Assembly: GCA_965204745.1 (NCBI GenBank)
Contig: OZ242010.1
Location: 5,280,001 to 5,344,000, forward strand
DNA length: 64,000 bases
Direction: 5' to 3'
Source: Candidatus Latescibacterota bacterium
GTDB lineage: Bacteria; Latescibacterota; UBA2968
Below, one piece after another: positions 1 through 64,000 of this stretch. Within the stretch, counting starts at the first letter, position 1. The number at the start of each line of letters is the position of its first letter. The notes beneath the pieces were generated by a model, which was given only the letters and a program-made list of their open reading frames with translations, did not search any database and was not told where the DNA came from. Made by a program: the position numbers and the translations under genes.

Positions 1-2
1 GG

Positions 3-2711
3 ACGCTGGTTCCGGCCTTCGATGGTTCTCTCTCCTACACGGCGACCGTGGCGAACAGCATCGACAGACTGACCGTTACGCCGACGAGCGATCACAACGG
101 CGCCACGATCACGGTGAACGGCACTTCGGTATCGAGTGGCAGTGCGAGCAGTGCCATTTCCCTCAGTGTGGGCGAAAACACCATTACCATAGTGGTTGCC
201 GCAGAAGATGGGACGACGAAAACCTACACAGTGACCGTTGAGCGCGGCGCGAACATCCCCGACGCCAACTTGCGTGCTGCCATTGAGGGCGCACTGAAAA
301 AATCAAGCGGTGCGATCATTACCCCAAGTGAGATGGCGACCCTAACCCACCTTTATGCTAGGGGGATTAGTGATATGACCGGGCTTGAGTATGCAATCAG
401 CCTGGATACGCTGTCTCTTCAACGCAGCGGCATCTCTGATATCTCTGCCCTGTCGGGCTTAACCAGCCTGACAACGCTGAATCTTTACCGCAACACCAAC
501 CTCTCTGATATCTCTGCCCTGTCGGGCTTAACCAGCCTGACAACGCTGAATCTTCAATTAAACCCCATCTCTGATATCTCTGCCCTGTCGGGCTTAACCA
601 GCCTGAAAGAGCTGGTTCTTGTCAGCAACAACCTCTCTGATATCTCTGCCCTGTCGGGCTTAACCAGCCTGACAACGCTGAATCTTTTCGGCCCCAGCCT
701 CTCTGATATCTCTGCCCTGTCGGGCTTAACCAACTTGGAACTTCTGGATATTGGCGGCGCCAACCTCTCTGATATCTCTGCCCTGTCGGGCTTAACTAGC
801 CTGACAACGCTGTGGCTTCCCGGCAACCGCATCTCTGATATCTCTGCCCTGTCGGGCTTAACCAGCCTGAGAGATCTGTCTCTTCACCGCAACCGCATCT
901 CTGATATCTCTGCCCTGTCGGGCTTAACCAGCCTGAAAGATCTGGAACTTAGGTTTAATCCCTTGAACTATCCTTCCCTCTCAACCCACATCCCGGCTCT
1001 CCAGAGCCGAGGCGTTGATGTATTCTATGATACCCGCACTTTGACCAGTTTGGTAAAAATCTCGGGCGACGACCAAACCGGCACGGCTGGTTCTCGCCTG
1101 TCCGATCCGTTCATCGTTGAAGTCCGGGATCAGAACGATGTTGCCTTTGCCGGGGTGCCGGTCACTTTTTCGGTCACGGCGGGTGGAGGGTCGCTCAGTA
1201 CCACAACCGATACCACAGACGCCAATGGTCGCGCTTCGACGAGGTTGACGCTGGGTGCTGTGGGCGCGAATACAGTTAAGGCAATTATCGACGTCGCGGA
1301 TATTGACAAGTCCGTGACCTTCACCGTGACGGCCGCGCAGGTGACGGGGCCTGTCACAGTGGTGACAGAACCGGGGCAAGTGACGGGTGTGACAGTCGCG
1401 CCTGGCGAGGGCTATTTGGGCGTGTCGTGGGATGCGGTGAACGGGGCGACCGGTTACAAAGTGCAGTGGAAATCCGGGGATGCGGTGTACGCCTCCGACC
1501 GTCAGCAAGTCATCGACAACGGTGGCAAGACGAGTGCGACAATCGCCGGTCTGACCGCAGGCACGGAATACACTGTGCGCGTCATCGCCACCCTGACCAA
1601 CGCCGACGATGGCCCGCCCTCGGTGGACGTGACGGGGACGCCCAGTGACAGACCGCCCTCGCCGCCCCCTGCTCCGCCCGACCCCACCCCAGACTATCTG
1701 CCATCCTTCAAAGGTTCAACTGTGACCGCGCAACGCTATCGGACGGGGACAGCCATCAACATCACCTTGCCGCAGGCAACCGGCGGCGATGAGGCACTGA
1801 CCTACGCCCTAACGCCCGCTCTGCCTTCGGGGTTGAGCTTTGACGCAAAAACGCGGGAACTGTCTGGCACGCCGGGCGAGATAATGGACGAAACCGAATA
1901 CACGCTAACTGCAACCGATACAGATGGCGATGCGACGACATTGACCTTCACGCTCGTGGTCGCAGCGGATCGGCTACCATCCTTCAGCGATGCGACGCGG
2001 GTTGCCGCACAACGCCATGAGCAAGGCACGACCATTGCGCCGCTGACCCTGCCCACTGCCACCGGTGGCGATGAGGCACTGACCTACGCCCTAACGCCCG
2101 CTCTGCCTTCGGGACTGACCTTTGACGCAAAAACGCGCGTGTTGTCCGGTACCCCACAAGAGGCACTGGACGCAACCGAATATACATTGACTGCAACCGA
2201 TTCAGATGGCGATGTAGCGACATTGACGTTCACGCTCGCGGTCATAGCGGACCGACTGCCTGCCTTTGGCGATGGGACACGGGTTGCCGCGCAACGCTAC
2301 TTCATCGGGGACAACGTCCACATGACCCTGCCCGAAGCCACCGGCGGCGATGGCACGCTGGTCTATATCCTACTGCCGTTCCTACCGAGCGGGTTGCGAT
2401 TCGACTCGGCCACGCACACGATCTCCGGCACGCCGAGCAGGGTGCTGACCGAGACCGAATACACTTTGTCGGCGTTTGATGCAGATGGCGATTTCGCCTC
2501 GCTGACGTTCACCCTTGAAGTGCAACCACTGACCGCCGACTTCAATGGCGATGGTCAGGTTAATTTTGCCGACTTCATGTCCTTTTTCGGCAAGTTTGGG
2601 ACGCGCCGAGGCGATGCGGAGTACGATGCGCGGTACGATCTCGACAGCGATGGCGAAATTGGAGCTTCCGATGGCCAGATCTTCATCGACCAATTCGGCA
2701 CTGGCGGTTGA
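3..2711 (+). CDS. Multidomain surface protein, 5' truncated by the window: cadherin-like beta-sandwich, internalin-type LRRs, Ig-like, FN3, Pro-rich linker, 3 He_PIG-like Ig domains, C-terminal EF-hand/dockerin-like domain
   Basis: Frame is open from base 3 (TLVPAFDGSLSYTATVANS). Motifs: IPDANLRAAI LRR cap, 8x SDISALSGLT, KISGDDQTG Ig domain, ATGYKVQWKSG FN3, LPSGLSFD..TR.LSGTP x3, DFNGDGQVNFADF...YDLDSDGEIG. Confidence 0.9.
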   Translation, partial: TLVPAFDGSLSYTATVANSIDRLTVTPTSDHNGATITVNGTSVSSGSASSAISLSVGENTITIVVAAEDGTTKTYTVTVERGANIPDANLRAAIEGALKKSSGAIITPSEMATLTHLYARGISDMTGLEYAISLDTLSLQRSGISDISALSGLTSLTTLNLYRNTNLSDISALSGLTSLTTLNLQLNPISDISALSGLTSLKELVLVSNNLSDISALSGLTSLTTLNLFGPSLSDISALSGLTNLELLDIGGANLSDISALSGLTSLTTLWLPGNRISDISALSGLTSLRDLSLHRNRISDISALSGLTSLKDLELRFNPLNYPSLSTHIPALQSRGVDVFYDTRTLTSLVKISGDDQTGTAGSRLSDPFIVEVRDQNDVAFAGVPVTFSVTAGGGSLSTTTDTTDANGRASTRLTLGAVGANTVKAIIDVADIDKSVTFTVTAAQVTGPVTVVTEPGQVTGVTVAPGEGYLGVSWDAVNGATGYKVQWKSGDAVYASDRQQVIDNGGKTSATIAGLTAGTEYTVRVIATLTNADDGPPSVDVTGTPSDRPPSPPPAPPDPTPDYLPSFKGSTVTAQRYRTGTAINITLPQATGGDEALTYALTPALPSGLSFDAKTRELSGTPGEIMDETEYTLTATDTDGDATTLTFTLVVAADRLPSFSDATRVAAQRHEQGTTIAPLTLPTATGGDEALTYALTPALPSGLTFDAKTRVLSGTPQEALDATEYTLTATDSDGDVATLTFTLAVIADRLPAFGDGTRVAAQRYFIGDNVHMTLPEATGGDGTLVYILLPFLPSGLRFDSATHTISGTPSRVLTETEYTLSAFDADGDFASLTFTLEVQPLTADFNGDGQVNFADFMSFFGKFGTRRGDAEYDARYDLDSDGEIGASDGQIFIDQFGTGG
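432..935 (+). repeat. Eight 66-69 bp coding tandem repeats (LRR units) with near-identical DNA core
   Basis: Core tctctgatatctctgccctgtcgggcttaac recurs at about 432, 501, 567, 633, 699, 765, 831 and 897, in frame. Confidence 0.95.
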
Positions 2712-2730
2712 CGCACGAAAAACGATGTTC

Positions 2731-2775
2731 AAAAAAAAGCCCGGGTTCGCAAGGAACTCGGGCTTGTTGTTTTTG
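2731..2775 (+). terminator. Intrinsic terminator
   Basis: aagcccgggttc-gcaag-gaactcgggctt hairpin followed by gttgttttt, 20 bp after the stop codon. Confidence 0.8.
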
Positions 2776-2803
2776 GTCTGCGCGTCGATTCGCGCTTGGC
2801 GTA

Positions 2804-2890
2804 TTAGTGCCCACGCCCGATTTTGATGGCGATGGGCAGGTGACTTTCGCCGACTTCTTGACCTTTGCGGGCAAGTTCGGCACGGGACAA
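2804..2890 (+). pseudogene. Orphan fragment of the EF-hand/dockerin-like C-terminal domain
   Basis: Translates LVPTPDFDGDGQVTFADFLTFAGKFGT, paralogous to the C-terminus of the upstream gene. Lies after the terminator with no credible start. Confidence 0.7.
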
Positions 2891-2973
2891 ACAGACGGGA
2901 CAGACCGATGGGAAATACATTTACTTTCGCGTTGTAGCGGATGGATCAGAGCAAAATGAATGAAAGGTTCAGG

Positions 2974-3175
2974 TCACTTGACCGCCGCCACCAGTGCGAA
3001 TGCGCGGGGATCGCCTTTTTTGCTCGCCAAGCGCGTGGCTCGGCGGATGATCTGGCGCGTTTGTCGGGTCGCGTCTTGTGCCCAGCGCGTCATCGCGGCA
3101 TAAGCCACCTCGGGATTGTCTTTGAGAATATCGCTCAGATTCCCGCCCACGGAGTGGCGCACTTAATCTGCGGTT
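2974..3175 (-). pseudogene. Remnant of a DNA alkylation repair (AlkC/AlkD-like HEAT-repeat) gene
   Basis: D*VRHSVGGNLSDILKDNP...W...IIRRATR...KKGDPRA resembles the family motif YVRRSVANxLNDIxKDxP (recalled). TAA sits where Tyr is expected and the N-terminal part is absent. Confidence 0.55.
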
Positions 3176-3270
3176 GATTTTGGGCGGGAATGTGGTATAT
3201 TGTGGTGCGGCTGCCCTTGGACGCTTTGAGCAAGCGGCCTATCCCTCACCCATATTTCAAAGGTCATATT

Positions 3271-6200
3271 ATGAAACTCTCCGAATACGCGATTGACAAA
3301 CCCATTACCACAGTGATGGCCGCGCTGAGTCTCGTGGTCATCGGATTTATCTCCCTGTTCAGATTGCCCCTCGAATACGCGCCGGACTTGCAGTATCCCA
3401 GAATGTACGTGGGGTTTTCGTATCCCTCGTCGTCGCCGGAAGAGATCGAGCGGAAAATCACCAAGCCCATCGAAGAAATGATGGGCACGATTTCCGGGAT
3501 CGAGTCCATCCGAGCGCGGTCTTATGGCAGTCGGGGGTACGTGTTCATGGAATTTGACTATGGCACGGACATGGAACTCAAGTCGATTCAAGTGCGCGAC
3601 CGCATCGATCAGGTTCGCAACTTACTGCCCGAAGACTTGGAGACCATCGAAACGCGCCGATGGGATTCGTCCGATTGGGAAATTTTGGACTACAACATGA
3701 CGTGGCTAGGCGACGATCCCTCGGAACTCGCCACCGTGTATAAAACCACCATCTTGCCCCGCTTACAACGCATTCCCGGGGTGGGCAATGTGGAAATGGA
3801 AGGCGCGGATGAAAAAATCCTCAGAGTCGATGTGGATCAAAACCGCATGCACGCGCATGGCTTGGACATTCGCACCCTCAACAGAACGATTCGGACGAAC
3901 AACATCAACATCTCGGGCGGGTACGTCACCGATGGCGGCAAACGCCTCGCGGTGCGCGCGGTCGGCGAATTTGACGAAGTCGATCAAATCCGCGATCTCG
4001 ACTTGCCCAATGGCCTCGAGATAAAAGACGTGGCGCAGGTGAGTTACGACTATCCGGAAAAGCGGTACTTCGAACGCTTGGACGGGCGAGACGCGGTCTC
4101 GATGGAAATTCGCAAAACCTCCACCGCCAATCTGGTCGAAACGTGCAGGCTGGTCAGGGCAGAAATCGAAGCCCTACAAGACGACATCGGGCGCGACAAA
4201 TTGCGCCTGCATCTGCGCCGCGACCAATCCGAAGCCGTGATCGCGGGCATCGCGGACCTGGGGCAATCGGCTATCTTGGGGGGCATGCTGGCGATTTGCA
4301 TCATCTTTGTCTTCTTGCGAAACTTCCGCAGCACGCTCATCGTCGGCTCTGCCATTCCCATTTCCGTCTTGTGCGTTTTCGTGATCATGTATTTGATGCG
4401 GCAGGTTTTTGGATCGACCATCACCTTGAACATGATCTCGATGATGGGCCTGATGGTCGCCATTGGGATGCTGGTCGATCCCGCTGTGGTGGCATTGGAG
4501 AATATCTATCGCAGGCGCTTTGACGAAGGCGACGGCGTGCGCGACGCGGCGATAGAGGGCAGCAGGGAAATCGGCATCCCGGTGCTGGCGGCCGCGCTGA
4601 CGACGATCTGCGTGTTCGTCCCCCTCATTTTTATCTCTGGCTCGTACAACACCATGTGGATGCGCGACTTTGCCATCACCGTTTGCATTTCCGTGGTCGC
4701 GGCCATGTGCGTGGCCTTGAGCCTCATTCCGCTGGCGTGTTCGCGGGCCTTTGCCTCTGCTGGCAACCGCGTGGATCTCGCGTTGAAACTCGGCTTGGGC
4801 GCGCTGTTTTGCGCGGGCGCGATCTACCTCATCCACCGGGAGGGCCTCGCGGAATCGGGCGCGTGGATCGCGGAAAACGCGCTGTGGCTTTTGGGCGGGC
4901 TCGCCACCGTGGCCATAAGCGTTTGGCTCGCACTCGGCGCGGCCGTCGCAACGCTGGCCTTTTTCTATTTTCGCCTGCGGCACCTCGGCCTCAAGGGCGT
5001 GTACGCGCGCGTCATCGGCACGACCCTGCACTATCGTTGGACCACGGTTGTGGTCGCCACGTTCATCTTGTTCAGCGGCATCTACATCTTCACCAAAATC
5101 GAAGTCCAACGCTACCGCTATCAACCCAACCGCATGGTGGGCTATACGGTGGAAATCCCGCGCACGTACGACATCGACGACGCGCTCGTCCTCTACAAAC
5201 AAATCGAAGCCATCCTGTTGCCGCACAAGGAAGAACTCGACATCGAAGCCATCAAAACCCGGTTCAGCACTCGGCGCGGCAATACGATCTATCTGTACCT
5301 CAAACCCGCTGAAGAAAGCGCGTACAGCACGGATGAAGTTCAAAAAAAGGTGACCGTGCTGTTGCCCAAAGACATCCCCGGCGTGCGCTTTAAGTCGGGC
5401 TTCAGGCGCAGGGGCAGCAGTGGCACGGGCGTGGGCATCGAAATCAAGGGCAGAAACCAGGAAGTGCTGGCGATTTTGGCCGAAGACATCCGCCTGCGAA
5501 TGGACGACATCGCGGGCATCCACACCGTCGAGACCAGCTTGGAAAGCGGCACCGAGGAAATTCGCGTGTCCGTGAACCGCACGCGGGCGCAGCAATTTGG
5601 CCTGTCGTCCCAACAAATTGCCAGCACGGTCGCCACGGCCTTGGGCGCGCGCGGGAACAGCAAGTTCAAAACGCCGGATGGGGAAATCGACATCGCCTTG
5701 CAACTGCGAGAAGAGGACCGCGCCACGCTGGACCAACTCAAAACCCTGTCTTTTGAAAGCGACCAAGGCAGCATGATTTCATTTGCCAGCCTCGCGGACT
5801 TTGAATTGACCAAAGGCCCGCAGTCTATCGAACGCCAAGATCGCATGTCCACCGTGACCGTCTTCGCCAATACCGAGGCGTCCGAGGTGCAAAAGGTCGG
5901 CTTTGAAATGCGCGACCGCATGGACGCCATCCCCTTGCCCAAGGGGTATAGCTGGCAGATGGATCGCCGGTTTCGGTACATGGCGGCTGAAGAGGGGGAA
6001 AGTAATTTCACGATGGTTTTTGCCGCGCTGCTCATCTACCTGATCATGGCGTCCCTGTTTGAATCCTACATCCACCCGTTCACGATCATGTTTTCCATCA
6101 GCTTTGCGTTTATCGGCGTGGCGCTGGGGCTTTACATTTTTGGCGTGGTGCTCGACAGCAACGCGACTTATGGGTTGCTCATCTTGTTCGGCATTGTGGT

Positions 6201-6537
6201 CAACAACGGCATTGTGCTCATCGACCACATCAACCGGTATCGCAAGCAGGGCCTGTATCGCAGAGACGCGATTTTGCGCGGGGGGCAAGATCGCCTGCGC
6301 CCCATTTTGATGACCGCCACCACGACCATTTTGGGCCTCGCGCCGCTGGTGATCCCGATGATCTACGGCAATGTGGAAGGCAATGCGCGCCGCTGGGGCC
6401 CCATCGGCTTGGTGATCATCTCCGGCCTGTCGATTTCCACGGTCCTCACTGTGGTCATCCTGCCGACCATCTACTCCCTGATGGACGATCTCTCCGGCTA
6501 CGCAAAGCGCGTCGTCGCCGTGGCAAAACGGGCATGA
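3271..6537 (+). CDS. RND efflux transporter permease (AcrB/AcrD/AcrF family), 1088 aa
   Basis: N-terminus MKLSEYAIDKPITT, SPEEIERKITKPIEE, GMLVD.AVV.LENI, GIVVNNGIVLID, RLRPILMT. Start moved from 3190 to ATG 3271. Confidence 0.93.
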   Translation: MKLSEYAIDKPITTVMAALSLVVIGFISLFRLPLEYAPDLQYPRMYVGFSYPSSSPEEIERKITKPIEEMMGTISGIESIRARSYGSRGYVFMEFDYGTDMELKSIQVRDRIDQVRNLLPEDLETIETRRWDSSDWEILDYNMTWLGDDPSELATVYKTTILPRLQRIPGVGNVEMEGADEKILRVDVDQNRMHAHGLDIRTLNRTIRTNNINISGGYVTDGGKRLAVRAVGEFDEVDQIRDLDLPNGLEIKDVAQVSYDYPEKRYFERLDGRDAVSMEIRKTSTANLVETCRLVRAEIEALQDDIGRDKLRLHLRRDQSEAVIAGIADLGQSAILGGMLAICIIFVFLRNFRSTLIVGSAIPISVLCVFVIMYLMRQVFGSTITLNMISMMGLMVAIGMLVDPAVVALENIYRRRFDEGDGVRDAAIEGSREIGIPVLAAALTTICVFVPLIFISGSYNTMWMRDFAITVCISVVAAMCVALSLIPLACSRAFASAGNRVDLALKLGLGALFCAGAIYLIHREGLAESGAWIAENALWLLGGLATVAISVWLALGAAVATLAFFYFRLRHLGLKGVYARVIGTTLHYRWTTVVVATFILFSGIYIFTKIEVQRYRYQPNRMVGYTVEIPRTYDIDDALVLYKQIEAILLPHKEELDIEAIKTRFSTRRGNTIYLYLKPAEESAYSTDEVQKKVTVLLPKDIPGVRFKSGFRRRGSSGTGVGIEIKGRNQEVLAILAEDIRLRMDDIAGIHTVETSLESGTEEIRVSVNRTRAQQFGLSSQQIASTVATALGARGNSKFKTPDGEIDIALQLREEDRATLDQLKTLSFESDQGSMISFASLADFELTKGPQSIERQDRMSTVTVFANTEASEVQKVGFEMRDRMDAIPLPKGYSWQMDRRFRYMAAEEGESNFTMVFAALLIYLIMASLFESYIHPFTIMFSISFAFIGVALGLYIFGVVLDSNATYGLLILFGIVVNNGIVLIDHINRYRKQGLYRRDAILRGGQDRLRPILMTATTTILGLAPLVIPMIYGNVEGNARRWGPIGLVIISGLSISTVLTVVILPTIYSLMDDLSGYAKRVVAVAKRA

Positions 6538-6554
6538 GCACATTCTCGCAACGC

Positions 6555-6593
6555 AAAACGCCGTGCAGAAACGACCCTGCACGGCGTTTTTTT
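6555..6593 (+). terminator. Intrinsic terminator
   Basis: aaaacgccgtgcag-aaacgacc-ctgcacggcgttttttt. Confidence 0.85.
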
Positions 6594-6667
6594 CGCGCTT
6601 GTAATATCCGAGTCTTTTCCATAAGTTGGGGCGTTCAATGATTAGCTCAATTTTCAGGAGGGGCGAC

Positions 6668-7552
6668 ATGGTCTTTGGAGAAGGGGATTATCGGTACGAA
6701 GAAGTGGATGATTGGGCGAAATTGCCCGAGGGCTGGGTGTTCACGCAGGTGTCGGACGCCGCGGTGGATTCGCAGGGGCGCATTTACGCATTTACGCGCG
6801 GGGTTCACCCGGTGATCGTGTTTGACAAAGCCGGCAATTTCATCACGTCTTGGGGATATGGCGATTTTGGGATTTCCCCGAACCTGATCAGCCAATCGCA
6901 CGGCATTTTCATCGACCCAGAAGACAAGGTGTTTTTGACCGATTCTTACCAGCACATCGTTAGGCGTTATACCCGCTTGGGTGAGTTGGAACGCGAATGG
7001 GGCAACCGCGGCGTGCCCTCTCCGGCCTTTCGCCGCGGGGAATACAACATGCCCACCGGCGTCGCGTTCGCGCCCGATGGCGAGTCGTTTTACGTGTCGG
7101 ACGGCTACGCCAATATGCTCGTCCACAAGTACTCGCGCGGCGGCGAGCACTTGGCAACGTGGGGCGAAGCCGGGCATGGCCCCGGGCAATTCTCATTGGT
7201 TCACAACATCGGTTGCGATAAGACGGGGCGGGTTTTGGTGTGTGACCGCGAGAACAGTCGCATTCAGGTTTTCGATCCAGAGGGCAAATTCATCGAGGCC
7301 TGGACCGATTTGATGATGCCGGGCGACGTGTGGATCACCGATGACAATGCGATTTACGTGGCCGAGCAAGGCGGCGGCGGGCGCGTCAGCGTTTGGTCTC
7401 CGGACGGCGAATTGATCTGCCGATTTGCAGACCCGAGCGCGGTGCAATCCCCGCACGGCCTGTGCGTGGATGACGAGGGTAGCATCTACGTCGCCGAAAT
7501 CGGCACAGAGGGGCAGGGACAGCGGTTGCAGAAATTTGCGAGGGTCAGGTGA
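6668..7552 (+). CDS. NHL-repeat beta-propeller (peptidyl-alpha-hydroxyglycine alpha-amidating lyase-like family)
   Basis: WAKLPEGW, AVDSQGRIY, PTGVAFAPDG, YVSDGYAN, GPGQF..VHNI, VCDRENSRIQVF. SD aggag before ATG 6668. Confidence 0.85.
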   Translation: MVFGEGDYRYEEVDDWAKLPEGWVFTQVSDAAVDSQGRIYAFTRGVHPVIVFDKAGNFITSWGYGDFGISPNLISQSHGIFIDPEDKVFLTDSYQHIVRRYTRLGELEREWGNRGVPSPAFRRGEYNMPTGVAFAPDGESFYVSDGYANMLVHKYSRGGEHLATWGEAGHGPGQFSLVHNIGCDKTGRVLVCDRENSRIQVFDPEGKFIEAWTDLMMPGDVWITDDNAIYVAEQGGGGRVSVWSPDGELICRFADPSAVQSPHGLCVDDEGSIYVAEIGTEGQGQRLQKFARVR

Positions 7553-7588
7553 TACACTCCCCGTTGCGGGGAAGGGCCATATTAGTTT

Positions 7589-7628
7589 AAGGCGAGAGAT
7601 CAGATCGATCTCTCGCCTTTTATTTTTG
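7589..7628 (+). terminator. Intrinsic terminator between convergent genes
   Basis: aaggcgagagatc-agatc-gatctctcgcctt followed by a T-rich tract. Confidence 0.8.
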
Positions 7629-7724
7629 GCTTTCAGCAACAGGAGCCCAGTGCCTCGTCAGGGTTTTCTTTCCGCAGAAAGTTTGTTTGTCTCGGCAACT
7701 CTTGAACGAAAAATTATCGCTGCG

Positions 7725-9092
7725 TCAAATAAACCCAATCGCCCGCCAGTAGCGCAGGGTTAGGGGAAGCAGTACCGCGAGCGTGAGCGCGGAAATCAGG
7801 GACATGACGAGGACAAATTGTCCCATTCGGGCGTAGCGAAATCCGTACGCAATAATAAAGGGCGCGCTTTGATAGGGGATGAAAACCACGCCCGTGCCGA
7901 TAGCCAGGCTGAGCGCGACGGGCAGGGGCGATAGGCCGAGTTGCGGGCCGAGGTCGAGCAAAACCGGAGCGAGCACCCCGCCGACCGCAGCGGTATCCAT
8001 CAAAAAATCAAAGGGCACAGCCAAGCAGGCCATGAGCGCGAGTTGGGCAGTCGGGGTGTCGAGGGTTTGGAGATGGGGGATGAACGCGGACGCGAGCGCG
8101 CGGTTGAGGCCAGACTGTTCGAGTGCATGACCTATCGCAAAGATCGAGGAAATGAAGATGAGCAGGGGAAAATTGACTTTTTTGAGGGTGTCAAAAGGCA
8201 GAGGGCCCCAGCCGGGCAAATAGCAGAGGAGCACGAGGCCCAGGCCCACATAGACCGGATGGATGCCGTGCATCGCGTCCGTCGTCCACATGACCATCCC
8301 GGCGATGAGAATGCCGAGCACCTTTTTCTCGGCTCGGGTGATCCGTGCGGGCACATCCGCGGGCGGGCGACGCGAGAGATCGGGTTGTCGCGCAGGGCGA
8401 AACAGCAACGAGATGAGGCCGTAGAGCAAGGCAACGCGCAACAGCCCGATGATGGGAAAGAGATAATACGCCCACGCGCTCCAATAGACCGAGAGGTCGC
8501 GCGATTCGAGCACGCCGAGGATGACCAAATTGGGCACGCTGGCCGTCAGAATGCCCGTGCCGCTGTAATACGTGGCGCAAGTCAGGGAGAGGACGAGGCC
8601 CGCGCTGACCTTTGAACCGGGCACTTCCCCAAGGGTTTTGAGCAGGGCAACGACTATCGGCATCATGATGAGGACGCGCACGACCCCAGAGGGAATCAGC
8701 AATGCCATAGCCACGCCGAGGATGTGCAGGCCCAAGACGAGTTGCCAATACCTATCCACGCGGTTGAGCACGAATTGAGCCAGTCGCGCGCCCAGCGGGG
8801 TTTCCGTGATGCCCAAGCTCAAGGCCATGCCCGCAAAAACGAGCCACACGGCTTTGCCGGAAAAACCTTGAAACGCGGTTTCAAAGGGCAGAACATCCAA
8901 AAGCGGAAAGAGCGCGAGGACGAAAATGGCGGTGTAGGAGATCGGGACGGGTTCAAACGTCCAGAAGATAACGGTCAGCGCAGTCAACGCGAGGGCCAAC
9001 CGTGCGGATGGGATGAGGTCGCCGGGCAAGAGGAGGATGAGCAGGAACAGGACAGGCCCGAGGATGAGGCCGATGGTTTGGGAGTGAGGCAT
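7725..9092 (-). CDS. SLC13/DASS family anion permease
   Basis: 455 aa, highly hydrophobic. FWTFEPVP, IPSGVVR, LTASVPN, IPYQSAP motifs. Confidence 0.85.
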   Translation of the reverse strand: MPHSQTIGLILGPVLFLLILLLPGDLIPSARLALALTALTVIFWTFEPVPISYTAIFVLALFPLLDVLPFETAFQGFSGKAVWLVFAGMALSLGITETPLGARLAQFVLNRVDRYWQLVLGLHILGVAMALLIPSGVVRVLIMMPIVVALLKTLGEVPGSKVSAGLVLSLTCATYYSGTGILTASVPNLVILGVLESRDLSVYWSAWAYYLFPIIGLLRVALLYGLISLLFRPARQPDLSRRPPADVPARITRAEKKVLGILIAGMVMWTTDAMHGIHPVYVGLGLVLLCYLPGWGPLPFDTLKKVNFPLLIFISSIFAIGHALEQSGLNRALASAFIPHLQTLDTPTAQLALMACLAVPFDFLMDTAAVGGVLAPVLLDLGPQLGLSPLPVALSLAIGTGVVFIPYQSAPFIIAYGFRYARMGQFVLVMSLISALTLAVLLPLTLRYWRAIGFI

Positions 9093-9093
9093 A

Positions 9094-9113
9094 GTCAGTT
9101 GTCAGTTGTCAGT
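9094..9113. repeat. Heptamer short tandem repeat (GTCAGTT)3; other copies at 10241-10264 and 13546-13572
   Basis: Read directly from the sequence. Confidence 0.85.
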
Positions 9114-9308
9114 CCCATCAGTCGTAGGGACGGGTTGAGGTGTAGGCCAAGAAAAAAATCATATAAGCCGTATTGGAAGTTCCGAGAAGACATATAGGGC
9201 TAAAGACGCGCCACATTCGCCCCTGTTTTTTGCTTGACTCTTTTGGCAGAAGTCCTATATATCGCAAAACCCAATGCCTCTCACTCCCCCTTCAATGAGG
9301 TGATTGCC

Positions 9309-10142
9309 TTGCCTACGACAATCGTTTCCAAAGATGCCTTGCATCGCTATCTCGAAGACGTGGCCGCGTCTCAACCGCTCTCTGCACGAGAGGAAGTGCG
9401 GCTCTCTGCGCGCATTCGCAAGGGCGACCGCGAAGCGCGTGCAAAACTCATCGAAGCCAATCTGCGCTTTGTCATCACTGTGGCGTACGAATATCAAAAT
9501 CAAGGCGTGCCGATTGTCGATCTCATCAGCGCGGGCAATGTCGGGCTGATCACCGCGGCAGAGCGTTTTGACGGCAGCCGAGGGTTTAAGTTTATCTCTT
9601 ACGCTGTCTGGTGGATTCGCCAGTCCATTTTGCAAACCTTGGCAGAACATTCCCGCGTGGTGCGCCTGCCGCTCAACCGCGTGGATTTGCTCAGGCGCAT
9701 CGCGCGTTGCGCGACCGGGCAGACGTCGATGCGATCTCTGGAAGAGATCGCCGAAGAATTGGGCATTCCAGTCGAGCAGGTGACGGAGACCCTCACCAGT
9801 GGGCAGCGCGTTTTGTCGTTGGATGCGTCTTTTGGCGGCGAGGATGAAAACAGCCTCCTCGACCTGATGGCCGATGACTCGCAAGAGTCGCCCGATGCGC
9901 TGATCATGCGAAATACCCTCAAAAAGGAAATCACCCGCGCATTGAGCACGCTTGAGGAACGCGAGCGCGAGGTTATCTGCCTCTATTTTGGGTTGGAATC
10001 CGGCGTGGAAATGACGCTCGAAGAAATCGGCAGGCGATACCGCCTCACGCGCGAACGGGTGCGGCAGATCAAGGAAAAAGCACTCCGCAAATTGCGCCAT
10101 CCCACCAGAGGCAGGAAGCTGATGCCTTATACGGAAAAGTGA
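9309..10142 (+). CDS. RNA polymerase sigma-70 factor, RpoD/SigA family, short form without region 1.1
   Basis: LIEANLRFVI, DLISAGNVGL, RGFKFISYAVWWIRQ, TLEEIG...LTRERVRQIKEKALRKLR. TTG 9309 follows a GAGGTG SD; start uncertain. Confidence 0.92.
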   Translation: MPTTIVSKDALHRYLEDVAASQPLSAREEVRLSARIRKGDREARAKLIEANLRFVITVAYEYQNQGVPIVDLISAGNVGLITAAERFDGSRGFKFISYAVWWIRQSILQTLAEHSRVVRLPLNRVDLLRRIARCATGQTSMRSLEEIAEELGIPVEQVTETLTSGQRVLSLDASFGGEDENSLLDLMADDSQESPDALIMRNTLKKEITRALSTLEEREREVICLYFGLESGVEMTLEEIGRRYRLTRERVRQIKEKALRKLRHPTRGRKLMPYTEK

Positions 10143-10171
10143 AAGGCACGGTGTACCTGCGATAGCCGTTC

Positions 10172-10311
10172 AAAGGCAAGAGGCAAGACGGAAGAGGCAA
10201 GAGGCAAGACGGGAGAAGGCCACCGCGCTGTTCCTCTCAAGTTGTCAGTTGTCAGTTGTCAGTCCGCCCCGCCCACCCCCTGTTGTAGGGGCGATGCCCC
10301 CGTGCTCGTCC
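10172..10311. repeat. Intergenic repeat cluster: (AGGCAAG/ACGGGAG)n heptamers, (GTCAGTT)n, and a GTAG-type REP-like element
   Basis: gtaggggcgatgcccccgtgctcgtcc at 10285-10311. Inverted copy at 27444-27470; related copies near 41409 and 53785. Confidence 0.75.
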
Positions 10312-10390
10312 AAAGATACAAGGGGGAATGAGGTCTCCCCTCCCCGAAATGGGAGGGGCATAACATTGTGCATTCCAACAACGACGGGCA

Positions 10391-11761
10391 TCATGAATTT
10401 GATGCCCGTTTCAATTTGTCCACCCAGGCGCGGAATCGCTCGCCGCGTTCTTCAAAATTCCGAAATTGGTCGTAACTCGCAGACGCAGGCGATAGCAAGA
10501 CCACATCCCCGGGTTGTGCCAAGCGGGTCGCGCATGCCATTGCCGCGGCCAAATTTTCGACCCGATGGATGGCGGTCACACCCTTTGTCGCGTCTGCGAT
10601 GGCGTCACCGGTTTCGCCCATCACAATCAGGTGCGCCACTTGTTCTGCTATCGCGGGTCCCAACTCGTCAAACGCGATGCCCTTATCGTATCCCCCGGCG
10701 ATGAGCACGATGGGCTTGTCAAATGCCTCGAGTGCTGTTTGCGTGCGGTCCGGGGTTGTGGCGATTGAATCGTTCACATAGAGAACGCCGTCGATCTCGG
10801 CCACCTGTTCCAATCTGTGGGGCACGCCTTCAAACATGTGCAGTGTTTCGGCGATGTCCGTCTCGGCTACGCCGCATAATAGCGCCGCGCCCGTGGCTGC
10901 GAGTGCGTTGGCGAGGTTGTGCTGACCGCGCAAGGACAACTCATTTGCAGAACAGATTGTTCGCGCCGAGCCCCGGAGCGCGTGTTGGATTTTGCCATCG
11001 CGCACAAAGACCTGCCCATCGCCTTCAATGGCAAAGACCACGCGTTGCCCATTGCCCGGCCAGCGAGACACTTCGGCGTCTTCCCCATTGACGACGGCCC
11101 AATCGCCGCGGCTTTGGTGCGCGGTGATCTGCTGTTTGGCCTTGCGATACGCTTTTAATGACCCGTGAACGTCGAGGTGATTGGGCGCGAAATTGGTGAG
11201 CACGGCAATGTGCGGGCTCCACGGCAACTCGCCCAGTCGGTCGAGTTGAAAGCTCGACAACTCCAGCACAACCGGGATGGTGGCATCGCCATGCAGGATG
11301 TCCAGCGCGTCCAACAATGACCCGCCGATGTTGCCGCCGATTAGGGCGCGCCCATCCTCGCGCTTGAGCATGTCGCCCAAGAGCGACGTGGTGGTGGTCT
11401 TGCCACTGCTGCCCGTGATGCCGATCACCGGCGCGGGACAGCGTTCGACAAACAGACAGATTTCAGACGTGATGGGCACACCTGCGGATTCCGCGACCTG
11501 CAAAAACCGCGATGACCGGGGCACTGCGGGATTGGCGACGATCAAATCCGCGTTCCGAAAATCCGCCTCCTCGTGCCCGCCCAACACAAATGCCACGGGC
11601 AACCCATCCAGCGTGCGCACGGATGCGCCCAGTTCCCTCTCCGACCGCAAATCCGTCACTGTGACCACGGCGCCTTCGCGCACCAAAAACCGCACGGCCC
11701 CCACACCCCCGCCAAACACGCCCAACCCCATCACCAAAACGCGCTGGCCCTTTAAGTTCAT
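10391..11761 (-). CDS. murD: UDP-N-acetylmuramoyl-L-alanine--D-glutamate ligase
   Basis: VMGLGVFGGG, ITGSSGKTTT, LELSSFQL, NHLDVH, HRLE, NDSIATTP, LLSPASASYDQFRNFEERG. SD gaggag. Confidence 0.95.
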   Translation of the reverse strand: MNLKGQRVLVMGLGVFGGGVGAVRFLVREGAVVTVTDLRSERELGASVRTLDGLPVAFVLGGHEEADFRNADLIVANPAVPRSSRFLQVAESAGVPITSEICLFVERCPAPVIGITGSSGKTTTTSLLGDMLKREDGRALIGGNIGGSLLDALDILHGDATIPVVLELSSFQLDRLGELPWSPHIAVLTNFAPNHLDVHGSLKAYRKAKQQITAHQSRGDWAVVNGEDAEVSRWPGNGQRVVFAIEGDGQVFVRDGKIQHALRGSARTICSANELSLRGQHNLANALAATGAALLCGVAETDIAETLHMFEGVPHRLEQVAEIDGVLYVNDSIATTPDRTQTALEAFDKPIVLIAGGYDKGIAFDELGPAIAEQVAHLIVMGETGDAIADATKGVTAIHRVENLAAAMACATRLAQPGDVVLLSPASASYDQFRNFEERGERFRAWVDKLKRASNS

Positions 11762-11827
11762 GGGAATCTCCTCTGATCGAAAAAAAGTCACTAGGTTCTG
11801 TTGACATTTAGGAGCAAAGCAACATCG

Positions 11828-12150
11828 GGACCTACCCCCCTAGCCCCCCTTCCTTAGAGGAAGGGGGGAACGCGGATGGGTTTTGCGAGGGGGACCTACC
11901 CCCTAGCCCCGTTACTCGCTACGCTTCGTTGTAGGCTACGCCTGTGCCTGCGAGGAAGGGGGAATGACGAGAGGTTTTGCGAGGGGATGGTGTGAGGGAT
12001 TTTTAATCGCTTTATGCCCTCGGTCAATGCCATCAGAGCAACTAGAGATATAAGCCATCAAAGGGACTTTACTCCCCTTTCCTCGTAGGAAAGGGGCCGG
12101 GGGATAGGTCCCCTCGCGCAACGCCATCAGAGCAACCTAAGCCATCAAAG
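11828..12150. repeat. Cluster of palindromic REP/MITE-like elements (ACCTACCCCCTAGCCCCCTTCCT-n-AGGAAGGGGG family)
   Basis: Copies at about 11828, 11891 (with ~36 bp insert) and 12073 (inverted). Same family at 13743, 26850, 27008, 27182 and 32430. Confidence 0.85.
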
Positions 12151-12307
12151 GACCAAACGCATTAAATGAGCAAGCAACACATTTGCTAATCTGTGCGTAA
12201 CATAAAAAATAAAATGTCAACACGACCTAAAAATTAAAATAGTGATAGAAAAATAAAAAATCAAATTGGTATAACCTGCTTTTCTCTTTGCCCCACCTGA
12301 ACGCCCC

Positions 12308-12341
12308 AATCCGCGCAATCTGTTTAATCCGCGATTCAGAC
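12308..12341. repeat. Nonamer tandem repeat (AATCCGCGC-like)n ending in TTCAGAC; also 27387-27429 and 57413-57455
   Basis: Three dispersed copies with the same terminal motif. Confidence 0.8.
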
Positions 12342-12579
12342 GAGGTGTTGCCTCTCCTTTTATCCCTTGCCAAAGGTCATCTCGGGTATTAAGTTGGTCG
12401 ATGAACTTTGACATACATCCCATCGCATGCGCGGCGTGCGGTCAATGGCGAGCAACGATCCCTCGCAGAAAGGAGGCTTATGGACGGAAATCCCAAGCGA
12501 GCAGTTGCAGCATCACGCGAGTAGTTGTAGCATCAGGTCTGTTTATTTTTTGTCTCATTCACCCCCGGAGGAAATTCCC

Positions 12580-13446
12580 ATGACGTATCGACATCCACTC
12601 TTTGCCCTGCTCTTCCTCGTTGTGTGTTTTGCCGGCTATGGCGCAAGCGATGCCGGCCATCACAAAATGCACGAAAAAAAAACCGTCACCATCCCCGACG
12701 CCAATCTGCGCGCGGTGATCGCGGATTCTTTGAAAAAGGCGAGTGATGAGGCGATCACCACGGCTGATATGGCCATGGTGACGCGCCTCGTCGCGCCGAA
12801 TGCAGGCATTGGCGATTTGACCGGATTAGAGCACGCCACCAATCTGGCACATTTGGACCTCGGCGACGCGCGCGTGGAGGAAAAGCGCGCCAATAGCAAC
12901 GACATATCCGACCTGTCGCCCCTGTCTGGCCTCACCAAGTTGAGGGTGCTGGACCTCGACCGCGCCACCTCGGTTATGGACCTCGCGCCGCTGGCCGGGC
13001 TGATGAACCTGCGAACCCTGCGCCTCAGCAACAACGAGGTAGCCGATCTGTCGCCCTTGTCTGGCGCGACCAAGTTGAGAATCCTGACGCTTGCCGGAAA
13101 CAAAAAAATCATGGACATCGAGCCGCTAGCAGGCGCGACCATGTTGCGGAACCTCAATCTGAACAACACCGGCATCTCGGACCTCGCATCCCTGTCCGGG
13201 ATGGCGGAACTGGTATCGCTGAATCTCAACAGCACCAAAATTATGGACCTCGCGCCCCTCTCGGGCTTGGCGAAGCTGAAAACCTTGAATATCAACAACA
13301 ACAAGGTCGGCGACATCTCGCCCGTGGCGGGCTTGAGCGCACTGAGCACCCTGAACCTCAGAAACAACCCATTGGACGAAGCGGCGATCAACACGCATGT
13401 TCCGGCCCTGAAGAAACGCGGGGTCAAAGTGGGCATCGAAGAATAA
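12580..13446 (+). CDS. Secreted internalin-like leucine-rich repeat protein, 288 aa
   Basis: SD ggagg, signal-peptide-like MTYRHPLFALLFLVVCFAGYGA, IPDANLRAVI cap, 22-aa LRRs, NNPL...HVPALKKRGV C-cap shared with the first gene. Confidence 0.9.
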   Translation: MTYRHPLFALLFLVVCFAGYGASDAGHHKMHEKKTVTIPDANLRAVIADSLKKASDEAITTADMAMVTRLVAPNAGIGDLTGLEHATNLAHLDLGDARVEEKRANSNDISDLSPLSGLTKLRVLDLDRATSVMDLAPLAGLMNLRTLRLSNNEVADLSPLSGATKLRILTLAGNKKIMDIEPLAGATMLRNLNLNNTGISDLASLSGMAELVSLNLNSTKIMDLAPLSGLAKLKTLNINNNKVGDISPVAGLSALSTLNLRNNPLDEAAINTHVPALKKRGVKVGIEE

Positions 13447-13742
13447 ATGTCCGCAACATCTCAACCATGACCAGCGGGGTTCGTGTCTGTCGCACGAACC
13501 CCGTTGCGGTTGAGAGGCGAAATCGAACGCCATCACGGAGGGAAGTTGTCAGTTGTCAGTTGTCAGTTGTCAATGCGAATTAAGAGTAGAAAGCGAGTAA
13601 GAAGCAAGCCGCAACCCATCATCCAAAGACATGAACGAGTCATCCATTATAGAATCGCCCTTGAATTTGTCTTAAAACGAACGATGGATGCCCCTCCTCC
13701 TGCTCTTCCCCGCAACGGAGAGATGTTATTCCCCCCTTGTAT

Positions 13743-13810
13743 CTTCCTCGTAGGCACAGGCGTAGCCTACAACGAAGCGTAGCGAGTAACGGGGCCAGGG
13801 GGGTAGGTCG
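13743..13810. repeat. REP/MITE-like element, inverted near-identical copy of 11893-11960
   Basis: cttcctcgtaggcacaggcgtagcctacaacgaagcgtagcgagtaacggggccaggggggtaggtc is the reverse complement of the 11893 copy with few mismatches. Confidence 0.9.
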
Positions 13811-13812
13811 TA

Positions 13813-13850
13813 AAAAGTAAAGCCCGAGTTCACTGTGAACCCGGGCTTTT
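13813..13850 (-). terminator. Intrinsic terminator, homologous to the one at 2731-2775
   Basis: Minus strand reads aaaagcccgggttc-acagt-gaactcgggcttt-actttt. Confidence 0.8.
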
Positions 13851-13878
13851 GTTTGTTTGCATCTTTCGTCGTTCAGCC

Positions 13879-14060
13879 TTAGGTACCAAAGCTATCGGCG
13901 GAGATGAAGCAATCGTCGAATCCAATCTCGCCATCGCCATCGCCATCGCACCGGGGGTCATATCGCTCCTGGCCGAGTCGCGAGCCGAACTTGCTGGCAA
14001 AGGTCAAGAAGTCGGCGAAATTCACATCGCCATCGCCATCTTCATCTGTGGCGGTCAGGG
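13879..14060 (-). pseudogene. Stranded EF-hand/dockerin-like C-terminal domain behind the stop codon of the giant gene
   Basis: Translates DEDGDGDVNFADFLTFASKFGSRLGQERYDPRCDGDGDGEIGFDD...FGT*, a full-length but degenerate paralog of the C-terminus at 2531-2711. Confidence 0.7.
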
Positions 14061-14069
14061 AACAGGCTT

Positions 14070-17000
14070 TCATTGGAAGTGGGAGTCGGGATAGAGGCTT
14101 CGGATGTAGGGTTCAATGGCTTGAGCGGTCGTGCGCGTAGCATTTTGCTCAATGACGTTCCCTCTGAGGAGGGCCTCGTTCCGGAAGAAGAGGACGTATC
14201 GAATGATCAGGATTATATCCGAGAACAGCCTCACATCGCCATCGCCATCCACATCGAGAATGTTCTGATTGACCAACGTGTCGAGGTAGGGTTCAATTTC
14301 TTGAGCGGTCGTGCGCGTGGCAGTTGGCTCGATGACGTTCCCTCTGAGGAGGGCCTCTTCCCGGAAGAAGAGGACATATCGAATGACCAGGATTATATCC
14401 GAGAACAATCTCACCCGGCCATCGCCATCCACATCCAAGTTGGCACTCGAGGTTTCGTCATCGATAATCGTCCCTGTGCCTTGCGCCGTGCTTATGGTCG
14501 CATTGGTCGCACTGCTCAGCGTCACGATCACGGTCTCGTTCTGCTCATCATCCGAGTCGTCGGTCACAGAAACAGGGATGGTCTGGATGGTATCGCCTAC
14601 CGTGAAGGTCAGGGTCCCCGCGGTAAGCGCGGTGTAATCCGTCCCCGAAGTCGCGGTGCCCGTGCCCGCGTCTGCATACCCCACTGTCACTTGTGCCGTG
14701 TGCGCCGGGCGTAGGTACACCCGAAAGGTTAGGGTCGCGCCGGTCGCGCCTTCAATCACGCTTGGCGAACCGATACTCAGCGCAGGCATGCCATCGTCAT
14801 CGATAATCGTCCCTGTGCCTTGCGCCGTGCTTATGGTCGCATTGGTCGCACTGCTCAGCGTCACGATCACGGTCTCGTTCGGCTCATCATCCCCGTCGTC
14901 GCTCACAGAAACAGCGATAGTCTGGCTGGTCGTGCCCGCCGCGAAGGTCAGGGTTCCTGCGGTAAGTGTGGAGTAATCCGTCCCCGAAGTCGCGGTGCCC
15001 GTGCCCGCGTCTGCATACGCCACCGTCACCTCCTTGCCGCTCACCGCATTCAATCTAACGGTGAACGTCAGGGCAGTGCCCTCAACCGCACTCGGCGAAC
15101 TGATCGAGAGCCTCGGTTGCGGGTCATCATCGGTGATCGTTATTGCAGTCGGGAGGACCACACTGCCCTGGGCGTTGGCTGATACAACGGACACGGTCAC
15201 GTCGCGATTAAGTTCGTCTCGGGTGTTGTCCACCGCTGTGATGACCACCGTATCCGACGCGTTCGCGGTTTGCCCTGCCGCGATGGTGATCGTCGAATCC
15301 ATCCCCACCGTGTAAGCACCGGTCACAGGGCGCACCGTGATCGTCGTCGCCGTGCTCCACGACCGTGTCAGCGTCGCGGTCACGGTACTCATCCCGCCGC
15401 TTTCCGAGATCGACGAGGGCGTCAGGGTCAACGTCACTACCGCGGGTTGGAGTTGAAATTGCACGGTGGTGTCCATGCCGGCATACTTCAAGACCGGATA
15501 CTGATCCGCCGCGCCAAAGGTCCACGGATCGTCTTTGCCCACTGCGTCGCCCGTGTTGGTATCGCTGTCCACATTTAGGTTCCAGTTGTAGTAGGTGTCG
15601 CTGTTGGTGGCACCGTAAGTGCTCGGGCTCTGGAGATCGCGGGTGGTCTTGCCCCCGGCAATGCCGCTCCGGTCACTGTCCCAGTAGCTATTGGTCACTG
15701 TGCCAGATGTGCTACCCACCAACCCGCCTTTCGTGCCGTCACCAGTGACCTGACCTGTCGCATAACTGGCCGTCACTTCACCGCTACTCTCGAGGCGCCC
15801 CACCAACCCGCCTTTCGTGCCGCTCCCAGTAACCGTGACCGCGCCCGTCGCATAGGACGCGATAATCGTCCCGCCGTTCTGCCACCCCACCAGACCACCG
15901 ACCCAGAAATTGGCCCCACTCCCTAAGGCCGTCACAGCCGCAACGGAATAGCTAGCACTGATGCGGCGGTTGGCACCGGTATGAGAATGCCCCACCAGAC
16001 CGCCCAAGCCGTAACTGCCAGACCCCCGAACGCGACCGGTGACATAACAACCCGTGATGGCACCCCCGCGCTGATTGCCGGTGAGTCCTCCCACGGCGAG
16101 GTTGCCTCTGACATCCACATTGCGGAGCCCAAGACCGGAAACAGTGCCCGTGATATCCCGGAACAGCCCAACATCATTCTGACCGCCACGGTTGATATAC
16201 AGGTTGGAGATCGTCTTGTTATTGCCCTTGAGCGTACCGGTGTAAGTCCCGAGGGGTTGCCAACCCGCGCTGCCATTCCAGTAGGTGGCGTCTGCTGAGG
16301 TGATTTCGTCGTCGCCATTCTCGTCAAAGTTGAGGTTGTTGAGCAGTTCGTAGCCGGTGCAGGTCCCAGAAGGGCAACCCATCCGGACATTGCTGGTGGT
16401 GTCGCGGTTGGGAAAGGCGGCGTTGTAGTTCATGGTATCACTATCGGCGACGATCCCATCGCCGTTGAGATCCCAGCGGATGGCATGCAGTTGTGCCAGC
16501 GTCTTAATGTCGATGAGGCCATCGCCATCCCTGTCGTAATTGATCCCCGGGGGCGTGCCCATGACCTCGTCCGAGGGCGTGCTATCGGTCCCACCTGCCA
16601 GGGTGGCAAGGACGCGCACTGTGTAGGGCGTCCCTATCGTCAGGTTCTCTATCGTGTAGGTCGTGGTGCTGCCTCCAGAGACCGTCTCCTGGCGAGAAGA
16701 GGTGTTGTAGCTTTGTCCACCGGACTTCCACTGCACCTTGTAGCCCGTCGCGCCGGTTGCCTCGGTCCAAGCCACAATGAGTTGGCCCGGCCCAGGCGTC
16801 ACGCGCACATTGGTGGGTTTATTTGTCGCCAAGGTCACCATGACTGCGTCCGAAGGAGCGCTGTCGGCTACATTGATATTGGTACTCGTGGCGATGACGC
16901 GAATCGTGTAAGTCGTCCCTGCGGTCAGCCCAGAAATTTTGTGGATCGTGGTGCTCCCGCCAGCGATTGTGGCTTGCCCGTGCGTGGCCAACGCCAGATC

Positions 17001-20000
17001 GGCGGTGGGATAAGTCGCTACCCCGGATTTCCACTGCACCTTATACCCAGTTGCATCGTTCACCGCATTCCAAGTCACGGTCAGCGTGTCCACCTTCGCC
17101 GCCACCATCACAGCCGGACTGCCCAGCAAGGCGGGAACGCCGGTCTGCTCTGCCGAGGGCATGCCATCGGGCGCACCGGTCTTGGTGGCAATGACACGCA
17201 CTGTGTAGGTCGTCTCGGCGAGCAAGTTGGGGATCTTGTAGCGCGTCCCTGTGACGATCCCCTGACGTGAGGCGGCGTAGCTCTGCGCGCCGGCTTTCCA
17301 CTGCACCTTGTACCCCGTCGCATAACTCGCCGCAGTCCAACGCACGTCCAAGGTGTCCGCTTTTGGCGTTACTGTCACACTTGTCGGAATGCCCGGCGGT
17401 TGCAAGTTATACTGCACGGTGGTGTCCATGCCGGCATATTTCAAGACCGGATACTGATTCGCCGCGCCAAAGGTCCACGGATCGTCGTTGCCGGGTTGTC
17501 CGTCGAGGTTGGCGTTCCAGCCGTAGTAGGTGTCGTTGCTGGTGGCACCGTAGGTGGTGGGGCTTATGAGCGCGCTGGTCGTCAGTCCGGTAACGCCGCT
17601 ACCGCCGGCGCTGGTTGTGCAACCGTTGCTGCCGCCGGATGTACAGCCGCTGGTTTGGGTGTCCCAGTAGCTTGCGGTGCCGCCCGTGCCGGAGCCTATC
17701 AACCCGCCGATGGTTGTTAGCGTTCCGCTGGAGCGAGTAACCACGCCGGTGGAGTAGGAGTTCGTTACGGTGCCGCCTTGGCTTGCTCCCAGCAGTCCGC
17801 CGACGTGCTCAGGGCCGCTGACGGATGCGGTGGAGTAGCTTGAGGTAATCGCGTTGGGCGTCCATCCGACCAGTCCGCCGGCGGTCCTAGTCGTCGCCGA
17901 AATGTTGCCGGTGGAGTAGCAGGCGACGACTGTGCCGCGCAGGGCGCCGACCAGAGCGCCGGCATATTCGCCTCCCGCAACACTGGCGTTGGTTATGCCG
18001 ACGGACTCGATGCGGGAGGCGGTGTCGACGTTGCCGAATAATCCCACTTCAACGACGGAGGGTCGGTTGATGGTCAGGTTGTCGATAGTGTAGCCGTTGC
18101 CCTTGAAATCGCCGGTGTATCTGGCGGCGTCTGTGCCAATGGGTAGCCAGCCGTCGCCGTTGTTCCAGTAGGTGGCGTCTGCTTGGGTGATTTCGCCATC
18201 GCCATTCTCGTCAAAGTCGAGGTTGTTGAGCAGTTCGTAGCCGGTGCAGGTCCCGGAAGGGCAACCCATCCGGCCGCTACTGGTGGTGACGCGGTTGGGA
18301 AAGGCGGCGTTGTAGGTCATGGTATCATTATCGGCGACGACCCCATCGCCGTTGAGATCCCAGCGGATGGCATGCAGTTGCGCCAGCGTCTTAATGTCGA
18401 TGAGGCCATCGCCATCGCTGTCGTAATTGATCGCTTGGGGCGTGCCCATGACCTCGTCCGAGGGCGTGCTATCGGTCCCACCTGCCAGGGTAGCAGTGAC
18501 GCGCACCGTGTAGGTCGTGCCAAAGGTCAGGTTCTCTATCGTGTGGGTCGTAGTGCTCATCCCAGAGACCGTCGTCTGGCGATCAGATGTGTTGTAGCTT
18601 TGTACACCGGACTTCCACTGTATCTTGTATCCCGTCGCGCCGGTTGCCTCGGTCCAAGCCACAATGAGTTGGCCCGGCCCCGGCGTCACGCGCACATTGG
18701 TGGGCTTGGTGGTCGCCGAGGTCACCATGACTTCCTCCGAAGGGGCACTGTTGCCGGCCGTTGTGGTGTGCGTGGCGATGACGCGAATCGCGTAGGTCGT
18801 CCCTGGGGTCAGCCCAGAAATTTTGTGGATCGTGGTGCGCCCGCCAGCGATAGTGGCTTGCCCATGCGTGGCGGACTCCTCATCGGCGGCGGGATAAGTC
18901 TCTGACCCGGATTTCCACTGCACCTTATACCCGGTTGCGAGGGGCACCGCATTCCAGGTCACGGTCAACGTGTCCACCTTCGCACTCACCTCCACACCCG
19001 TTGGGCTACCCAGCGTGAGAAGGGTGATCACTTCCTCCGAGGGGGCACTGTCGGCTACATTGGTACGCGTGGCGATGACGCGAATCGCGTAGGTCGTCCC
19101 TGGGGTCAGCCCAGAAATTTTGTGGATCGTGGTGCGCCCGCCAGAGATTGTGGCTTGCCCGTGCGTGGCGGACTCCTCATCGGCGGCGGAATAAGTCTCT
19201 GACCCGGATTTCCACTGCACTTTGTAGCCGGTTGCTCCGTTCGCCGCATTCCAAGTCACGGTCAGCGTGTCCACCTTCGCATTCACCTCCACACCCGTCG
19301 GGCTACCCAGCAGGGGAACGCCGGTCTGCTCTGCCGAGGGCCGGCCATCGCGGACACCGGTCTTGGTGGCAATGACACGCACTGTGTAAGTCGTCCCGCC
19401 GATCAAGTTGGCGATCTTGTAGCGCGTATCCGTGGTGATGGCCTCACGCGAGACGGCGTAGTTCTGCGCGCCGGCTTTCCACTGCACCTTGTATCCCGTC
19501 GCATTACTCGGCGCAGTCCAACGCACGTCCAAGGTGTCCCTTTGCACCGTCACGGTTACACTTGTCGGAATGCCCGGCGGTTGCATTGCAAATTGTGCGG
19601 TGGTGTCCATGCCGGCATATTTCAACACCGGATACTGATCCGCCGCGCCAAAGGTCCACGGGTTGTCACTGCCAGGCCTGCCATCGACATCCACATTCCA
19701 GTTGGCGTAGATGCCGTTGTAATCCGTTTCTGACCGCAACGCGCTGGTGGTCTGGCTCGTGCCGCGAGCACTGGATGAGCGACCACTACTTTCCCTATCC
19801 CAGTAACTATGGGACACTCCGGATTGTGCAAACCCGATCAATCCGCCTAGTTGGCTGGAGTCATGTCTGCGCCCAGTGACTGTCCCCGTGGCATAGCTGG
19901 TACTAACCGAACTAGGAGAAATGTCCAACCTCCCCACCAAACCGCCGACCCTGAAATTTCCAGTCACCGGCCCGATAGCGTAGGACGCTATCACCGTAGC

Positions 20001-21443
20001 CTTTAGTCTGCCCACCAAACCGCCGGCCCCGTCATGAATCCGCCCTCCGGAGACCTCAGCATTGGCATAGCTGGCCGCGATGACGGTATTATTACCGTTT
20101 GATTCACCCGCTAAACCGCCCACATCGTGACCAGTACCCTCAACGCGACCCGTGACATAACAGCCCAGGATGCGACCACCCACCTGATTACCGACCAACC
20201 CACCCACTTGATTTCTGCCTCTTACATTGACACTTTTCAGCCCCAGACCGGAAATGTTGCCGCTGACACGGCCGAACAGCCCAACATCATCCTGACCACG
20301 GTTGATGTGCAGGTTGGAGATGGTCTTGTTATTGCCCTTGAACGTGGTTGAGTAGGTGCCTCCGATGGGCGACCAGTTGGGGTAGGTGTCGGCAGAGGTG
20401 ACGCTCCCGCTCCCGTCGGTGTCGAAATTTAGGTTGTTGAGCAGTTCGTAGCCGGTGCATGTCCCGGAAGGACAACCCATCCGGACGTTGCTGGTGGTGT
20501 CGCGGTTGGGAAAGGCGGCGTTGTAGTTCGTGATATCACTATCGGCGACGATCCCATCGCCGTTGAGATCCCAGCGGATGGCATGCAGTTGCGCCAGCGT
20601 CTCAATGTCGATGAGGCTATCGCCATCGCTGTCGTAATTGAACCCTTGGGGCGTGCCCATGACCTCGTCCGAGGGCGTGCTATCCATCCCACCTGCCAGG
20701 GTAGCAAGGACGCGCACGGTGTAGGTCGTGCCAAAAGTCAGGTTCTCTATCGTATAGGTCGTGGTGCTCCCTCCAGAGACCGTCTCCTGGCGAGAAGAGG
20801 TGTTGTAGGTCTGTTGTCCGGACTTCCACTGCACCTTGTATCCCGTCGCACCGGTTGCCTCGGTCCAAGCCACAATGAGTTGGACCGGCCCCGGCGTCAC
20901 GCGCACATTGGTGGGTTTGGTTGTCGCCGAGGTCACCATGACTTCCTCCGAGGGGGCACTGTCGGCTAAATTGATATTGGTACTCGTGGCGATGACGCGA
21001 ATCGTGTAGGTCGTCCCTGCGGTCGGCCCAGAAATTTTGTAGGTCGTGGTGCGCCCGTCAGAGATTGTGGCTTGCCCGTGCGTGGCGGCCTGAGAATCGG
21101 AGGTGGGATAAGTCGTTGCCCCGGATTTCCACTGCACCTTATACCCGGTGGCATCGTCCACCACATTCCAAGTCACGGTCAGCGTGTCCACCTTCGCCGC
21201 CACCATCACAGCCGGACTGCCCAGCAAGGCGAGAACGCCGGTCTGCTCTGCCGAGGGTGTGCTATCGGGCGCACCGGTCTTGGTGGCAATGACACGCACT
21301 GTGTAGGTCGTCTCGCCGAGCAAGTTGGGGATCTTGTAGCGCGTCCCCGTGACGATCCCCTGACGCGAGGCGGCGTAGCTCTGATCGCCGGATTTCCACT
21401 GCACCTTGTACCCCGTCGCATAACTCGACGCACGCCAACGCAC
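14070..21443 (-). CDS. Giant surface protein/adhesin, 3' part after the frameshift: FN3 repeats, 3 GLUG-type beta-helix modules, Ig-like, 2 Calx-beta, 2 dockerin-like repeats
   Basis: Continues mid-FN3 from the upstream ORF. ATGYKVQWKSG FN3 units, GGLVG-rich modules, GTATSGTDY..LTAGTLTF Calx-beta, LDVDGDG.VRLFSDIIL.IRY x2. Confidence 0.9.
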   Translation of the reverse strand: MRWRASSYATGYKVQWKSGDQSYAASRQGIVTGTRYKIPNLLGETTYTVRVIATKTGAPDSTPSAEQTGVLALLGSPAVMVAAKVDTLTVTWNVVDDATGYKVQWKSGATTYPTSDSQAATHGQATISDGRTTTYKISGPTAGTTYTIRVIATSTNINLADSAPSEEVMVTSATTKPTNVRVTPGPVQLIVAWTEATGATGYKVQWKSGQQTYNTSSRQETVSGGSTTTYTIENLTFGTTYTVRVLATLAGGMDSTPSDEVMGTPQGFNYDSDGDSLIDIETLAQLHAIRWDLNGDGIVADSDITNYNAAFPNRDTTSNVRMGCPSGTCTGYELLNNLNFDTDGSGSVTSADTYPNWSPIGGTYSTTFKGNNKTISNLHINRGQDDVGLFGRVSGNISGLGLKSVNVRGRNQVGGLVGNQVGGRILGCYVTGRVEGTGHDVGGLAGESNGNNTVIAASYANAEVSGGRIHDGAGGLVGRLKATVIASYAIGPVTGNFRVGGLVGRLDISPSSVSTSYATGTVTGRRHDSSQLGGLIGFAQSGVSHSYWDRESSGRSSSARGTSQTTSALRSETDYNGIYANWNVDVDGRPGSDNPWTFGAADQYPVLKYAGMDTTAQFAMQPPGIPTSVTVTVQRDTLDVRWTAPSNATGYKVQWKAGAQNYAVSREAITTDTRYKIANLIGGTTYTVRVIATKTGVRDGRPSAEQTGVPLLGSPTGVEVNAKVDTLTVTWNAANGATGYKVQWKSGSETYSAADEESATHGQATISGGRTTIHKISGLTPGTTYAIRVIATRTNVADSAPSEEVITLLTLGSPTGVEVSAKVDTLTVTWNAVPLATGYKVQWKSGSETYPAADEESATHGQATIAGGRTTIHKISGLTPGTTYAIRVIATHTTTAGNSAPSEEVMVTSATTKPTNVRVTPGPGQLIVAWTEATGATGYKIQWKSGVQSYNTSDRQTTVSGMSTTTHTIENLTFGTTYTVRVTATLAGGTDSTPSDEVMGTPQAINYDSDGDGLIDIKTLAQLHAIRWDLNGDGVVADNDTMTYNAAFPNRVTTSSGRMGCPSGTCTGYELLNNLDFDENGDGEITQADATYWNNGDGWLPIGTDAARYTGDFKGNGYTIDNLTINRPSVVEVGLFGNVDTASRIESVGITNASVAGGEYAGALVGALRGTVVACYSTGNISATTRTAGGLVGWTPNAITSSYSTASVSGPEHVGGLLGASQGGTVTNSYSTGVVTRSSGTLTTIGGLIGSGTGGTASYWDTQTSGCTSGGSNGCTTSAGGSGVTGLTTSALISPTTYGATSNDTYYGWNANLDGQPGNDDPWTFGAANQYPVLKYAGMDTTVQYNLQPPGIPTSVTVTPKADTLDVRWTAASYATGYKVQWKAGAQSYAASRQGIVTGTRYKIPNLLAETTYTVRVIATKTGAPDGMPSAEQTGVPALLGSPAVMVAAKVDTLTVTWNAVNDATGYKVQWKSGVATYPTADLALATHGQATIAGGSTTIHKISGLTAGTTYTIRVIATSTNINVADSAPSDAVMVTLATNKPTNVRVTPGPGQLIVAWTEATGATGYKVQWKSGGQSYNTSSRQETVSGGSTTTYTIENLTIGTPYTVRVLATLAGGTDSTPSDEVMGTPPGINYDRDGDGLIDIKTLAQLHAIRWDLNGDGIVADSDTMNYNAAFPNRDTTSNVRMGCPSGTCTGYELLNNLNFDENGDDEITSADATYWNGSAGWQPLGTYTGTLKGNNKTISNLYINRGGQNDVGLFRDITGTVSGLGLRNVDVRGNLAVGGLTGNQRGGAITGCYVTGRVRGSGSYGLGGLVGHSHTGANRRISASYSVAAVTALGSGANFWVGGLVGWQNGGTIIASYATGAVTVTGSGTKGGLVGRLESSGEVTASYATGQVTGDGTKGGLVGSTSGTVTNSYWDSDRSGIAGGKTTRDLQSPSTYGATNSDTYYNWNLNVDSDTNTGDAVGKDDPWTFGAADQYPVLKYAGMDTTVQFQLQPAVVTLTLTPSSISESGGMSTVTATLTRSWSTATTITVRPVTGAYTVGMDSTITIAAGQTANASDTVVITAVDNTRDELNRDVTVSVVSANAQGSVVLPTAITITDDDPQPRLSISSPSAVEGTALTFTVRLNAVSGKEVTVAYADAGTGTATSGTDYSTLTAGTLTFAAGTTSQTIAVSVSDDGDDEPNETVIVTLSSATNATISTAQGTGTIIDDDGMPALSIGSPSVIEGATGATLTFRVYLRPAHTAQVTVGYADAGTGTATSGTDYTALTAGTLTFTVGDTIQTIPVSVTDDSDDEQNETVIVTLSSATNATISTAQGTGTIIDDETSSANLDVDGDGRVRLFSDIILVIRYVLFFREEALLRGNVIEPTATRTTAQEIEPYLDTLVNQNILDVDGDGDVRLFSDIILIIRYVLFFRNEALLRGNVIEQNATRTTAQAIEPYIRSLYPDSHFQ

Positions 21444-24400
21444 ATCCTAAGGTGTCCACTTTTGGCGTTACGGTCACACTTGTCGGAATGCCCGGCGGTT
21501 GCAAGTTATACTGCACGGTGGTGTCCATGCCGGCATATTTCAACACGGGATATTGATCTGTCTTGCCAAAGGTCCACGGCTCGTCGTTGCCGGGTTGTCC
21601 GTCGAGGTTGGCGTTCCAAGTGGAGAAGATGAGGGTGTAGCCGGTGGGGGATTGGAGCGCGCTGGTCGTCTGGCCGGTAACGCCGCTACCGCCGGCGCTG
21701 GTTGTGCAACCGTTGCTACCGCCGGATGTACAGCCGCTGGTTTGGGTGTCCCAGTAGCTTGCGGTGCCGCCCGTGCCGGAGCCTATCAACCCGCCGACGA
21801 GTGGAGAACTGCCGGTGCCGATAACCGTGCCGATGGAGTAGGAGTTCGTTACGGTGCCGCCTTGGCTTGCTCCCAGCAGTCCGCCGACGTGCTCAGGGCC
21901 GCTGACGGATGCGGTGGAGTAGCTTGAGGTAATCGCGTTGGGCGTCCATCCGACCAGTCCGCCGGCGGTCCTAGTCGTCGCCGAAACGCTGCCGGTGGAG
22001 TAGCAGGCGACGACTGTGCCGCGCAGGGCACCGACCAGAGCGCCGGCATATTCGCCTCCCGCAACACTGGCGTTGGTTATGCCGACGGACTCGATGCGGG
22101 AGGCGGTGTCGGCATTGCCGAATAATCCCACTTCAACGACGGCGGGTCGGTTGATGGTCAGGTTGTCGATAGTGTAGCCGTTGCCCTTGAAATCGCCGGT
22201 GTATCTGGCGGCGTTTGTGCCGATGGGTAGCCAGCCGTCGCCGTTGTTCCAGTAGGTGGCGTCTGCTGAAGTGATTTCGCCGTCGCCATTCTCGTCAAAG
22301 TCGAGGTTGTTGAGCAGTTCGTAGCCGGTGCAGGTCCCGGAAGGGCAACCCATCCGGACGTTGCTGGTGATGTCTCGGTTGGGAAAGGCGGCGTTGTAGG
22401 CGGTCGTATCGCTGGTTGAGGCACTTGCGTCTATGGCACCATCGCCGTTGAGATCCCAGCGGATGGCATGCAGTTGCGCCAGCGTCTCAATGTCGATGAG
22501 GCCATCGCCATCGCCATCGTAATCGATCCCTTGGGGCGTGCCCATGACCTCGTCCGAAGGCGTGCTATCGGTCCCACCTGCCAGGGTAGCAGTGACGCGC
22601 ACCGTGTAGGTCGTGCCAAAAGTCAGGTTCTCTATCGTGTAGGTCGTGGTGCTTCCTCCAGAGACCGTCTCCTGGCGATCAGATGTGTTGTATGCCTGTT
22701 GCCCGGACTTCCACTGTATCTTGTATCCCGTCGCGCCAGTTGCCTCGGTCCAAGCCACAAGGAGTTGGAAATGCCCCGGCGTCACGCGCACATTGGTGGG
22801 CTTGTTTGTCGCCGCAGTTACCATGACTTCCTCCGAAGGGTCACTGTCGGCGATATTGAGATTGGTACTCGTGGCGATGACGCGAATCGTGTAAGTCGTC
22901 CCTGCGGTCACATTGGAGATTTTGTAGGTCGTGGTGCTCCCGCCTGCGATGGTGGCTTGCCCGTGCGTGGCGGCGGACGTCAGATCGGAGGTGGGATAAG
23001 TCGCTACCCCGGATTTCCACTGCACCCTATACCCGGTTGCGTTGGACACCGCATTCCAAGTCACGGTCAGCGTGTCCACCTTCGCACTCGCCATCACAGG
23101 CGGACTGTCCAGCGTGGACACGATAAAGATGGATTGCTCTGCTGAGGGTGTGCCATCGCGGGCACCGGTCTTGGTGGCAATGACACGCACTGTGTAGGTC
23201 GTCCCAAACGTCAAGTTGGGAATCTTGTGGCGCGTCCCCGTGGTGGTGGCCTCACGCGAGGCGGTATCGTAGCTCTGCGTGCCGGATTTCCACTGCACCT
23301 TGTACCCCGTCGCATAACTCGCCGCAGTCCAACGCACGTCCAAGGTGTCCGCTTTTTGCGTTACTGTCACACTTGTCGGAATGCCCGGCGGTTGCATTGC
23401 AAATTGCGCGGTGGTGTCCATGCCGGCATACTTCAAGACCGGATACTGATCCGTCTTGCCAAAGGTCCACGGATCATCGCCGCCCGGTTGCCTGTCCAGG
23501 TTCAGGTCCCAATTCATTATGTAGATGCCGGTATAACCCGTGGGGCCTTGGAGACCGGCGGTGGTCTGGGGAGCACCGCGTCCGGTGTCGCTACGTTTAG
23601 AGGTGGTACTATCGTAGTAGCTATGGGTAATTGTTGAACTACTGTTGAGACCGACCAGGCCACCAACCTGTGAAGGAGCACTGACCGGGCCGATGGCATA
23701 GCTACCGGTTATCGTGCTGGAATAGAAGTTGGCACCGACCAGGCCACCGGTTCTATAGTTGCCGCTGACTACGCCGGTGGCATAGCTGGCGCGTATGATG
23801 GCCTTCGGGCTACCAAAGTTGCCGTGGAAGCCCACCAGGCCGCCGACGTAAGTAGTGCCGCTGACTGCGCCGGTAGCATAGCTAGCGGTTATCGTGCCGC
23901 GACTCCAGCCCACCAAGCCGCCGATGCTTATATTAGACCCAGTGACGTCCACCTCGGAACGACAGGCGGTAATGGTCGAGCTACCGTGCCGCAGCCAGCC
24001 CACCAAGCCGCCGCTTCGTGCATACCCGCTGACCTGTCCGGTAACGCGGATGTGCATGAGATGGAGCCTGTTGCCTTCGCCAACAAGGACTGCGGTTTCA
24101 GAATTGCCGGTCACATTGGCGTTCACCAGGCTCAAATTGCGGATCGTACCGTCCGCGGCAAAGCCGAACAGCCCGATGTCGTCGGCAGAGCGGTTGATAA
24201 ACAGGTTGGAGATGGTATAGTCGTTGCCGTGGAAGGTGCCGGTGTATTTCGTCGCACTGTTGCCGATGGGCGCCCAGCCTGCGCCGCTGTTCCAGTAGGT
24301 GGCGTCTGCTACGGTGATTTCGTTGTCGTTGTTCTCGTCGAAGTTGAGGTTGTTGAGCAGTTCGTAGCCGGTGCAGGTTCCGGAAGGGCAACCCATCCGG

Positions 24401-26520
24401 CCGCTACTGGTGGTAACGCGGTTGGGAAAGGCGGCGTTGTAGTTCATGGTATCATTATCGGCGACGACCCCATCGCCGTTGAGATCCCAGCGGATGGCAT
24501 GCAGTTGCGCCAGCGTCTTAATGTCGATGAGGCCATCGCCATCGCTGTCGTAATTGATCGCGTAGGGCGTGCCCATGACCTCGTCCGAGGGCGTGCTATC
24601 GGTCCCACCTGCCAGGGTAGCAGTGACGCGCACCGTGTAGGTCGTGCCAAAAGTCAGGTTCTCTATCGTGTAGGTCGTGGTGCTTCCTCCAGAGACCGTC
24701 TCCTGGCGATCAGATGTGTTGTAGCTTTGTCCACCGGACCTCCACTGCACCTTGTATCCCGTCGCGCCGGTTGCCTCGGTCCAAGCCACAATGAGTTGGG
24801 CCGGCCCCGGCGTCACGCGCACATTGGTGGGTCTGGTGGTCGCCAAGGTCACCATGACTGCGTCCGAGGGGACACTGTCGGCTAAATTGATATTGGTACT
24901 CGTGGCGATGACGCGAATCGTGTAGGTCGTCCCTGTGGTCAGCCCAGAAATTTTGTGGATCGTGGTGCCCCCGCCAGCGATGGTGGCTTGCCCGTGCGTG
25001 GCGGACTGCTCATCGGAGGTGGGATAAGTCGCTACCCCGGATTTCCACTGTACCTTATACCCGGTTGCGTTGGACACCACATTCCAAGTCACGGTCAGCG
25101 TGTCCACCTTCGCCGCCACCATCACAGCCGGACTGCCCAGCAAGGCGGGAACGCCGGTCTGCTCTGCCGAGGGTGTGCCATCGGGCGCACCGGTCTTGGT
25201 GGCAATGACACGCACTGTGTAGGTCGTCTCGCCGAGCAAGTTGGCGATCTTGTAGCGCGTCCCTGTGACGGTCTCCTCACGCGAGGCGGCGTAGCTCTGA
25301 TCGCCGGATTTCCACTGCACCTTGTACCCTGTCGCATAACTCGCCGCAGTCCAACGCACGTCCAAGGTGTCCGCTTTTGGCGTCACGGTCACACTGGTCG
25401 GCCTGCCCGGCGGTTGCAAGTTATACTGCACGGTGGTGTCCATGCCGGCATATTTCAAGACCGGATACTGATCCGCCGCGCCAAAGGTCCACGGATCATC
25501 GTCGCCGGGTTGTCCGTCGATGTTGGCGTTCCAGGTGGAGAAGATGAGGGTGTAGTCGGTGGGGGATTGGAGCGCGCTGGTCGTCTGGCCGGTAACGCCG
25601 CTACCGCCGGCGCTGGTTGTGCAACCGTTGGTGCCGCCGGATGTACAGCCGCTGGTTTGGGTGTCCCAGTAGCTTGCGGTGCCGCCCGTGCCGGAGCCTA
25701 TCAACCCGCCGATGAGTGGAGAACTGCCGGTGCCGATAACCGTGCCGATGGAGTAGGAGTTCGTTACGGAGCCGCCTTGGCTTGCTCCCAGCAGTCCGCC
25801 GACGTGCTCAGGGCCGCTGACAGATGCGGTGGAGTAGCTTGAGGTAATCGCGTTGGGCGTCCATCCGACCAGTCCACCGGCGACCCTAGTCGTCGCCGAA
25901 ACGTTGCCGGTGGAGTAGCAGGCGACGACTGTGCCGCGCAGGGCGCCGACCAGAGCGCCGGCATATCCGCTTCCTGCAACACTGGCGTTGGTTACGCCGA
26001 CGGACTCGATGCGGGAGGCGGTGTCAGTGGTGCCGAATAATCCCACTCCAGAGACGGCGGGGCGGTTGATGGTCAGGTTGTCGATAGTGTAGCCGTTGCC
26101 CTTGAAATCGCCGGTGTATCTGGCGGCGTCTGTGCCGATGGGGACCCAGCCGTCGCCGTCGTTCCAGTAGGTGGCGTCTGCTGAGGTGATTTCGCCATCG
26201 CTGTTCTCGTCAAAGTTGAGGTTGTTGAGCAGTTCGTAGCCGGTGCAGGTCCCGGAAGGGCAACCCATCCGGCCGCTACTGGTGGTGACGCGGTTGGGAA
26301 AGGCGGCGTTGTAGGCGGTCGTATCGCTGGTCGTGGCACTTGCGTCTATGGCACCATCGCCGTTGAGATCCCAGCGCATGGCATTGAGCTGGGCGAGGTT
26401 GGCTACATCAATGTAGCCGTCGTTGTTCATGTCGTAGTCGGTTTGGGCAAAAGCCGGCCCCGATGCCACCAGCATGGCCAGCGCGACCAGGGCCAACAAG
26501 TGAGCGTAGCGGGGCATCAT
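21262..26520 (-). CDS. Giant surface protein/adhesin, 5' part: signal peptide, 3 GLUG-type modules, 6 FN3. Leaves frame at ~21448; joined product would be 4149 aa
   Basis: MMPRYAHLLALVALAMLVASGPAFA signal peptide at 26520. One extra base at ~21448 relative to sister repeats. Confidence 0.9.
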   Translation of the reverse strand: MMPRYAHLLALVALAMLVASGPAFAQTDYDMNNDGYIDVANLAQLNAMRWDLNGDGAIDASATTSDTTAYNAAFPNRVTTSSGRMGCPSGTCTGYELLNNLNFDENSDGEITSADATYWNDGDGWVPIGTDAARYTGDFKGNGYTIDNLTINRPAVSGVGLFGTTDTASRIESVGVTNASVAGSGYAGALVGALRGTVVACYSTGNVSATTRVAGGLVGWTPNAITSSYSTASVSGPEHVGGLLGASQGGSVTNSYSIGTVIGTGSSPLIGGLIGSGTGGTASYWDTQTSGCTSGGTNGCTTSAGGSGVTGQTTSALQSPTDYTLIFSTWNANIDGQPGDDDPWTFGAADQYPVLKYAGMDTTVQYNLQPPGRPTSVTVTPKADTLDVRWTAASYATGYKVQWKSGDQSYAASREETVTGTRYKIANLLGETTYTVRVIATKTGAPDGTPSAEQTGVPALLGSPAVMVAAKVDTLTVTWNVVSNATGYKVQWKSGVATYPTSDEQSATHGQATIAGGGTTIHKISGLTTGTTYTIRVIATSTNINLADSVPSDAVMVTLATTRPTNVRVTPGPAQLIVAWTEATGATGYKVQWRSGGQSYNTSDRQETVSGGSTTTYTIENLTFGTTYTVRVTATLAGGTDSTPSDEVMGTPYAINYDSDGDGLIDIKTLAQLHAIRWDLNGDGVVADNDTMNYNAAFPNRVTTSSGRMGCPSGTCTGYELLNNLNFDENNDNEITVADATYWNSGAGWAPIGNSATKYTGTFHGNDYTISNLFINRSADDIGLFGFAADGTIRNLSLVNANVTGNSETAVLVGEGNRLHLMHIRVTGQVSGYARSGGLVGWLRHGSSTITACRSEVDVTGSNISIGGLVGWSRGTITASYATGAVSGTTYVGGLVGFHGNFGSPKAIIRASYATGVVSGNYRTGGLVGANFYSSTITGSYAIGPVSAPSQVGGLVGLNSSSTITHSYYDSTTSKRSDTGRGAPQTTAGLQGPTGYTGIYIMNWDLNLDRQPGGDDPWTFGKTDQYPVLKYAGMDTTAQFAMQPPGIPTSVTVTQKADTLDVRWTAASYATGYKVQWKSGTQSYDTASREATTTGTRHKIPNLTFGTTYTVRVIATKTGARDGTPSAEQSIFIVSTLDSPPVMASAKVDTLTVTWNAVSNATGYRVQWKSGVATYPTSDLTSAATHGQATIAGGSTTTYKISNVTAGTTYTIRVIATSTNLNIADSDPSEEVMVTAATNKPTNVRVTPGHFQLLVAWTEATGATGYKIQWKSGQQAYNTSDRQETVSGGSTTTYTIENLTFGTTYTVRVTATLAGGTDSTPSDEVMGTPQGIDYDGDGDGLIDIETLAQLHAIRWDLNGDGAIDASASTSDTTAYNAAFPNRDITSNVRMGCPSGTCTGYELLNNLDFDENGDGEITSADATYWNNGDGWLPIGTNAARYTGDFKGNGYTIDNLTINRPAVVEVGLFGNADTASRIESVGITNASVAGGEYAGALVGALRGTVVACYSTGSVSATTRTAGGLVGWTPNAITSSYSTASVSGPEHVGGLLGASQGGTVTNSYSIGTVIGTGSSPLVGGLIGSGTGGTASYWDTQTSGCTSGGSNGCTTSAGGSGVTGQTTSALQSPTGYTLIFSTWNANLDGQPGNDEPWTFGKTDQYPVLKYAGMDTTVQYNLQPPGIPTSVTVTPKVDTLGCALACVELCDGVQGAVEIRRSELRRLASGDRHGDALQDPQLARRDDLHSACHCHQDRCAR

Positions 26521-26714
26521 TTTGTCCCCCTCTCGAGGGGGGGGGGGGGGGGGTACACTGTACTGATCATCGTAACAGGCTGTTTTGCAATAAAATAGAA
26601 CCGCACTCCAAGACGAGGATGGGCGATATGAACGCCACTTTTCGCGGTGGGACAGGCTGGAAAAACATAGCGCCAAATGAGGTTCAAACAGCGGCTGAAA
26701 ATGGCGGTGATCAT
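26517..26714 (-). CDS. Upstream ORF (65 aa) with strong SD, crossing a C17 tract and ending in an ATGA overlap with the adhesin start
   Basis: AAGGAGG 6 nt before ATG 26714. Ends YPPPPPLERGTK-TGA with the stop at 26519-26517. Confidence 0.5.
   Translation of the reverse strand: MITAIFSRCLNLIWRYVFPACPTAKSGVHIAHPRLGVRFYFIAKQPVTMISTVYPPPPPLERGTK
26537..26553. repeat. G17/C17 homopolymer tract 16 nt upstream of the adhesin start codon
   Basis: Counted directly from the sequence. Confidence 0.9.
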
Positions 26715-26796
26715 CTGAAGCCTCCTTTGCAAAGCTGTCGCACAGACCGGGTGCGACTTTTTCTTCGCGTTCAAAATCGCAATGGTGAACGGGAAA

Positions 26797-26826
26797 AATA
26801 TAGGGAATCGCGCTCTTGTTTGTCAA
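26797..26826 (-). promoter_or_regulatory. Sigma-70-type promoter for the uORF and adhesin
   Basis: TTGACA-18 bp-TATATT on the minus strand. Confidence 0.55.
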
Positions 26827-26849
26827 GCGGTAAAATGACGATGGGAATT

Positions 26850-27262
26850 GGGACCTACCCCCTGGCCCCCTTCCTAAGAGGAAGGGGGAATGGCGAGAGG
26901 TTGTGCGAGGGATTGTGTGTAAGGGTTTTTGGATTTTCATGGCGTGATCCATTCGCCCAAAGCCATCAAAACAGCCCTGGATGCAAACCTTCAAGAAAGC
27001 CATGCGCTCCCCCTTTCCTTGTAGGAAAGGGGGCCGGGGGGATAGGTCCTGCGATGAAGGGGGAATGGCGAAAGGTTTTGCGAGGGATTGCGCGAGGGGG
27101 GTTTGGGGTTCTATGGCGTGATCCATTCGCCCAAAGCCATCAAAACAGCCCTGGATGCAAACCTTTAAGAAAGCCATGCGCTCCCCCTTTCCGCGTAGGC
27201 ACAGGCGTAGCCTACAATGAGCGAAGCGAATAACGGGGGCCGGGGGGATAGGGCTATGGCGA
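26850..27262. repeat. Tandem ~175-bp composite repeats (REP palindromes plus conserved ~80-bp core); third copy at ~32330-32510
   Basis: atggcgtgatccattcgcccaaagccatcaaaacagccctggatgcaaacct..aagaaagccatgcgctccccctttcc at ~26939, ~27113 and ~32361. Confidence 0.9.
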
Positions 27263-27500
27263 CAGGGCGTGCGAAGGACACAGCGGAGTGGGAACGATGA
27301 AGCGGTGGTGGGGCGGTGGGTGGATCTCGCCTCTTACTTCTTGCCTCTTACTTGGGGATAGGGCTTGCGGTAGGGTGGTGTGGGGTAATCCGCGCAATCT
27401 GCGTAATCCGTTTAATCCGCGATTCAGACACGGCGGGGCGGATGGACAAGCACAGGGCATCGCCCCTACACACACTGCTCGTTTTTTGTGTTTTTGTGCC

Positions 27501-27551
27501 TTTGAACTGGCTGTTGCCAGTTGTACCCCGCTCGTGGCTAAACTTCCATCT
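27501..27551. repeat. ~51-bp dispersed repeat with internal hairpin; inverted copy at 43248-43298 plus a partial copy at 43301-43328
   Basis: tttgaactggctgttgccagttgtaccccgctcgtggctaaacttccatct matches the reverse complement of 43248-43298 with 2 mismatches. Confidence 0.85.
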
Positions 27552-28543
27552 CACCTCTTGCTGGGCGGATGGGGAAACGGGCGGGGACTGACCACTGCAT
27601 TTGCCTCTCCCGTCTTGCCTCTCCCGTCTTGCCTCTTCCCTCTCTCCTCTGCCCATGCCCGCAGGGGAATGTCATCTCCATTTTTTGTGAGCCAGTATTG
27701 AGACGAGGGGTGAAACTCGGATTCCGGGCCGAGGGGGTCGCCGCCGGATGCCAGCGCGCCGAGCAACTGTTGTCGAATGGGCGAACTGCGTTGGATGAGT
27801 GCCTCGTCTTGCGCGATGTAATCCGTTGGGCGCAGCCAGCGGTAGTGGTAGCCCACATGCATGATCTTCCGGGTTTTCCGCGACAAGTTCGGCCCGACGC
27901 AGTGCCAGACCGCTGTGCGCCACAACACGGCAGACCCGGCGCACAACTTGAGTTCCACGGCCTCTTCGGGGCTGACCACGCGCCCGGCGTCGCGCAGTTC
28001 CTCGGGCTTGCGCTTGTGGCTACCCGGCACCAACCACAAGTTGCCGCAGTTGGACTCGGTCATGTCGTAGAGCACGTAAAAAATCTTGATCTCCATGAAC
28101 GGCAACCGCCCGTCCAGCGAGGGCGCGAGAAACAGGGTGTCGCTCGCCAAATCCGGATGCCACGCGACATTGCGATACCCGGCTTCTTGATCCGCGCCCT
28201 TGCCCACGCCCACGTCGCCGGGCGTCATGCCTTCGGGATACGGCGGGCGATAATCCAAATGCGTGGTTCTGATCTGGATGTTCCACCCAATCGCATCCAC
28301 CACCAAAGGCAACATGCGCGGGTGGTCGATCAAGTCGAGAAACGCCTCGTGTTGCGACAAGGCATTCCGCACGGCAAACGGATCACTGGGGCACAAACCC
28401 TCGGCCGCCCGAACCCGCTCGGCCACCTCGTCAATCGCCAACAAGAGCCGATCCACCTCGGCCTGCGCCAAAAAATCCTCGAAAACGACAAATCCCTTTT
28501 CCTCAAAATCCCGCGCCTGCTCCTCGGTCATTGCAAGGGCCAT
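27551..28543 (-). CDS. Phytanoyl-CoA dioxygenase (PhyH) family Fe(II)/2-oxoglutarate oxygenase
   Basis: FEEKGFVVFEDFL, LIDHP, WHPD, GNLWLVPGSHK, WHCVGPN.S...R. Confidence 0.88.
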   Translation of the reverse strand: MALAMTEEQARDFEEKGFVVFEDFLAQAEVDRLLLAIDEVAERVRAAEGLCPSDPFAVRNALSQHEAFLDLIDHPRMLPLVVDAIGWNIQIRTTHLDYRPPYPEGMTPGDVGVGKGADQEAGYRNVAWHPDLASDTLFLAPSLDGRLPFMEIKIFYVLYDMTESNCGNLWLVPGSHKRKPEELRDAGRVVSPEEAVELKLCAGSAVLWRTAVWHCVGPNLSRKTRKIMHVGYHYRWLRPTDYIAQDEALIQRSSPIRQQLLGALASGGDPLGPESEFHPSSQYWLTKNGDDIPLRAWAEERGKRQDGRGKTGEANAVVSPRPFPHPPSKR

Positions 28544-28571
28544 CGCGTTCCCCCTTCATTGCGAAAATGGA

Positions 28572-28928
28572 TTATTCATCCGCATCGGGCACCTTGCAGC
28601 AATTAGGCAACTGCTGATAGGCTGTGGAATCGGCCTGTTTGTCGTTGGCCGCATACCCCGATTGGACGATTGCCTGCTCCAATGCGGGCACATCGGTCAC
28701 TTTGGCGTCGAATGTCACCGTTGCGGTTTTGGCATTCAGCTCGACGCGCACATCTTGCACGCCCTCGACCTGTTTCACCGCTGTTTCCACGGTGTTGACG
28801 CACACCGCGCATTGCAGCGTCGGCAACTTCACTTCGGCGGTTGTGGCTTCCGACTTTGCCGAACAGCCGATATGGGCCGCGGCGCCGATTGCACACGCGA
28901 TCACCCAGGCAAAAATGCGAACCTTCAT
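28572..28928 (-). CDS. Exported heavy-metal-associated (HMA) domain protein, CopZ/MerP-like, possible lipoprotein
   Basis: Signal peptide ending IGC, LQCAVC metal motif, C-terminal YQQLPNCC. SD ggaggt. Confidence 0.88.
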   Translation of the reverse strand: MKVRIFAWVIACAIGAAAHIGCSAKSEATTAEVKLPTLQCAVCVNTVETAVKQVEGVQDVRVELNAKTATVTFDAKVTDVPALEQAIVQSGYAANDKQADSTAYQQLPNCCKVPDADE

Positions 28929-28965
28929 GATACACCTCCAAAAAAATATGGGTTGAGGCGCGGTC

Positions 28966-31900
28966 TCATTTTTCGCGCCCTTCGTTGAACTGCCTCTCCT
29001 TCCACAAGGCGTAAATCGCGGGGATCACCAAAAGCGTCAGGATCGTGGAGGACACCATCCCGCCGACCATCGGCGCGGCGATGCGTTTCATCGCCTCGGC
29101 GCCCGTGCCTGTGGACCACATGATCGGCAACAGGCCGACCATTGTCGAGAACACCGTCATCAACTTGGGCCGCACGCGCTCCACCGCGCCTGCGATGATG
29201 GCCCGGTTCAAGTCTGCCCGCGTCAGTGTCTCGCGTTCGTACGCCTGATTCAGATAGATCAGCATCACCACCCCGGTTTCGGCGGCCAGGCCGGCCAGTG
29301 CGATGAACCCGACGCCGACGGCAATGCTCATCTCGTAATCCAAAATATACAGCAACCATATCCCGCCGACCAGTGCAAAAGGCAGGGATAGCATGACGAT
29401 CAGGCTCTCGGCCACGGTTTTGAAATTCAGGTACAGCAGAATGAAAATGATCGCAAGGGTGACGGGTATGACCACCTTCAGCTTTTGCTCGGCGCGTAGC
29501 ATGTACTCGTACTGCCCGCTCCAGATCACGGTGTAGCCGGGGGGCATTGCCACCTGCTCCAAGACCGCCTGCCGCGCTTTTTCGACATAAGTGCCCACAT
29601 CCACGTCTCGGATATCCACGTAGATCCACGCATTGAGGCGGGCGTTCTCGCTCTTGATGCTCGGCGGGCCTTTCCGAATGCGGAGCGCAGCCAATTCGCC
29701 AAGGGGGATTTGCGCGCCCGTGGGCGTGGGGACGAAGACGCGCCGCAGTGCGGGCAAATTGTCGCGCAATTCCCGGCCGTAGCGCAAATTTATCGGGTAG
29801 CGCGCCAAGCCCTCGACAGCATGCGTGATGTTCTGCCCGCCGAGTGCGGTCACGATAATGTCCTGCACGTCTCCCACTGTGAGCCCGTAACGCGCAACGG
29901 CCTGTCGGTCGATTTCAAAATCGAGATAATTGCCGCCGGCAACGCGCTCGGCAAACGCGCTTTGCGTGCCCGGCAGGCCGCGCATGACCGCCTCGATTTG
30001 TTTGCCCAATGCCTGCAACGTGTCGAGGTTGTCGCCCACGACCTTGATGCCCACCGGGGTTTTGATGCCGGTCGAGAGCATGTCGATGCGCGTCTTGATC
30101 GGCATGGTCCACGCATTGGTCAGGCCGGGGAATTGGACCGCGCGGTCCAGTTCTCGAATCAATTTTTGCGGGGTCATGCCCTCGCGCCATTCGGATTCGG
30201 GTTTGAGCATAATGGTGGTTTCGATCATCGACAAAGGCGCGGGGTCCGTTGCGGTTTCTGCGCGTCCGATTTTGCCGAATACGTGTTCGACTTCCGGAAA
30301 CGTGCGGATGATTTTGTCGGTCTGTTGCAACAAGGCCCGCGCTTTGGTGATCGACACGCCGGGCAAGGTCGTGGGCATGTACAGCAGGTCGCCTTCGTAC
30401 AGGGGGGGCATAAATTCCGAGCCGATTTTTTCGAGTGGAAACAGCGCGTCCAATTTGACCAGCGCCTTGTGGGTCAGGCTTTGCGGATGGGTTGCAAAAC
30501 GCGAGACGACGAGATCGCGGAACGGGAACGCGGTCGCGAACAACGCGGCGCAGCCCAAGGCGACGGTCAGCAGTCGATGGTGCAACACCCAGTCGATCAT
30601 GGGGCGGTACAGAAAAATCAATCCCCGGTTGATGGGATTTTCCGCTTCGGGGCGGATTTTGCCGCGCACGAAAAAGGTCATCAGCACGGGCACGACGGTA
30701 ATCGCCAAGCATGCCGCCGCTACCATCGCATAAGTTTTGGTGTACGCGAGCGGTTTGAACAGCCGGCCTTCCTGCGCCTCGAGGGAAAAGACCGGCAAAA
30801 ACGACAGCGCGATGATCAGCATGGAAAAGAATAGGGAGGGCCCCACTTCTTTGGACGCGGCGATGACGATGTCCAGGTGCGGCTTTTTCCCGGCGTCGCG
30901 CTCGAGGTGCTTGTGAGCGTTTTCGATCATCACGATAGCCGCATCCACCATCGCGCCGATAGCTATGGCGATGCCGCCGAGGGACATGATATTCGAGTTG
31001 ACGCCCTGATGGTGCATGGCGATGAACGCGATCAATATCCCCATCGGCAAGGTGAACACCGCGACAAACGCGCTGCGAAAATGCAGGAGAAAGACCATGC
31101 ACACCACGGCCACGACCGCGATCTCTTCTAGCAGCTTTTGTCGCAAGTGATCGACCGCGCGCAAGATCAGCGCGGAGCGGTCATAATTGGGGATGACGAC
31201 CACGCCCTTGGGCAGGCCGGGTTTGAGCGTCTCGAGTTTTTGTTTGACCCGCTCGATCACTTTGAGGGCGTTTTCCCCGTAGCGCATGACCACGATGCCG
31301 CCGACCACTTCGCCCTCGCCATTCCACTCGGCCAAGCCCCGCCTGAGTTCCGGGCCCACTTGCACGGTCGCAATGTCTTTGACGCGAATGGGCGTGCCCT
31401 TGTCATCCACGCCGAGCGCGATGTGCTCGATGTCTGCCACAGAGCGGATGTAGCCCAAGCCGCGCACCATAAATTCCGTTTCGGCCAGTTCGACGAGCCG
31501 CCCGCCCACGTCGTCGTTGCTGCGCTGAATGGCCATCCGCACCTCTTGCAACGGGATGTTGTACGCCAGCAGGCGATGGGGATCCACCACGACTTGATAC
31601 TGTTTGACAAATCCCCCGACGGACGCCACTTCCGCGACGCCCTGCACGCTGCTCAATTCGTAGCGCAAGTACCAGTCTTGGATGGAGCGCAACTCCGACA
31701 AATCGCGCGTGCCCGTGGTGTCCAACACCGCGTATTGATAGACCCAACCCACGCCGGTCGCATCGGGCCCCAGCACGGGCGTGACCCCACGCGGCAATCT
31801 GCCGGACGCGGCATTGAGGTATTCCAATACCCGGCTGCGCGCCCAATACATGTCCGTGCCATCCTCAAAAATCACATAGACGTAAGACAGGCCAAAAAAC

Positions 31901-32157
31901 GAGTACCCGCGCACGGTCTTGGCATGAGGCACGGACAACATCGCGGTGGTCAGGGGATAGGTCACTTGGTCTTCGACCACCTGCGGCGCTTGCCCCGGGT
32001 ATTCGGTGAACACGATCACCTGCACGTCCGACAAATCGGGAATCGCATCCAGCGGCGTGTTCACCATAGCATACACGCCCCAGCCGATCACCATCACCGT
32101 GGCGATCACCACCAAAAAACGATTCTCCACACTCGCTTGGATGATTTGGTTTAACAT
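28966..32157 (-). CDS. cusA: CusA/SilA-type Cu(I)/Ag(I) RND efflux pump, 1063 aa
   Basis: DAIPDLSDVQVI, GPDATGVGW, GAMVDAAIVMIEN, and the Met-triad contexts LLYMP, PLSMIET, RIDML. Start moved from 32313 to ATG 32157. Confidence 0.93.
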   Translation of the reverse strand: MLNQIIQASVENRFLVVIATVMVIGWGVYAMVNTPLDAIPDLSDVQVIVFTEYPGQAPQVVEDQVTYPLTTAMLSVPHAKTVRGYSFFGLSYVYVIFEDGTDMYWARSRVLEYLNAASGRLPRGVTPVLGPDATGVGWVYQYAVLDTTGTRDLSELRSIQDWYLRYELSSVQGVAEVASVGGFVKQYQVVVDPHRLLAYNIPLQEVRMAIQRSNDDVGGRLVELAETEFMVRGLGYIRSVADIEHIALGVDDKGTPIRVKDIATVQVGPELRRGLAEWNGEGEVVGGIVVMRYGENALKVIERVKQKLETLKPGLPKGVVVIPNYDRSALILRAVDHLRQKLLEEIAVVAVVCMVFLLHFRSAFVAVFTLPMGILIAFIAMHHQGVNSNIMSLGGIAIAIGAMVDAAIVMIENAHKHLERDAGKKPHLDIVIAASKEVGPSLFFSMLIIALSFLPVFSLEAQEGRLFKPLAYTKTYAMVAAACLAITVVPVLMTFFVRGKIRPEAENPINRGLIFLYRPMIDWVLHHRLLTVALGCAALFATAFPFRDLVVSRFATHPQSLTHKALVKLDALFPLEKIGSEFMPPLYEGDLLYMPTTLPGVSITKARALLQQTDKIIRTFPEVEHVFGKIGRAETATDPAPLSMIETTIMLKPESEWREGMTPQKLIRELDRAVQFPGLTNAWTMPIKTRIDMLSTGIKTPVGIKVVGDNLDTLQALGKQIEAVMRGLPGTQSAFAERVAGGNYLDFEIDRQAVARYGLTVGDVQDIIVTALGGQNITHAVEGLARYPINLRYGRELRDNLPALRRVFVPTPTGAQIPLGELAALRIRKGPPSIKSENARLNAWIYVDIRDVDVGTYVEKARQAVLEQVAMPPGYTVIWSGQYEYMLRAEQKLKVVIPVTLAIIFILLYLNFKTVAESLIVMLSLPFALVGGIWLLYILDYEMSIAVGVGFIALAGLAAETGVVMLIYLNQAYERETLTRADLNRAIIAGAVERVRPKLMTVFSTMVGLLPIMWSTGTGAEAMKRIAAPMVGGMVSSTILTLLVIPAIYALWKERQFNEGREK

Positions 32158-32163
32158 GGCAGC

Positions 32164-32510
32164 GGTGAAAGGTGAGAGGTGAAAGGTGAAAGGTGAGAGG
32201 GCCGCCCAACAGCCCATCCGCAAGTAAGAGGTGAGACGGGAGAGGTGAGAGGGCCGCCCAACAGCCCATCCGCAAGTAAGAGGTGAGACGGGAGAGGTGA
32301 GAGGGCCGCCCAACAGCCCATCCGCAAGTAAGGGGGAATGGCGAGAGGTCTTCGGGGTTCATGGCGTTATCCATTCGCCCAAAGCCATCAAATCCGCCCT
32401 GGATGCAACCCTTTAAGAAAGCCATGCGCTCCCCCTTTCCTCGTAGGCACAGGCGTAGCCTACAATGAGCGAAGCGAATAACGGGGGCCGGGGGGATAGG
32501 GCTATGGCGG
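32164..32510. repeat. Repeat block: (GGTGARA)n heptamers, about three 52-bp tandem units, then a composite REP element
   Basis: gggccgcccaacagcccatccgcaagtaag recurs at 32198, 32250 and 32302 with identical linkers. Confidence 0.9.
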
Positions 32511-32540
32511 TAGGCCGGTTGGGGAACGCGGTTGGGGGTA

Positions 32541-34154
32541 CTATCCTCCGAACAGGCGGGCGAAAATGATAAAATCCGCGAAATCGACGCGGCCGTCTTG
32601 GTTGAGATCAAAGCGGGAATCAAAGTCCGCGTCGCCTTGGCGCAGGCCGAAGTGTTCGGCGAACAAGCGAAAATCGTCAAAACTCCGTTGTCCATTGCCA
32701 TCAAAGTCAATGCGCGCGGCATAGCCCACGCTGGGAGATAGGGCGATGTACTCGTCGCCTTTTCGATAGGGCACGTATTCCATTGCCACGAGGAGCATTT
32801 CATCCGTGGTTTTTTCGCCCCACGCCACCGTGCGCGGGGGGGAATTGGGATTGAGCGGATTGCCGACGGTATTGTCATACGTGACGACAGCGTGAATTTT
32901 CGATCCCGCGACAATTTTCTGAAAATGCGTGAAGGTGTAACTGCCCTGCCAATCAAAATCCCAGTCTGAAATCCGCACGAGATTGACGCGCTTGCCCTGT
33001 GGATCCACCGCGTACACGTCCCATGACCTGCCCAGCAAGTGCATGTGCGGGTAGATGGACAACAAGCTGATGTCTTGATCGATAGTGAGGGTACCGCGAA
33101 AGGTTTTGACCCTGCGTGCCGGGATGACAAAGCGGCTGTCGATCTCGAGTTTTGCCATCGGATTGATCGCGCCAAACAAGTCGTCCGCGCTGCCGAGGAG
33201 ATCGATCAAGTCTTCGACAGTGGGCGACAAATCCCCGAGTGCTTTGAGTTGCTCGATGTCGCGCCCGCCAAAAAGGCCGAAGAACGCTTTGACGTCATTG
33301 AGCGAAAAAGGCACGATAGCGATGAGGCCCACCTCTCTTTCGAGGGGTTCTTTTTTGAAAAAGATGTTCACGCTGGATCGATCCGACTCTGCAATGGGCC
33401 AGGGCGCGTAATGCACTTGGATGAGCAAATCGGCGTCTTTGGGCAAGATCTGTCCAACGCCCTGGGGAAATGCCACCGGGCGCGCGCCCGGGGTATAGGA
33501 GGGCAGGAGGGCGGCAATGGGCGAATCGAACCCGCCAAAAGACGCGTACCCGTATTCCGGGGTTTCGAGATCTTTTCGGCGCGCCGTGCCCGTGATGTCA
33601 ACCGCGAGAAGCGCGTGGTGAACGATCTGGCGATTGCCCGGCCGAAATTCAATCGCCGCGATAGCCCGATGTTCTGTCAGCCCGGTTGGGAGGACGAAGA
33701 CCTGATACTGGTCCTCGTTATCCCCGCGGATGGTAAAGGGTTCTGCCATGGTCAAGACGAGGTCCGGCGTGCCGAGTGCAGACCCCGTGGGAAAGGTCGG
33801 CAGCGGTGCTTCGAGGGCGAGGTCGCCTCGCGGAAATCCCGCGTCGACCCAATCGCGGATCAGGTCAATTTCGCTTTGCGTCAATGTTTGTTCGCCGATG
33901 TGCCGGCCGTAATTGGGATTGGGTTTCCACGGCGGCATTGCCCTGGTCTGCGTGACGTGTTTGACCATGGTCGCGTACGCCGCAACCTCGCTGTAATTCG
34001 TAAAAGGCATCGGCCCAATTTCACCCGTGCGATGGCAAGATGTGCAGTTGTTGTAGATGATCGGGGAAATGTGTTCGCCAAACGCGATGGTTTGTGCGTG
34101 CGGCGAAGCAAGGGCGCAGGCGAGTGCGAGAATCAACAGGGCGAATACGCGCAT
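32541..34154 (-). CDS. Secreted copper type II ascorbate-dependent monooxygenase-like protein with N-terminal c-heme motif and C-terminal EF-hand/dockerin-like domain
   Basis: Signal peptide, CTSCHR + MPPW, VHH/VHY and PHMH/DEM copper-ligand motifs, WDFDWQ, DFDGNG...FDLNQDGRVDFADF. Confidence 0.8.
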   Translation of the reverse strand: MRVFALLILALACALASPHAQTIAFGEHISPIIYNNCTSCHRTGEIGPMPFTNYSEVAAYATMVKHVTQTRAMPPWKPNPNYGRHIGEQTLTQSEIDLIRDWVDAGFPRGDLALEAPLPTFPTGSALGTPDLVLTMAEPFTIRGDNEDQYQVFVLPTGLTEHRAIAAIEFRPGNRQIVHHALLAVDITGTARRKDLETPEYGYASFGGFDSPIAALLPSYTPGARPVAFPQGVGQILPKDADLLIQVHYAPWPIAESDRSSVNIFFKKEPLEREVGLIAIVPFSLNDVKAFFGLFGGRDIEQLKALGDLSPTVEDLIDLLGSADDLFGAINPMAKLEIDSRFVIPARRVKTFRGTLTIDQDISLLSIYPHMHLLGRSWDVYAVDPQGKRVNLVRISDWDFDWQGSYTFTHFQKIVAGSKIHAVVTYDNTVGNPLNPNSPPRTVAWGEKTTDEMLLVAMEYVPYRKGDEYIALSPSVGYAARIDFDGNGQRSFDDFRLFAEHFGLRQGDADFDSRFDLNQDGRVDFADFIIFARLFGG

Positions 34155-34159
34155 GGGGG

Positions 34160-34687
34160 TTACTCCTGTGCTGTGTTTTGCAAGGGCGTGATGAAGCAGC
34201 CAATGGCTTGGGTTTTGCGAAATGTCGAGGGCTTTTTGTTGCGGAGGACATTCAGGACATCCGCGAGGTCATGCTCGGTGACGACCCTGCGCCGCTTGCC
34301 CACGCGCGCAAAGGTGTTGTCAATGCGGCCCTGGTAGATCGCGGTATTTGACGAATCGACAACCACGACCTCGGGCATCACGGTTATCCCAAAGCGCTTC
34401 ACCCATGTGTGGGCGGAATCCCGGATGCAGGAGAACGGCAGCATGTATTTCTCTTTGAACGCGGCGATGGTGGTCGATGTGGAGAGCGCGTTGGGGAACA
34501 CGCCGATAAATGCGAGTTCTTCAGCCGCGTACTTCGCGTGCAACTTTCTCAGCGTCAGGGTGTAATGCCGCGAGACCGGACAGGTTTCCCCGAGAAAGAC
34601 ATAGACCTTATGCGGCGCGCAAATCCCCGATCCGACCAAGAGCAAAATCGCACAGGGGATGACCAAAATAGCATGACGCCAATTCAT
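34160..34687 (-). CDS. Exported redoxin/thioredoxin-fold protein (AhpC/TSA-like)
   Basis: FLGETCPVS, PEVVV, YQGRIDN, AIGCFI. SD ggagga before ATG 34687; ends 5 bp before the monooxygenase. Confidence 0.82.
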   Translation of the reverse strand: MNWRHAILVIPCAILLLVGSGICAPHKVYVFLGETCPVSRHYTLTLRKLHAKYAAEELAFIGVFPNALSTSTTIAAFKEKYMLPFSCIRDSAHTWVKRFGITVMPEVVVVDSSNTAIYQGRIDNTFARVGKRRRVVTEHDLADVLNVLRNKKPSTFRKTQAIGCFITPLQNTAQE

Positions 34688-34721
34688 CGATCTCCTCCAC
34701 GAAACAATGGAAAAATTTGCG

Positions 34722-34750
34722 TTGACAACTACACATTTGTTTATGATAAT
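34722..34750 (+). promoter_or_regulatory. Possible sigma-70 promoter for the methyltransferase
   Basis: TTGACA-17 bp-GATAAT. Confidence 0.4.
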
Positions 34751-34857
34751 GCCTTCACAATAGCTATTGCAGAGGAAAGCATGGGGCAATCAACGCCTCA
34801 GTTCAACCCAAACGCAGAATAACTTCGTTCAAAATTTTTAAGCGAAAAGGACAGGCG

Positions 34858-36603
34858 GTGGTCATCACAAAACAAAAGGCAATGGGGGTACATTTTACCC
34901 CTCCTGAATTGGCCCGGTTTGTAGCGCGGAGAATTATTAACGCATTCTCTTCCAATGCCTCAAAGCACCTCAGGGTTCTCGATCCCGCTTGTGGAGATGG
35001 CGAATTGCTTTTGGCATTTGCCGAAATGCTTCCCGACTCATTTCAAGGCCGATGTACTTTGGTAGGTATCGAGTCAGACTGTTCATCATTGCATCGCGCG
35101 AGCGAACGATTGGCGCACTTGCCTCAAAAAGAAGTCGAACTCCACGAAGACGATTTTCTAGCGTTCTACGAAAATCAGCAGAAACGCCCCGATTTGTTTC
35201 ATCTCCCTTCAAACGGTCATTCGCTTGTAAAACCCGCCGATGTCATTATTGCAAATCCCCCTTATGTAAGGACACAGATACTCGGCGCCGCGAAAGCACG
35301 AGAATTATCGAACCTTTTTGGTTTGAAGGGGCGGATCGATCTCTATCAGGCATTTCTGATTGCAATGACCGATCATTTGTCTCCGGGGGGAATGATCGGC
35401 GTCATTACTTCAAATAGGTTTCTTTTTACCCGAGGTGCAAGTGTTGTGCGAGAATTTTTGGATCGTCAATACCATATCACTGAAATTTTTGATCTTGGAG
35501 ATACGAAACTTTTTGACGCTGCGGTACTGCCCGCGGTGTTTATAGGACAGCGCAAATCCGACGGTGAATTACCCGACAAAAAGTTACAAAAATTTGTGAA
35601 AATTTATGAAAATCTGAACGGCAATGACAATTCCAAACAAAATGTAGAGTACTCTGACTCCGTGTTCAAAGTTCTCGAAAGCGAAGCCATTGGCACGTAT
35701 CAAATCCAGAGTAAATGCTTCAATATCTCCCGAGGTCTTCTTTCTATCCCAGCCTCATCCTCCGAACCGTGGCGCATGGTCACGGCAGGGGAAAGTGCTT
35801 GGCTCAAAAGGATAAACGCTCGGGCCTTTTATCGCATTGGAGATATTTTGAAAGTTCGAGTGGGTATTAAGACCACGGCGGATGAGGTGTTCATCAGAGA
35901 AAATTGGGACGCGCTTTCCAAAACGCGAAAGCCAGAAAAAAAACTCCTTCAATACTTGCTGTCTCATGGCGATGCGGCCCGTTGGCGTTCTCTAACGAGG
36001 AAAGAGGCCCTCAAGCAAGTCTTGTACACTCATGAAGAGAAAAATGGCAGACGTCAGGCGATTGATTTATCTGAATATCCACGAGCTAAGGCGTATCTCT
36101 CTCTGTATCGAAAGCGTTTGGAAGGCAGAAAATACGTTTTGAAAGCGAAGCGCAATTGGTACGAGATCTGGGTACCTCAAAATCCCCATCTGTGGAAACG
36201 GCCCAAAATCGTTTTTCCCGATATAAGTTTGGTGCCCAAATTTTTCTATGATGCAGATGGATATATCGTCGATGGCAACTGCTACTGGATTCCACTGGAA
36301 AACGGAACGGATGAAGAGGTGCTTTTTCTGATACAAGGCGTGGCAAATTCAAAACTCATGACGCGCTATCACGACCTTTCATTTAACAACAAGCTCTATG
36401 CTGGACGGCGGCGATATTTGACTCAATACGTTCAAAAGTATCCCCTTCCCGATCCAACCACCCGCGACGCACAGCAGATTGTCGCTCTGGTCAAAGCGTT
36501 GGTATTTTCTGTCTCAGATGATAAATCGCGTGATGAAAAAGAACGAGAATTGGAAATTACGGTCGCAAGTGCCTTTGGCGTAGAGCCCGTGTCCGAAATT
36601 TAG
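34858..36603 (+). CDS. Type II N6-adenine DNA methyltransferase (gamma class, TaqI/Eco57I-like) with C-terminal target recognition domain
   Basis: HFTP, VLDPACGDG (motif I), IANPPY (motif IV), DLYQAF, PKIVFPDIS. Confidence 0.9.
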   Translation: MVITKQKAMGVHFTPPELARFVARRIINAFSSNASKHLRVLDPACGDGELLLAFAEMLPDSFQGRCTLVGIESDCSSLHRASERLAHLPQKEVELHEDDFLAFYENQQKRPDLFHLPSNGHSLVKPADVIIANPPYVRTQILGAAKARELSNLFGLKGRIDLYQAFLIAMTDHLSPGGMIGVITSNRFLFTRGASVVREFLDRQYHITEIFDLGDTKLFDAAVLPAVFIGQRKSDGELPDKKLQKFVKIYENLNGNDNSKQNVEYSDSVFKVLESEAIGTYQIQSKCFNISRGLLSIPASSSEPWRMVTAGESAWLKRINARAFYRIGDILKVRVGIKTTADEVFIRENWDALSKTRKPEKKLLQYLLSHGDAARWRSLTRKEALKQVLYTHEEKNGRRQAIDLSEYPRAKAYLSLYRKRLEGRKYVLKAKRNWYEIWVPQNPHLWKRPKIVFPDISLVPKFFYDADGYIVDGNCYWIPLENGTDEEVLFLIQGVANSKLMTRYHDLSFNNKLYAGRRRYLTQYVQKYPLPDPTTRDAQQIVALVKALVFSVSDDKSRDEKERELEITVASAFGVEPVSEI

Positions 36604-37769
36604 GGGTCGTGAACCGCTCGACCTTCATATTGGTCAAAGAAGCTCATCGGAATCGCCCTTTGGCATTTGTAGTTCGTACTGGAAACATAAGAGAAATGCT
36701 CGCCTAATTTTTCCCCAGGACACAACACAACGCCTGTGACGACACCTGTTTTTTCGTCCGTCAATGCAATCAGATATCGAATATCCGATGTCGTGAACCC
36801 CGGACATGCGGGAACATCTTCCTCGACTCGAGGGCTGTACATACCCAAGTCAATGGTGGGCGAATCTTGCACTTTGACTTCGAGTGCTTGATTGGGCAAA
36901 TCGGGATAGCTTCCCATGAGTGGTTCATCCGCACGCGGCATATATCCCAGATACTGGGAAATGAGCAGTTCGAGAAATTGCCCTCGGTTTTTGGTGGTAG
37001 CCCCCTCAATTGTTGCATTTATCAGACGGACCGCTACTTTCTCTCGCAATATTCGCAGTGCCAGTACTCGCCCCTGTCTGGGCTTGTCACGCATAGAAGC
37101 GCGTGGCCTTTCATAAAGTTGCGAAACCATTGTCGCAACTTTAGCGGTATCTGGATAATAGAGAATGGGGGGCCGCGTCTCCAAAATTTTCCTGCGTGTT
37201 TTATCGGTGATAATGAGTTGATGCTTGATTGTGGGCCTGCTAAATTTTCCGAAATGATCGACGATATAATCCGATGATAAGAGGAAAATAGAACGCACTT
37301 CGAAGGTATGGGGATCGACGCGCACGATAACGAATCTAACATCTCGGTCACGCAAGTTTTCCCCAAAAGCGTACTCGATTTGGATACTTTCTCCTACGGG
37401 ATTTCGATTCCATACTTGGAGATTGTACGCCGCGCCCGTTGTAACGATATAGGTGTCGATATATTCTCGCAGAATCCGCGGTACACCTTTCTTTTTTGGA
37501 GGGATGATCGTATAGGAAGCCCGATCACATGGCGGCGGCAACGGGTGTTTTTCAAGTGTTGCCGCGATCAAATTTCGCATATTCGTGCCGTCGGTTCTCG
37601 TTTTCCGCGTCAATGGAAATGAGGTTCCGATCAGCACGCTTAAGCACTCAACGAGGATTTTAGGCGGTGTGAGCGCGTTTTTATTTTTCGGCGGAATCGT
37701 TAAGGGGTTATTCAAAGCGAGCCCCATCTTGAAATGGCGAATGGACTTGTGCAATACCGCGTATCGCAT
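36600..37769 (-). CDS. Probable type II restriction endonuclease, PD-(D/E)XK, 389 aa
   Basis: RGQFLE...YPDLPNQALEVK motif. Convergent with the MTase with overlapping stops and the same AT-richer composition. Start ATG 37769 lies just after the upstream stop. Confidence 0.7.
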   Translation of the reverse strand: MRYAVLHKSIRHFKMGLALNNPLTIPPKNKNALTPPKILVECLSVLIGTSFPLTRKTRTDGTNMRNLIAATLEKHPLPPPCDRASYTIIPPKKKGVPRILREYIDTYIVTTGAAYNLQVWNRNPVGESIQIEYAFGENLRDRDVRFVIVRVDPHTFEVRSIFLLSSDYIVDHFGKFSRPTIKHQLIITDKTRRKILETRPPILYYPDTAKVATMVSQLYERPRASMRDKPRQGRVLALRILREKVAVRLINATIEGATTKNRGQFLELLISQYLGYMPRADEPLMGSYPDLPNQALEVKVQDSPTIDLGMYSPRVEEDVPACPGFTTSDIRYLIALTDEKTGVVTGVVLCPGEKLGEHFSYVSSTNYKCQRAIPMSFFDQYEGRAVHDP

Positions 37770-37771
37770 CT

Positions 37772-39007
37772 TCAATCCAGCAATTTGCCCCCGCCGAACA
37801 TGGTCGAGATGTCGCGTTGGATGTCGGCTTGGGTGAGGGGCCAGCCCGCGGCGCGGAGCGATTCGTATTTCTCGACGAAAACCGGGGCGATGACTTGGAT
37901 GGCATGCGTCCATTTGTAGAGCAACTGGTCGAGGATGCGCGCATCGGAGTGCTGCGGGACAAAACTCGTGCCGAGCAGTTCGAGGCGTTCGGCGGTAATT
38001 TCGCGGATGATGCTCGGATTGTTCAAAAACCACCAGCAGCCAAAGGGATGCACATTGGGAAATTTGCGGCCCGTCACGCAGAGTTCGTGCTGGTTCTCGC
38101 GCGAGAGCAAGGTGATGAGAAAATCGACCTCCGGCCAATCGCGGGCGATGCGCTCGAGGTTCGTCATATCCCACTTGCCCAAACTGTCGCCCCCGTCTTT
38201 GAGCACGGGGTTGACCTGCCGCGTCACCCCGATCATCATCGCCGATGGGATTTGCAATTCCCGCGCCGTGGGATACACCACGTTGCCCATCATCAGGGAG
38301 ATGCTGTCCGCTGAGGGATATGCAAAATCCGGGGGAAGCGAGATCGCCATGTAGCGCGCGTCCATCTTTGCCACCCAGTCCGCGAGATAGCGGCGCAGTT
38401 CCGAAAAGGTCTTGTCGGACAACCCCTCTTCCACGTCATACCCCAAACCGCGCAGTTTGCCCACCGGCGTCGGCCAGTTCATCAACGCGCTGTCGAGGCG
38501 CAAGACCGCCTTGAAGCGCGGGTCAATGGAAACGCCCTGCTGCCACATCGCGCCTTCGGCGTCGTCGAGCGGATCATTGGTCATGTACACACAGGCGACC
38601 CCGGCTTTTTCAAACACCATATCGGTGTATTCTTCGGGCGTCTTGGAGGCGTAAAAGGCGCGAAACTCGGACAGGTCTGTAGCACGGGGATTCAGCCCCA
38701 AGCGGCTCATCACAGTGACCACGCCCAGTTGTGCTTCGGAAATCGGCGAACTGTTGCCCACGAAAAGTCGTCGCCAGATCACGTCGGCCTGTTCCGCAGT
38801 GGGCATATTGTTAAACGCGGCCACCGAGACGCCTTCGGGCAACATGCGCGAACACTCGGCTTTGAGATAGTGGTAGGTCAGCAACTCGTCCGGCCCGGCC
38901 AGGTACAACGCGCCCATCGACGCGGGGTAGAGATGCGTGTGAATATCGACAATGGCGTGGTTTTGAAATGCGTTCTCCACGGCTTTTGCGATTGAAAAAT
39001 TGGACAT
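37772..39007 (-). CDS. uxaC: Uronate (glucuronate) isomerase-like amidohydrolase
   Basis: DIHTH, LLTYHYL, MTNDP, FGCWWFLNNP, PQHSDARILDQL.YKW. Confidence 0.8.
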   Translation of the reverse strand: MSNFSIAKAVENAFQNHAIVDIHTHLYPASMGALYLAGPDELLTYHYLKAECSRMLPEGVSVAAFNNMPTAEQADVIWRRLFVGNSSPISEAQLGVVTVMSRLGLNPRATDLSEFRAFYASKTPEEYTDMVFEKAGVACVYMTNDPLDDAEGAMWQQGVSIDPRFKAVLRLDSALMNWPTPVGKLRGLGYDVEEGLSDKTFSELRRYLADWVAKMDARYMAISLPPDFAYPSADSISLMMGNVVYPTARELQIPSAMMIGVTRQVNPVLKDGGDSLGKWDMTNLERIARDWPEVDFLITLLSRENQHELCVTGRKFPNVHPFGCWWFLNNPSIIREITAERLELLGTSFVPQHSDARILDQLLYKWTHAIQVIAPVFVEKYESLRAAGWPLTQADIQRDISTMFGGGKLLD

Positions 39008-39042
39008 GTTCATTCCCCTTTTCGCGAATGCGATGAATTGGA

Positions 39043-39885
39043 TCAATACCGGTCGATCAGAAACAGAAATTCGCGCCAGTTTTTGATTTCGACATGCGGA
39101 TCCGGGCCGTCGAGCGGCGCGTCCAACCGGTTGTACCACACGGCGCCCATGCCGGCATTGTGCGCGCCGGCAATGTCGTATTGCGGCGTATTGCCTATGT
39201 ACCACGCATCCGAGGGTTTCACGCCGAGCTTGGCTGCAGCGGTTTCCAAGATGAGGGGATGGGGCTTACGCACCCAGTAGTCCGCGCTCGACATGAGAAA
39301 TTGAAAATAATTCGCGAGCCCCTGTCGCTCGAGTTCCCACCACAACGTGTTGCCACAAAACGCGGCATTGCTGACAATGCCCATTGGAATGCGTTTTTCG
39401 TTCAATGTTTTGAGGGCATTTTCCACACCCGGTTCGGGCCGCCACGACATGGCCGCACGCCAAAACACGCGCTCAACTTCCTCGGGCGCACAATCAAAGG
39501 CGATGTGCAGAGCTTCGTAAACATGGCGTTGAAAAATGTGCGGATGAAATTCCACCTGCGCTTTTTCGCGGCGCGGAATGAGGTCGCGGTTCATGCTTTC
39601 AATGCGCCTGCCGATGTCTTTGACCGTATGGCCCGATGGGTTGTTGGCGATTTCGAGCGTGGCTGCAATCCCCGCCTCCGGGTCAAAGCCGAGATGCGTC
39701 AAGAGCGTGTCGCCCATGTCGAACAAAACGCCGAGCGGCTTTTGCAAGGTCGACGCCCGTTGCGCCTTGGGTCGGGGTCGTGTTTCGCGCATTTCCGCCG
39801 CGGTGACCGTTTTGTGCTCGGTTCGCTCACCGCTCGCCTCCCGAGTCTGAGAAGCGCGAATAGCCTGCGGCCGATTTTGTCGCAT
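39043..39885 (-). CDS. HAD-superfamily hydrolase (start uncertain)
   Basis: LFDMGDTL, IVSN, RKPHP, YIGNT...DIAGAHNAGM. Confidence 0.85.
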   Translation of the reverse strand: MRQNRPQAIRASQTREASGERTEHKTVTAAEMRETRPRPKAQRASTLQKPLGVLFDMGDTLLTHLGFDPEAGIAATLEIANNPSGHTVKDIGRRIESMNRDLIPRREKAQVEFHPHIFQRHVYEALHIAFDCAPEEVERVFWRAAMSWRPEPGVENALKTLNEKRIPMGIVSNAAFCGNTLWWELERQGLANYFQFLMSSADYWVRKPHPLILETAAAKLGVKPSDAWYIGNTPQYDIAGAHNAGMGAVWYNRLDAPLDGPDPHVEIKNWREFLFLIDRY

Positions 39886-39897
39886 CTCTTAGCCGCT

Positions 39898-41262
39898 CCT
39901 TCAAATTGTATGAAATCGACTTTATCGCATACTATCGCATGCTACACAAAAGCCAATGACCGTTGATTCGATTGCCGCTTCTTTGGGCGTGCGTCCACGC
40001 GCTTACAACCTCGTGTCCGTCTTATCGTTCCTCCACGTCCGTTTATCGACTCGGCAGGGCTTGCCGCGTCGTATTGTGCAAGATTTCTTGCCGCGTTCAA
40101 ATCGCGGTCAAGAACCAGTCCGCAGGACAAGCAGACATACTCACGCTCTGACAAATCCATAGCAACCTTGCGCTGTCCACAGCCAGAGCATGTCTTCGTG
40201 CTGGCAAACCACCTGTCGGCTTTCTCAAAGGCCACGCCAGACCATTCGCACTTATACGCCAACATACGCAAGAAGCCTGCGATGCCGGCGCGGTGGAACG
40301 CACGCGACAGGCTTTTGTTGCGGCGCATACCGGCGACATTCAGCGTTTCGACAATCACCTTGCCAACGGTCGTCGCTTTGACCAAAGCGGAAGTGGCTTT
40401 GTGATGAACATCGTTGCGAATGGTTGTGATGCGTCCGTAGATGCGCTGGCGTTGGTCATACAAGCGTTGCCTGCGATTACTGCGTTGGTTCTTGCCATGC
40501 ACATGCTTTGAGCGTGCGATGGCTTTATCTACTCGGCGCAACTTCCGATACTGCGTATCAATTGATCCTTTTGGATTGTCTATCGTTGTGCCATCAGAAT
40601 AGGTTGCCAGCGTCTTGATGCCCATGTCAATGCCGATGGGTTCACCAGACCGCTTATCGGGCACAGCCTCGCCAGTATCGACAGATAGACAAACAAACCA
40701 GCGGTCATGCGTCTTTGTCACCGTGGCTTTGACAATCTCGCCGGGAAAGCGCAGACGCTCAGCCATCTTGACCCAACCAATTTTGGGGAGATAGACCTTT
40801 TTGCCGTCCACCTTGACCGTACCGGGCCCATTATCGGCTTGGTACGCACGCTTACCAGACCGCTTGCGGTGTTTTGGAAACCTCGCTGGCGATTTCTTGT
40901 CTTGCCACCTCTTGATGGCAAAGTCCAAATCGTGAATGGCGTTCTTTGATGCGTTCTGCGACAACTCGACAGACCATTCATACTCGGCATACTTGACCGC
41001 ATTGAACTCCCGCTTGAGCGTATAGACCGACTTAAACACGCCCATATCCAGGGCGTGTTTGAACGCATTGAGGGCGTGATTATACGCAACACGAGCATAG
41101 CCACAGTGCTTTGACAACCGCGTCGCCTGGGCTTTATTCGGCTTCAGTGCATTTTTGTGCGTCTTAACCATTGGCCTATCCAATCTTCAACACCAACTGC
41201 TTTCGCTCGATAATATACGATTTTATACGATACGATACGATTATAGCGAAATGTTACTTACC
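39898..41262 (-). mobile_element. Non-autonomous IS607-like element carrying only tnpB
   Basis: tnpB plus inverted arrays of 10-bp-spaced motifs at both ends (ATCGCAT at 39924 and 39934; ATACGAT at 41215, 41225, 41235). GG dinucleotides at the inferred boundaries; no tnpA. Confidence 0.65.
39942..41171 (-). CDS. tnpB: RNA-guided endonuclease TnpB, 409 aa
   Basis: G.AR.AYN, GIDMGIK (RuvC I), VETLNV (RuvC II), CSGC/CLSC zinc finger, DRDLNAARNL (RuvC III). Confidence 0.95.
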   Translation of the reverse strand: MVKTHKNALKPNKAQATRLSKHCGYARVAYNHALNAFKHALDMGVFKSVYTLKREFNAVKYAEYEWSVELSQNASKNAIHDLDFAIKRWQDKKSPARFPKHRKRSGKRAYQADNGPGTVKVDGKKVYLPKIGWVKMAERLRFPGEIVKATVTKTHDRWFVCLSVDTGEAVPDKRSGEPIGIDMGIKTLATYSDGTTIDNPKGSIDTQYRKLRRVDKAIARSKHVHGKNQRSNRRQRLYDQRQRIYGRITTIRNDVHHKATSALVKATTVGKVIVETLNVAGMRRNKSLSRAFHRAGIAGFLRMLAYKCEWSGVAFEKADRWFASTKTCSGCGQRKVAMDLSEREYVCLSCGLVLDRDLNAARNLAQYDAASPAESINGRGGTIRRTRGCKRVDARPKKRQSNQRSLAFV

Positions 41263-41508
41263 CTCTGTCGTTCCTATATCCTCGCCACTCCGCTCTTCCC
41301 AAGTATAGGTTGGGAATGGCGATGAAGCAAGCGAGAATATGGCGAGATGTAGGGGCGGCGCAATTAGCCGTTCTCAAGCCAGTTCATGGATGGGAAACGA
41401 CGAGCGAGGTAGGGGCAGTGCCCCTGTGCCAAAAAAAAATGATGTGGCTATCAGAAATTATCATACCTTTTCGATATGGATGGGAATAATGTGAAAAAGG
41501 AGAATAAC

Positions 41509-42336
41509 ATGGTTTCTGATCTCGATATCTATCTGTTCGACTTGCGCGGGTACCTGCTTCTGGAAGGCGCGCTGACCGATAGTGAAGTTCGGGCATTGAA
41601 CGGGTGTTTGGACGAAATTCCCGCGCTCGCGCCGGGCGACTGGTATGGGTATATCCACGGCCATGCGTATGGCGATGTCACATCGGGAATCAACTATCAG
41701 CAGATTTACGAGGCGGGCGAGCCGTATGAAAAGCTGATCGACCATCCGTCTTGGTTTGAACACGTCAAGTTGTTCATCGGCGGCGAAGGCACCTTTGACT
41801 ACCATCACGGCCCCGTGTTCATCGACGAATGTTTTGCCAATTTCCGCGGGCCGGGCGAGGCCATTGGCCTGCATTCGGGTGGGTTTCCGCCCATTCACAG
41901 AAATCAGTTTCGCTATCGCGGCGGCCGGTTTATGTGCGGGCAGATCAACGTGCTGATCGCCCTCACAGACATCGGGCCGGGCGATGGGGGAACGATGCTG
42001 ATTCCGGGCAGCCACAAATCGAATTTCAAGCATCCGCATTACGACAAACAGCGGATGGGAGAGAACAGGTCCGTCGATGGCACCCTAGGCGCGATTGAAG
42101 TGTTTATGAAGGCGGGCGATACCTTGGTTTTTGTCGATGGGATTTCTCACGGCTCCGCCAAGCGCGTCAACGAGGGCACGCGGCGCATTGTCGTGTATCG
42201 CTACGGCCCTTCGTGGGGAAATTTCCGGCACGGGTACCAGCCCTCACCGGAATTGCTCGACCGCCTCACACCCCAACGCCGCCGCATCGTCCAACCCCAG
42301 GTCTTGCTCCCACGCGAACCACAAATCAAAAAATAA
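41509..42336 (+). CDS. PhyH-family Fe(II)/2OG enzyme with HxG in place of HxD
   Basis: YLFDLRGYL, LIDHP, GLHSGG, DGGTMLIPGSHK, SHGS. SD aaggag. Confidence 0.85.
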   Translation: MVSDLDIYLFDLRGYLLLEGALTDSEVRALNGCLDEIPALAPGDWYGYIHGHAYGDVTSGINYQQIYEAGEPYEKLIDHPSWFEHVKLFIGGEGTFDYHHGPVFIDECFANFRGPGEAIGLHSGGFPPIHRNQFRYRGGRFMCGQINVLIALTDIGPGDGGTMLIPGSHKSNFKHPHYDKQRMGENRSVDGTLGAIEVFMKAGDTLVFVDGISHGSAKRVNEGTRRIVVYRYGPSWGNFRHGYQPSPELLDRLTPQRRRIVQPQVLLPREPQIKK

Positions 42337-42372
42337 AAAAAGGAAGGCGACCTGCCTTCCCCCTTTCTTTTG
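42334..42372. terminator. Probable bidirectional terminator
   Basis: A-tract, ggaaggc-gacct-gccttcc hairpin, then T-rich, between convergent genes. Confidence 0.55.
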
Positions 42373-42386
42373 CACAAAAAATGGCA

Positions 42387-43232
42387 TTAGCACGTTGCGC
42401 CGAGTTGGTCGCCGCCGTAGATGGCTAGGCGTTCTGCTGTGGTCAGCGCGACAGCACGTTGAGGGCGGTAGTGGTATTGCAAGGCCCTGCGGCGATAGGG
42501 CGAGCGATTGGTCGGGCTACCGTGATGGGTCAAGCCGTGCCAGAACAGGCAACCGCCGGGATCGAGCGGCACAGTGACGCTGTTGGGAACAGCCACATCC
42601 GCGTCGCATATTTGCCAGTCGCGCCGCTTAAAATGCGGGATCGGGCCATGTTGGTTAGAACCGGGAATGATGTGCAAACACCCATTTTCTTCGGTGGCCG
42701 CATCTATCGCAATCCACACCCCGACAACCGTGGTGTGAACGGGATAATTGAAATACGCGCAGTCTTGGTGCCATGGCTTCTCGCGGCCAATGCGCGGGGG
42801 TTTGATCAGCCCCATGTCCTGAAAGAGCACGGGCGTGTCGTTCATCATGCGGGCGAGCACAGCGAGCACGTCGGGGGCATAAGCGAGGGCAGAGAGGCGG
42901 TCGTCGCTATCGACAAATTGCCAGAGTTTCCGCACGGCATCGCGGCGCGCCTCACCCGTGAGTGTGGAAAAACACCCGCGGTTGTCGGCTTCGACCTGCA
43001 AGCCCTTAAAGTCCGGATTGTTGCCATCGATGAGGTGCCACATCGCCCGGCCAGCGGATTCAATTTGTTGCGGCGCGAACGCCTGCCGAATGGCGAGATA
43101 CCCCTGTTCGTGAAACCGGGCGATTTGACGGTCGTCAATATCGGCGAGCGTATCGAGATACTCGGCCCGTCTGTTCGCGCTGTAGAGCGATGGGTCATGG
43201 ATCTCGATAGACACGGGAACTGGTTCTGCCAT
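42387..43232 (-). CDS. PhyH-family Fe(II)/2OG dioxygenase
   Basis: FHEQGYL, KPP..GREKPWHQD, GCLHIIPGS, HHGSPTN.S..RRRA. SD caggag. Confidence 0.9.
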   Translation of the reverse strand: MAEPVPVSIEIHDPSLYSANRRAEYLDTLADIDDRQIARFHEQGYLAIRQAFAPQQIESAGRAMWHLIDGNNPDFKGLQVEADNRGCFSTLTGEARRDAVRKLWQFVDSDDRLSALAYAPDVLAVLARMMNDTPVLFQDMGLIKPPRIGREKPWHQDCAYFNYPVHTTVVGVWIAIDAATEENGCLHIIPGSNQHGPIPHFKRRDWQICDADVAVPNSVTVPLDPGGCLFWHGLTHHGSPTNRSPYRRRALQYHYRPQRAVALTTAERLAIYGGDQLGATC

Positions 43233-43495
43233 GAGATACTCCTGAAAAGATGGAAGTTTAGCCACGAGCGAGGTACAACTGGCAACAGCCCGTTCAAAAA
43301 CACGAGCGGGGTACAACTGGCGACAGTCCGATCAAACAAAGATACAAGAAACCTTTACAGGCTATCGTCGCGGTGGTGAAAGTAGGGGACTATAATTATA
43401 GCCCCCTACGCCATTCAATCTGGGGCATGTTGCGGCACGACCAGGATTTTGATGGCGAGAAATTCTATCGGATCACCGCGCAAACCCCTTGACCT

Positions 43496-44455
43496 TTAAG
43501 AGCGTATCTTATTTTTTTCGCTTTCTAATGCGAGGAGCATGACCTCTGTTGTCGTTAGCAAATCCAGCGCGTTGTGGAACAGAATATCGCGCATTTGCAC
43601 GGCATTGCCCGAGAGCACAAAGCGGTGGTACGCGTCGGGAATTTCCGCGCCCGGAATATCGCCGCGCCGGATGCGGTGGCAAAGATGGCGTTCCAAGGTC
43701 TGCAACTTGCAGTTGGGCAGTTGCCGGCCCCAAAACCGCCGCGCCACATGCAACATGTCAATATGCGCTTGTCGCAGGCAGAAGGGCACGCCCAAGAACG
43801 CGCACCGGTCGCGGATATAGGGCAAATCGTAGGACTTGCCATTGAAGCTGACAATCACGCTGGACGCATCCAACAGGGCGGCGAAGTGCGTCAACAGCGC
43901 GGCTTCTTCGGTGTAATCGCGGGCTAGCAGTTGGACGACGCGCAAGTCGCCATTGAACTGCGCCAAGATGCCGATCAAGAACAAGGGCGTGCCCGCGGTC
44001 AATCCCGTGGTTTCGATATCCACGCAAATCACATCGCGGGCATGGGCGTCGATGAGGGGATGGAAAGTGTCGTAGCGATCCCACGGCACATTGCCCGCGT
44101 GCAACGCGCTGATCGCGCGTGTGTATCGCTCGGCAAATGCCCGGCCGCCGCCGTGCAGAATTTCTCGCACGGTTTGGTCGATCCGCAGAAACGCGCCCGC
44201 GGGCGTCTGGATCGCTTGGCCCTGCGCCACTTCGCTCAACGAGAGGTGCAACCGCGCATCGGCCGCGGTCGCCATGACGCGCAAGTCGCGGGCATCGGGC
44301 ACGGGCGTGCGGAATGAGGTCGCTGCGTTGCCGCGGTTTTTTTGATCGGTTGCAACGGGGCGGTGCTCGGATTCGGACACTTCGATCTCGTCTTTGTGTT
44401 TCAAATCGCGGCGGTTGAGCGCGGCAATGCGTTTTCGCATGTCATCGGAAATCAT
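43496..44455 (-). CDS. RNase H-like DEDD exonuclease domain protein (YprB/RNase_H_2 family)
   Basis: DIETTGL, FNGKSYD.P, HIDML, LQTLE, R.GDIPGAEIP, HNALD. Confidence 0.85.
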   Translation of the reverse strand: MISDDMRKRIAALNRRDLKHKDEIEVSESEHRPVATDQKNRGNAATSFRTPVPDARDLRVMATAADARLHLSLSEVAQGQAIQTPAGAFLRIDQTVREILHGGGRAFAERYTRAISALHAGNVPWDRYDTFHPLIDAHARDVICVDIETTGLTAGTPLFLIGILAQFNGDLRVVQLLARDYTEEAALLTHFAALLDASSVIVSFNGKSYDLPYIRDRCAFLGVPFCLRQAHIDMLHVARRFWGRQLPNCKLQTLERHLCHRIRRGDIPGAEIPDAYHRFVLSGNAVQMRDILFHNALDLLTTTEVMLLALESEKNKIRS

Positions 44456-44542
44456 AGGGACAATATACTTTCAGAACCGCCCATCCGTCAAGGTGTAGAA
44501 ACTTCTCGCATGAACGAAATGGGTTTATTAAATTACGGGTCT

Positions 44543-46447
44543 ATGAAACGCATCTATTTTTGGATTTTCTTTTTTTTGGTAGGGTGTCTCGCGCCCGATC
44601 CTGGGCAACGCGAAGCGGGTGAGGCCGTGCAGTCCAATGCGGTGATCCGCGAATCGCGCGCACCCGAGCAGATCGATCCCACAATTTTGATCGACCGCAC
44701 CTTTGGCGAAGCCCCCGGCCTCGCTGAAAAAGTCAAAAGCGGCAAACTCCCTCCGGTATCTGAACGCCTGCCGGAAAATCCCCTCGTGGTCATCCCGATA
44801 GACACCATCGGACAATATGGGGGCATCTTGCGCCGCGCACTCACGGGCGACATCATCCAAACAGCGGGCGCGAATAAAACCCTGAGCGAAAATCTGATGG
44901 GATTTTCCCGGCCCTTGCCGGACAGCATTGTACACAACCTCGCAGAAAGTTTTGAATTTCGAGACGCGGGTCGAACCGCGATTTTCAAAATCCGCAAGGG
45001 CATCAAGTGGTCCGATGGCGCGCCATTTACGGTTGACGACATCTTGTTTTGGTACTACGACATGACCTTTGACGACAATGCCCGGCCGCACAACCAGCCG
45101 GTTCCCCCTTCGGTGTGGGTGGTGGATGGCAAGCCCATTGACTTGGAGAAGATCGACGATCATACCTTGAAAGTCTCGTCGTCCAAACCCCTCGGCCGCG
45201 TCTTGCACGCGCTGTGTTCAGATGTGGTTGCACAGCCCAAACACCACTTGTCGCACTTGCATCCGCGGTACAATCCGGAAGCGCGTTATGAGGAGTTTCG
45301 GGAAAAAGCCACGAATGCCATGCTCATCATGAAACCCGGGATGCCGCGCTTGTCTGCGTGGGTGCCCGTGGAATGGATTCGCGGGCAACGCATCGTTTAT
45401 GAGCGCAATCCTTATTATTGGAAGGTGGATACCGCGGGCAATCAACTGCCTTATGTGGACCGCCTCGAATTTACGGTCATCCAAGACCCGCAGGTTATTT
45501 TGCTCAAATTCGTCAATGGCGAGCTCGACTTGTTTGGGCGGTATTCCCGCATCAACATGTTTCCCACCCTGCGCGCCGAAGAAACAGAGGGCAAGTTCAA
45601 ATTGCGAATCACCGGGCCGGACCGAGGGCCGGCGTACTATCTCAACTGGGATACGCCCAAACCCGCGCTGCGCGAAGCCTTTCGCAACCGGGATGTGCGC
45701 GTCGCCATGTCGCACGCGATCAACCGCGAGGAGATCAACCAGATCGTGTATCACGGCTTGCTCGATCCCTCGGGATATTCTTTCGCGCCCTCCAACCCGC
45801 ACTACGCCGAGGCGGCCTATCGCAAATATTCTGCCTTTGACCCGGCCCTATCCCGCGACCTTTTGGACAGGGCCGAGTACCGCGACACAGATGGCGATGG
45901 GTGGCGCGAGCTCCTGGACGGGTCGCGTTTTGAACTCAATATCGACGTGATTCCCGGGGTCGGCGTGGATGTGTCCGAACTCGTGTCCGAACACTGGCGC
46001 GACATTGGCATCAAAGCCAATTTGAATATCGCGTTGCGCGACATCGTATGGCCGCGCCGGCTCAACGGGGAATTTGACATCCACCACTGGGGACTCGAAG
46101 GCCCGGCCGATCCTTTGGGCCGCCTCAACGACTGGGCGATTATGGCGCCCACCGTGCCCTTTTGGCACCGCAATGCGTCCAAAGAAGGCCCGGCGTGGTT
46201 GCGCGAAGCCACGGCCCGCATCAAAAAGGTGTTGACGAGCGTCGATCCCATCGCCGTACACCGGGAAATGACAGACGTGCGCGACCTCCACACCGACAAT
46301 GTACCCGTTATCGTCGTCGGTTCCGCCTATTCCATCTGGGGGGCGAGCACGCGACTGGGCAATGTCCCGCTTCAAGGCAGCGCCGCAGACGTACATCGCG
46401 GCTGGGGCCGCCCCGTGTTCCACGAACAGATTTTTGTGAGGAAGTAG
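44543..46447 (+). CDS. ABC transporter substrate-binding lipoprotein, family 5 (peptide/oligosaccharide)
   Basis: Lipobox LVGC, LPPVSERLPENP, GQYGG, KWSDGAPFTVDD, RNPYYWKVD..GNQLPY. Confidence 0.92.
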   Translation: MKRIYFWIFFFLVGCLAPDPGQREAGEAVQSNAVIRESRAPEQIDPTILIDRTFGEAPGLAEKVKSGKLPPVSERLPENPLVVIPIDTIGQYGGILRRALTGDIIQTAGANKTLSENLMGFSRPLPDSIVHNLAESFEFRDAGRTAIFKIRKGIKWSDGAPFTVDDILFWYYDMTFDDNARPHNQPVPPSVWVVDGKPIDLEKIDDHTLKVSSSKPLGRVLHALCSDVVAQPKHHLSHLHPRYNPEARYEEFREKATNAMLIMKPGMPRLSAWVPVEWIRGQRIVYERNPYYWKVDTAGNQLPYVDRLEFTVIQDPQVILLKFVNGELDLFGRYSRINMFPTLRAEETEGKFKLRITGPDRGPAYYLNWDTPKPALREAFRNRDVRVAMSHAINREEINQIVYHGLLDPSGYSFAPSNPHYAEAAYRKYSAFDPALSRDLLDRAEYRDTDGDGWRELLDGSRFELNIDVIPGVGVDVSELVSEHWRDIGIKANLNIALRDIVWPRRLNGEFDIHHWGLEGPADPLGRLNDWAIMAPTVPFWHRNASKEGPAWLREATARIKKVLTSVDPIAVHREMTDVRDLHTDNVPVIVVGSAYSIWGASTRLGNVPLQGSAADVHRGWGRPVFHEQIFVRK

Positions 46448-46651
46448 CGAGCGATCAACCCTCCCCATCCACCCCGGAGATATGTTTCGCCGACCTCTTG
46501 GGGATTGTGTGGCCTTCTCACGTCTCACGTCTCGCTTTTAGGGTTGTGTGGCCTCTTGCATCTTTGGGCCGCCCCGTGCAGATTTTTGTTAGCGAAAGGC
46601 TATCTCCGCAGAGACGGCCTTTCCCGATTCCTTTACATTTGGGAGAATGAT

Positions 46652-47893
46652 ATGGATGACCAACAATTGGAACAAGCCTTGCAGAAGGTTGGAAAAGAAT
46701 GCTTTGTGACCTATCTTGAGAAGTTCGCCGACTTTTCGATAGTCAACAAAGATGTTGCCGCACAGATTAAGGCGGAGAAAAATTACACGGACAAAGCCTG
46801 CCAATATCGCACAAACGATGCCCGCCGCATCATCAGGGCAGGCCAAGCTGTGGATGCCTTGATCAATATTAGCCAATCAAATGTGCCAAGCCATGTTATG
46901 GAAAAAGCTCGCAAAATTGCCGAGCGGGCCAATGCCGAAAATAAGGGCAAGTCGGTCAATGGCTCTGATCTGCTACAAATTATCGCGGCCTCAGTCGGTC
47001 TCACTTTTACCTACGCGATTGACAACATCCTTAAAGATGGTTGTTTTCTTGATCGGGCCAAACTGGAAATGGTACTACAGCGGCTCAAGGACAAGAAGAA
47101 CCTGATTCTACAGGGGCCGCCGGGCACGGGCAAGACTTGGCTGGCTACCAAGTTGGCGTTTGCTCTGCTTGGGGGCAAAGACAGACGCAGGGTGGAGCGT
47201 TTCCAGTTTCATCCCAATCTCTCTTACGGGGACTTCATCCGCGGTTACCGTCCTCAAGGTGAAAAAGGGCCAACGCTCGTTGACGGTCCGTTTCTCAGGG
47301 TGGTTAATAACGCGAAGGAAGAGCCTGATCGCGATTACGCACTCGTCATTGAAGATATAAACCGGGGCAACCCGGCCCAGATTTTCGGCGAGATGCTGAC
47401 CCTGCTGGAAGCCGACAAGCGCGAGTACAGTGACGCACTGACGCTGGCCCATCCTCATACTCCTGATGAGCGCGTCTATATTCCGCCTAATGTGTATGTT
47501 ATTGGCACGATGAATGTCGCGGATCGCTCTTTGGCACTCTTCAATTTGGCTCTCCGACGCCGATTTGCGTTCGTTGACCTGGAACCCATTTTCGACACCA
47601 CTTGGCGCGACTGGGTCAACCGGGAGTGTGACATAGATAGCGACTTTCTATCGACCATTGCAAATCGGCTGACGTCTCTGAATGAGCAAATCGCAGCCGA
47701 TCACAATCTGGGGCCACAATTCCGAATCGGGCACAGCGTCGTAACCCCTCAACCCAACGCATCGATTACTGATCCGATAAAGTGGTTCACAGATGTCGTC
47801 GAAACCGAGATAGGCCCCATGCTGGATGAGTACTGGTTCGATAATGCGGATGAGGCTCAAAAAGCAAAGCGAGCACTGCTGGAAGACCTGTGA
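46652..47893 (+). CDS. mcrB: McrB-like AAA+ GTPase with short unrecognised N-terminal domain, 413 aa
   Basis: LQGPPGTGKT, QFHPNLSY, IEDINRGN, GTMNVADRS, ALRRRF, IGHS. Confidence 0.85.
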   Translation: MDDQQLEQALQKVGKECFVTYLEKFADFSIVNKDVAAQIKAEKNYTDKACQYRTNDARRIIRAGQAVDALINISQSNVPSHVMEKARKIAERANAENKGKSVNGSDLLQIIAASVGLTFTYAIDNILKDGCFLDRAKLEMVLQRLKDKKNLILQGPPGTGKTWLATKLAFALLGGKDRRRVERFQFHPNLSYGDFIRGYRPQGEKGPTLVDGPFLRVVNNAKEEPDRDYALVIEDINRGNPAQIFGEMLTLLEADKREYSDALTLAHPHTPDERVYIPPNVYVIGTMNVADRSLALFNLALRRRFAFVDLEPIFDTTWRDWVNRECDIDSDFLSTIANRLTSLNEQIAADHNLGPQFRIGHSVVTPQPNASITDPIKWFTDVVETEIGPMLDEYWFDNADEAQKAKRALLEDL

Positions 47894-48006
47894 TGATAGC
47901 CCCTAACACTATTGACCGTGCGGACCGCGCTATTGCCGAAGAGGCCATCGGCGCGGTGTTGGACAACGGAGAACTGATTGCTTGAACGGTTGGGCGTTGG
48001 GCGGCC

Positions 48007-48079
48007 CTCTCACCTCTCACCTCTTGCCTCTTGCTTCTTGCCTCTCACCTCTCGCCTCTCACCTCTCACCTTTCACCTT
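48007..48079. repeat. Heptamer tandem array (TCACCTC/TTGCCTC variants) abutting the permease start
   Basis: About ten 7-bp units read directly. Confidence 0.85.
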
Positions 48080-49078
48080 ATGATCAACTACATCATCCGC
48101 CGATTGTTGCACATGATCCCCACGCTGATCCTGATTTCCATGGTCAGCTTCGCGGTGATTCAAGCGCCGCCGGGCGATATGCTCACGTCTCGCCTCGCGG
48201 AATTGGCCGAGCAGGGCGAGTTGGGGTCCGAAAGCGCGATGGCGCAAATTGACGCCCTGCGCGAACGCTATGGGCTCAACGATCCGATCTACGTGCAATA
48301 CGCGCGCTGGATCTGGAAAATCGTCAGCAAAGGCGATTTTGGGCAATCGTTCACGTACGAAATGGACGTGATGGAACTCTTGGCCGAACGCTTGGGACTC
48401 ACCTTGACCCTGACGCTCTCCACCTTGATCTTTACGTGGATCGTCGCCATACCCATTGGCATCTACTCGGCCACGCGGCAATATTCCATTGGGGATTACG
48501 GCTTTACCTTTCTCGGGTTCATCGGCCTTGCCACCCCCAACTTTTTGCTGGCACTGGTCATTATGTTCATCCAAGTCTCGGTCTTTGAAGCCGAATCGGT
48601 CGGGGGGTTGCTCTCGCCCGAATACATCGGCGCGGCGTGGTCGTGGGCAAAATTTGTCGATTTGCTCGAGCACATCTGGGTGCCCATTCTCGTCATTGGC
48701 ACGGGCAGCACGGCGGGCATCATCCGCATTATGCGCGGCAACTTGCTCGACATCCTCGGGCAACAACACATTCAAACCGGGCGCGCCAAGGGCCTCAAAG
48801 AAGGCAAGGTCATCGTCAAGTACGGCGTCCGCATTGCCATCAACCCGTTGGTCAGCCGCCTCGGCCTCGAGTTGCCCGGCCTGCTCTCGGGCGCGGTTGT
48901 GACCGGCATCGTGCTCGGCTTGCCGACGGCCGGCCCCATTTTTTTGACCGCGCTCACGTCGCAAGACATGTACTTGGCGGGCGCATTCCTGCTCTTGGCC
49001 GCCACGTTTTTGCTCGTGGGCAATTTGTTGGCGGATATTCTTTTGGCATGGCTCGATCCGAGGATTCGCTATGAGTAG
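48080..49078 (+). CDS. ABC transporter permease (DppB/OppB-like)
   Basis: YIIRRLL.MIPTL, GDFGQSF, RAKGL, LDPRIRY. Confidence 0.92.
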   Translation: MINYIIRRLLHMIPTLILISMVSFAVIQAPPGDMLTSRLAELAEQGELGSESAMAQIDALRERYGLNDPIYVQYARWIWKIVSKGDFGQSFTYEMDVMELLAERLGLTLTLTLSTLIFTWIVAIPIGIYSATRQYSIGDYGFTFLGFIGLATPNFLLALVIMFIQVSVFEAESVGGLLSPEYIGAAWSWAKFVDLLEHIWVPILVIGTGSTAGIIRIMRGNLLDILGQQHIQTGRAKGLKEGKVIVKYGVRIAINPLVSRLGLELPGLLSGAVVTGIVLGLPTAGPIFLTALTSQDMYLAGAFLLLAATFLLVGNLLADILLAWLDPRIRYE

Positions 49079-50201
49079 CATCGATCAAACGACGCCGGAG
49101 GTACAGGCGGAAGAAGCCGCGACCGCGGGCACGTATTCGCAGCGCGAGTTGATCTGGCGGCGGTTCAAAAAACACCGCGCAGGCGTCGTGGGGGGATACG
49201 TGGTGCTCTTTCTGTATGTCTGCGTTTTCATGGGCGAATTTTTGGCGCCGCACGACCCGGCGCATCGCTACTACAACTACGTTCATTTGCCCGCGCAGCG
49301 CGTTCACATCTTTTCCGAGAACGGCATCCACTGGCCCTTTGTCTATGGGATCAAAAAGGCGTTTGACCGGCAAACCGGCATCAAAACCTATACGGAAGAC
49401 GCCTCGGCGCGCTACCCGGTGTACCCGTTTGCCCGCGGCGCGGAATACGCATTTTACGGCCTCTTTCGCACGGATATTCACTTGTTTGGCACGGGCAAGG
49501 GCAACCCGCTGTTCCTCTTGGGCACGGACCGGTTTGGGCGCGACATGCTCTCGCGCATCATCGTGGGCGGGCGCATCTCCCTCACCATTGGCCTGCTCGC
49601 GGTGCTCATCAGCCTCACCCTCGGCTCTGCGCTCGGCGTGATCTCGGGCTATTACGGCGGCCATGTCGATAACATCATCCAGCGCATCATCGAACTGATC
49701 TTTGCGTTTCCATCCATCCCCATTCTCATGGCCCTCAGCGCGATCTTGCCCCCAGAGTGGCCCTCGCATCTCGTTTTTATGGGCATCGTCACCGTGCTCG
49801 CGCTCGTGGGTTGGGGCGGCCTCGCCCGGGAAATCCGCGGCAAGACCCTGTCCATCCGCGAAGCCGATTTCGTGCTGGCGGCCCGCGTGGCCGGCGCCAA
49901 AGACAGGCGCGTCATTTTTCGGCACTTGCTCCCGTCGATGTTTAGCCACATCATCGTCATCGCAACCCTGGCGATTCCGGGATTCATCCTCGGCGAAAGC
50001 ACGTTGAGTTTTCTCGGCTTGGGCATCAAACCGCCCATGACCTCGTGGGGCTTGCTCTTGGCCGACGCGATGAATATTCACTCCCTCAGCTTGTATCCCT
50101 GGCTGCTTTTGCCCGGCGTGTGCATCATCATCGCGGTGCTCGCGTTCAATTTTCTCGGGGATGGGTTGCGCGATGCCGCGGATCCGTATTCGAGCAGATA
50201 G
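49071..50201 (+). CDS. ABC transporter permease (DppC/OppC-like)
   Basis: LGTDRFGRD, GESTLSFLGLG, FNFLGDGLRDAADP. Confidence 0.92.
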   Translation: MSSIDQTTPEVQAEEAATAGTYSQRELIWRRFKKHRAGVVGGYVVLFLYVCVFMGEFLAPHDPAHRYYNYVHLPAQRVHIFSENGIHWPFVYGIKKAFDRQTGIKTYTEDASARYPVYPFARGAEYAFYGLFRTDIHLFGTGKGNPLFLLGTDRFGRDMLSRIIVGGRISLTIGLLAVLISLTLGSALGVISGYYGGHVDNIIQRIIELIFAFPSIPILMALSAILPPEWPSHLVFMGIVTVLALVGWGGLAREIRGKTLSIREADFVLAARVAGAKDRRVIFRHLLPSMFSHIIVIATLAIPGFILGESTLSFLGLGIKPPMTSWGLLLADAMNIHSLSLYPWLLLPGVCIIIAVLAFNFLGDGLRDAADPYSSR

Positions 50202-50224
50202 CGCGGATCGTTTGAGGACTTCCC

Positions 50225-51214
50225 ATGACACAACCGCTTTTGGACATCTGCGACCTCAAAACCTATTTTTACACGGACGATGGGATCGTGCGCGCAGTCG
50301 ATGGCGTGTCCCTGTCCATGATGCCGCAACAGACCCTGGGCGTGGTGGGCGAATCCGGGTGCGGCAAAAGCATCACGGCATTTTCGACCATGCGCCTCAT
50401 CCCAAGCCCGCCGGGCAAAATCGAAAACGGGCAGATTTTGTTTCGCAAAACCCCAAAAAGCGATCCCATCGACCTGACCCAACTCAACCCCAAAGGCGCG
50501 CAGATGCGCGGGATTCGCGGGAATGACATCGCCATGATCTTTCAAGAACCCATGACCTCGCTCAGCCCGGTCCACACCGTGGGCAACCAGATCGGCGAAG
50601 CCATTATGTTGCACCAAAATGCGGACAAAACCGAGGCTCGGGAACGCGCCATTGACGCGCTCAACAAGGTGCGCCTGCCGCGTCCGGACCGCCAGGTCGA
50701 TGCCTATCCCCACGAACTTTCGGGCGGGATGCGCCAACGCGCGATGATCGCCATGGCCCTGTCGTGCAACCCCAACTTGCTCATCGCGGACGAACCCACC
50801 ACGGCCTTAGATGTGACGGTGCAGGCCCAAATTTTGGACCTGATGCGCCAACTGCAATCCGATATCGGCATGGCGATTATGCTCATCACGCACGACTTGG
50901 GCGTGGTCGCCAGCATGGCGGATTACGTCGCGGTGATGTATTTGGGCAAGATCGTCGAGTATGCCGACACGCGCACCATTTTCAAAAACCCGCGCCATCC
51001 CTATACCAAGGGCTTGCTGAACTCCCTTCCCCAAGTGGGGCACAAACGCCGGCTCGTGCCCATTGAAGGCGCGATTCCAGATCCGTTTGAAATCCCCCAG
51101 GGCTGTGCTTTTGCCCCGCGTTGCCCGCACGCCATGCGAAAGTGCCGCGAAGAACCGCAACTCCTCGAAATCGCATCGGGCCATCGCGTGAGTTGTTGGT
51201 TGGAAAATGATTGA
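50225..51214 (+). CDS. ABC transporter ATP-binding protein (DppD/OppD-like)
   Basis: [28 protein letters not shown]. Confidence 0.93.
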
Positions 51215-52256
51215 TGGACAAAACGCCATGACAAAAACGAACGCGCAACCCCTCCTCGAAGTGACGCAACTCAAGACCCATTTCCCAATTAAAAAGGGCA
51301 TTTGGCGGCGCGTGGTGGGCTATGTCAAGGCCGTAGATGGGATCGACCTGACCCTGTACCGCGGGGAGACCCTCGGTTTGGTGGGCGAATCCGGCTGCGG
51401 CAAGACCACGGCGGGGCGGTCGATCATTCGCCTGATCGAGCCTTCGGCTGGGAAGATCGTTTTCCACCACAACGGCGAGCCGATTGACCTGCGCGGCTTG
51501 GGCAAGGAAGATATCCGCAACCTGCGGCGCGAATTGCAATACATCTTCCAAGACCCCTTCTCGTCGCTCAACCCGCGCATGACGGTTTTCGACCTCGTGG
51601 CCGAACCCCTCGTCATCAACCGAGTCGCGTCCGGCGCCGAACTCGAAGACCGCATCGAGCAGTTGCTCATCCGCGTGGGCTTGCGTCCGGATCACCTGCG
51701 CCGCTATCCCCATGCGTTTTCGGGGGGGCAACGCCAGCGCATCGGCATTGCCCGCGCCCTCGCGCTCAATCCCAAACTCGTCATTGCCGACGAGCCGGTC
51801 TCTGCCCTCGACGTGTCCGTACAAGCGCAGGTCATCAACCTCCTCGAAGACCTGCAAGAAGCCTTTGGCCTGACGTATTTGTTCATCGCGCACGACCTCG
51901 GCGTCGTGGAACACATTTCGGATCGCGTGGCGGTGATGTACCTCGGTCAGATCATCGAGATCACCACCTCTGAGCGGCTCTATCAAAATCCCCTGCATCC
52001 CTATACCGCGGCCCTTTTATCCGCCGTTCCAGTTGCGGACCCGGATGATCGACGCCAGCGCATCTCTATCGAAGGCGATGTGCCCGATCCCGCGGATGCC
52101 CCATCCGGATGCAAATTTCACACGCGCTGCCTGTACGCGCAGGACAAGTGCAAAACAGAAGCGCCCCAGCTAAGAGAAATCGAACCGGGGCACGAGGTGA
52201 GTTGCCACTTCGCGGGCGAACTCACATTCTCCGATCACCACGTCGAACCCGCTTGA
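51207..52256 (+). CDS. ABC transporter ATP-binding protein (DppF/OppF-like)
   Basis: [28 protein letters not shown]. Confidence 0.93.
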
Positions 52257-52285
52257 CCTGGGACCGTGCTTTGGTATTTTGAAAA

Positions 52286-52564
52286 ATGAACTGGACCGTC
52301 ACAATAGGTACGAGGGCACAAAAACAAATCAGGCGTTTACCCGAACAGATCAAAAAGAATCTTGTTGCTCTGATCAGAGAGATTGAAGTGGCAGGTCCAG
52401 TTCGTGGGAACTGGCCTAATTATAGCTCTCTCGGAAGAAATCGGCACCATTGTCACATCAAAAAAGGAAGACCGACTTACGTCTCTGTTTGGGAAGTAAA
52501 GGACAAAAACATCAAACTGGTAGAGGTGACTTATGCAGGTACCCATGAAAAAGCACCGTACTGA
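52286..52564 (+). CDS. RelE/ParE-superfamily toxin (HigB-like arrangement)
   Basis: 92 aa basic. W.V...A.KQ...LP, GP.RGNWPNYS.L, HHCHIKKG.PTYV, YAGTHEKAPY. Overlaps the downstream HTH gene. Confidence 0.78.
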   Translation: MNWTVTIGTRAQKQIRRLPEQIKKNLVALIREIEVAGPVRGNWPNYSSLGRNRHHCHIKKGRPTYVSVWEVKDKNIKLVEVTYAGTHEKAPY

Positions 52565-52889
52565 AGCAGACACCATTGAACTGCGCTTTCTCGGTCCGCA
52601 AGAAAAACGCAAGCAAGCCATTCGCGTACTCGATTCCATGGGCTTTGTGGATATATCCGATTCAGTTCCCTGGCAGGCGTGTTTTTCGTATGCTGACGAA
52701 CAGTTGCCCAGCATTTCTCTGGCGGGAGCAAGGGAAAAGGAAGGGTTGACACAACGAGAACTGTCTCGGTTGACGGGCATTCCGCAACGACGTATTTCAG
52801 AAATGGAAAATGGCAAACGGCCCATTCAAAAAGAAACAGCGAAAAAACTGGGGAAAACACTCAACATCAGCTATAAAGTCTTTCTGTGA
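52533..52889 (+). CDS. XRE-family HTH antitoxin (HigA-like)
   Basis: AREKEGLTQRELSRLTGIPQRRISEMENGKRPI...AKKL. Confidence 0.85.
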   Translation: MQVPMKKHRTEADTIELRFLGPQEKRKQAIRVLDSMGFVDISDSVPWQACFSYADEQLPSISLAGAREKEGLTQRELSRLTGIPQRRISEMENGKRPIQKETAKKLGKTLNISYKVFL

Positions 52890-52952
52890 ACCGACAGATC
52901 GCCTAAAAATATCCACTGAAATTTTTTGACGCTCGTCTTTCCGAGGGAAGCG

Positions 52953-53750
52953 ATGTCTTTGACGCAAGCGCAAATTGACCGCTTTCGCAAGTGGGGGTAC
53001 GCGGTCGTGCCCGATATGTTCACGCGGCGGGAAGTGCGTGCGATGCGCGGGGAACTCGACCGCTTCAAGCGCGAGGGGCTTCTCCGCAATGTGGCGACGG
53101 ATGGCGATGGGCAAACCCATTCGCAAACGCAGATCAACTTGCAGATTTGCCCCATCACCCCCAAGAGTGCGTTTTACCGCGCCCTGCACTTTCACCCCAA
53201 GGTCATCGCGCTCGTCGAACAACTCATCGGCTCGCCCTTTGTGTTCTACCTCGATCAGATCTTTCTCAAACCCGGCAAACAGGGCATTGGCACGGACTGG
53301 CATCAGGACAACGCCTATTTCAAAGTCAGGGACCCGGGCAAAGGCGTTGGGATGTGGGTTGCCCTGCACGATGCGACTATCGCCAACGGCACCTTGCACA
53401 TCATTCCCGGCAGCCATCGAGAAAACCATGCCCACGACCGCGATCCCAACAGCGACCACCACATTCACTGCGCCGTGCCCGAAGAGAGGGCCATCCCCAT
53501 TGAATTGCCGGCCGGAGGCGCGGTCTTTTTTAATTTTGGCATCGCGCACAGCACCCGCGCAAATACCACAGCCCGAGAACGCGCGGGCCTTGCCCTGCAT
53601 TTTTTGAACGCGGACTATATTCCCGAAAACATCAGAGGCACGCGGCGATATACCCACCTCACAGGCCCTCTCGCCACGGGTGGGAAGAGGGAATACGGCC
53701 GCTGCATTGCCAACACTTGGCGCGATGAAGTGGATCGCGTGCTTGGGTGA
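52953..53750 (+). CDS. PhyH-family Fe(II)/2OG dioxygenase
   Basis: FRKWGY, FLKPG, WHQDNAYF, NGTLHIIPGSH, AHST.AN...R. Confidence 0.9.
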   Translation: MSLTQAQIDRFRKWGYAVVPDMFTRREVRAMRGELDRFKREGLLRNVATDGDGQTHSQTQINLQICPITPKSAFYRALHFHPKVIALVEQLIGSPFVFYLDQIFLKPGKQGIGTDWHQDNAYFKVRDPGKGVGMWVALHDATIANGTLHIIPGSHRENHAHDRDPNSDHHIHCAVPEERAIPIELPAGGAVFFNFGIAHSTRANTTARERAGLALHFLNADYIPENIRGTRRYTHLTGPLATGGKREYGRCIANTWRDEVDRVLG

Positions 53751-53833
53751 ATCGTGCGTGCCCATCCTCTCTACCCCGCCGCTTTGGGCGATGCCCCCGT
53801 GTCCGCCCGCCGAAAAAAAATTGAAATTAGCTG

Positions 53834-53862
53834 TTGACATGTTTCCCCAAATCAGATAGTTT
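53834..53862 (+). promoter_or_regulatory. Sigma-70-type promoter for the viperin-containing unit
   Basis: TTGACA-17 bp-TAGTTT preceded by an A-tract. Confidence 0.6.
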
Positions 53863-53899
53863 TTGAGCAGAACATAGAACCTCGTGCTTTGATGCGTTT

Positions 53900-54040
53900 T
53901 GCATCTCTTCCGATCCCGATGGTCTCAGTCGGGAATCCTACGGGTTCGACAATCTGTAACGGGATGCGCGGATTGTTTGGTTTTATTCGACAAGCCGATA
54001 ATCCCGTTCGATTGCCCCACTTGGGATAGGGTGTCGCTTA
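53900..54040 (+). ncRNA. Candidate structured leader RNA with H-type pseudoknot
   Basis: Stem 53948-53957/53968-53977; loop AACGGGAT (53958-53965) is complementary to ATCCCGTT (54001-54008). Further hairpins on either side. Confidence 0.35.
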
Positions 54041-54054
54041 ACAAAGGAGTGGGA

Positions 54055-55854
54055 ATGAGCGAAGCCAAAGATGGCCGTTCTGGCCTTGTTTTTCCGCTAC
54101 GCGATTCTTCTTCCGAAGAAATTTTCCTCATTGTGCAGTGCCTTCAGGACGCTGGTTTTTCCCGCCATGACCGAGCATGGCTGGTGCGCGTTTTTGAACG
54201 CCCAGATTGTTTTGGCGATCCCAACGGGGACGCTGTGTTGAAAGAGGCGTTTGCGGCTTCTTTTGAGCATGTTCTGCCCGGCGTCGTGGAAGAATTGGGC
54301 GAACCGGAGCAAACCGAGGAAGACAGGCAGAACCGCTTGGCACTTCTGTTCGGGTTCCTGCTTGGCTTTGGGCCGATCTACAGCGAGGTGGTTCTACCCG
54401 ATGACAGGCTCGGAAAATCGGGCGACGCTTGGCATGTTCCCGCGTGGGTTGGCGCGTTCCAAAAGCACGCGAGGTTTTGTGCGAAAAGTCTGGGTTGGCA
54501 AAAACTCAATGCGTTGCGGGACGCGGGTGTTTTTCGATTCTTTGACCTGATTCCATTTCTCTTTCCCAAAGGCGTGCCATTGGCCCAGGTCGTGGAGTTG
54601 GGCTTGTTAAATCCGATTCTGCGACGCGGATGGTCGAGCGATGATTTTCGGGATCCCAGAGAACTCGAGTTTTGGTTGATCTGGCGATTTCGCACGGATG
54701 CCGAATGCCGCGACATGATTGACCTGCACACGTTATTGCGAGCGTTTTCAGAGTTTCCCGATGGCGTTTTGGGCGATAAAATACTCGGGCTGTTGAACGC
54801 CATCGAATACGCTATGAACCTGGGATCGGCATTGGGCGATAAACGCCTGAATGCGTTGGGCGACGGATGGCGGGTTGTTGCACGGGAGTTGACGCCGTTT
54901 TGGGAACTGTTGAATGGGAAATCGCCAGAGTCGCAGCCGCAACCCTCATCCCTGCTCAAAGCATGGTGGCGGTTGGCTGTGGCGATTCACTACAAAAGTA
55001 TGGGTGGGTTGGAATCCGATCTCGCCGATGAACTCAGGAACCAGCTCGTCGAAAGTGCCGCACGGCACATTGGGATTTTGCGAAAGATAGTGCGAGAAAC
55101 GCCTGAAAATTTTGCAGGTAGGGATTCGACGGGAATGCCCGTTTCCGATTTTTACGACAAGGCGTTTGAAGTGCTGTGCATTTTTGCACCCCCGTGGAAA
55201 TGTCTGAAGTCCTTATTGCTGGCTTTTTCCGAGATGACCGTGCCGGCCATTGCATCTGATCTGCGGCCATGGGCAGAAGCGAACAGAGAAGCCCCGCCGC
55301 ATCCGCATCATCACATCCCGCTGTGGATCGGCATCGCCATGTATCCGCAGAATCTTCGGAATGAATTGAAGCGAGACCCGCACTTGCGGCGGTTGCGCGA
55401 GGAGTTCGCCAAATTTTGCCTCGACCGGCTCAAAACAAAAAAAATTGACACCGAGGCGAAAACCGAGGTGTCTGATTACGCAGATGAAGAATTTGTCGAA
55501 CCGCGTCGCCCGTGGCGACGGTGCTATGTGCAAGCCGTAACCGCATTGCGCGTCAATCCCGGCGGCCGGGCGCACAGAACCCTGTTCTGGCTTTCTAGGA
55601 ATGATCCGGATAAAACGGTCCGAGAATTTGCAAAACGAGCGCACGGACAAATTCGGCATCTCAACCGCAACAAATCGAATTTAGATCGCGGTGCATCACC
55701 CCGCCGCCCCCTATTTGAAGCCTTTTGGTGGCTTCGCCAAGCGCATCTGTTGACGCTCGACAAACCGATTGATGAGGCGGGCGCGCTGCGAACGCGCAGA
55801 ACGGAGTTGCACCGCACCCGCGAGAAAGCTGATCGCCTCAATTGGGAAGCATAG
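54055..55854 (+). CDS. Hypothetical protein, 599 aa, Trp/Leu/Arg-rich, probably alpha-helical
   Basis: Long ORF, SD aaggag before ATG 54055. No family recognised; C-terminal DPDKTVREFAK looks HEAT-like. Confidence 0.8.
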   Translation: MSEAKDGRSGLVFPLRDSSSEEIFLIVQCLQDAGFSRHDRAWLVRVFERPDCFGDPNGDAVLKEAFAASFEHVLPGVVEELGEPEQTEEDRQNRLALLFGFLLGFGPIYSEVVLPDDRLGKSGDAWHVPAWVGAFQKHARFCAKSLGWQKLNALRDAGVFRFFDLIPFLFPKGVPLAQVVELGLLNPILRRGWSSDDFRDPRELEFWLIWRFRTDAECRDMIDLHTLLRAFSEFPDGVLGDKILGLLNAIEYAMNLGSALGDKRLNALGDGWRVVARELTPFWELLNGKSPESQPQPSSLLKAWWRLAVAIHYKSMGGLESDLADELRNQLVESAARHIGILRKIVRETPENFAGRDSTGMPVSDFYDKAFEVLCIFAPPWKCLKSLLLAFSEMTVPAIASDLRPWAEANREAPPHPHHHIPLWIGIAMYPQNLRNELKRDPHLRRLREEFAKFCLDRLKTKKIDTEAKTEVSDYADEEFVEPRRPWRRCYVQAVTALRVNPGGRAHRTLFWLSRNDPDKTVREFAKRAHGQIRHLNRNKSNLDRGASPRRPLFEAFWWLRQAHLLTLDKPIDEAGALRTRRTELHRTREKADRLNWEA

Positions 55855-55902
55855 TGTCCCCCTGCGGCGATAGATACCAACGAGAAAGGAGGTGATGAGA
55901 AT

Positions 55903-56067
55903 ATGGCGAAAATCAGTGGCAATCGCTCGGGCGGTACCCGCAGTGGCGGTAAAGGTGGTCGGCAAAGCGGCGGTCAAAGCAAAAGCCGTGGAAGTGGCGG
56001 CTGGCCGAGCAAGACCGGCAACCGCTCCGGCACTGGCCGAACCAATGCCCCGCCGAAAAGCAAATGA
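55903..56067 (+). CDS. Small Gly/Ser/Lys/Arg-rich peptide, 54 aa (absent from the ORF track)
   Basis: Perfect SD AAGGAGGTGA at 55886-55895. MAKISGNRSGGTRSGGKGGRQSGGQSKSRGSGGWPSKTGNRSGTGRTNAPPKSK*. Confidence 0.72.
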   Translation: MAKISGNRSGGTRSGGKGGRQSGGQSKSRGSGGWPSKTGNRSGTGRTNAPPKSK

Positions 56068-56200
56068 ACTGATCGGAAGGTGCTGATAACGCCAGTTCAT
56101 TCACGCGATCAACACCTTCCGCCAACAACTGGTGCGTCCGCACTTCGTGGCTCAATAGCCACCCGTTTGATCTCTTCGAGATCGTGCTATGGCGCATCCT
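56063..56200 (+). ncRNA. Candidate structured RNA (pseudoknot or switch, plus multibranch domain) upstream of viperin
   Basis: 56063-56071 pairs with 56093-56101 (9 bp); 56074-56087 pairs with 56108-56121 (13/14). Hairpins at 56147-56162 and 56169-56183 are enclosed by 56131-56143/56184-56198. Confidence 0.4.
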
Positions 56201-56243
56201 TTCAAGACAATTTTTGAATCGCCTTGTCAAAGGAGAAAGGATC

Positions 56244-57143
56244 ATGAAAATGACCATCAATTCCCCCGATCTGTCGCAGAAAATTCCATCGGTCAACTAC
56301 CATCTCTGGGAGCCGTGCAACATGCGTTGCAAGTTCTGTTTTGCCACATTTCAAGATGTCAAGCGAGACATGGAACTGCCCAAAGGTCACTTGCCGGAGA
56401 ATGAGTGTCTCTCGGTCGTGGATCGACTTGCCGAAGCCGGTTTTGAAAAGATCAATTTTGCCGGCGGAGAACCCACGCTTTGCCCTTGGTTGCCAAACTT
56501 GATCAAGCGGGCAAAGAACCATGAGATGGTCACCTCCATCGTTACAAATGGATCGAGAATCACCGATCCATGGCTGGACGGGCTGAACGGAAGTTTGGAC
56601 TGGATCGCGTTGAGCATTGATACCGTTGATCCGGAAAAACTGAAACGCTCGGGTCGCGCACTTGGTGGTGGAAAGAAACCCATGACCGAGGAAGAATATC
56701 TGGGCATCATCCGCACCGTAAAGCGACGAGGGGTTCGGCTGAAAATCAACACGGTCATCACTTCTGAAACGTGGCAAGAGGATTTTACCGACTTCATCAG
56801 ATCGGCCAAACCGGAGCGATGGAAGTTGCTCCAAGCCCTCCGCGTCGAGGGGCAAAATGACGCGCATATCGCCGATTTCGAGATCGCGCCAGAGCAATTC
56901 GAGGCGTACGTCCAACGCAATCGCATCGTCGAAAATGACGGTATTATCGTCGTGCCAGAGAGCAATGAAATGATGACGGAAAGTTATGTCATGATCGACC
57001 CAGCGGGCCGCTTTTTTGATAACGCACAAGGTGCCCATACTTATAGCCGCCCTATTTTGGAGGTTGGCATTGAAGATGCTTTGCAGGATGTATCGGTTGA
57101 CCGTGAACGTTTTCTCAAAAGAGGAGGGCAGTATGAGTGGTGA
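56244..57143 (+). CDS. Prokaryotic viperin (RSAD2-like antiviral radical SAM enzyme), 299 aa
   Basis: SVNYHLWEPCNMRCKFCF, KINFAGGEP, SIVTNGS, KINTVI, RWK.LQ.L...GQN, M..SYVMIDPAGRF, C-terminal F.KRGG.Y.W. Confidence 0.93.
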   Translation: MKMTINSPDLSQKIPSVNYHLWEPCNMRCKFCFATFQDVKRDMELPKGHLPENECLSVVDRLAEAGFEKINFAGGEPTLCPWLPNLIKRAKNHEMVTSIVTNGSRITDPWLDGLNGSLDWIALSIDTVDPEKLKRSGRALGGGKKPMTEEEYLGIIRTVKRRGVRLKINTVITSETWQEDFTDFIRSAKPERWKLLQALRVEGQNDAHIADFEIAPEQFEAYVQRNRIVENDGIIVVPESNEMMTESYVMIDPAGRFFDNAQGAHTYSRPILEVGIEDALQDVSVDRERFLKRGGQYEW

Positions 57144-57343
57144 TACACTCCCGCGCTGAAGCGAAGCGGGGTGAGGCCGTTAGAAATGAGGAGCGAAACC
57201 TCGCTGAGAAAGTTGCCCGACGCGAGGCAGTGCTTCAGGCGTACCGGATGTTTGACCCGATTGAGATCGATACCAGTCACCTCGATCCCGATGCCGTACT
57301 CGTAGCGGTGCTCGAGGTTCTGCACAAATCCGTATTGTGTTAA
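57137..57343 (+). pseudogene. C-terminal fragment of a nucleoside monophosphate kinase (CMPK2/thymidylate kinase-like), no P-loop
   Basis: RG....EE..L......R..V..AY.....IEIDTS.....V...VL..L resembles the recalled lid and C-terminal part of CMPK2-type kinases. Overlaps the viperin stop. Confidence 0.55.
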
Positions 57344-57354
57344 GCATCTGATAC

Positions 57355-57395
57355 AAAAAAGTGCCCCGGCGATGTTTTGCCGGGGCACTTTTTTT
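57355..57395. terminator. Bidirectional intrinsic terminator
   Basis: aaaaaagtgccccggc-gatgtttt-gccggggcacttttttt. Confidence 0.9.
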
Positions 57396-57427
57396 GTCAC
57401 CGTCGAGGGTTTAATCCGCGCCATCCC

Positions 57428-59989
57428 TTAATCCGCGACAATCCGCGATCCAGACTGGAGAAACCGGCCCGTGTGGGAAGTGGGAACGCGGGTGATCGCT
57501 TCGGGGGTGCCCGTGGCGACGATGTGCCCGCCGTTTTCGCCGGCGTCGGGGCCGAGGTCGATGATCCAGTCGGCGCGTTTGATCACGTCGAGATTGTGCT
57601 CGATGACGAGCGCGGTATTGCCGCGATCCACGAGGCGGTCGAGCACTTCGATGAGCACGCGGATGTCGTCAAAGTGCAAGCCCGTGGTGGGTTCGTCGAG
57701 CAAGTACAGGGTCTTGCCCGTGGCACTGCGCGCCAGTTCAGTGGCGAGTTTCACGCGCTGTGCCTCGCCGCCGGACAATGAGGTGGCCGCCTGCCCCAAG
57801 CGCAAATAGCCCAGGCCCACGGCTGCGAGGGAGTTGAGGTGTCGCTGTGCGGCGGGAATGTTGCGGAAAAAGGACTGCGCCTGCGCGACGGTCATGTTCA
57901 ACGCGTCGGCGATGGAACTGCCCTTGTACCGGACCTCGAGGGTTTCCCGGTTGTAGCGCGTGCCCGCGCAGGTGTCGCAAGTGACGAACACATCGGGCAA
58001 GAAGTGCATCTCGATGCGGCGCACCCCATCGCCCTGACAGGCTTCGCACCGCCCGCCCTTCACATTGAAACTGAACCGGCCCGCGCCATAACCGCGCACT
58101 CGGGATTCGGGCAGTTGCGCGTACAGGTCGCGGATGGCGGTGAACGCGCCGGTGTACGTGGCGGCATTGGATCGCGGGGTGCGCCCAATGGGCGATTGGT
58201 CGATGCGGATGACCTTGTCGAGTTGCCCCATGCCCTCTATTGCGCGATGGGGCAGGGGGTCTGCATTCGCGCGGTGAAAATGCCGGGCGAGCGCGGGATA
58301 CAGGGTTTGGTCGATGAGCGAACTCTTGCCGGAGCCGGACACGCCGGTGACGCACACAAAAACGCCCAGTGGAATATCCACCTCCACGTCTTGCAAATTG
58401 TGCCCACGGGCGCCCCGAATCGAGAGATGGCCGTGCGGTTGGCGCGCATCCGGAGGCGGGGGAATGGTCTTGCGCCCCGAGAGATAATCGCCGGTGAGGG
58501 ATCGTTCATCGGCCATCACGGTTCGCGGCGCACCCTTTGCGATCACCCGGCCCCCGTGTTCGCCCGCGCCCGGCCCGAGGTCGATGAGATAATCGGCCAT
58601 TTCCATGGCTTCGCGGTCGTGCTCGACCACGATGACCGAATTGCCCAAATCGCGCAGATTGCAAAACGCTTTGATGAGTTTGCGATTGTCGCGGGGGTGC
58701 AGGCCAATGCTCGGTTCGTCGAGCACGTACAGGACGCCAACGAGGCGCGTGCCGATTTGCGTTGCCAAGCGGATGCGCTGAAATTCGCCACCGGAAAGCG
58801 TGGTTGCCCTGCGGTTGAGCGCGAGATACCCCACGCCCACATCTGCGAGAAAGCCGAGGCGGCTTTCGATTTCGCGGATCAGGGGCGCGGCGATCTCGGC
58901 GGCATTGTCTCGCAAGTCGAGCGTTTGAAAAAACCGCCTGATCCCATCGATGGGCAGGCGGGCGATATCGGCGATGGTGCTATCGGCAAGGGTGATGGCT
59001 AGCGCCTCTGCGCGCAAGCGCGTGCCATGGCACTCGGGGCAGGTTTGATCGCGCACGCGCGAATCGGAATCGCCCGGGGCCGGATCGCTGCTAGATGGAG
59101 GCTTGCTGAATAACTCCCCGTCAGCGCCTGCGTTGGAAACCGTCCCAAGGCCATCGCAGGTCGGGCAGGCGCCATAAGGGCTGTTGAAGGAAAACAAGCG
59201 CGGTTCGATGGCGTGGATTTCAAAATGGCCCTCTGTGCAGGCAAAGCGCGTGGAGAACGTCCAGTCGCCTTTGCCGACAATGTCGAGTGTGGCCGTGCCG
59301 TCGGCCAAATCGAGCGCGGTTTCGAGCGAATCCGCGAGGCGCGAAGCCAGGTTGCCGCGCACCACCAAGCGATCCACGACCGCGTCAATGCTGTGCGCGG
59401 CGCGTTTGTCCAAGGTGATCGCACGGTCGAGCGGCAGAATCGCGCCATCCACGCGCACGCGCAGATAGCCCGCTTTTCGCAACTGCACAAAAACGCTTTG
59501 CTGCCCGCCTTTTGCATTGCGGACCAGCGGCGCGAGCACCTGAAGGCGTTGGCCTTCGGGCAAGGCGAGCACGCGATCCACGACTGCCGCGACCGTCTCT
59601 CGGACGATGACCTGCCCACAGACCGGACAATGCGGCGTGCCAACTCTGGCAAACAAGAGGCGCAAGTGGTCATAGACTTCCGTCAACGTGCCCACGGTCG
59701 AACGCGGTGTGCGGGGCATGCCGCGCTGTTGAATTGCCACCGCAGGCGAAAGACCTTCGATGCTGTCGGCATCGGGCTTGTCCATCAAATCGAGAAATTG
59801 CCGCGCGTACGCAGACAGGGATTCGACATAACGGCGTTGCCCTTCGGCGTAGATCGTATCAAAAGCCAACGACGATTTGCCCGACCCGGAAGGCCCGGTG
59901 ATCACGACCAGACAGTTGCGCGGAATGTCCAAGTCGATATTTTTGAGGTTGTGCTGCCGCGCACCGCGAATGGTGATCGTATCGCTCAT
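57428..59989 (-). CDS. uvrA: Excinuclease ABC subunit A, short variant (853 aa)
   Basis: [39 protein letters not shown] x2, [22 protein letters not shown]. Confidence 0.95.
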
Positions 59990-60051
59990 ATCTCAAAATA
60001 GCCGAACCGCGCAAAAAATCAACCGCGTCGTATCGGCCTTCGGAAATTGCC

Positions 60052-60080
60052 TTGACATCGCAAAAATTATTTATTAGCAT
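60052..60080 (+). promoter_or_regulatory. Sigma-70-type promoter
   Basis: TTGACA-17 bp-TAGCAT. Confidence 0.6.
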
Positions 60081-60223
60081 AAAATTCGCTTTGTTTGGAT
60101 CCGTAAGGAGATATGGACGATAGCCTGCTCGTTCCCCTGCCTCTGGCTGTAAAAGTCCTACATCGCGCCTAATTAGACTTGGAAACCGGATCGTCGTTTT
60201 CGCCTTTTAACAGGAGCTTTGCA

Positions 60224-63200
60224 ATGCGTAAAGTCGGCACAGGCATTCTTTGGGTCATCACGATTTTGATGTTGTCGTCGGTGACTGTGTTCAACCCGGG
60301 GCAGGTGACGGATTTTTTCGTCACGCTTTTCAATATCAAACCGAGCATTCCCGAGCTCAAGCCCATCGAGATTTCGGAACGCGACCGCGAGATTCGGACC
60401 GTTGTCGAGTCCATTGCCCAAGAAGACGTGCGCCAAGTCATCGCGGACCTCTCGGCGATGGGATCGCGGGTGCCGGGCTATGCGGGGCATCGGCAGGCGT
60501 TTGAATACGTCAAACGGCAGTTTGAACAAATCGGTCTGGAAAACATCCAAGTCGAAGAACACCTGGTCACGGTGCCCATCGACAAAGGCGCGGCCCTTAC
60601 CCTGACGGAAACCGGCGAAAAAATCGAGATTTACGGGTTCTGGCCGAACCACGTTCAAACGCCTTCCATCCCCGGGGCCGGGGTTTCTGGCCCCCTGATT
60701 TACGGAGGCAAGGGGGCGTTTTCAGAACTCAATGGCAAACGGGTTGAAGGCAGCATCGTGTTGATGGATTTCGATTGCGACCAAGGATATCTCAGCCCGC
60801 GCATGCTCGGCGCGCAGGCGATTTTGTTTTACGACAATGGGCGCGTCACCCGAGGGCAAGCGATAGACAAGTTCTTGCCGGTGCCGGTTGACGTGCCCCG
60901 GTTCTGGGTGGAGAAAGCCGACGCGATGCGCCTGCTCGAGATGGCCGAAACCCAATCGCCAGAAGTGCATTTGACGTCGCGGATGGACTGGGAAGAAGTC
61001 CCGGCGTGGAACATCTTTGCCACCTTGCCCGGCTCGGATACGTATATCACCGAGCGCGAAGAGCGCAAGTGGAAGGATCAGCAAATCGCGTTGAGCGCGT
61101 TTTACGACGCGATTTCAGTCGTGCCCGCAATCGCGCCGGGCGCCGAGAACGCCTCGGGCATGGCCGCGCTGTTGCACGCGGCGAAAATCCTCAAGCGGCA
61201 TCCGCCGAAATACTCCGTGACCTTTTTGGCGACTGGCTCGCACTTTCAGGGCTTGGCCGGCATCAACGATTTCGTGTATCACCACGCGCGCGAAAGCGAC
61301 CACTTCCGCGACAAAATTCCGGATAGTTTGTCCGCCGAGGGCGCGTATCTCGACGGGGAGTTCATTCACCGAGACAGCGAGGATTTCGAGGAGCTCATCC
61401 CGGACAGTTACAAGATCGACTTTCGGTTGTTCGTGGGCTTGGACTTGTCGAGCGAATCCGACCAGTTGGCGAGTTTTTCGCACGGCACGTTTAACAACCC
61501 CAACTGGCAGACCGACAATTATCTGAACAATTTGCTCGCGCCTTATGCGGACAAGTTCGACAAGTACATGGCCAAGGTTTTTCCCGGAGAGGAAAACCGG
61601 CATGTGGATGCCATCGCCCCGCCCAAGCGCACCTGGAAAAATTTCATGCCCATTCGCATGGGCTTCGACAGCGAGGCGGTCACGTTTGTGGGCAAAGAGG
61701 GCATTACCCTGGCCACGCCCTCGACCGTGCGTCGATTTGTCGATACGCCCATCGACCAGGTGGAGCGCGTCAACATGGACAATTTGACGCGCCAAGTGCA
61801 AACCGCGGTTGCGGCGATGATGAAGGCCGGCGAGGATGCCGAGTTTTTCAGGGTGTCCAAGCTCAAGTTGCAAGACCGCGGGCACAGCTTGTCCGGGCGC
61901 GTGTTGTGGTTTGACCGCAATGTGGATTTCGCCTTGCCCCGCGTGCCGGTGCCGGGCGCCGTGGTCACGTATCGGCAACCGGGCAATGTGCCGAGTTGTG
62001 CGGGCGTCCGCACCTTGATCATCGACAAGACCACGCGCGGGCCGATTTACGATGTCGATAAATTGGCGGGCGGCAGGACCGATGTGGATCCCAACTTGTT
62101 TGGCAAAGAGGAGCGCGTCAAAGAAACCGGGGTGTTTTCCTTCGACATTATGCGGAACCGCTTTACCAATCGCATTTTGTCCTACGACATTGACGAGGAG
62201 GGCAGAATCACGTCCGCGCCGGATATGGGGTCCGAAGGCGAGGACAAGTTCCCCTTGCTCCAGCGGTATGGCTGGTGGGAAAACGAAATGATAACGGTGT
62301 TGTTCAAGTGCCGCTCCATCAGCGTTTTTGAAATCATCGACTCGAGTTATTTGTCCGCGCTCGATTTTATGACCGTGCTCAACGAGAACGACACCACGCC
62401 CCTGGAATTTGGCAACACGTACTTGCCCGGGCAAAGCACCAAAGAGGGCGATGTGACGCGCGCCGCGGTGACATTTGCGCGCATCGATGAAGTCACGGGC
62501 GAGGCCGAGCGCCTGAAGGTGTTGATGAGCACGGGCCTGTTTGGGGTGAAGTACTTGCTGATCAACGCGCCGCAGGAATTTTTGGACACGCCGATTGACA
62601 AGAGCCAAGTGAATCCCACGCTCTTGGAAGAGGCGCGGGGCGAGGGCTACGCGCCCGGGGTCATTTTCCGACCCTCGTATCAGGCGGCGCGAGATATGTG
62701 GGTCATCGACGACGTGCGGATGAAACAACTCGCGCAATTCGGCATTGAGAACAACCGCCTCACCCTGTTGCACAACAGCGCGCGCGAGGCCCTCCTCGAA
62801 GCCCGCCAATACCTGGAAAATTTGGATTACGAAGGCTTTATGGCCGCTTCGCGGCGCGCCTGGGGCCTCGAGGCACGCGGGTACCCAGAGGTGATGGCAA
62901 CGGCCAACGACACGGTGCGGGGCATTATTTTTTATTTTATTTTGCTGCTCCCGTTTTCGTTTTTCTGCGAGCGGTTGTTGATCGGCGCGTCGAGCATTAC
63001 GGCGCGCTTGAGTTGGTTCGCCGCGTTTTTCATATTTTTCTTCATCGTGTTGCGCTTCGTCCACCCGGCCTTTCAGCTGAGCAATTCCCCGTACATCATC
63101 TTTCTCGCATTTGTGATCATGGCCTTGGGCGGGGTGGCCATGGTCATCGTGGTGTCCAAATTCGGGGACGAAGTTCGCAAGATGAAACAGGCTTCTGCCG

Positions 63201-64000
63201 GCACGTACGAAGCGGACGTGGGGCGCATCAGCGCGACGTCGGCCGCGGTCGTGCTGGGGATTTCCAACCTGCGGAAGCGGCCCATGCGAACCGGGTTGAC
63301 GGCGATTACCCTCACCTTGTTGACGTTCACAACCCTGTCCTTTACGTCCGTGCAAACGTCCCTGAAATTTTACAAATTGCCCCGCGACAACGAGCCGTCT
63401 TACCAAGGGGCATTGGTGCGCGACCGGTCGTGGCGCGGCATGCAGGAATCCGTGCTCAACTACTTGCACAGCGCGTTTGAGGGCCGCGCGGATATCGTGC
63501 CGCGGTCGTGGTATTTGTCGCAGGTGCGCGGGGAACGCGCTTACGTGAATTTTTCGCGCGTGACCGAGGCCACCGCAGATATGGGCCCCAAAGAGATTTA
63601 CGCGGATTTCGACGTGGGCATCACCACGGGCAAAGACAGCTTTGTCAACGCGCTATTGGGCCTCACCCCGGACGAAACCAAAATCACCGGCGCGGATCGG
63701 TATTTGATGAGCGGGCGGTGGTTCCAGCCCGGGGAGGAGTTCGTCTGCTTGTTGCCCAATGACTTGGCGGAACTCGTGGGGATTTTCCCGGAAGACGCGG
63801 GCACGGCGAAAATCGAAATGCAGGGGCAGATTTTTACCGTGATCGGCATTCTCGATTCCGAGGCGTTTAATAAGTTCAAGGATTTGGACGACGAAAAGCT
63901 GACCCCGGTCGATACGGTGAAGGAAAAAGACGACTTGGCAGACGCGCAAGACCAAGACCCGCGCGTGGTCGCCGCCGCGCCTATCGAAACCTTTACGCAT
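60224..64000 (+). CDS. Large membrane protein, 3' truncated by the window: M28 peptidase-like/PA domain fused to an FtsX/MacB-like permease region
   Basis: SD caggag. Segments translated by eye stay in frame to the window end. SRVPGYAGH, SAFYD...APGAENASG, TM block at ~62920-63150, SNLRKRPMRTGLT, LDDEKLTPVD. Confidence 0.8.
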   Translation, partial: MRKVGTGILWVITILMLSSVTVFNPGQVTDFFVTLFNIKPSIPELKPIEISERDREIRTVVESIAQEDVRQVIADLSAMGSRVPGYAGHRQAFEYVKRQFEQIGLENIQVEEHLVTVPIDKGAALTLTETGEKIEIYGFWPNHVQTPSIPGAGVSGPLIYGGKGAFSELNGKRVEGSIVLMDFDCDQGYLSPRMLGAQAILFYDNGRVTRGQAIDKFLPVPVDVPRFWVEKADAMRLLEMAETQSPEVHLTSRMDWEEVPAWNIFATLPGSDTYITEREERKWKDQQIALSAFYDAISVVPAIAPGAENASGMAALLHAAKILKRHPPKYSVTFLATGSHFQGLAGINDFVYHHARESDHFRDKIPDSLSAEGAYLDGEFIHRDSEDFEELIPDSYKIDFRLFVGLDLSSESDQLASFSHGTFNNPNWQTDNYLNNLLAPYADKFDKYMAKVFPGEENRHVDAIAPPKRTWKNFMPIRMGFDSEAVTFVGKEGITLATPSTVRRFVDTPIDQVERVNMDNLTRQVQTAVAAMMKAGEDAEFFRVSKLKLQDRGHSLSGRVLWFDRNVDFALPRVPVPGAVVTYRQPGNVPSCAGVRTLIIDKTTRGPIYDVDKLAGGRTDVDPNLFGKEERVKETGVFSFDIMRNRFTNRILSYDIDEEGRITSAPDMGSEGEDKFPLLQRYGWWENEMITVLFKCRSISVFEIIDSSYLSALDFMTVLNENDTTPLEFGNTYLPGQSTKEGDVTRAAVTFARIDEVTGEAERLKVLMSTGLFGVKYLLINAPQEFLDTPIDKSQVNPTLLEEARGEGYAPGVIFRPSYQAARDMWVIDDVRMKQLAQFGIENNRLTLLHNSAREALLEARQYLENLDYEGFMAASRRAWGLEARGYPEVMATANDTVRGIIFYFILLLPFSFFCERLLIGASSITARLSWFAAFFIFFFIVLRFVHPAFQLSNSPYIIFLAFVIMALGGVAMVIVVSKFGDEVRKMKQASAGTYEADVGRISATSAAVVLGISNLRKRPMRTGLTAITLTLLTFTTLSFTSVQTSLKFYKLPRDNEPSYQGALVRDRSWRGMQESVLNYLHSAFEGRADIVPRSWYLSQVRGERAYVNFSRVTEATADMGPKEIYADFDVGITTGKDSFVNALLGLTPDETKITGADRYLMSGRWFQPGEEFVCLLPNDLAELVGIFPEDAGTAKIEMQGQIFTVIGILDSEAFNKFKDLDDEKLTPVDTVKEKDDLADAQDQDPRVVAAAPIETFTH

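Follow-up and report, generated by a model that had tools for sequence, protein, structure and literature searches.

Prokaryotic viperins (pVips) make ddhNTP chain terminators and have been described as acting alone in heterologous expression. In the CBASS, Avs and Thoeris systems, a conserved sensor is combined with exchangeable effectors, and BrxR and CapW are regulators. For bacterial viperins, linkage to an adjacent kinase was reported in 12% of cases, and the accessible part of that report mentions only kinases and fusions as pVip partners (10.1101/2023.09.13.557418). Small RNase toxins of the HicA/RelE type are also encoded beside pVip genes; in its accessible part, the corresponding work reports neither a large upstream protein nor RNA elements, and the term DUF4258 is absent from its text (10.1101/2023.12.08.570793).

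The locus studied here lies in a 64,000-nucleotide stretch of a Candidatus Latescibacterota genome, referred to below as the window. Its effector resembles pVips in that it meets the curated viperin models and has a Thymidylate_kin-type kinase next to it in sister loci. However, whereas pVips are known as one gene (or a gene plus a kinase), the viperin of the window is the last operon gene, following a 599-aa protein (P599), a micro-protein and two RNAs (R1 and R2), and is exchangeable with two other enzymes. The HicA/RelE-pVip pairs find a parallel in Myxococcota-type loci, in which a ~100-aa DUF4258 protein is encoded between a P599 relative and a viperin-like gene, but the small gene of the window specifies a Gly-rich basic protein and not a toxin fold. 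Searches of PADLOC, Rfam and the literature yielded no described system of this kind, in agreement with the earlier statement, made from the sequence alone, that no described association of such parts was known.

Positions 53834-57395 of the window represent a single promoter-to-terminator unit on the forward strand. It begins with a sigma-70-like promoter (53834-53862; TTGACA at 53834-53839, a spacer of 17 nt and TAGTTT at 53857-53862), which was recognized in the sequence and is kept in a 10-locus alignment, but is not listed in a stricter promoter scan. According to a loose regular expression, a TTGAC-N16-19 promoter with a -10-like box is located 5-25 nt upstream of 32 of the 46 R1 copies. 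R1, a 5'-terminal three-way-junction RNA (53875-53956; covariance model, 88.1 bits), is followed by the remainder of the leader (53957-54054), in which alignment and folding reveal a variable hairpin flanked by CAAUC/GAUUG, a conserved AGGAUA motif and the SD of P599; the RNAalifold consensus leaves this part out. The P599 gene, delimited by its open reading frame and alignments, occupies 54055-55854. A longer frame that opens with TTG at 53899 runs across R1; the start that is conserved, ATGAGC, is found at 54055. The gene for the 54-aa basic Gly-rich protein (55903-56067) is preceded by a 12-nt SD, AAAGGAGGTGAT (55885-55896), which is as perfect as had been claimed. A hairpin without a U tract lies 3' of its stop codon (56074-56121; -20.9 kcal/mol, z -4.46) and is also present in the MFE structure; the entire spacer between peptide and viperin folds at z -4.07. 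R2, the second three-way-junction RNA (core 56131-56198), together with a platform ahead of the effector gene extends over 56121-56232 (covariance model, 104.8 bits). The viperin gene (56244-57143) is followed by the remnant of a viperin-associated NMP kinase (57137-57343). The unit ends with a bidirectional intrinsic terminator (57350-57398; A6, a GC stem of 12-14 bp and U7; -33.5 kcal/mol, z -7.54), which it has in common with the convergent uvrA gene. Thus, every element listed in the sequence-only reading (promoter, leader, protein, peptide, spacer, viperin, kinase fragment and terminator) was found where that reading had placed it or close by. The TA pair noted upstream (52286-52889) holds up in part: the second gene belongs to HTH_3 with weak HigA/HipB-type matches, but the first (92 aa) has no match to any family.

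The description of P599 as a protein of no recognized family was borne out, as it matches no family in Pfam, PADLOC or NCBIfam, no recognizable domain was found in Pfam and PDB sequence searches, and it has no PDB relative by sequence search. Among 50 members of this unnamed family there were likewise no informative Pfam matches. Relatives are numerous (427 among 90% clusters and 450 among 50% clusters), and the conserved core at approximately residues 370-599 contains the motifs DLRxW, NDPDxxVR, SPRR, AFWWLRQAHL and GAxRTR. As one of two alternatives, it had been suggested that P599 with its peptide partner and RNA elements could be an independent defence module. For P599, this is contradicted by the genes that follow: downstream of 63 of 77 P599 genes, on the same strand, lies a gene for one of three enzymes, namely viperin (VIP), a beta-CASP/RMMBL nuclease (MBL) or a B12-binding radical SAM enzyme (rSAM). 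As a whole, the earlier interpretation is upheld in part: the conserved unit linked to viperin stands and the independent module falls.

Is this arrangement more than a chance neighbourhood? Across two phyla, 43-44 loci contain this set of parts, which argues that it is and upholds the claim that protein, peptide, two RNAs and viperin belong to one conserved unit. Of 41 related genomes, P599, R1 and R2 each occur in 10, the same ones in all three cases, and at the same loci. In the Latescibacterota/Poribacteria-type loci, co-occurrence with P599 relatives was observed for R1 (46 matches in 43 of 44 loci), R2 (44 matches in 38 of 44) and a small basic ORF (37 of 44), but it does not extend to the 34 distant-phylum loci, in none of which the covariance models matched R1 or R2. 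P599 relatives are nevertheless found upstream of viperin-like genes in other phyla also, where DUF4258 or other small proteins take the place of the basic peptide.

R1 and R2 are real RNAs with strong covariation. In R1, which comprises helices P1 (GAACC/GGUUC), P2 (GAUGC/GCAUC) and P3 (GGUCCCGA/UCGGGAAUCC), 97.0% of cells are paired and both-sided changes occur in 16 of 20 pairs; for R2, the values are 93.6% and 21 of 24 pairs. None of 500 shuffles equalled the observed covariation of either RNA, and slid controls reached at most 53% (R1) and 48% (R2). G-U pairs are frequent in both, consistent with RNA of the sense strand. R1 is not always the leader of P599, because in two loci (L046 and L055) it lies downstream of that gene, in L046 with its own promoter. 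As for R2, the 140-nt spacer RNA is part of the effector gene and not of the peptide: every effector has its own copy, and in the two-effector loci (L048, L055, L051, L054 and L045) each of the two genes is headed by a single R2. The sister loci L027 and L028 are homologous across R2 as far as the start codon; homology is then lost and returns beyond the effector.

The sequence AUCCUUUC (56196-56203) is complementary to the viperin SD, GAAAGGAU (56235-56242). In an RNAalifold consensus of 16 sequences, UCCUU just 3' of P1 pairs with AAGGA of the SD, with both-sided changes in three of five pairs. Cognate R2-flank/SD duplexes have a mean energy of -10.67; with shuffled sequences it is -7.56 +/- 0.36, and with non-cognate duplexes -9.94 +/- 0.36, 2.45% of these permutations being as low as the cognate value. 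The gap between cognate and non-cognate duplexes is modest. The MFE fold of the window itself lacks the anti-SD/SD helix, and the platform ahead of the effector is shorter in the window, L023 and L024. Five Phycisphaerae-type loci carry another structured leader with an SD-pairing helix before viperin-like genes, although with five sequences only, both-sided changes are seen in three pairs.

A conserved structured RNA directly 5' of an ORF, with a helix over the SD, recalls translational riboswitches and protein-responsive mRNA leaders such as those of ribosomal-protein genes. R1 and R2 could be metabolite or nucleotide riboswitches (e.g., for a nucleotide or an alarmone) that control the operon directly, P599 being an accessory enzyme or effector and not a regulator. 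Such a role agrees with the compactness of both three-way junctions, their invariant junction nucleotides and their strong covariation, with the position of R1 at the transcript 5' end and with the SD-pairing helix that follows R2; the D, H, E, R and W residues conserved in P599 could equally be those of an enzyme. We nevertheless regard this explanation as unlikely. All 10 of 10 R1 and R2 matches fall within the module, there are none in the 31 genomes without P599, and each RNA is single-copy in its own genome, although scoring covered only 93-150 first-look candidates per genome and could have missed weak copies; confinement to the P599 module is unusual for a metabolite riboswitch. Neither RNA matches a family of Rfam 15, and one element stands before three unrelated enzymes that share no common substrate. 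Moreover, the SD helix adjoins P1 without competing with it, and the sequence therefore reveals no evident switching mechanism.

Another important question concerns the gene behind R2. In the window it is an intact viperin, as had been stated, with 308.9 bits against NF038283 (cut-off 180), matches to the PADLOC pVip models (E 4.7e-114 to 2.2e-81), 74.2 bits against Radical_SAM and a CNMRCKFC motif in the translation. The kinase remnant that follows is confined to the C-terminal ~56 residues and is 64% identical to residues 142-197 of a 201-aa protein of locus L025 (Thymidylate_kin by Pfam), so the P-loop part is absent; Pfam does not recognize the remnant itself. Elsewhere the gene after R2 varies among viperin (with or without the NMP kinase), the beta-CASP/RMMBL nuclease and the B12-binding radical SAM enzyme. 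Since one or the other of the latter two stands in viperin's place about as often as viperin itself is present, the partnership is not specific to viperin. Effector type shows no signal on the P599 tree, with 18 changes among 42 tips compared with 19.1 +/- 1.75 for shuffled labels. Odd cargo was also noted: L056 has a GT2 glycosyltransferase and L072 a GRDP-like protein.

This randomness on the tree, the breaks of homology exactly at the effector ORF borders and the odd cargo of L056 and L072 would fit an absence of functional coupling, with P599 acting alone and R2 plus its downstream flank serving as a recombination hot spot for unrelated cargo genes. Integron cassettes, promoterless ORFs precisely swapped behind a conserved structured sequence, offer a likeness; however, attC is a hairpin 3' of the ORF, whereas R2, with its many G-U pairs, folds into a three-way junction and is located on the 5' side of each ORF. 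These pairs and the covariation of R2 indicate that it functions as RNA and not as a DNA site. In several phyla without detectable R1 or R2, P599 is followed by members of the same three enzyme families, order and strand are fixed, the spacing is tight with one promoter and one terminator, and viperin, present in 5 of the 41 related genomes, lies inside the module in all 5. An uncoupled hot spot is, in our estimation, very unlikely.

The small peptide is a real gene, judging from its variation, which is of the coding type: codon-position entropies are 0.69/0.70/1.35, and synonymous codon changes occur at conserved residues. Among the 37 small basic ORFs, 25 are type 1 (motif WPSKTGNxSGxGRxNAPP), as in the window, or type-1-like, and at least 10 nt of the SD, AAGGAGGTGA, are present at 21. 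Neither Pfam nor NCBIfam gave a match for the peptide. Its location just upstream of radical SAM genes brings to mind a RiPP-type pathway, in which the radical SAM enzyme would modify it as a precursor. This reading is already disfavoured and seems hardly credible: the peptides fall into three unrelated types, none of which tracks the effector, and types 1 and 2 each occur with VIP, MBL and rSAM; a nuclease is among the alternative partners; the radical SAM protein of the window passes the viperin equivalog cut-off while RiPP maturase models score far below theirs; and the peptide is missing from 7 of the 44 loci.

Hydrophilic and rich in Gly, Asn and Lys, the small proteins are translated from very strong SDs, and one type presumably resembles LEA/SMP-like repeats. 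In the genus of the window, the locus adjoins uvrA, and flanks are mostly of housekeeping types (uvrA, an epimerase, a Rieske protein) and do not form a dense defence island. These features would suit a general stress operon (e.g., desiccation, DNA damage or starvation) that is not antiviral, the basic proteins acting as protectants and the enzymes remodelling RNA or nucleotide pools. We consider this decidedly unlikely, given that the viperin matches a curated antiviral equivalog and that the small proteins match no stress-protein family. The patchy distribution, with the locus in 7 of 20 species of a single genus, and the fast effector turnover are also what one would sooner expect of accessory or defence genes than of core stress genes, and a viral contig carries one distant P599 and viperin-like pair flanked by its portal and large terminase genes. 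From the antiviral viperin family, the patchiness, this viral copy, the GC contrast (0.52-0.58 in the module versus 0.62-0.65 in uvrA) and the TA-type and AAA_21-type neighbours at some loci, we infer a role with a defence flavour.

The reading we put forward, which we hold tentatively as quite possible though short of probable, is that this conserved, patchy and modular locus is an inducible defence module with R2-gated effector translation. Behind a constant front end (promoter, R1, the ~600-aa P599, in most cases a very basic protein of ~50 aa, and R2), translation of the effector would be held off by the R2-SD helix until some trigger releases it, and R1 and R2 would be read by P599 and/or the basic peptide as a dedicated sensor or regulator. 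On established knowledge of pVips, the output in this window would be viperin-made ddhNTP chain terminators, the kinase helper having presumably been lost here. A constant part with a rapidly exchanged enzyme, patchiness and occasional phage carriage are likenesses to CBASS, Avs, Thoeris and BrxR/CapW. In contrast to these, what is exchanged is an entire gene together with an RNA leader of its own, and the proposed control is translational and RNA-based instead of transcriptional or dependent on a second messenger; no component of the module besides viperin matches PADLOC-DB v2. With the same front end driving two other enzymes in related bacteria, the locus looks like a regulated plug-in immune module.

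The viperin gene of the window belongs to a compact operon on the forward strand (53834-57395). Sequence reading places a sigma-70-like promoter (TTGACA at 53834-53839, a 17-nt spacing and TAGTTT at 53857-53862) and a leader of ~190 nt ahead of the first gene, which encodes P599, a 599-aa protein of an unnamed family (54055-55854, from the ORF listing). It is followed by a 54-aa peptide ORF (55903-56067) with a 12-nt Shine-Dalgarno (SD) sequence, AAAGGAGGTGAT, in front, a spacer of 176 nt between peptide and viperin, likewise read from the sequence, the 299-aa viperin ORF (56244-57143; ORF listing and family models) and a 68-aa kinase remnant (57137-57343). A strong bidirectional terminator (-33.5 kcal/mol, z -7.54) is common to the operon and the convergent uvrA gene on the reverse strand (57428-59989, 853 aa). 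The GC content of the module is 0.52-0.58 vs 0.62-0.65 for uvrA.

The sequence-only reading had listed in this unit a peptide with a perfect SD, an intact viperin and a kinase fragment, and all three were borne out. The 299-aa protein is a viperin: it scores 308.9 bits against NF038283, above the curated equivalog cut-off of 180, and covers profile positions 2-280 of 281. The PADLOC models of prokaryotic viperins (pVips) match it at E 4.7e-114, 2.8e-89 and 2.2e-81, its radical SAM domain (PF04055) scores 74.2 bits, and the CxxxCxxC cluster motif is present as CNMRCKFC. From its family membership, the protein is predicted to make ddhNTPs and to protect against phage. The 68-aa ORF aligns with residues 142-197 of a 201-aa thymidylate-kinase-like partner, i.e., its C-terminal quarter, and this partner is intact in sister loci; no intact nucleotide kinase adjoins the viperin of the window. 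Linkage of pVips to kinases is already described in one preprint (10.1101/2023.09.13.557418), and linkage to HicA/RelE in another (10.1101/2023.12.08.570793).

Upstream, a PhyH-family dioxygenase gene (52926-53750, forward strand, 111.9 bits) ends 84 nt before the operon promoter; it is not kept beside the module at the other loci. At 52286-52889 lie two genes overlapping by 32 nt, which had been taken for a toxin-antitoxin (TA) pair ~1 kb upstream. The overlapping layout and the antitoxin-type second gene stand (HTH_3 at 51.6 bits; the HigA, HipB and MqsA models match weakly), but a toxin of a recognised family does not, the 92-aa first protein matching no family in Pfam, PADLOC or NCBIfam; the pair resembles a TA system in layout only. 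Downstream, the product of uvrA matches the canonical UvrA model in two stretches, with residues 311-846 corresponding to model positions 403-939. The uvrA genes of relatives are longer by ~205 nt (~68 aa) in the stretch that separates their matches to window residues 1-301 and 299-846, and the window copy seems to be without an internal segment.

The family to which P599 belongs is large, unnamed and patchily distributed. Neither P599 nor the peptide matched any family in Pfam, PADLOC (PADLOC-DB v2) or NCBIfam. There are 427 relatives of P599 at E <= 1e-3 among 90% clusters, with identities of 58-94% for the 120 listed, and 450 representatives among 50%-identity clusters. Pfam searches of 50 diverse relatives gave no informative domain, with one irrelevant family in a single member. 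The conserved core is formed by the C-terminal ~230 residues (alignment A8). PDB sequence profiles searched with the whole protein and with this domain gave nothing significant; with the whole protein, designed helical repeats alone matched, and weakly so (E 1.3e-3 to 1.1e-2). Atlas feature matches at 0.87-0.90 are weakly HEAT-like and serve as leads only; for a HEAT/ARM-type identity, neither a Pfam HEAT-type match nor a solved helical-repeat relative was found. The longer forms of ~1150-1200 aa are tandem doubles with no added domain and no fusion to other domains; the doubling is a hint that P599 could act as a dimer. The family occurs in 10 of the 41 related genomes (7 of the 20 further members of its genus; 2 of 13 in one sister-family genus), and a scan of species-representative genomes revealed 77 loci, with Latescibacterota, Poribacteria, Myxococcota, Planctomycetota/Phycisphaerae, Verrucomicrobia, Deltaproteobacteria, Gemmatimonadales and spirochaetes named among them (compared loci are given below as L-numbers). 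Tandem-doubled copies were recorded in L062 (2279-5788) and as proteins P0121 and P0279-P0286.

Distant P599 relatives are also present on two IMG/VR contigs. In L102 (3472-11536), P599-like and viperin-like radical SAM genes are flanked by the genes of a portal protein and a large terminase on the opposite strand, and L069 has the same layout, judged by ORF sizes; the arrangement looks like phage or prophage cargo. The neighbours of the module, with ten neighbour ORFs annotated, are mixed: some are of mobile or defence type (HicA, AAA_21/AAA_15, DUF4143), others are housekeeping genes (an epimerase, a Rieske protein, uvrA). The role of the module would be antiviral in the reading proposed here, and a rival reading of the same unit is a stress operon.

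Which enzymes accompany P599? ORFs called in the window and the 77 loci were clustered by blastp, and an effector, i.e., an enzyme gene of the kind to which viperin belongs here, was counted if it lay within the next five ORFs on the same strand. The effector table comprises 77 rows with a P599 ORF of >400 aa, the fragment L095 being left out. According to Pfam assignments, three families dominate the same-strand genes after P599: a radical SAM enzyme resembling viperin and frequently accompanied by a Thymidylate_kin protein of ~200 aa (VIP), a Lactamase_B + Beta-Casp + RMMBL nuclease (MBL) and a B12-binding + Radical_SAM enzyme (rSAM). At least one of them follows P599 in 63 of the 77 rows (VIP in 24, MBL in 19, rSAM in 14, two of the three in 6). 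Among the 14 rows with none are six distant loci of spirochaete type, one that runs into the end of its contig (L059), one with a GT2 gene (L056) and at least one with a viperin-like ORF overlooked by the clustering (L084). The order P599-viperin was also found in Phycisphaerae-, Myxococcota- and Deltaproteobacteria-type loci, and viperin, present in five of the 41 related genomes, lies inside the P599 module each time. Because the 77 loci were seeded with P599, they show that the other parts accompany P599, without showing the reverse; the reverse direction, that the other parts imply P599, is drawn from the 41 related genomes alone, which are non-independent samples.

Another important question is whether the effector type follows the phylogeny of P599. 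On a quick IQ-TREE tree of P599 from 44 Latescibacterota/Poribacteria-type rows (42 labelled tips), the first effector changed at least 18 times vs 19.1 +/- 1.75 with shuffled labels, 38% of the shuffles being as low or lower; therefore, the effector type carries no phylogenetic signal. Sister pairs bear unlike effectors (MBL in L027 vs VIP in L028, VIP in L049 vs MBL in L052, rSAM in L060 vs VIP in L064), and nucleotide homology between L027 and L028 reaches the effector start codon, stops and returns just past the effector genes. Effectors are exchanged as cassettes. A rival reading sees in this exchange a recombination hot spot without coupling.

The leader and spacer DNA are better conserved than the coding regions, and each contains a three-way-junction RNA on the forward strand: R1 (53875-53956), which begins a few bases past the -10 box, and R2 (56121-56232, core 56131-56198), directly before the effector gene. 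An independent MAFFT/RNAalifold analysis of 25 sequences revealed compensatory changes in 11 of the 20 pairs of R1. In alignments that were model-fitted, and thus biased towards structure, with the independent runs concordant, 97.0% of cells are paired over 46 matches of R1 (both-side changes in 16 of 20 pairs; 0 of 500 shuffles match; slid controls at most 53%) and 93.6% over 44 matches of R2 (21 of 24 pairs; 0 of 500; at most 48%). Both have a covariation-backed, aptamer-like conserved fold and, whatever their function, are well-supported new structured RNA families. In Rfam 15, the window gave terminator-like chance matches alone at E <= 1, far under the gathering scores; 15 loci gave none at the gathering threshold, and L025 and L049 gave none at E <= 1.

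The operon architecture is conserved: R1 was found at 43 of the 44 Latescibacterota/Poribacteria-type loci, the exception (L045) being cut 64 nt upstream of P599, and R2 at 38 of the 44, with 29 reaching E <= 1e-6, while neither model matched any of the 34 distant loci. With ~90-150 first-look candidates scored per genome, R1 and R2 were each found once in their own genome; they share exactly the same 10 of the 41 related genomes with P599, at the same positions. The co-occurrence of RNA folds and P599 homologues that had been proposed as a check is seen there. Scanning metagenomes for a 20-base pattern from the core of R2 gave six matches, none with a match to the R2 model and none with P599, viperin or the nuclease nearby; the sole protein match near them is a weak one to rSAM467 (19% identity, L114, ~3.6 kb away), and the six were taken as chance, two that were inspected resembling coding sequence by eye. 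Ten matches of a 17-base R1 pattern in viral contigs, two of them weak on the model (14.9 bits, E 0.037), were likewise taken as chance. Since R1 and R2 occur nowhere else in the genomes searched, P599 and/or the peptide could be their dedicated reader. R1 is not always the leader of P599, as it lies downstream of P599 in L046 and L055; in L046, a hairpin resembling a terminator and a promoter of consensus type (TTGACA-17-TATAAT) come before it, and it heads a peptide-R2-nuclease unit. L029 (6080-8080) and L030 (7934-9750) each carry R1 a second time, followed by a truncated piece of P599 and a gene of 417-475 aa whose product has no Pfam match. At L063 (2739-3945), R1 is present twice and is separated from P599 by an inserted ORF of 263 aa, which looks by eye like an IS-type transposase.

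Immediately 3' of the P1 helix of R2 there is a conserved UCCUUUCA, the complement of the effector SD UGAAAGGA. RNAalifold predicts the resulting SD-pairing helix from 16 platform-containing sequences, with both-side changes in three of five pairs; its variants include UCUCCUC/GAGGAGA in L040 and UCUUCUCA/UGAGGAGA in L062. Over 32 R2 copies, the cognate R2-SD duplex has a mean energy of -10.67 kcal/mol vs -9.94 +/- 0.36 kcal/mol for non-cognate permutations, 2.45% of which are as low, and -7.56 +/- 0.36 kcal/mol for shuffled sequences. A rival reading takes R1 and R2 as metabolite riboswitches, to which their aptamer-like, covarying folds would correspond. As a candidate expression platform, the SD-pairing helix abuts P1 and does not compete with it, and the MFE fold of the window R2 forms the three-way junction with the SD helix absent. 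In the reading proposed here, R2 would keep the effector untranslated, and a trigger would release it.

R2 goes with the effector gene: at the two-effector loci L048, L055, L051, L054 and L045, each effector has its own R2 in front. An integron cassette array has an integrase and, 3' of each cassette, an attC hairpin. R2, a three-way junction with G-U pairs located 5' of its ORF, does not resemble attC. It is also unlikely that R2 is the RNA antitoxin of a system like type III TA, R2 being single copy without tandem repeats and the effectors not being known as ToxN-like. At the Phycisphaerae-type loci L069, L071, L080, L081 and L102, the ~135-nt gap between the P599-like and viperin-like genes is a strongly conserved leader unlike R2, with a predicted junction and a long SD-pairing hairpin (five sequences, both-side changes in three pairs), and is possibly a third RNA motif. 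Just past the P599-like stop in the Myxococcota- and Verrucomicrobia-type loci L067, L068, L073, L074, L078 and L095, alignments show a short, conserved hairpin-like motif, TTGGGAAC-GTGAGC-GTCCC.

Between P599 and R2, a basic ORF of 33-76 aa is present at 37 of the 44 loci, with a perfect SD of at least 10 nt in 21 of the 37. The GWPSxTGNxSG peptide had been expected to accompany P599, and this holds in part: type 1 (WPSKTGNPSGGGRxNAPP) occurs at 22 loci and type-1-like forms at three, making 25, while seven loci have no such ORF and the rest have other types, namely type 2 (DNRANQLNPNNDAYW) at nine loci, a hybrid of types 1 and 2 at one and type 3 (...DAARIQ...KGSFAARAQRAA) at two. In the type-1 alignment (A7), the codon-position entropies are 0.69/0.70/1.35, and conserved residues show synonymous codon changes; the micro-protein is therefore translated and under selection. 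A search for relatives returned eight near-identical small ORFs with no names attached, none of the three types has a Pfam or NCBIfam family, and the peptide motif words were not found in the published literature. The types are mixed across VIP, MBL and rSAM. This independence of peptide and effector type argues against a precursor-enzyme relation, and a RiPP pathway, in which the precursor would be tied to its modifying enzyme, was rejected as a rival because the types are mixed over three enzyme types. In L045, the peptide gene behind P599 is frameshifted (1928-2090), and an intact type-1 copy (4137-4292) lies behind the first effector, between the nuclease gene and the R2 belonging to the B12-radical SAM enzyme; by this arrangement, effector cassettes may at times carry the peptide gene along.

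Tentatively, and with a low expectation that it holds as a whole, we suggest a translation-level immune module in which P599, possibly as a dimer, and the micro-protein would sense infection and bind R1 and R2; R1 would set the operon level, and R2 would be a portable 'locked SD' leader silencing any of three toxic enzymes until infection. Literature searches of article full texts found no description of P599, the peptide motifs or the three-enzyme exchange.

Prokaryotic viperins are usually treated as stand-alone genes. In five of five viperin-bearing related genomes, the viperin gene stands last in a larger conserved unit and can be exchanged. Other parts of this unit are a protein family that is widespread and unannotated (450 clusters at 50% identity), a micro-protein family that gene callers mostly overlook and two RNA motifs without an Rfam entry. 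If the RNAs gate effector translation, they would offer a concrete and testable explanation of how bacteria silence a toxic nucleotide-analogue synthase, and the common front end would nominate the beta-CASP nuclease and the B12-radical SAM enzyme as defence effectors. Such a translation-induced module, if the suggestion is true, would parallel in prokaryotes the way in which animals induce viperin expression and would be a new kind of bacterial immune module.

Follow-up and report, generated by a model that had tools for sequence, protein, structure and literature searches.

This locus raises the question of whether a 54-codon open reading frame (ORF), lying between an orphan gene and a viperin gene, encodes a functional peptide and what that peptide could do. 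The window in which it was analysed is a 64,000-nucleotide stretch of DNA from a Candidatus Latescibacterota bacterium (contig OZ242010.1, positions 5,280,001 to 5,344,000 of the forward strand). The ORF occupies 55903–56067 of the plus strand, from an ATG at 55903 to a TGA ending at 56067, and its product, here termed the type A micropeptide, consists of a variable Gly/Ser/basic N-half, a conserved core and a short basic tail. The initial annotation had described a Gly-rich basic peptide of 54 residues, which the composition confirms (15 Gly, 10 Ser and 12 Lys/Arg, with no Asp/Glu). It had also claimed the strongest Shine-Dalgarno (SD) sequence in the window, and the sequence AAGGAGGTGA at 55886–55895 of the plus strand indeed ranks first of 3871 ATG/GTG/TTG starts, with an anti-SD duplex energy of -19.0 vs -15.7 for the runner-up; it is kept in relatives and is also found before an unrelated peptide, type B, described below. 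The core spans Trp34 to Pro51 (56002–56055, plus strand) with the consensus WPS(T/K)TGNPSGGGRxNxP, as defined by a codon table, alignment A1 and a cluster profile. The genome holds a single type A copy, and all four ORF differences listed in a strain comparison are synonymous third positions. The term "unannotated", also applied earlier, holds for names only, because gene callers had predicted the ORF (P0001); the window peptide has no match in Pfam, NCBIfam, PADLOC or PHROGs, three tandem type A homologues match no curated-family profile, and a search of the type A profile against 177,635 PDB sequences, ribosomal proteins included, gave nothing at E ≤ 10. In the Protein Atlas, P0131 falls only into "hypothetical protein" clusters, under 0.9. 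A sigma-70 promoter or terminator was rejected as an explanation of the locus, with both signals at shuffle level.

A degenerate pattern of the core was found in at least 120 stretches of GTDB, compared with ∼0.08 expected by chance in 596 Gb of sequence with uniform base composition, and a chance ORF is thereby rejected. The 124 matches listed are 124 distinct DNA words that translate into only 17 peptide words. As nine residues are set by the pattern itself, selection was judged on its free positions. Two of these are open to Ser, Thr, Cys, Trp or Arg and are occupied by Ser in 123/124 and 124/124 of the listed matches, encoded by TCN as well as AGY codons, and outside the pattern an Asn is kept in 121 and a Pro in 90 of 123 listed matches. 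A DNA- or RNA-level element was rejected as the reason for the conservation, since synonymous sites vary freely. The core is thus under purifying selection at the protein level, and the ORF is a real gene. The motif GNRSG occurs twice, at residues 6–10 and 39–43, as had been noted, but the second copy is a local variant of a position held by Pro in 110 of the 124 listed matches, and the repeat was rejected as a functional feature. A profile search recovered 461 clusters (50% identity, E ≤ 0.001), and homologues with a conserved frame were found, which supports the initial view of a conserved, disordered, basic mini-protein belonging to a widespread uncharacterised family.

By record title, bacterial type A sequences come from Pseudomonadota, Bacteroidota, Myxococcota, Chloroflexota, Planctomycetota, Treponema and Helicobacter, with one archaeal record titled Nitrosopumilus and two homologues from MMETSP transcripts. 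The distribution is patchy, with type A present in 10/61 close genomes and 9/400 Bacteroidota. The best 150 representatives include 82 short proteins; the motif is C-terminal in 52, N-terminal in 12 and internal in three, and it is repeated in 16. The peptide has 25–55 residues, the shortest N-half is four residues long, and 71 of the 82 short forms are net basic. In the fusions an acidic run separates the motif from the folded domain (29/36 C-terminal and 7/9 N-terminal cases). One carrier family is predicted to consist of two small α/β domains in tandem with the motif unstructured, the core having a pLDDT of ∼50 in the fusion model, which predicts disorder. The closest fold to the carrier domain is BolA, at a TM of 0.75 over the target; BON, NFU and NusA-KH are further matches, and because the fold resembles BON and NFU too, the carrier is at most a candidate RNA binder. 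In an Acinetobacter locus (L038), the gene for a stand-alone peptide precedes a tandem pair of genes of ∼147 codons, both with the motif at the end. In two Bacteroidales loci (L020 and L032) type A lies between groES and groEL, and in Porphyromonas gingivalis records (P0151 and P0303) it is in frame with GroES.

Type A was also found in 20 viral loci, in four of which it is located between the gene for a single-stranded DNA-binding protein (SSB) and a UvsX-like recombinase gene. A relaxed pattern gave 11 loci on viral contigs, mostly contigs already found, and tblastn searches of GenBank phages and PLSDB plasmids, weakened by the low-complexity filter, returned nothing significant. In six of 27 long homologues, ubiquitin ending in LRLRGG directly precedes the whole peptide, and the same direct junction is found on viral contigs L136 and L137. 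Contig L131 shares their downstream layout and carries the neighbours Pox_A22, DUF5759 and DUF5767, and the three contigs are therefore assigned to the giant-virus type. Ubiquitin extensions are known to be processed and released, in the layout seen for ubiquitin-eL40 and ubiquitin-eS31, and by this known processing type A would be freed as a separate product. Several eukaryotic forms have N termini that resemble organelle presequences, as judged by eye. Taken together, these arrangements reveal a portable module that occurs alone, in repeats, as a terminal tag and as a ubiquitin extension.

In the window, the peptide gene is part of a local module with the order Up gene, peptide, structured RNA and variable effector, the effector here being a viperin. 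Up is an orphan gene of 599 codons (54055–55854, plus strand) with an ATG start, in a frame open from a TTG at 53899. Its product is predicted to be an all-helical α-solenoid (model pLDDT 84.6) with weak fold matches of the ARM/karyopherin type, all short of E ≤ 0.001; searches of Pfam, PADLOC, NCBIfam and PHROGs gave no match and revealed no toxin domain. Up has 427 homologues. An uncultured Latescibacteria record (L057) encodes an Up protein 83% identical and a viperin 88% identical to those of the window. Upstream of the locus, at 52286–52889, a small RelE-looking gene with no profile match is paired with an HTH antitoxin-like gene.

Of 61 close genomes, the same 11 contain both Up and the downstream RNA. 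Each of them has a peptide gene behind Up, which is of type A in nine (the copy in G017 carries an internal stop) and of type B in two (G011 and G014). Type B is preceded by the same SD sequence and is unrelated to type A, with a core of N[HR]ANQLN[PE]NND (the NHANQLNPNN type) and no Pfam match. It occupies the slot after Up in L156 and L159, precedes type A in G049, is fused to it in G034, and also lies 70–2300 nt from it in 7/80 GTDB loci (L015, L036, L044, L046, L048, L073 and L078). Like type A, it has tails that are basic or acidic and forms fusions through acidic linkers, and it is found in 35 viral loci (L268–L302), none of which carries type A. A second, unrelated micropeptide can therefore occupy the type A slot. 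The gene after the RNA varies as well, being a prokaryotic viperin (pVip), a β-CASP nuclease or a B12 radical SAM enzyme (PDC-M51A). The Up family is near type A in 3/80 GTDB loci, all from the clade of the window, and distant Up homologues lie directly upstream of pVip in L214, L220 and L228 with neither type A nor type B, making the Up family a candidate viperin sensor or partner that is absent from PADLOC.

The RNA consists of stem 1 (56074–56121, plus strand; inverted repeat I1), which has a conserved eight-pair core and a variable loop, and a conserved three-way junction just before the effector gene (56131–56198, plus strand). Two-sided changes occur at six of the eight consensus pairs of stem 1 across 12 copies, and 95.9% of cells are paired across 14 copies of the three-way junction, compared with 31–47% when the structure is slid; the fold z score for 56040–56250 is -3.2. 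A known Rfam RNA was rejected, with no match at the gathering level and a best E value of 0.47, and the element at 56074–56198 is a candidate new cis-regulatory RNA. Two of the effector types behind it are radical SAM/kinase units. No peptide locus outside the window's clade was found to have the motif, and in L004 and L031 it precedes viperin with no peptide before it.

Contrary to an earlier claim, the stop codon does not lie inside stem 1. The TGA (56065–56067) is unpaired in the minimum free energy and centroid folds of the window and is found 6 nt before the stem formed by 56074–56087 and 56108–56121, the conserved eight-pair core of which starts ∼12 nt after the TGA. It is paired only in a competing 9-bp helix (56063–56071/56093–56101) in the window folds, although among nine folded copies with an intact stop, the window included, five place the stop in a basal extension. 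Consequently, with the stop directly before the conserved stem, a terminating ribosome could touch the stem base. Local coupling of peptide translation to the RNA is thus possible in this clade, and to that extent the earlier suggestion that translation refolds the RNA may stand, but it does not extend to the family, as the RNA was found in no locus outside the clade and occurs without the peptide in L004 and L031.

The gene adjoining the RNA (56244–57143, plus strand, 299 codons) scores 308.9 bits against NF038283, above the curated cut-off of 180, and matches the PADLOC pVip-kinase model with an E value of 4.7e-114. It is followed at 57137–57343 (plus strand) by a remnant of a viperin-associated nucleotide kinase that retains only the C-terminal part; residues 139–193 of the kinase of L031, which itself matches Thymidylate_kin and PADLOC PDC-M51B/VakA, align with 57164–57328 at 64% identity (E = 1e-16). 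The locus thus shares with known pVip systems (NF038283 with associated nucleotide kinases) a bona fide pVip and a kinase remnant, and type A shows enrichment next to pVips, but it is not a PADLOC component and mostly occurs without pVip.

Peptide-locus neighbours were counted in 80 GTDB loci, leaving out L081–L120 with their short flanks. Viperin is the most recurrent neighbour, found in seven of the 80, four of them outside the clade of the window. In 116 peptide-bearing genomes outside the clade (excluding L004, L031 and L057 of that clade and L113, from the same genome as L112), pVip was present in 12, compared with a one-phylum background of 1/400 Bacteroidota. In five of these 12 a peptide copy lies within ∼2 kb of pVip, where ∼0.02 would be expected by position alone. 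Conversely, among metagenome viperin loci (the best 80 of 470, a sample skewed toward relatives of the window enzyme, with many short contigs), type A was found at ≥28 bits in nine, eight of them within 1.5 kb, with two further weak matches and ∼70/80 pVip loci without type A. The peptide here is mostly just downstream of pVip on the same strand and often closes the series, behind pVip and a small gene without annotation. In control loci around SMODS, OLD-TOPRIM and ThsB (228 kb, in windows centred on short domain matches), type A was found in 0/71 cases, giving a Fisher p of 0.007 for 8/80 vs 0/71, in which related loci are not independent; the eight close pairs fall into ∼3 lineages. Duplicate loci of the same place had been removed before clustering and tree building, and a quick tree of 99 pVips requires 14 changes of the peptide label, at least eight of them forced by well-supported branches, which fits repeated gain or loss of the peptide. 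Type A is therefore selectively enriched beside viperin, beyond generic clustering in defence islands.

The association is not obligate in either direction. No pVip was detected in 104 of the 116 peptide genomes, indicating that the peptide does not require viperin, and none was found in the viral contigs. In L178, L188, L206 and L213 a LytS-type His_kinase and/or LytTR gene precedes pVip, which suggests regulated viperin expression. A third micropeptide, type C, follows pVip in L220 (3736–3933) and L208 (6855–6992). The L220 copy matches the LEA-type Pfam family SMP at 23.9 bits, above the cut-off of 22, and type C reaches 25.9 bits against the interferon-induced IFI6/IFI27 family, below the cut-off of 29.1; on these profile scores it is possibly a bacterial relative of an interferon-stimulated gene, located beside viperin.

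Other neighbours of type A were scanned by Pfam (291 of 476 ORFs) and PADLOC (273 of 476) and revealed no fixed partner gene. Defence and mobile genes are common, and housekeeping or stress genes, including GroES/GroEL, Hsp20 (L007), LepA and GidA, are also frequent. The radical SAM neighbours are viperins, and an RNA-related context is provided by β-CASP nuclease, NYN domain and tandem BolA/KH-II/BON-like carrier domains. No peptide-modifying enzyme, peptidase or exporter recurs among the neighbours scanned (291 of 476 ORFs by Pfam).

A constant motif without a constant partner, present both free and as a ubiquitin extension, points to a linear motif that would act in trans on a target common to all hosts, and RNA or the ribosome is suggested as that target by the basic flanks, the acidic linkers of the fusions and the neighbours acting on RNA. 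Binding to nucleic acid or the ribosome is accordingly a best guess by analogy. The reading we tentatively prefer, as a good possibility and not yet a probable one, is that type A is a disordered basic micropeptide acting as a trans-acting short linear motif on a universal RNA machine, for instance the ribosome, as an accessory of viperin/RNase antiviral operons. Under such a scheme the peptide would be produced in large amounts while the operon is on, its Gly/Lys/Arg flank docking on RNA and its Trp-Pro core supplying specificity, and it may throttle or shield the host RNA machinery during the action of the chain-terminating nucleotides of viperin and of neighbouring RNases; viruses with the peptide would turn the same activity to their own use. 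The ubiquitin-extension ribosomal proteins eL40/eS31 and small basic ribosome-binding proteins offer a parallel in the small basic product directly after LRLRGG and in an extended motif rich in Gly, Pro, Asn and Arg. However, type A has no PDB chain match and no zinc finger, and its distribution is patchy and accessory, unlike eL40 and eS31. Against the preferred reading stand the lack of a ribosomal-protein match in the PDB, a ribosome-type target proposed by analogy, and the commonness of housekeeping neighbours. A wider version, which we regard as possible though doubtful, is a pan-domain antiviral layer in which at least three interchangeable micropeptide types (WPSTTGNPSGGGR, NHANQLNPNN and SMP/IFI6-27-like) would accompany viperin in hosts ranging from bacteria to algae and work on one universal target, for instance the ribosome; phages and giant viruses would have acquired them, giant viruses in the form of ubiquitin extensions.

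Alternatively, type A could be a general stress protectant of the hydrophilin/LEA kind that is induced together with defence and chaperone genes and lacks a single target, a view that we consider rather unlikely. Like the hydrophilins (KGG proteins such as YciG/GsiB, LEA, and SMP PF04927), it is small, Gly-rich, hydrophilic, disordered (core pLDDT of ∼50 in the fusion model) and sometimes repeated; it is flanked by groES and groEL in L020 and L032 and adjoins Hsp20 in L007, unrelated peptides use one slot, and the third peptide after pVip in L220 and L208 matches the LEA-type family SMP. Bulk protectants, however, mostly conserve composition, and residues that are near-invariant across domains, here in the Trp/Pro core, would be unusual for them; type A was also absent from all 71 other defence loci and has no LEA, KGG or SMP match, or indeed any Pfam match. 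A role in directly regulating viperin or a neighbouring toxin (as an inhibitor, antitoxin or product sink), with the peptide labile so that infection frees the effector and with viruses using it as counter-defence, would fit the close linkage to pVip seen repeatedly in separate lineages, the frequent last position behind pVip and a small unannotated gene, and the presence in phages and giant-virus-type contigs. With ∼90% of peptide genomes lacking pVip, and a slot that precedes three unrelated effectors (pVip, β-CASP nuclease and the PDC-M51A B12 radical SAM enzyme), such a role is unlikely.

Leader or arrest peptides of the TnaC, SecM and ApdA type combine a short ORF, a strong SD, structured RNA and a regulated gene, all present in this clade, where a covarying stem starts 6–12 nt after the stop and every one of the 11 Up-bearing genomes has a peptide before the RNA (type A in nine, type B in two); a cis-acting, ribosome-stalling leader, the translation of which would refold the downstream RNA and gate the effector gene, is nevertheless improbable. 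Of 71 GTDB loci with a stand-alone peptide, 33 are followed by a gene on the opposite strand and only 24 have a same-strand gene within 300 nt, so that most of the family has no downstream gene to regulate; a leader arrangement was found only in the window's clade, to which the RNA is limited and where it also occurs without a preceding peptide. Elsewhere beside pVip the peptide is usually downstream, and the ubiquitin and presequence fusions suggest a released product. A cis-leader function may persist as a secondary, local role. The earlier suggestion that the peptide is a dedicated ligand or antitoxin for the upstream protein has weakened, and we judge it very improbable. A peptide follows Up in 11/11 Up-bearing genomes (of 61), and the weak fold matches of Up are peptide-binding ARM/karyopherin proteins, in keeping with the common binding of basic peptides by α-solenoids, but two unrelated motifs fill the slot (type B in G011 and G014), nearly all peptide loci lack Up (near 3/80 in GTDB), Up homologues precede pVip in L214, L220 and L228 without either peptide, and Up has no toxin domain. 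The fixed pairing with one toxin family that characterises type II antitoxins is not seen. Comparably improbable is a role as a RiPP precursor or as a released signal, sensed for example by the LytS/LytTR pairs before some viperins. The variable, leader-like N-half, the constant core, the repeats in 16 of the best 150 representatives and the His_kinase and LytTR genes before pVip in L178, L188, L206 and L213 speak for it, as does the likeness to microcin B17-like and radical-SAM-modified precursors in the Gly/Ser-rich region, constant core and adjacent radical SAM gene. That gene is, however, a viperin, acting on nucleotides; no recurring maturase, protease, exporter or modifying enzyme was found in the neighbours scanned (291 of 476 ORFs); and the N-half can shrink to four residues and the motif be internal or N-terminal, all of which lessens the appeal of the modified-peptide precursor proposed initially. 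A specific Up antitoxin, a RiPP precursor and a general cis leader are thus each unlikely.

Of the hallmarks of known systems, type A displays only a hydrophilin-like composition and a non-obligate linkage to pVip. In the passages covered, a viperin preprint (bioRxiv 10.1101/2023.09.13.557418) describes kinases and fused domains as viperin partners and names no peptide of this kind. No paper on the type A or type B motif was found in a search covering mainly open-access literature. Within that literature, type A is an undescribed peptide family with an undescribed viperin association, and its mechanism is a proposal. The link to viperin, the interchangeable second peptide and the eukaryotic and viral forms all go beyond the initial annotation. 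An 18-residue motif that is near-unchanged in bacteria, an archaeon, microbial eukaryotes and viruses implies a universal, so far unnamed, binding target. Viperin is an immune gene common to bacteria and humans, and the selective link to it gives a direct test, pVip having a standard E. coli/T7 assay. If the peptide modulates viperin defence or translation, it would represent a new class of immune accessory, possibly also one of viral counter-defence; small unnamed genes do sit within known defence operons.

Large ankyrin-repeat and small WG-repeat genes also recur beside type A, in L008, L021, L035, L044, L061, L069 and L072, and in L164. Two of these loci, L035 and L072, both from genomes without pVip, match the PADLOC "Ankyrin" entry PDLC02908.
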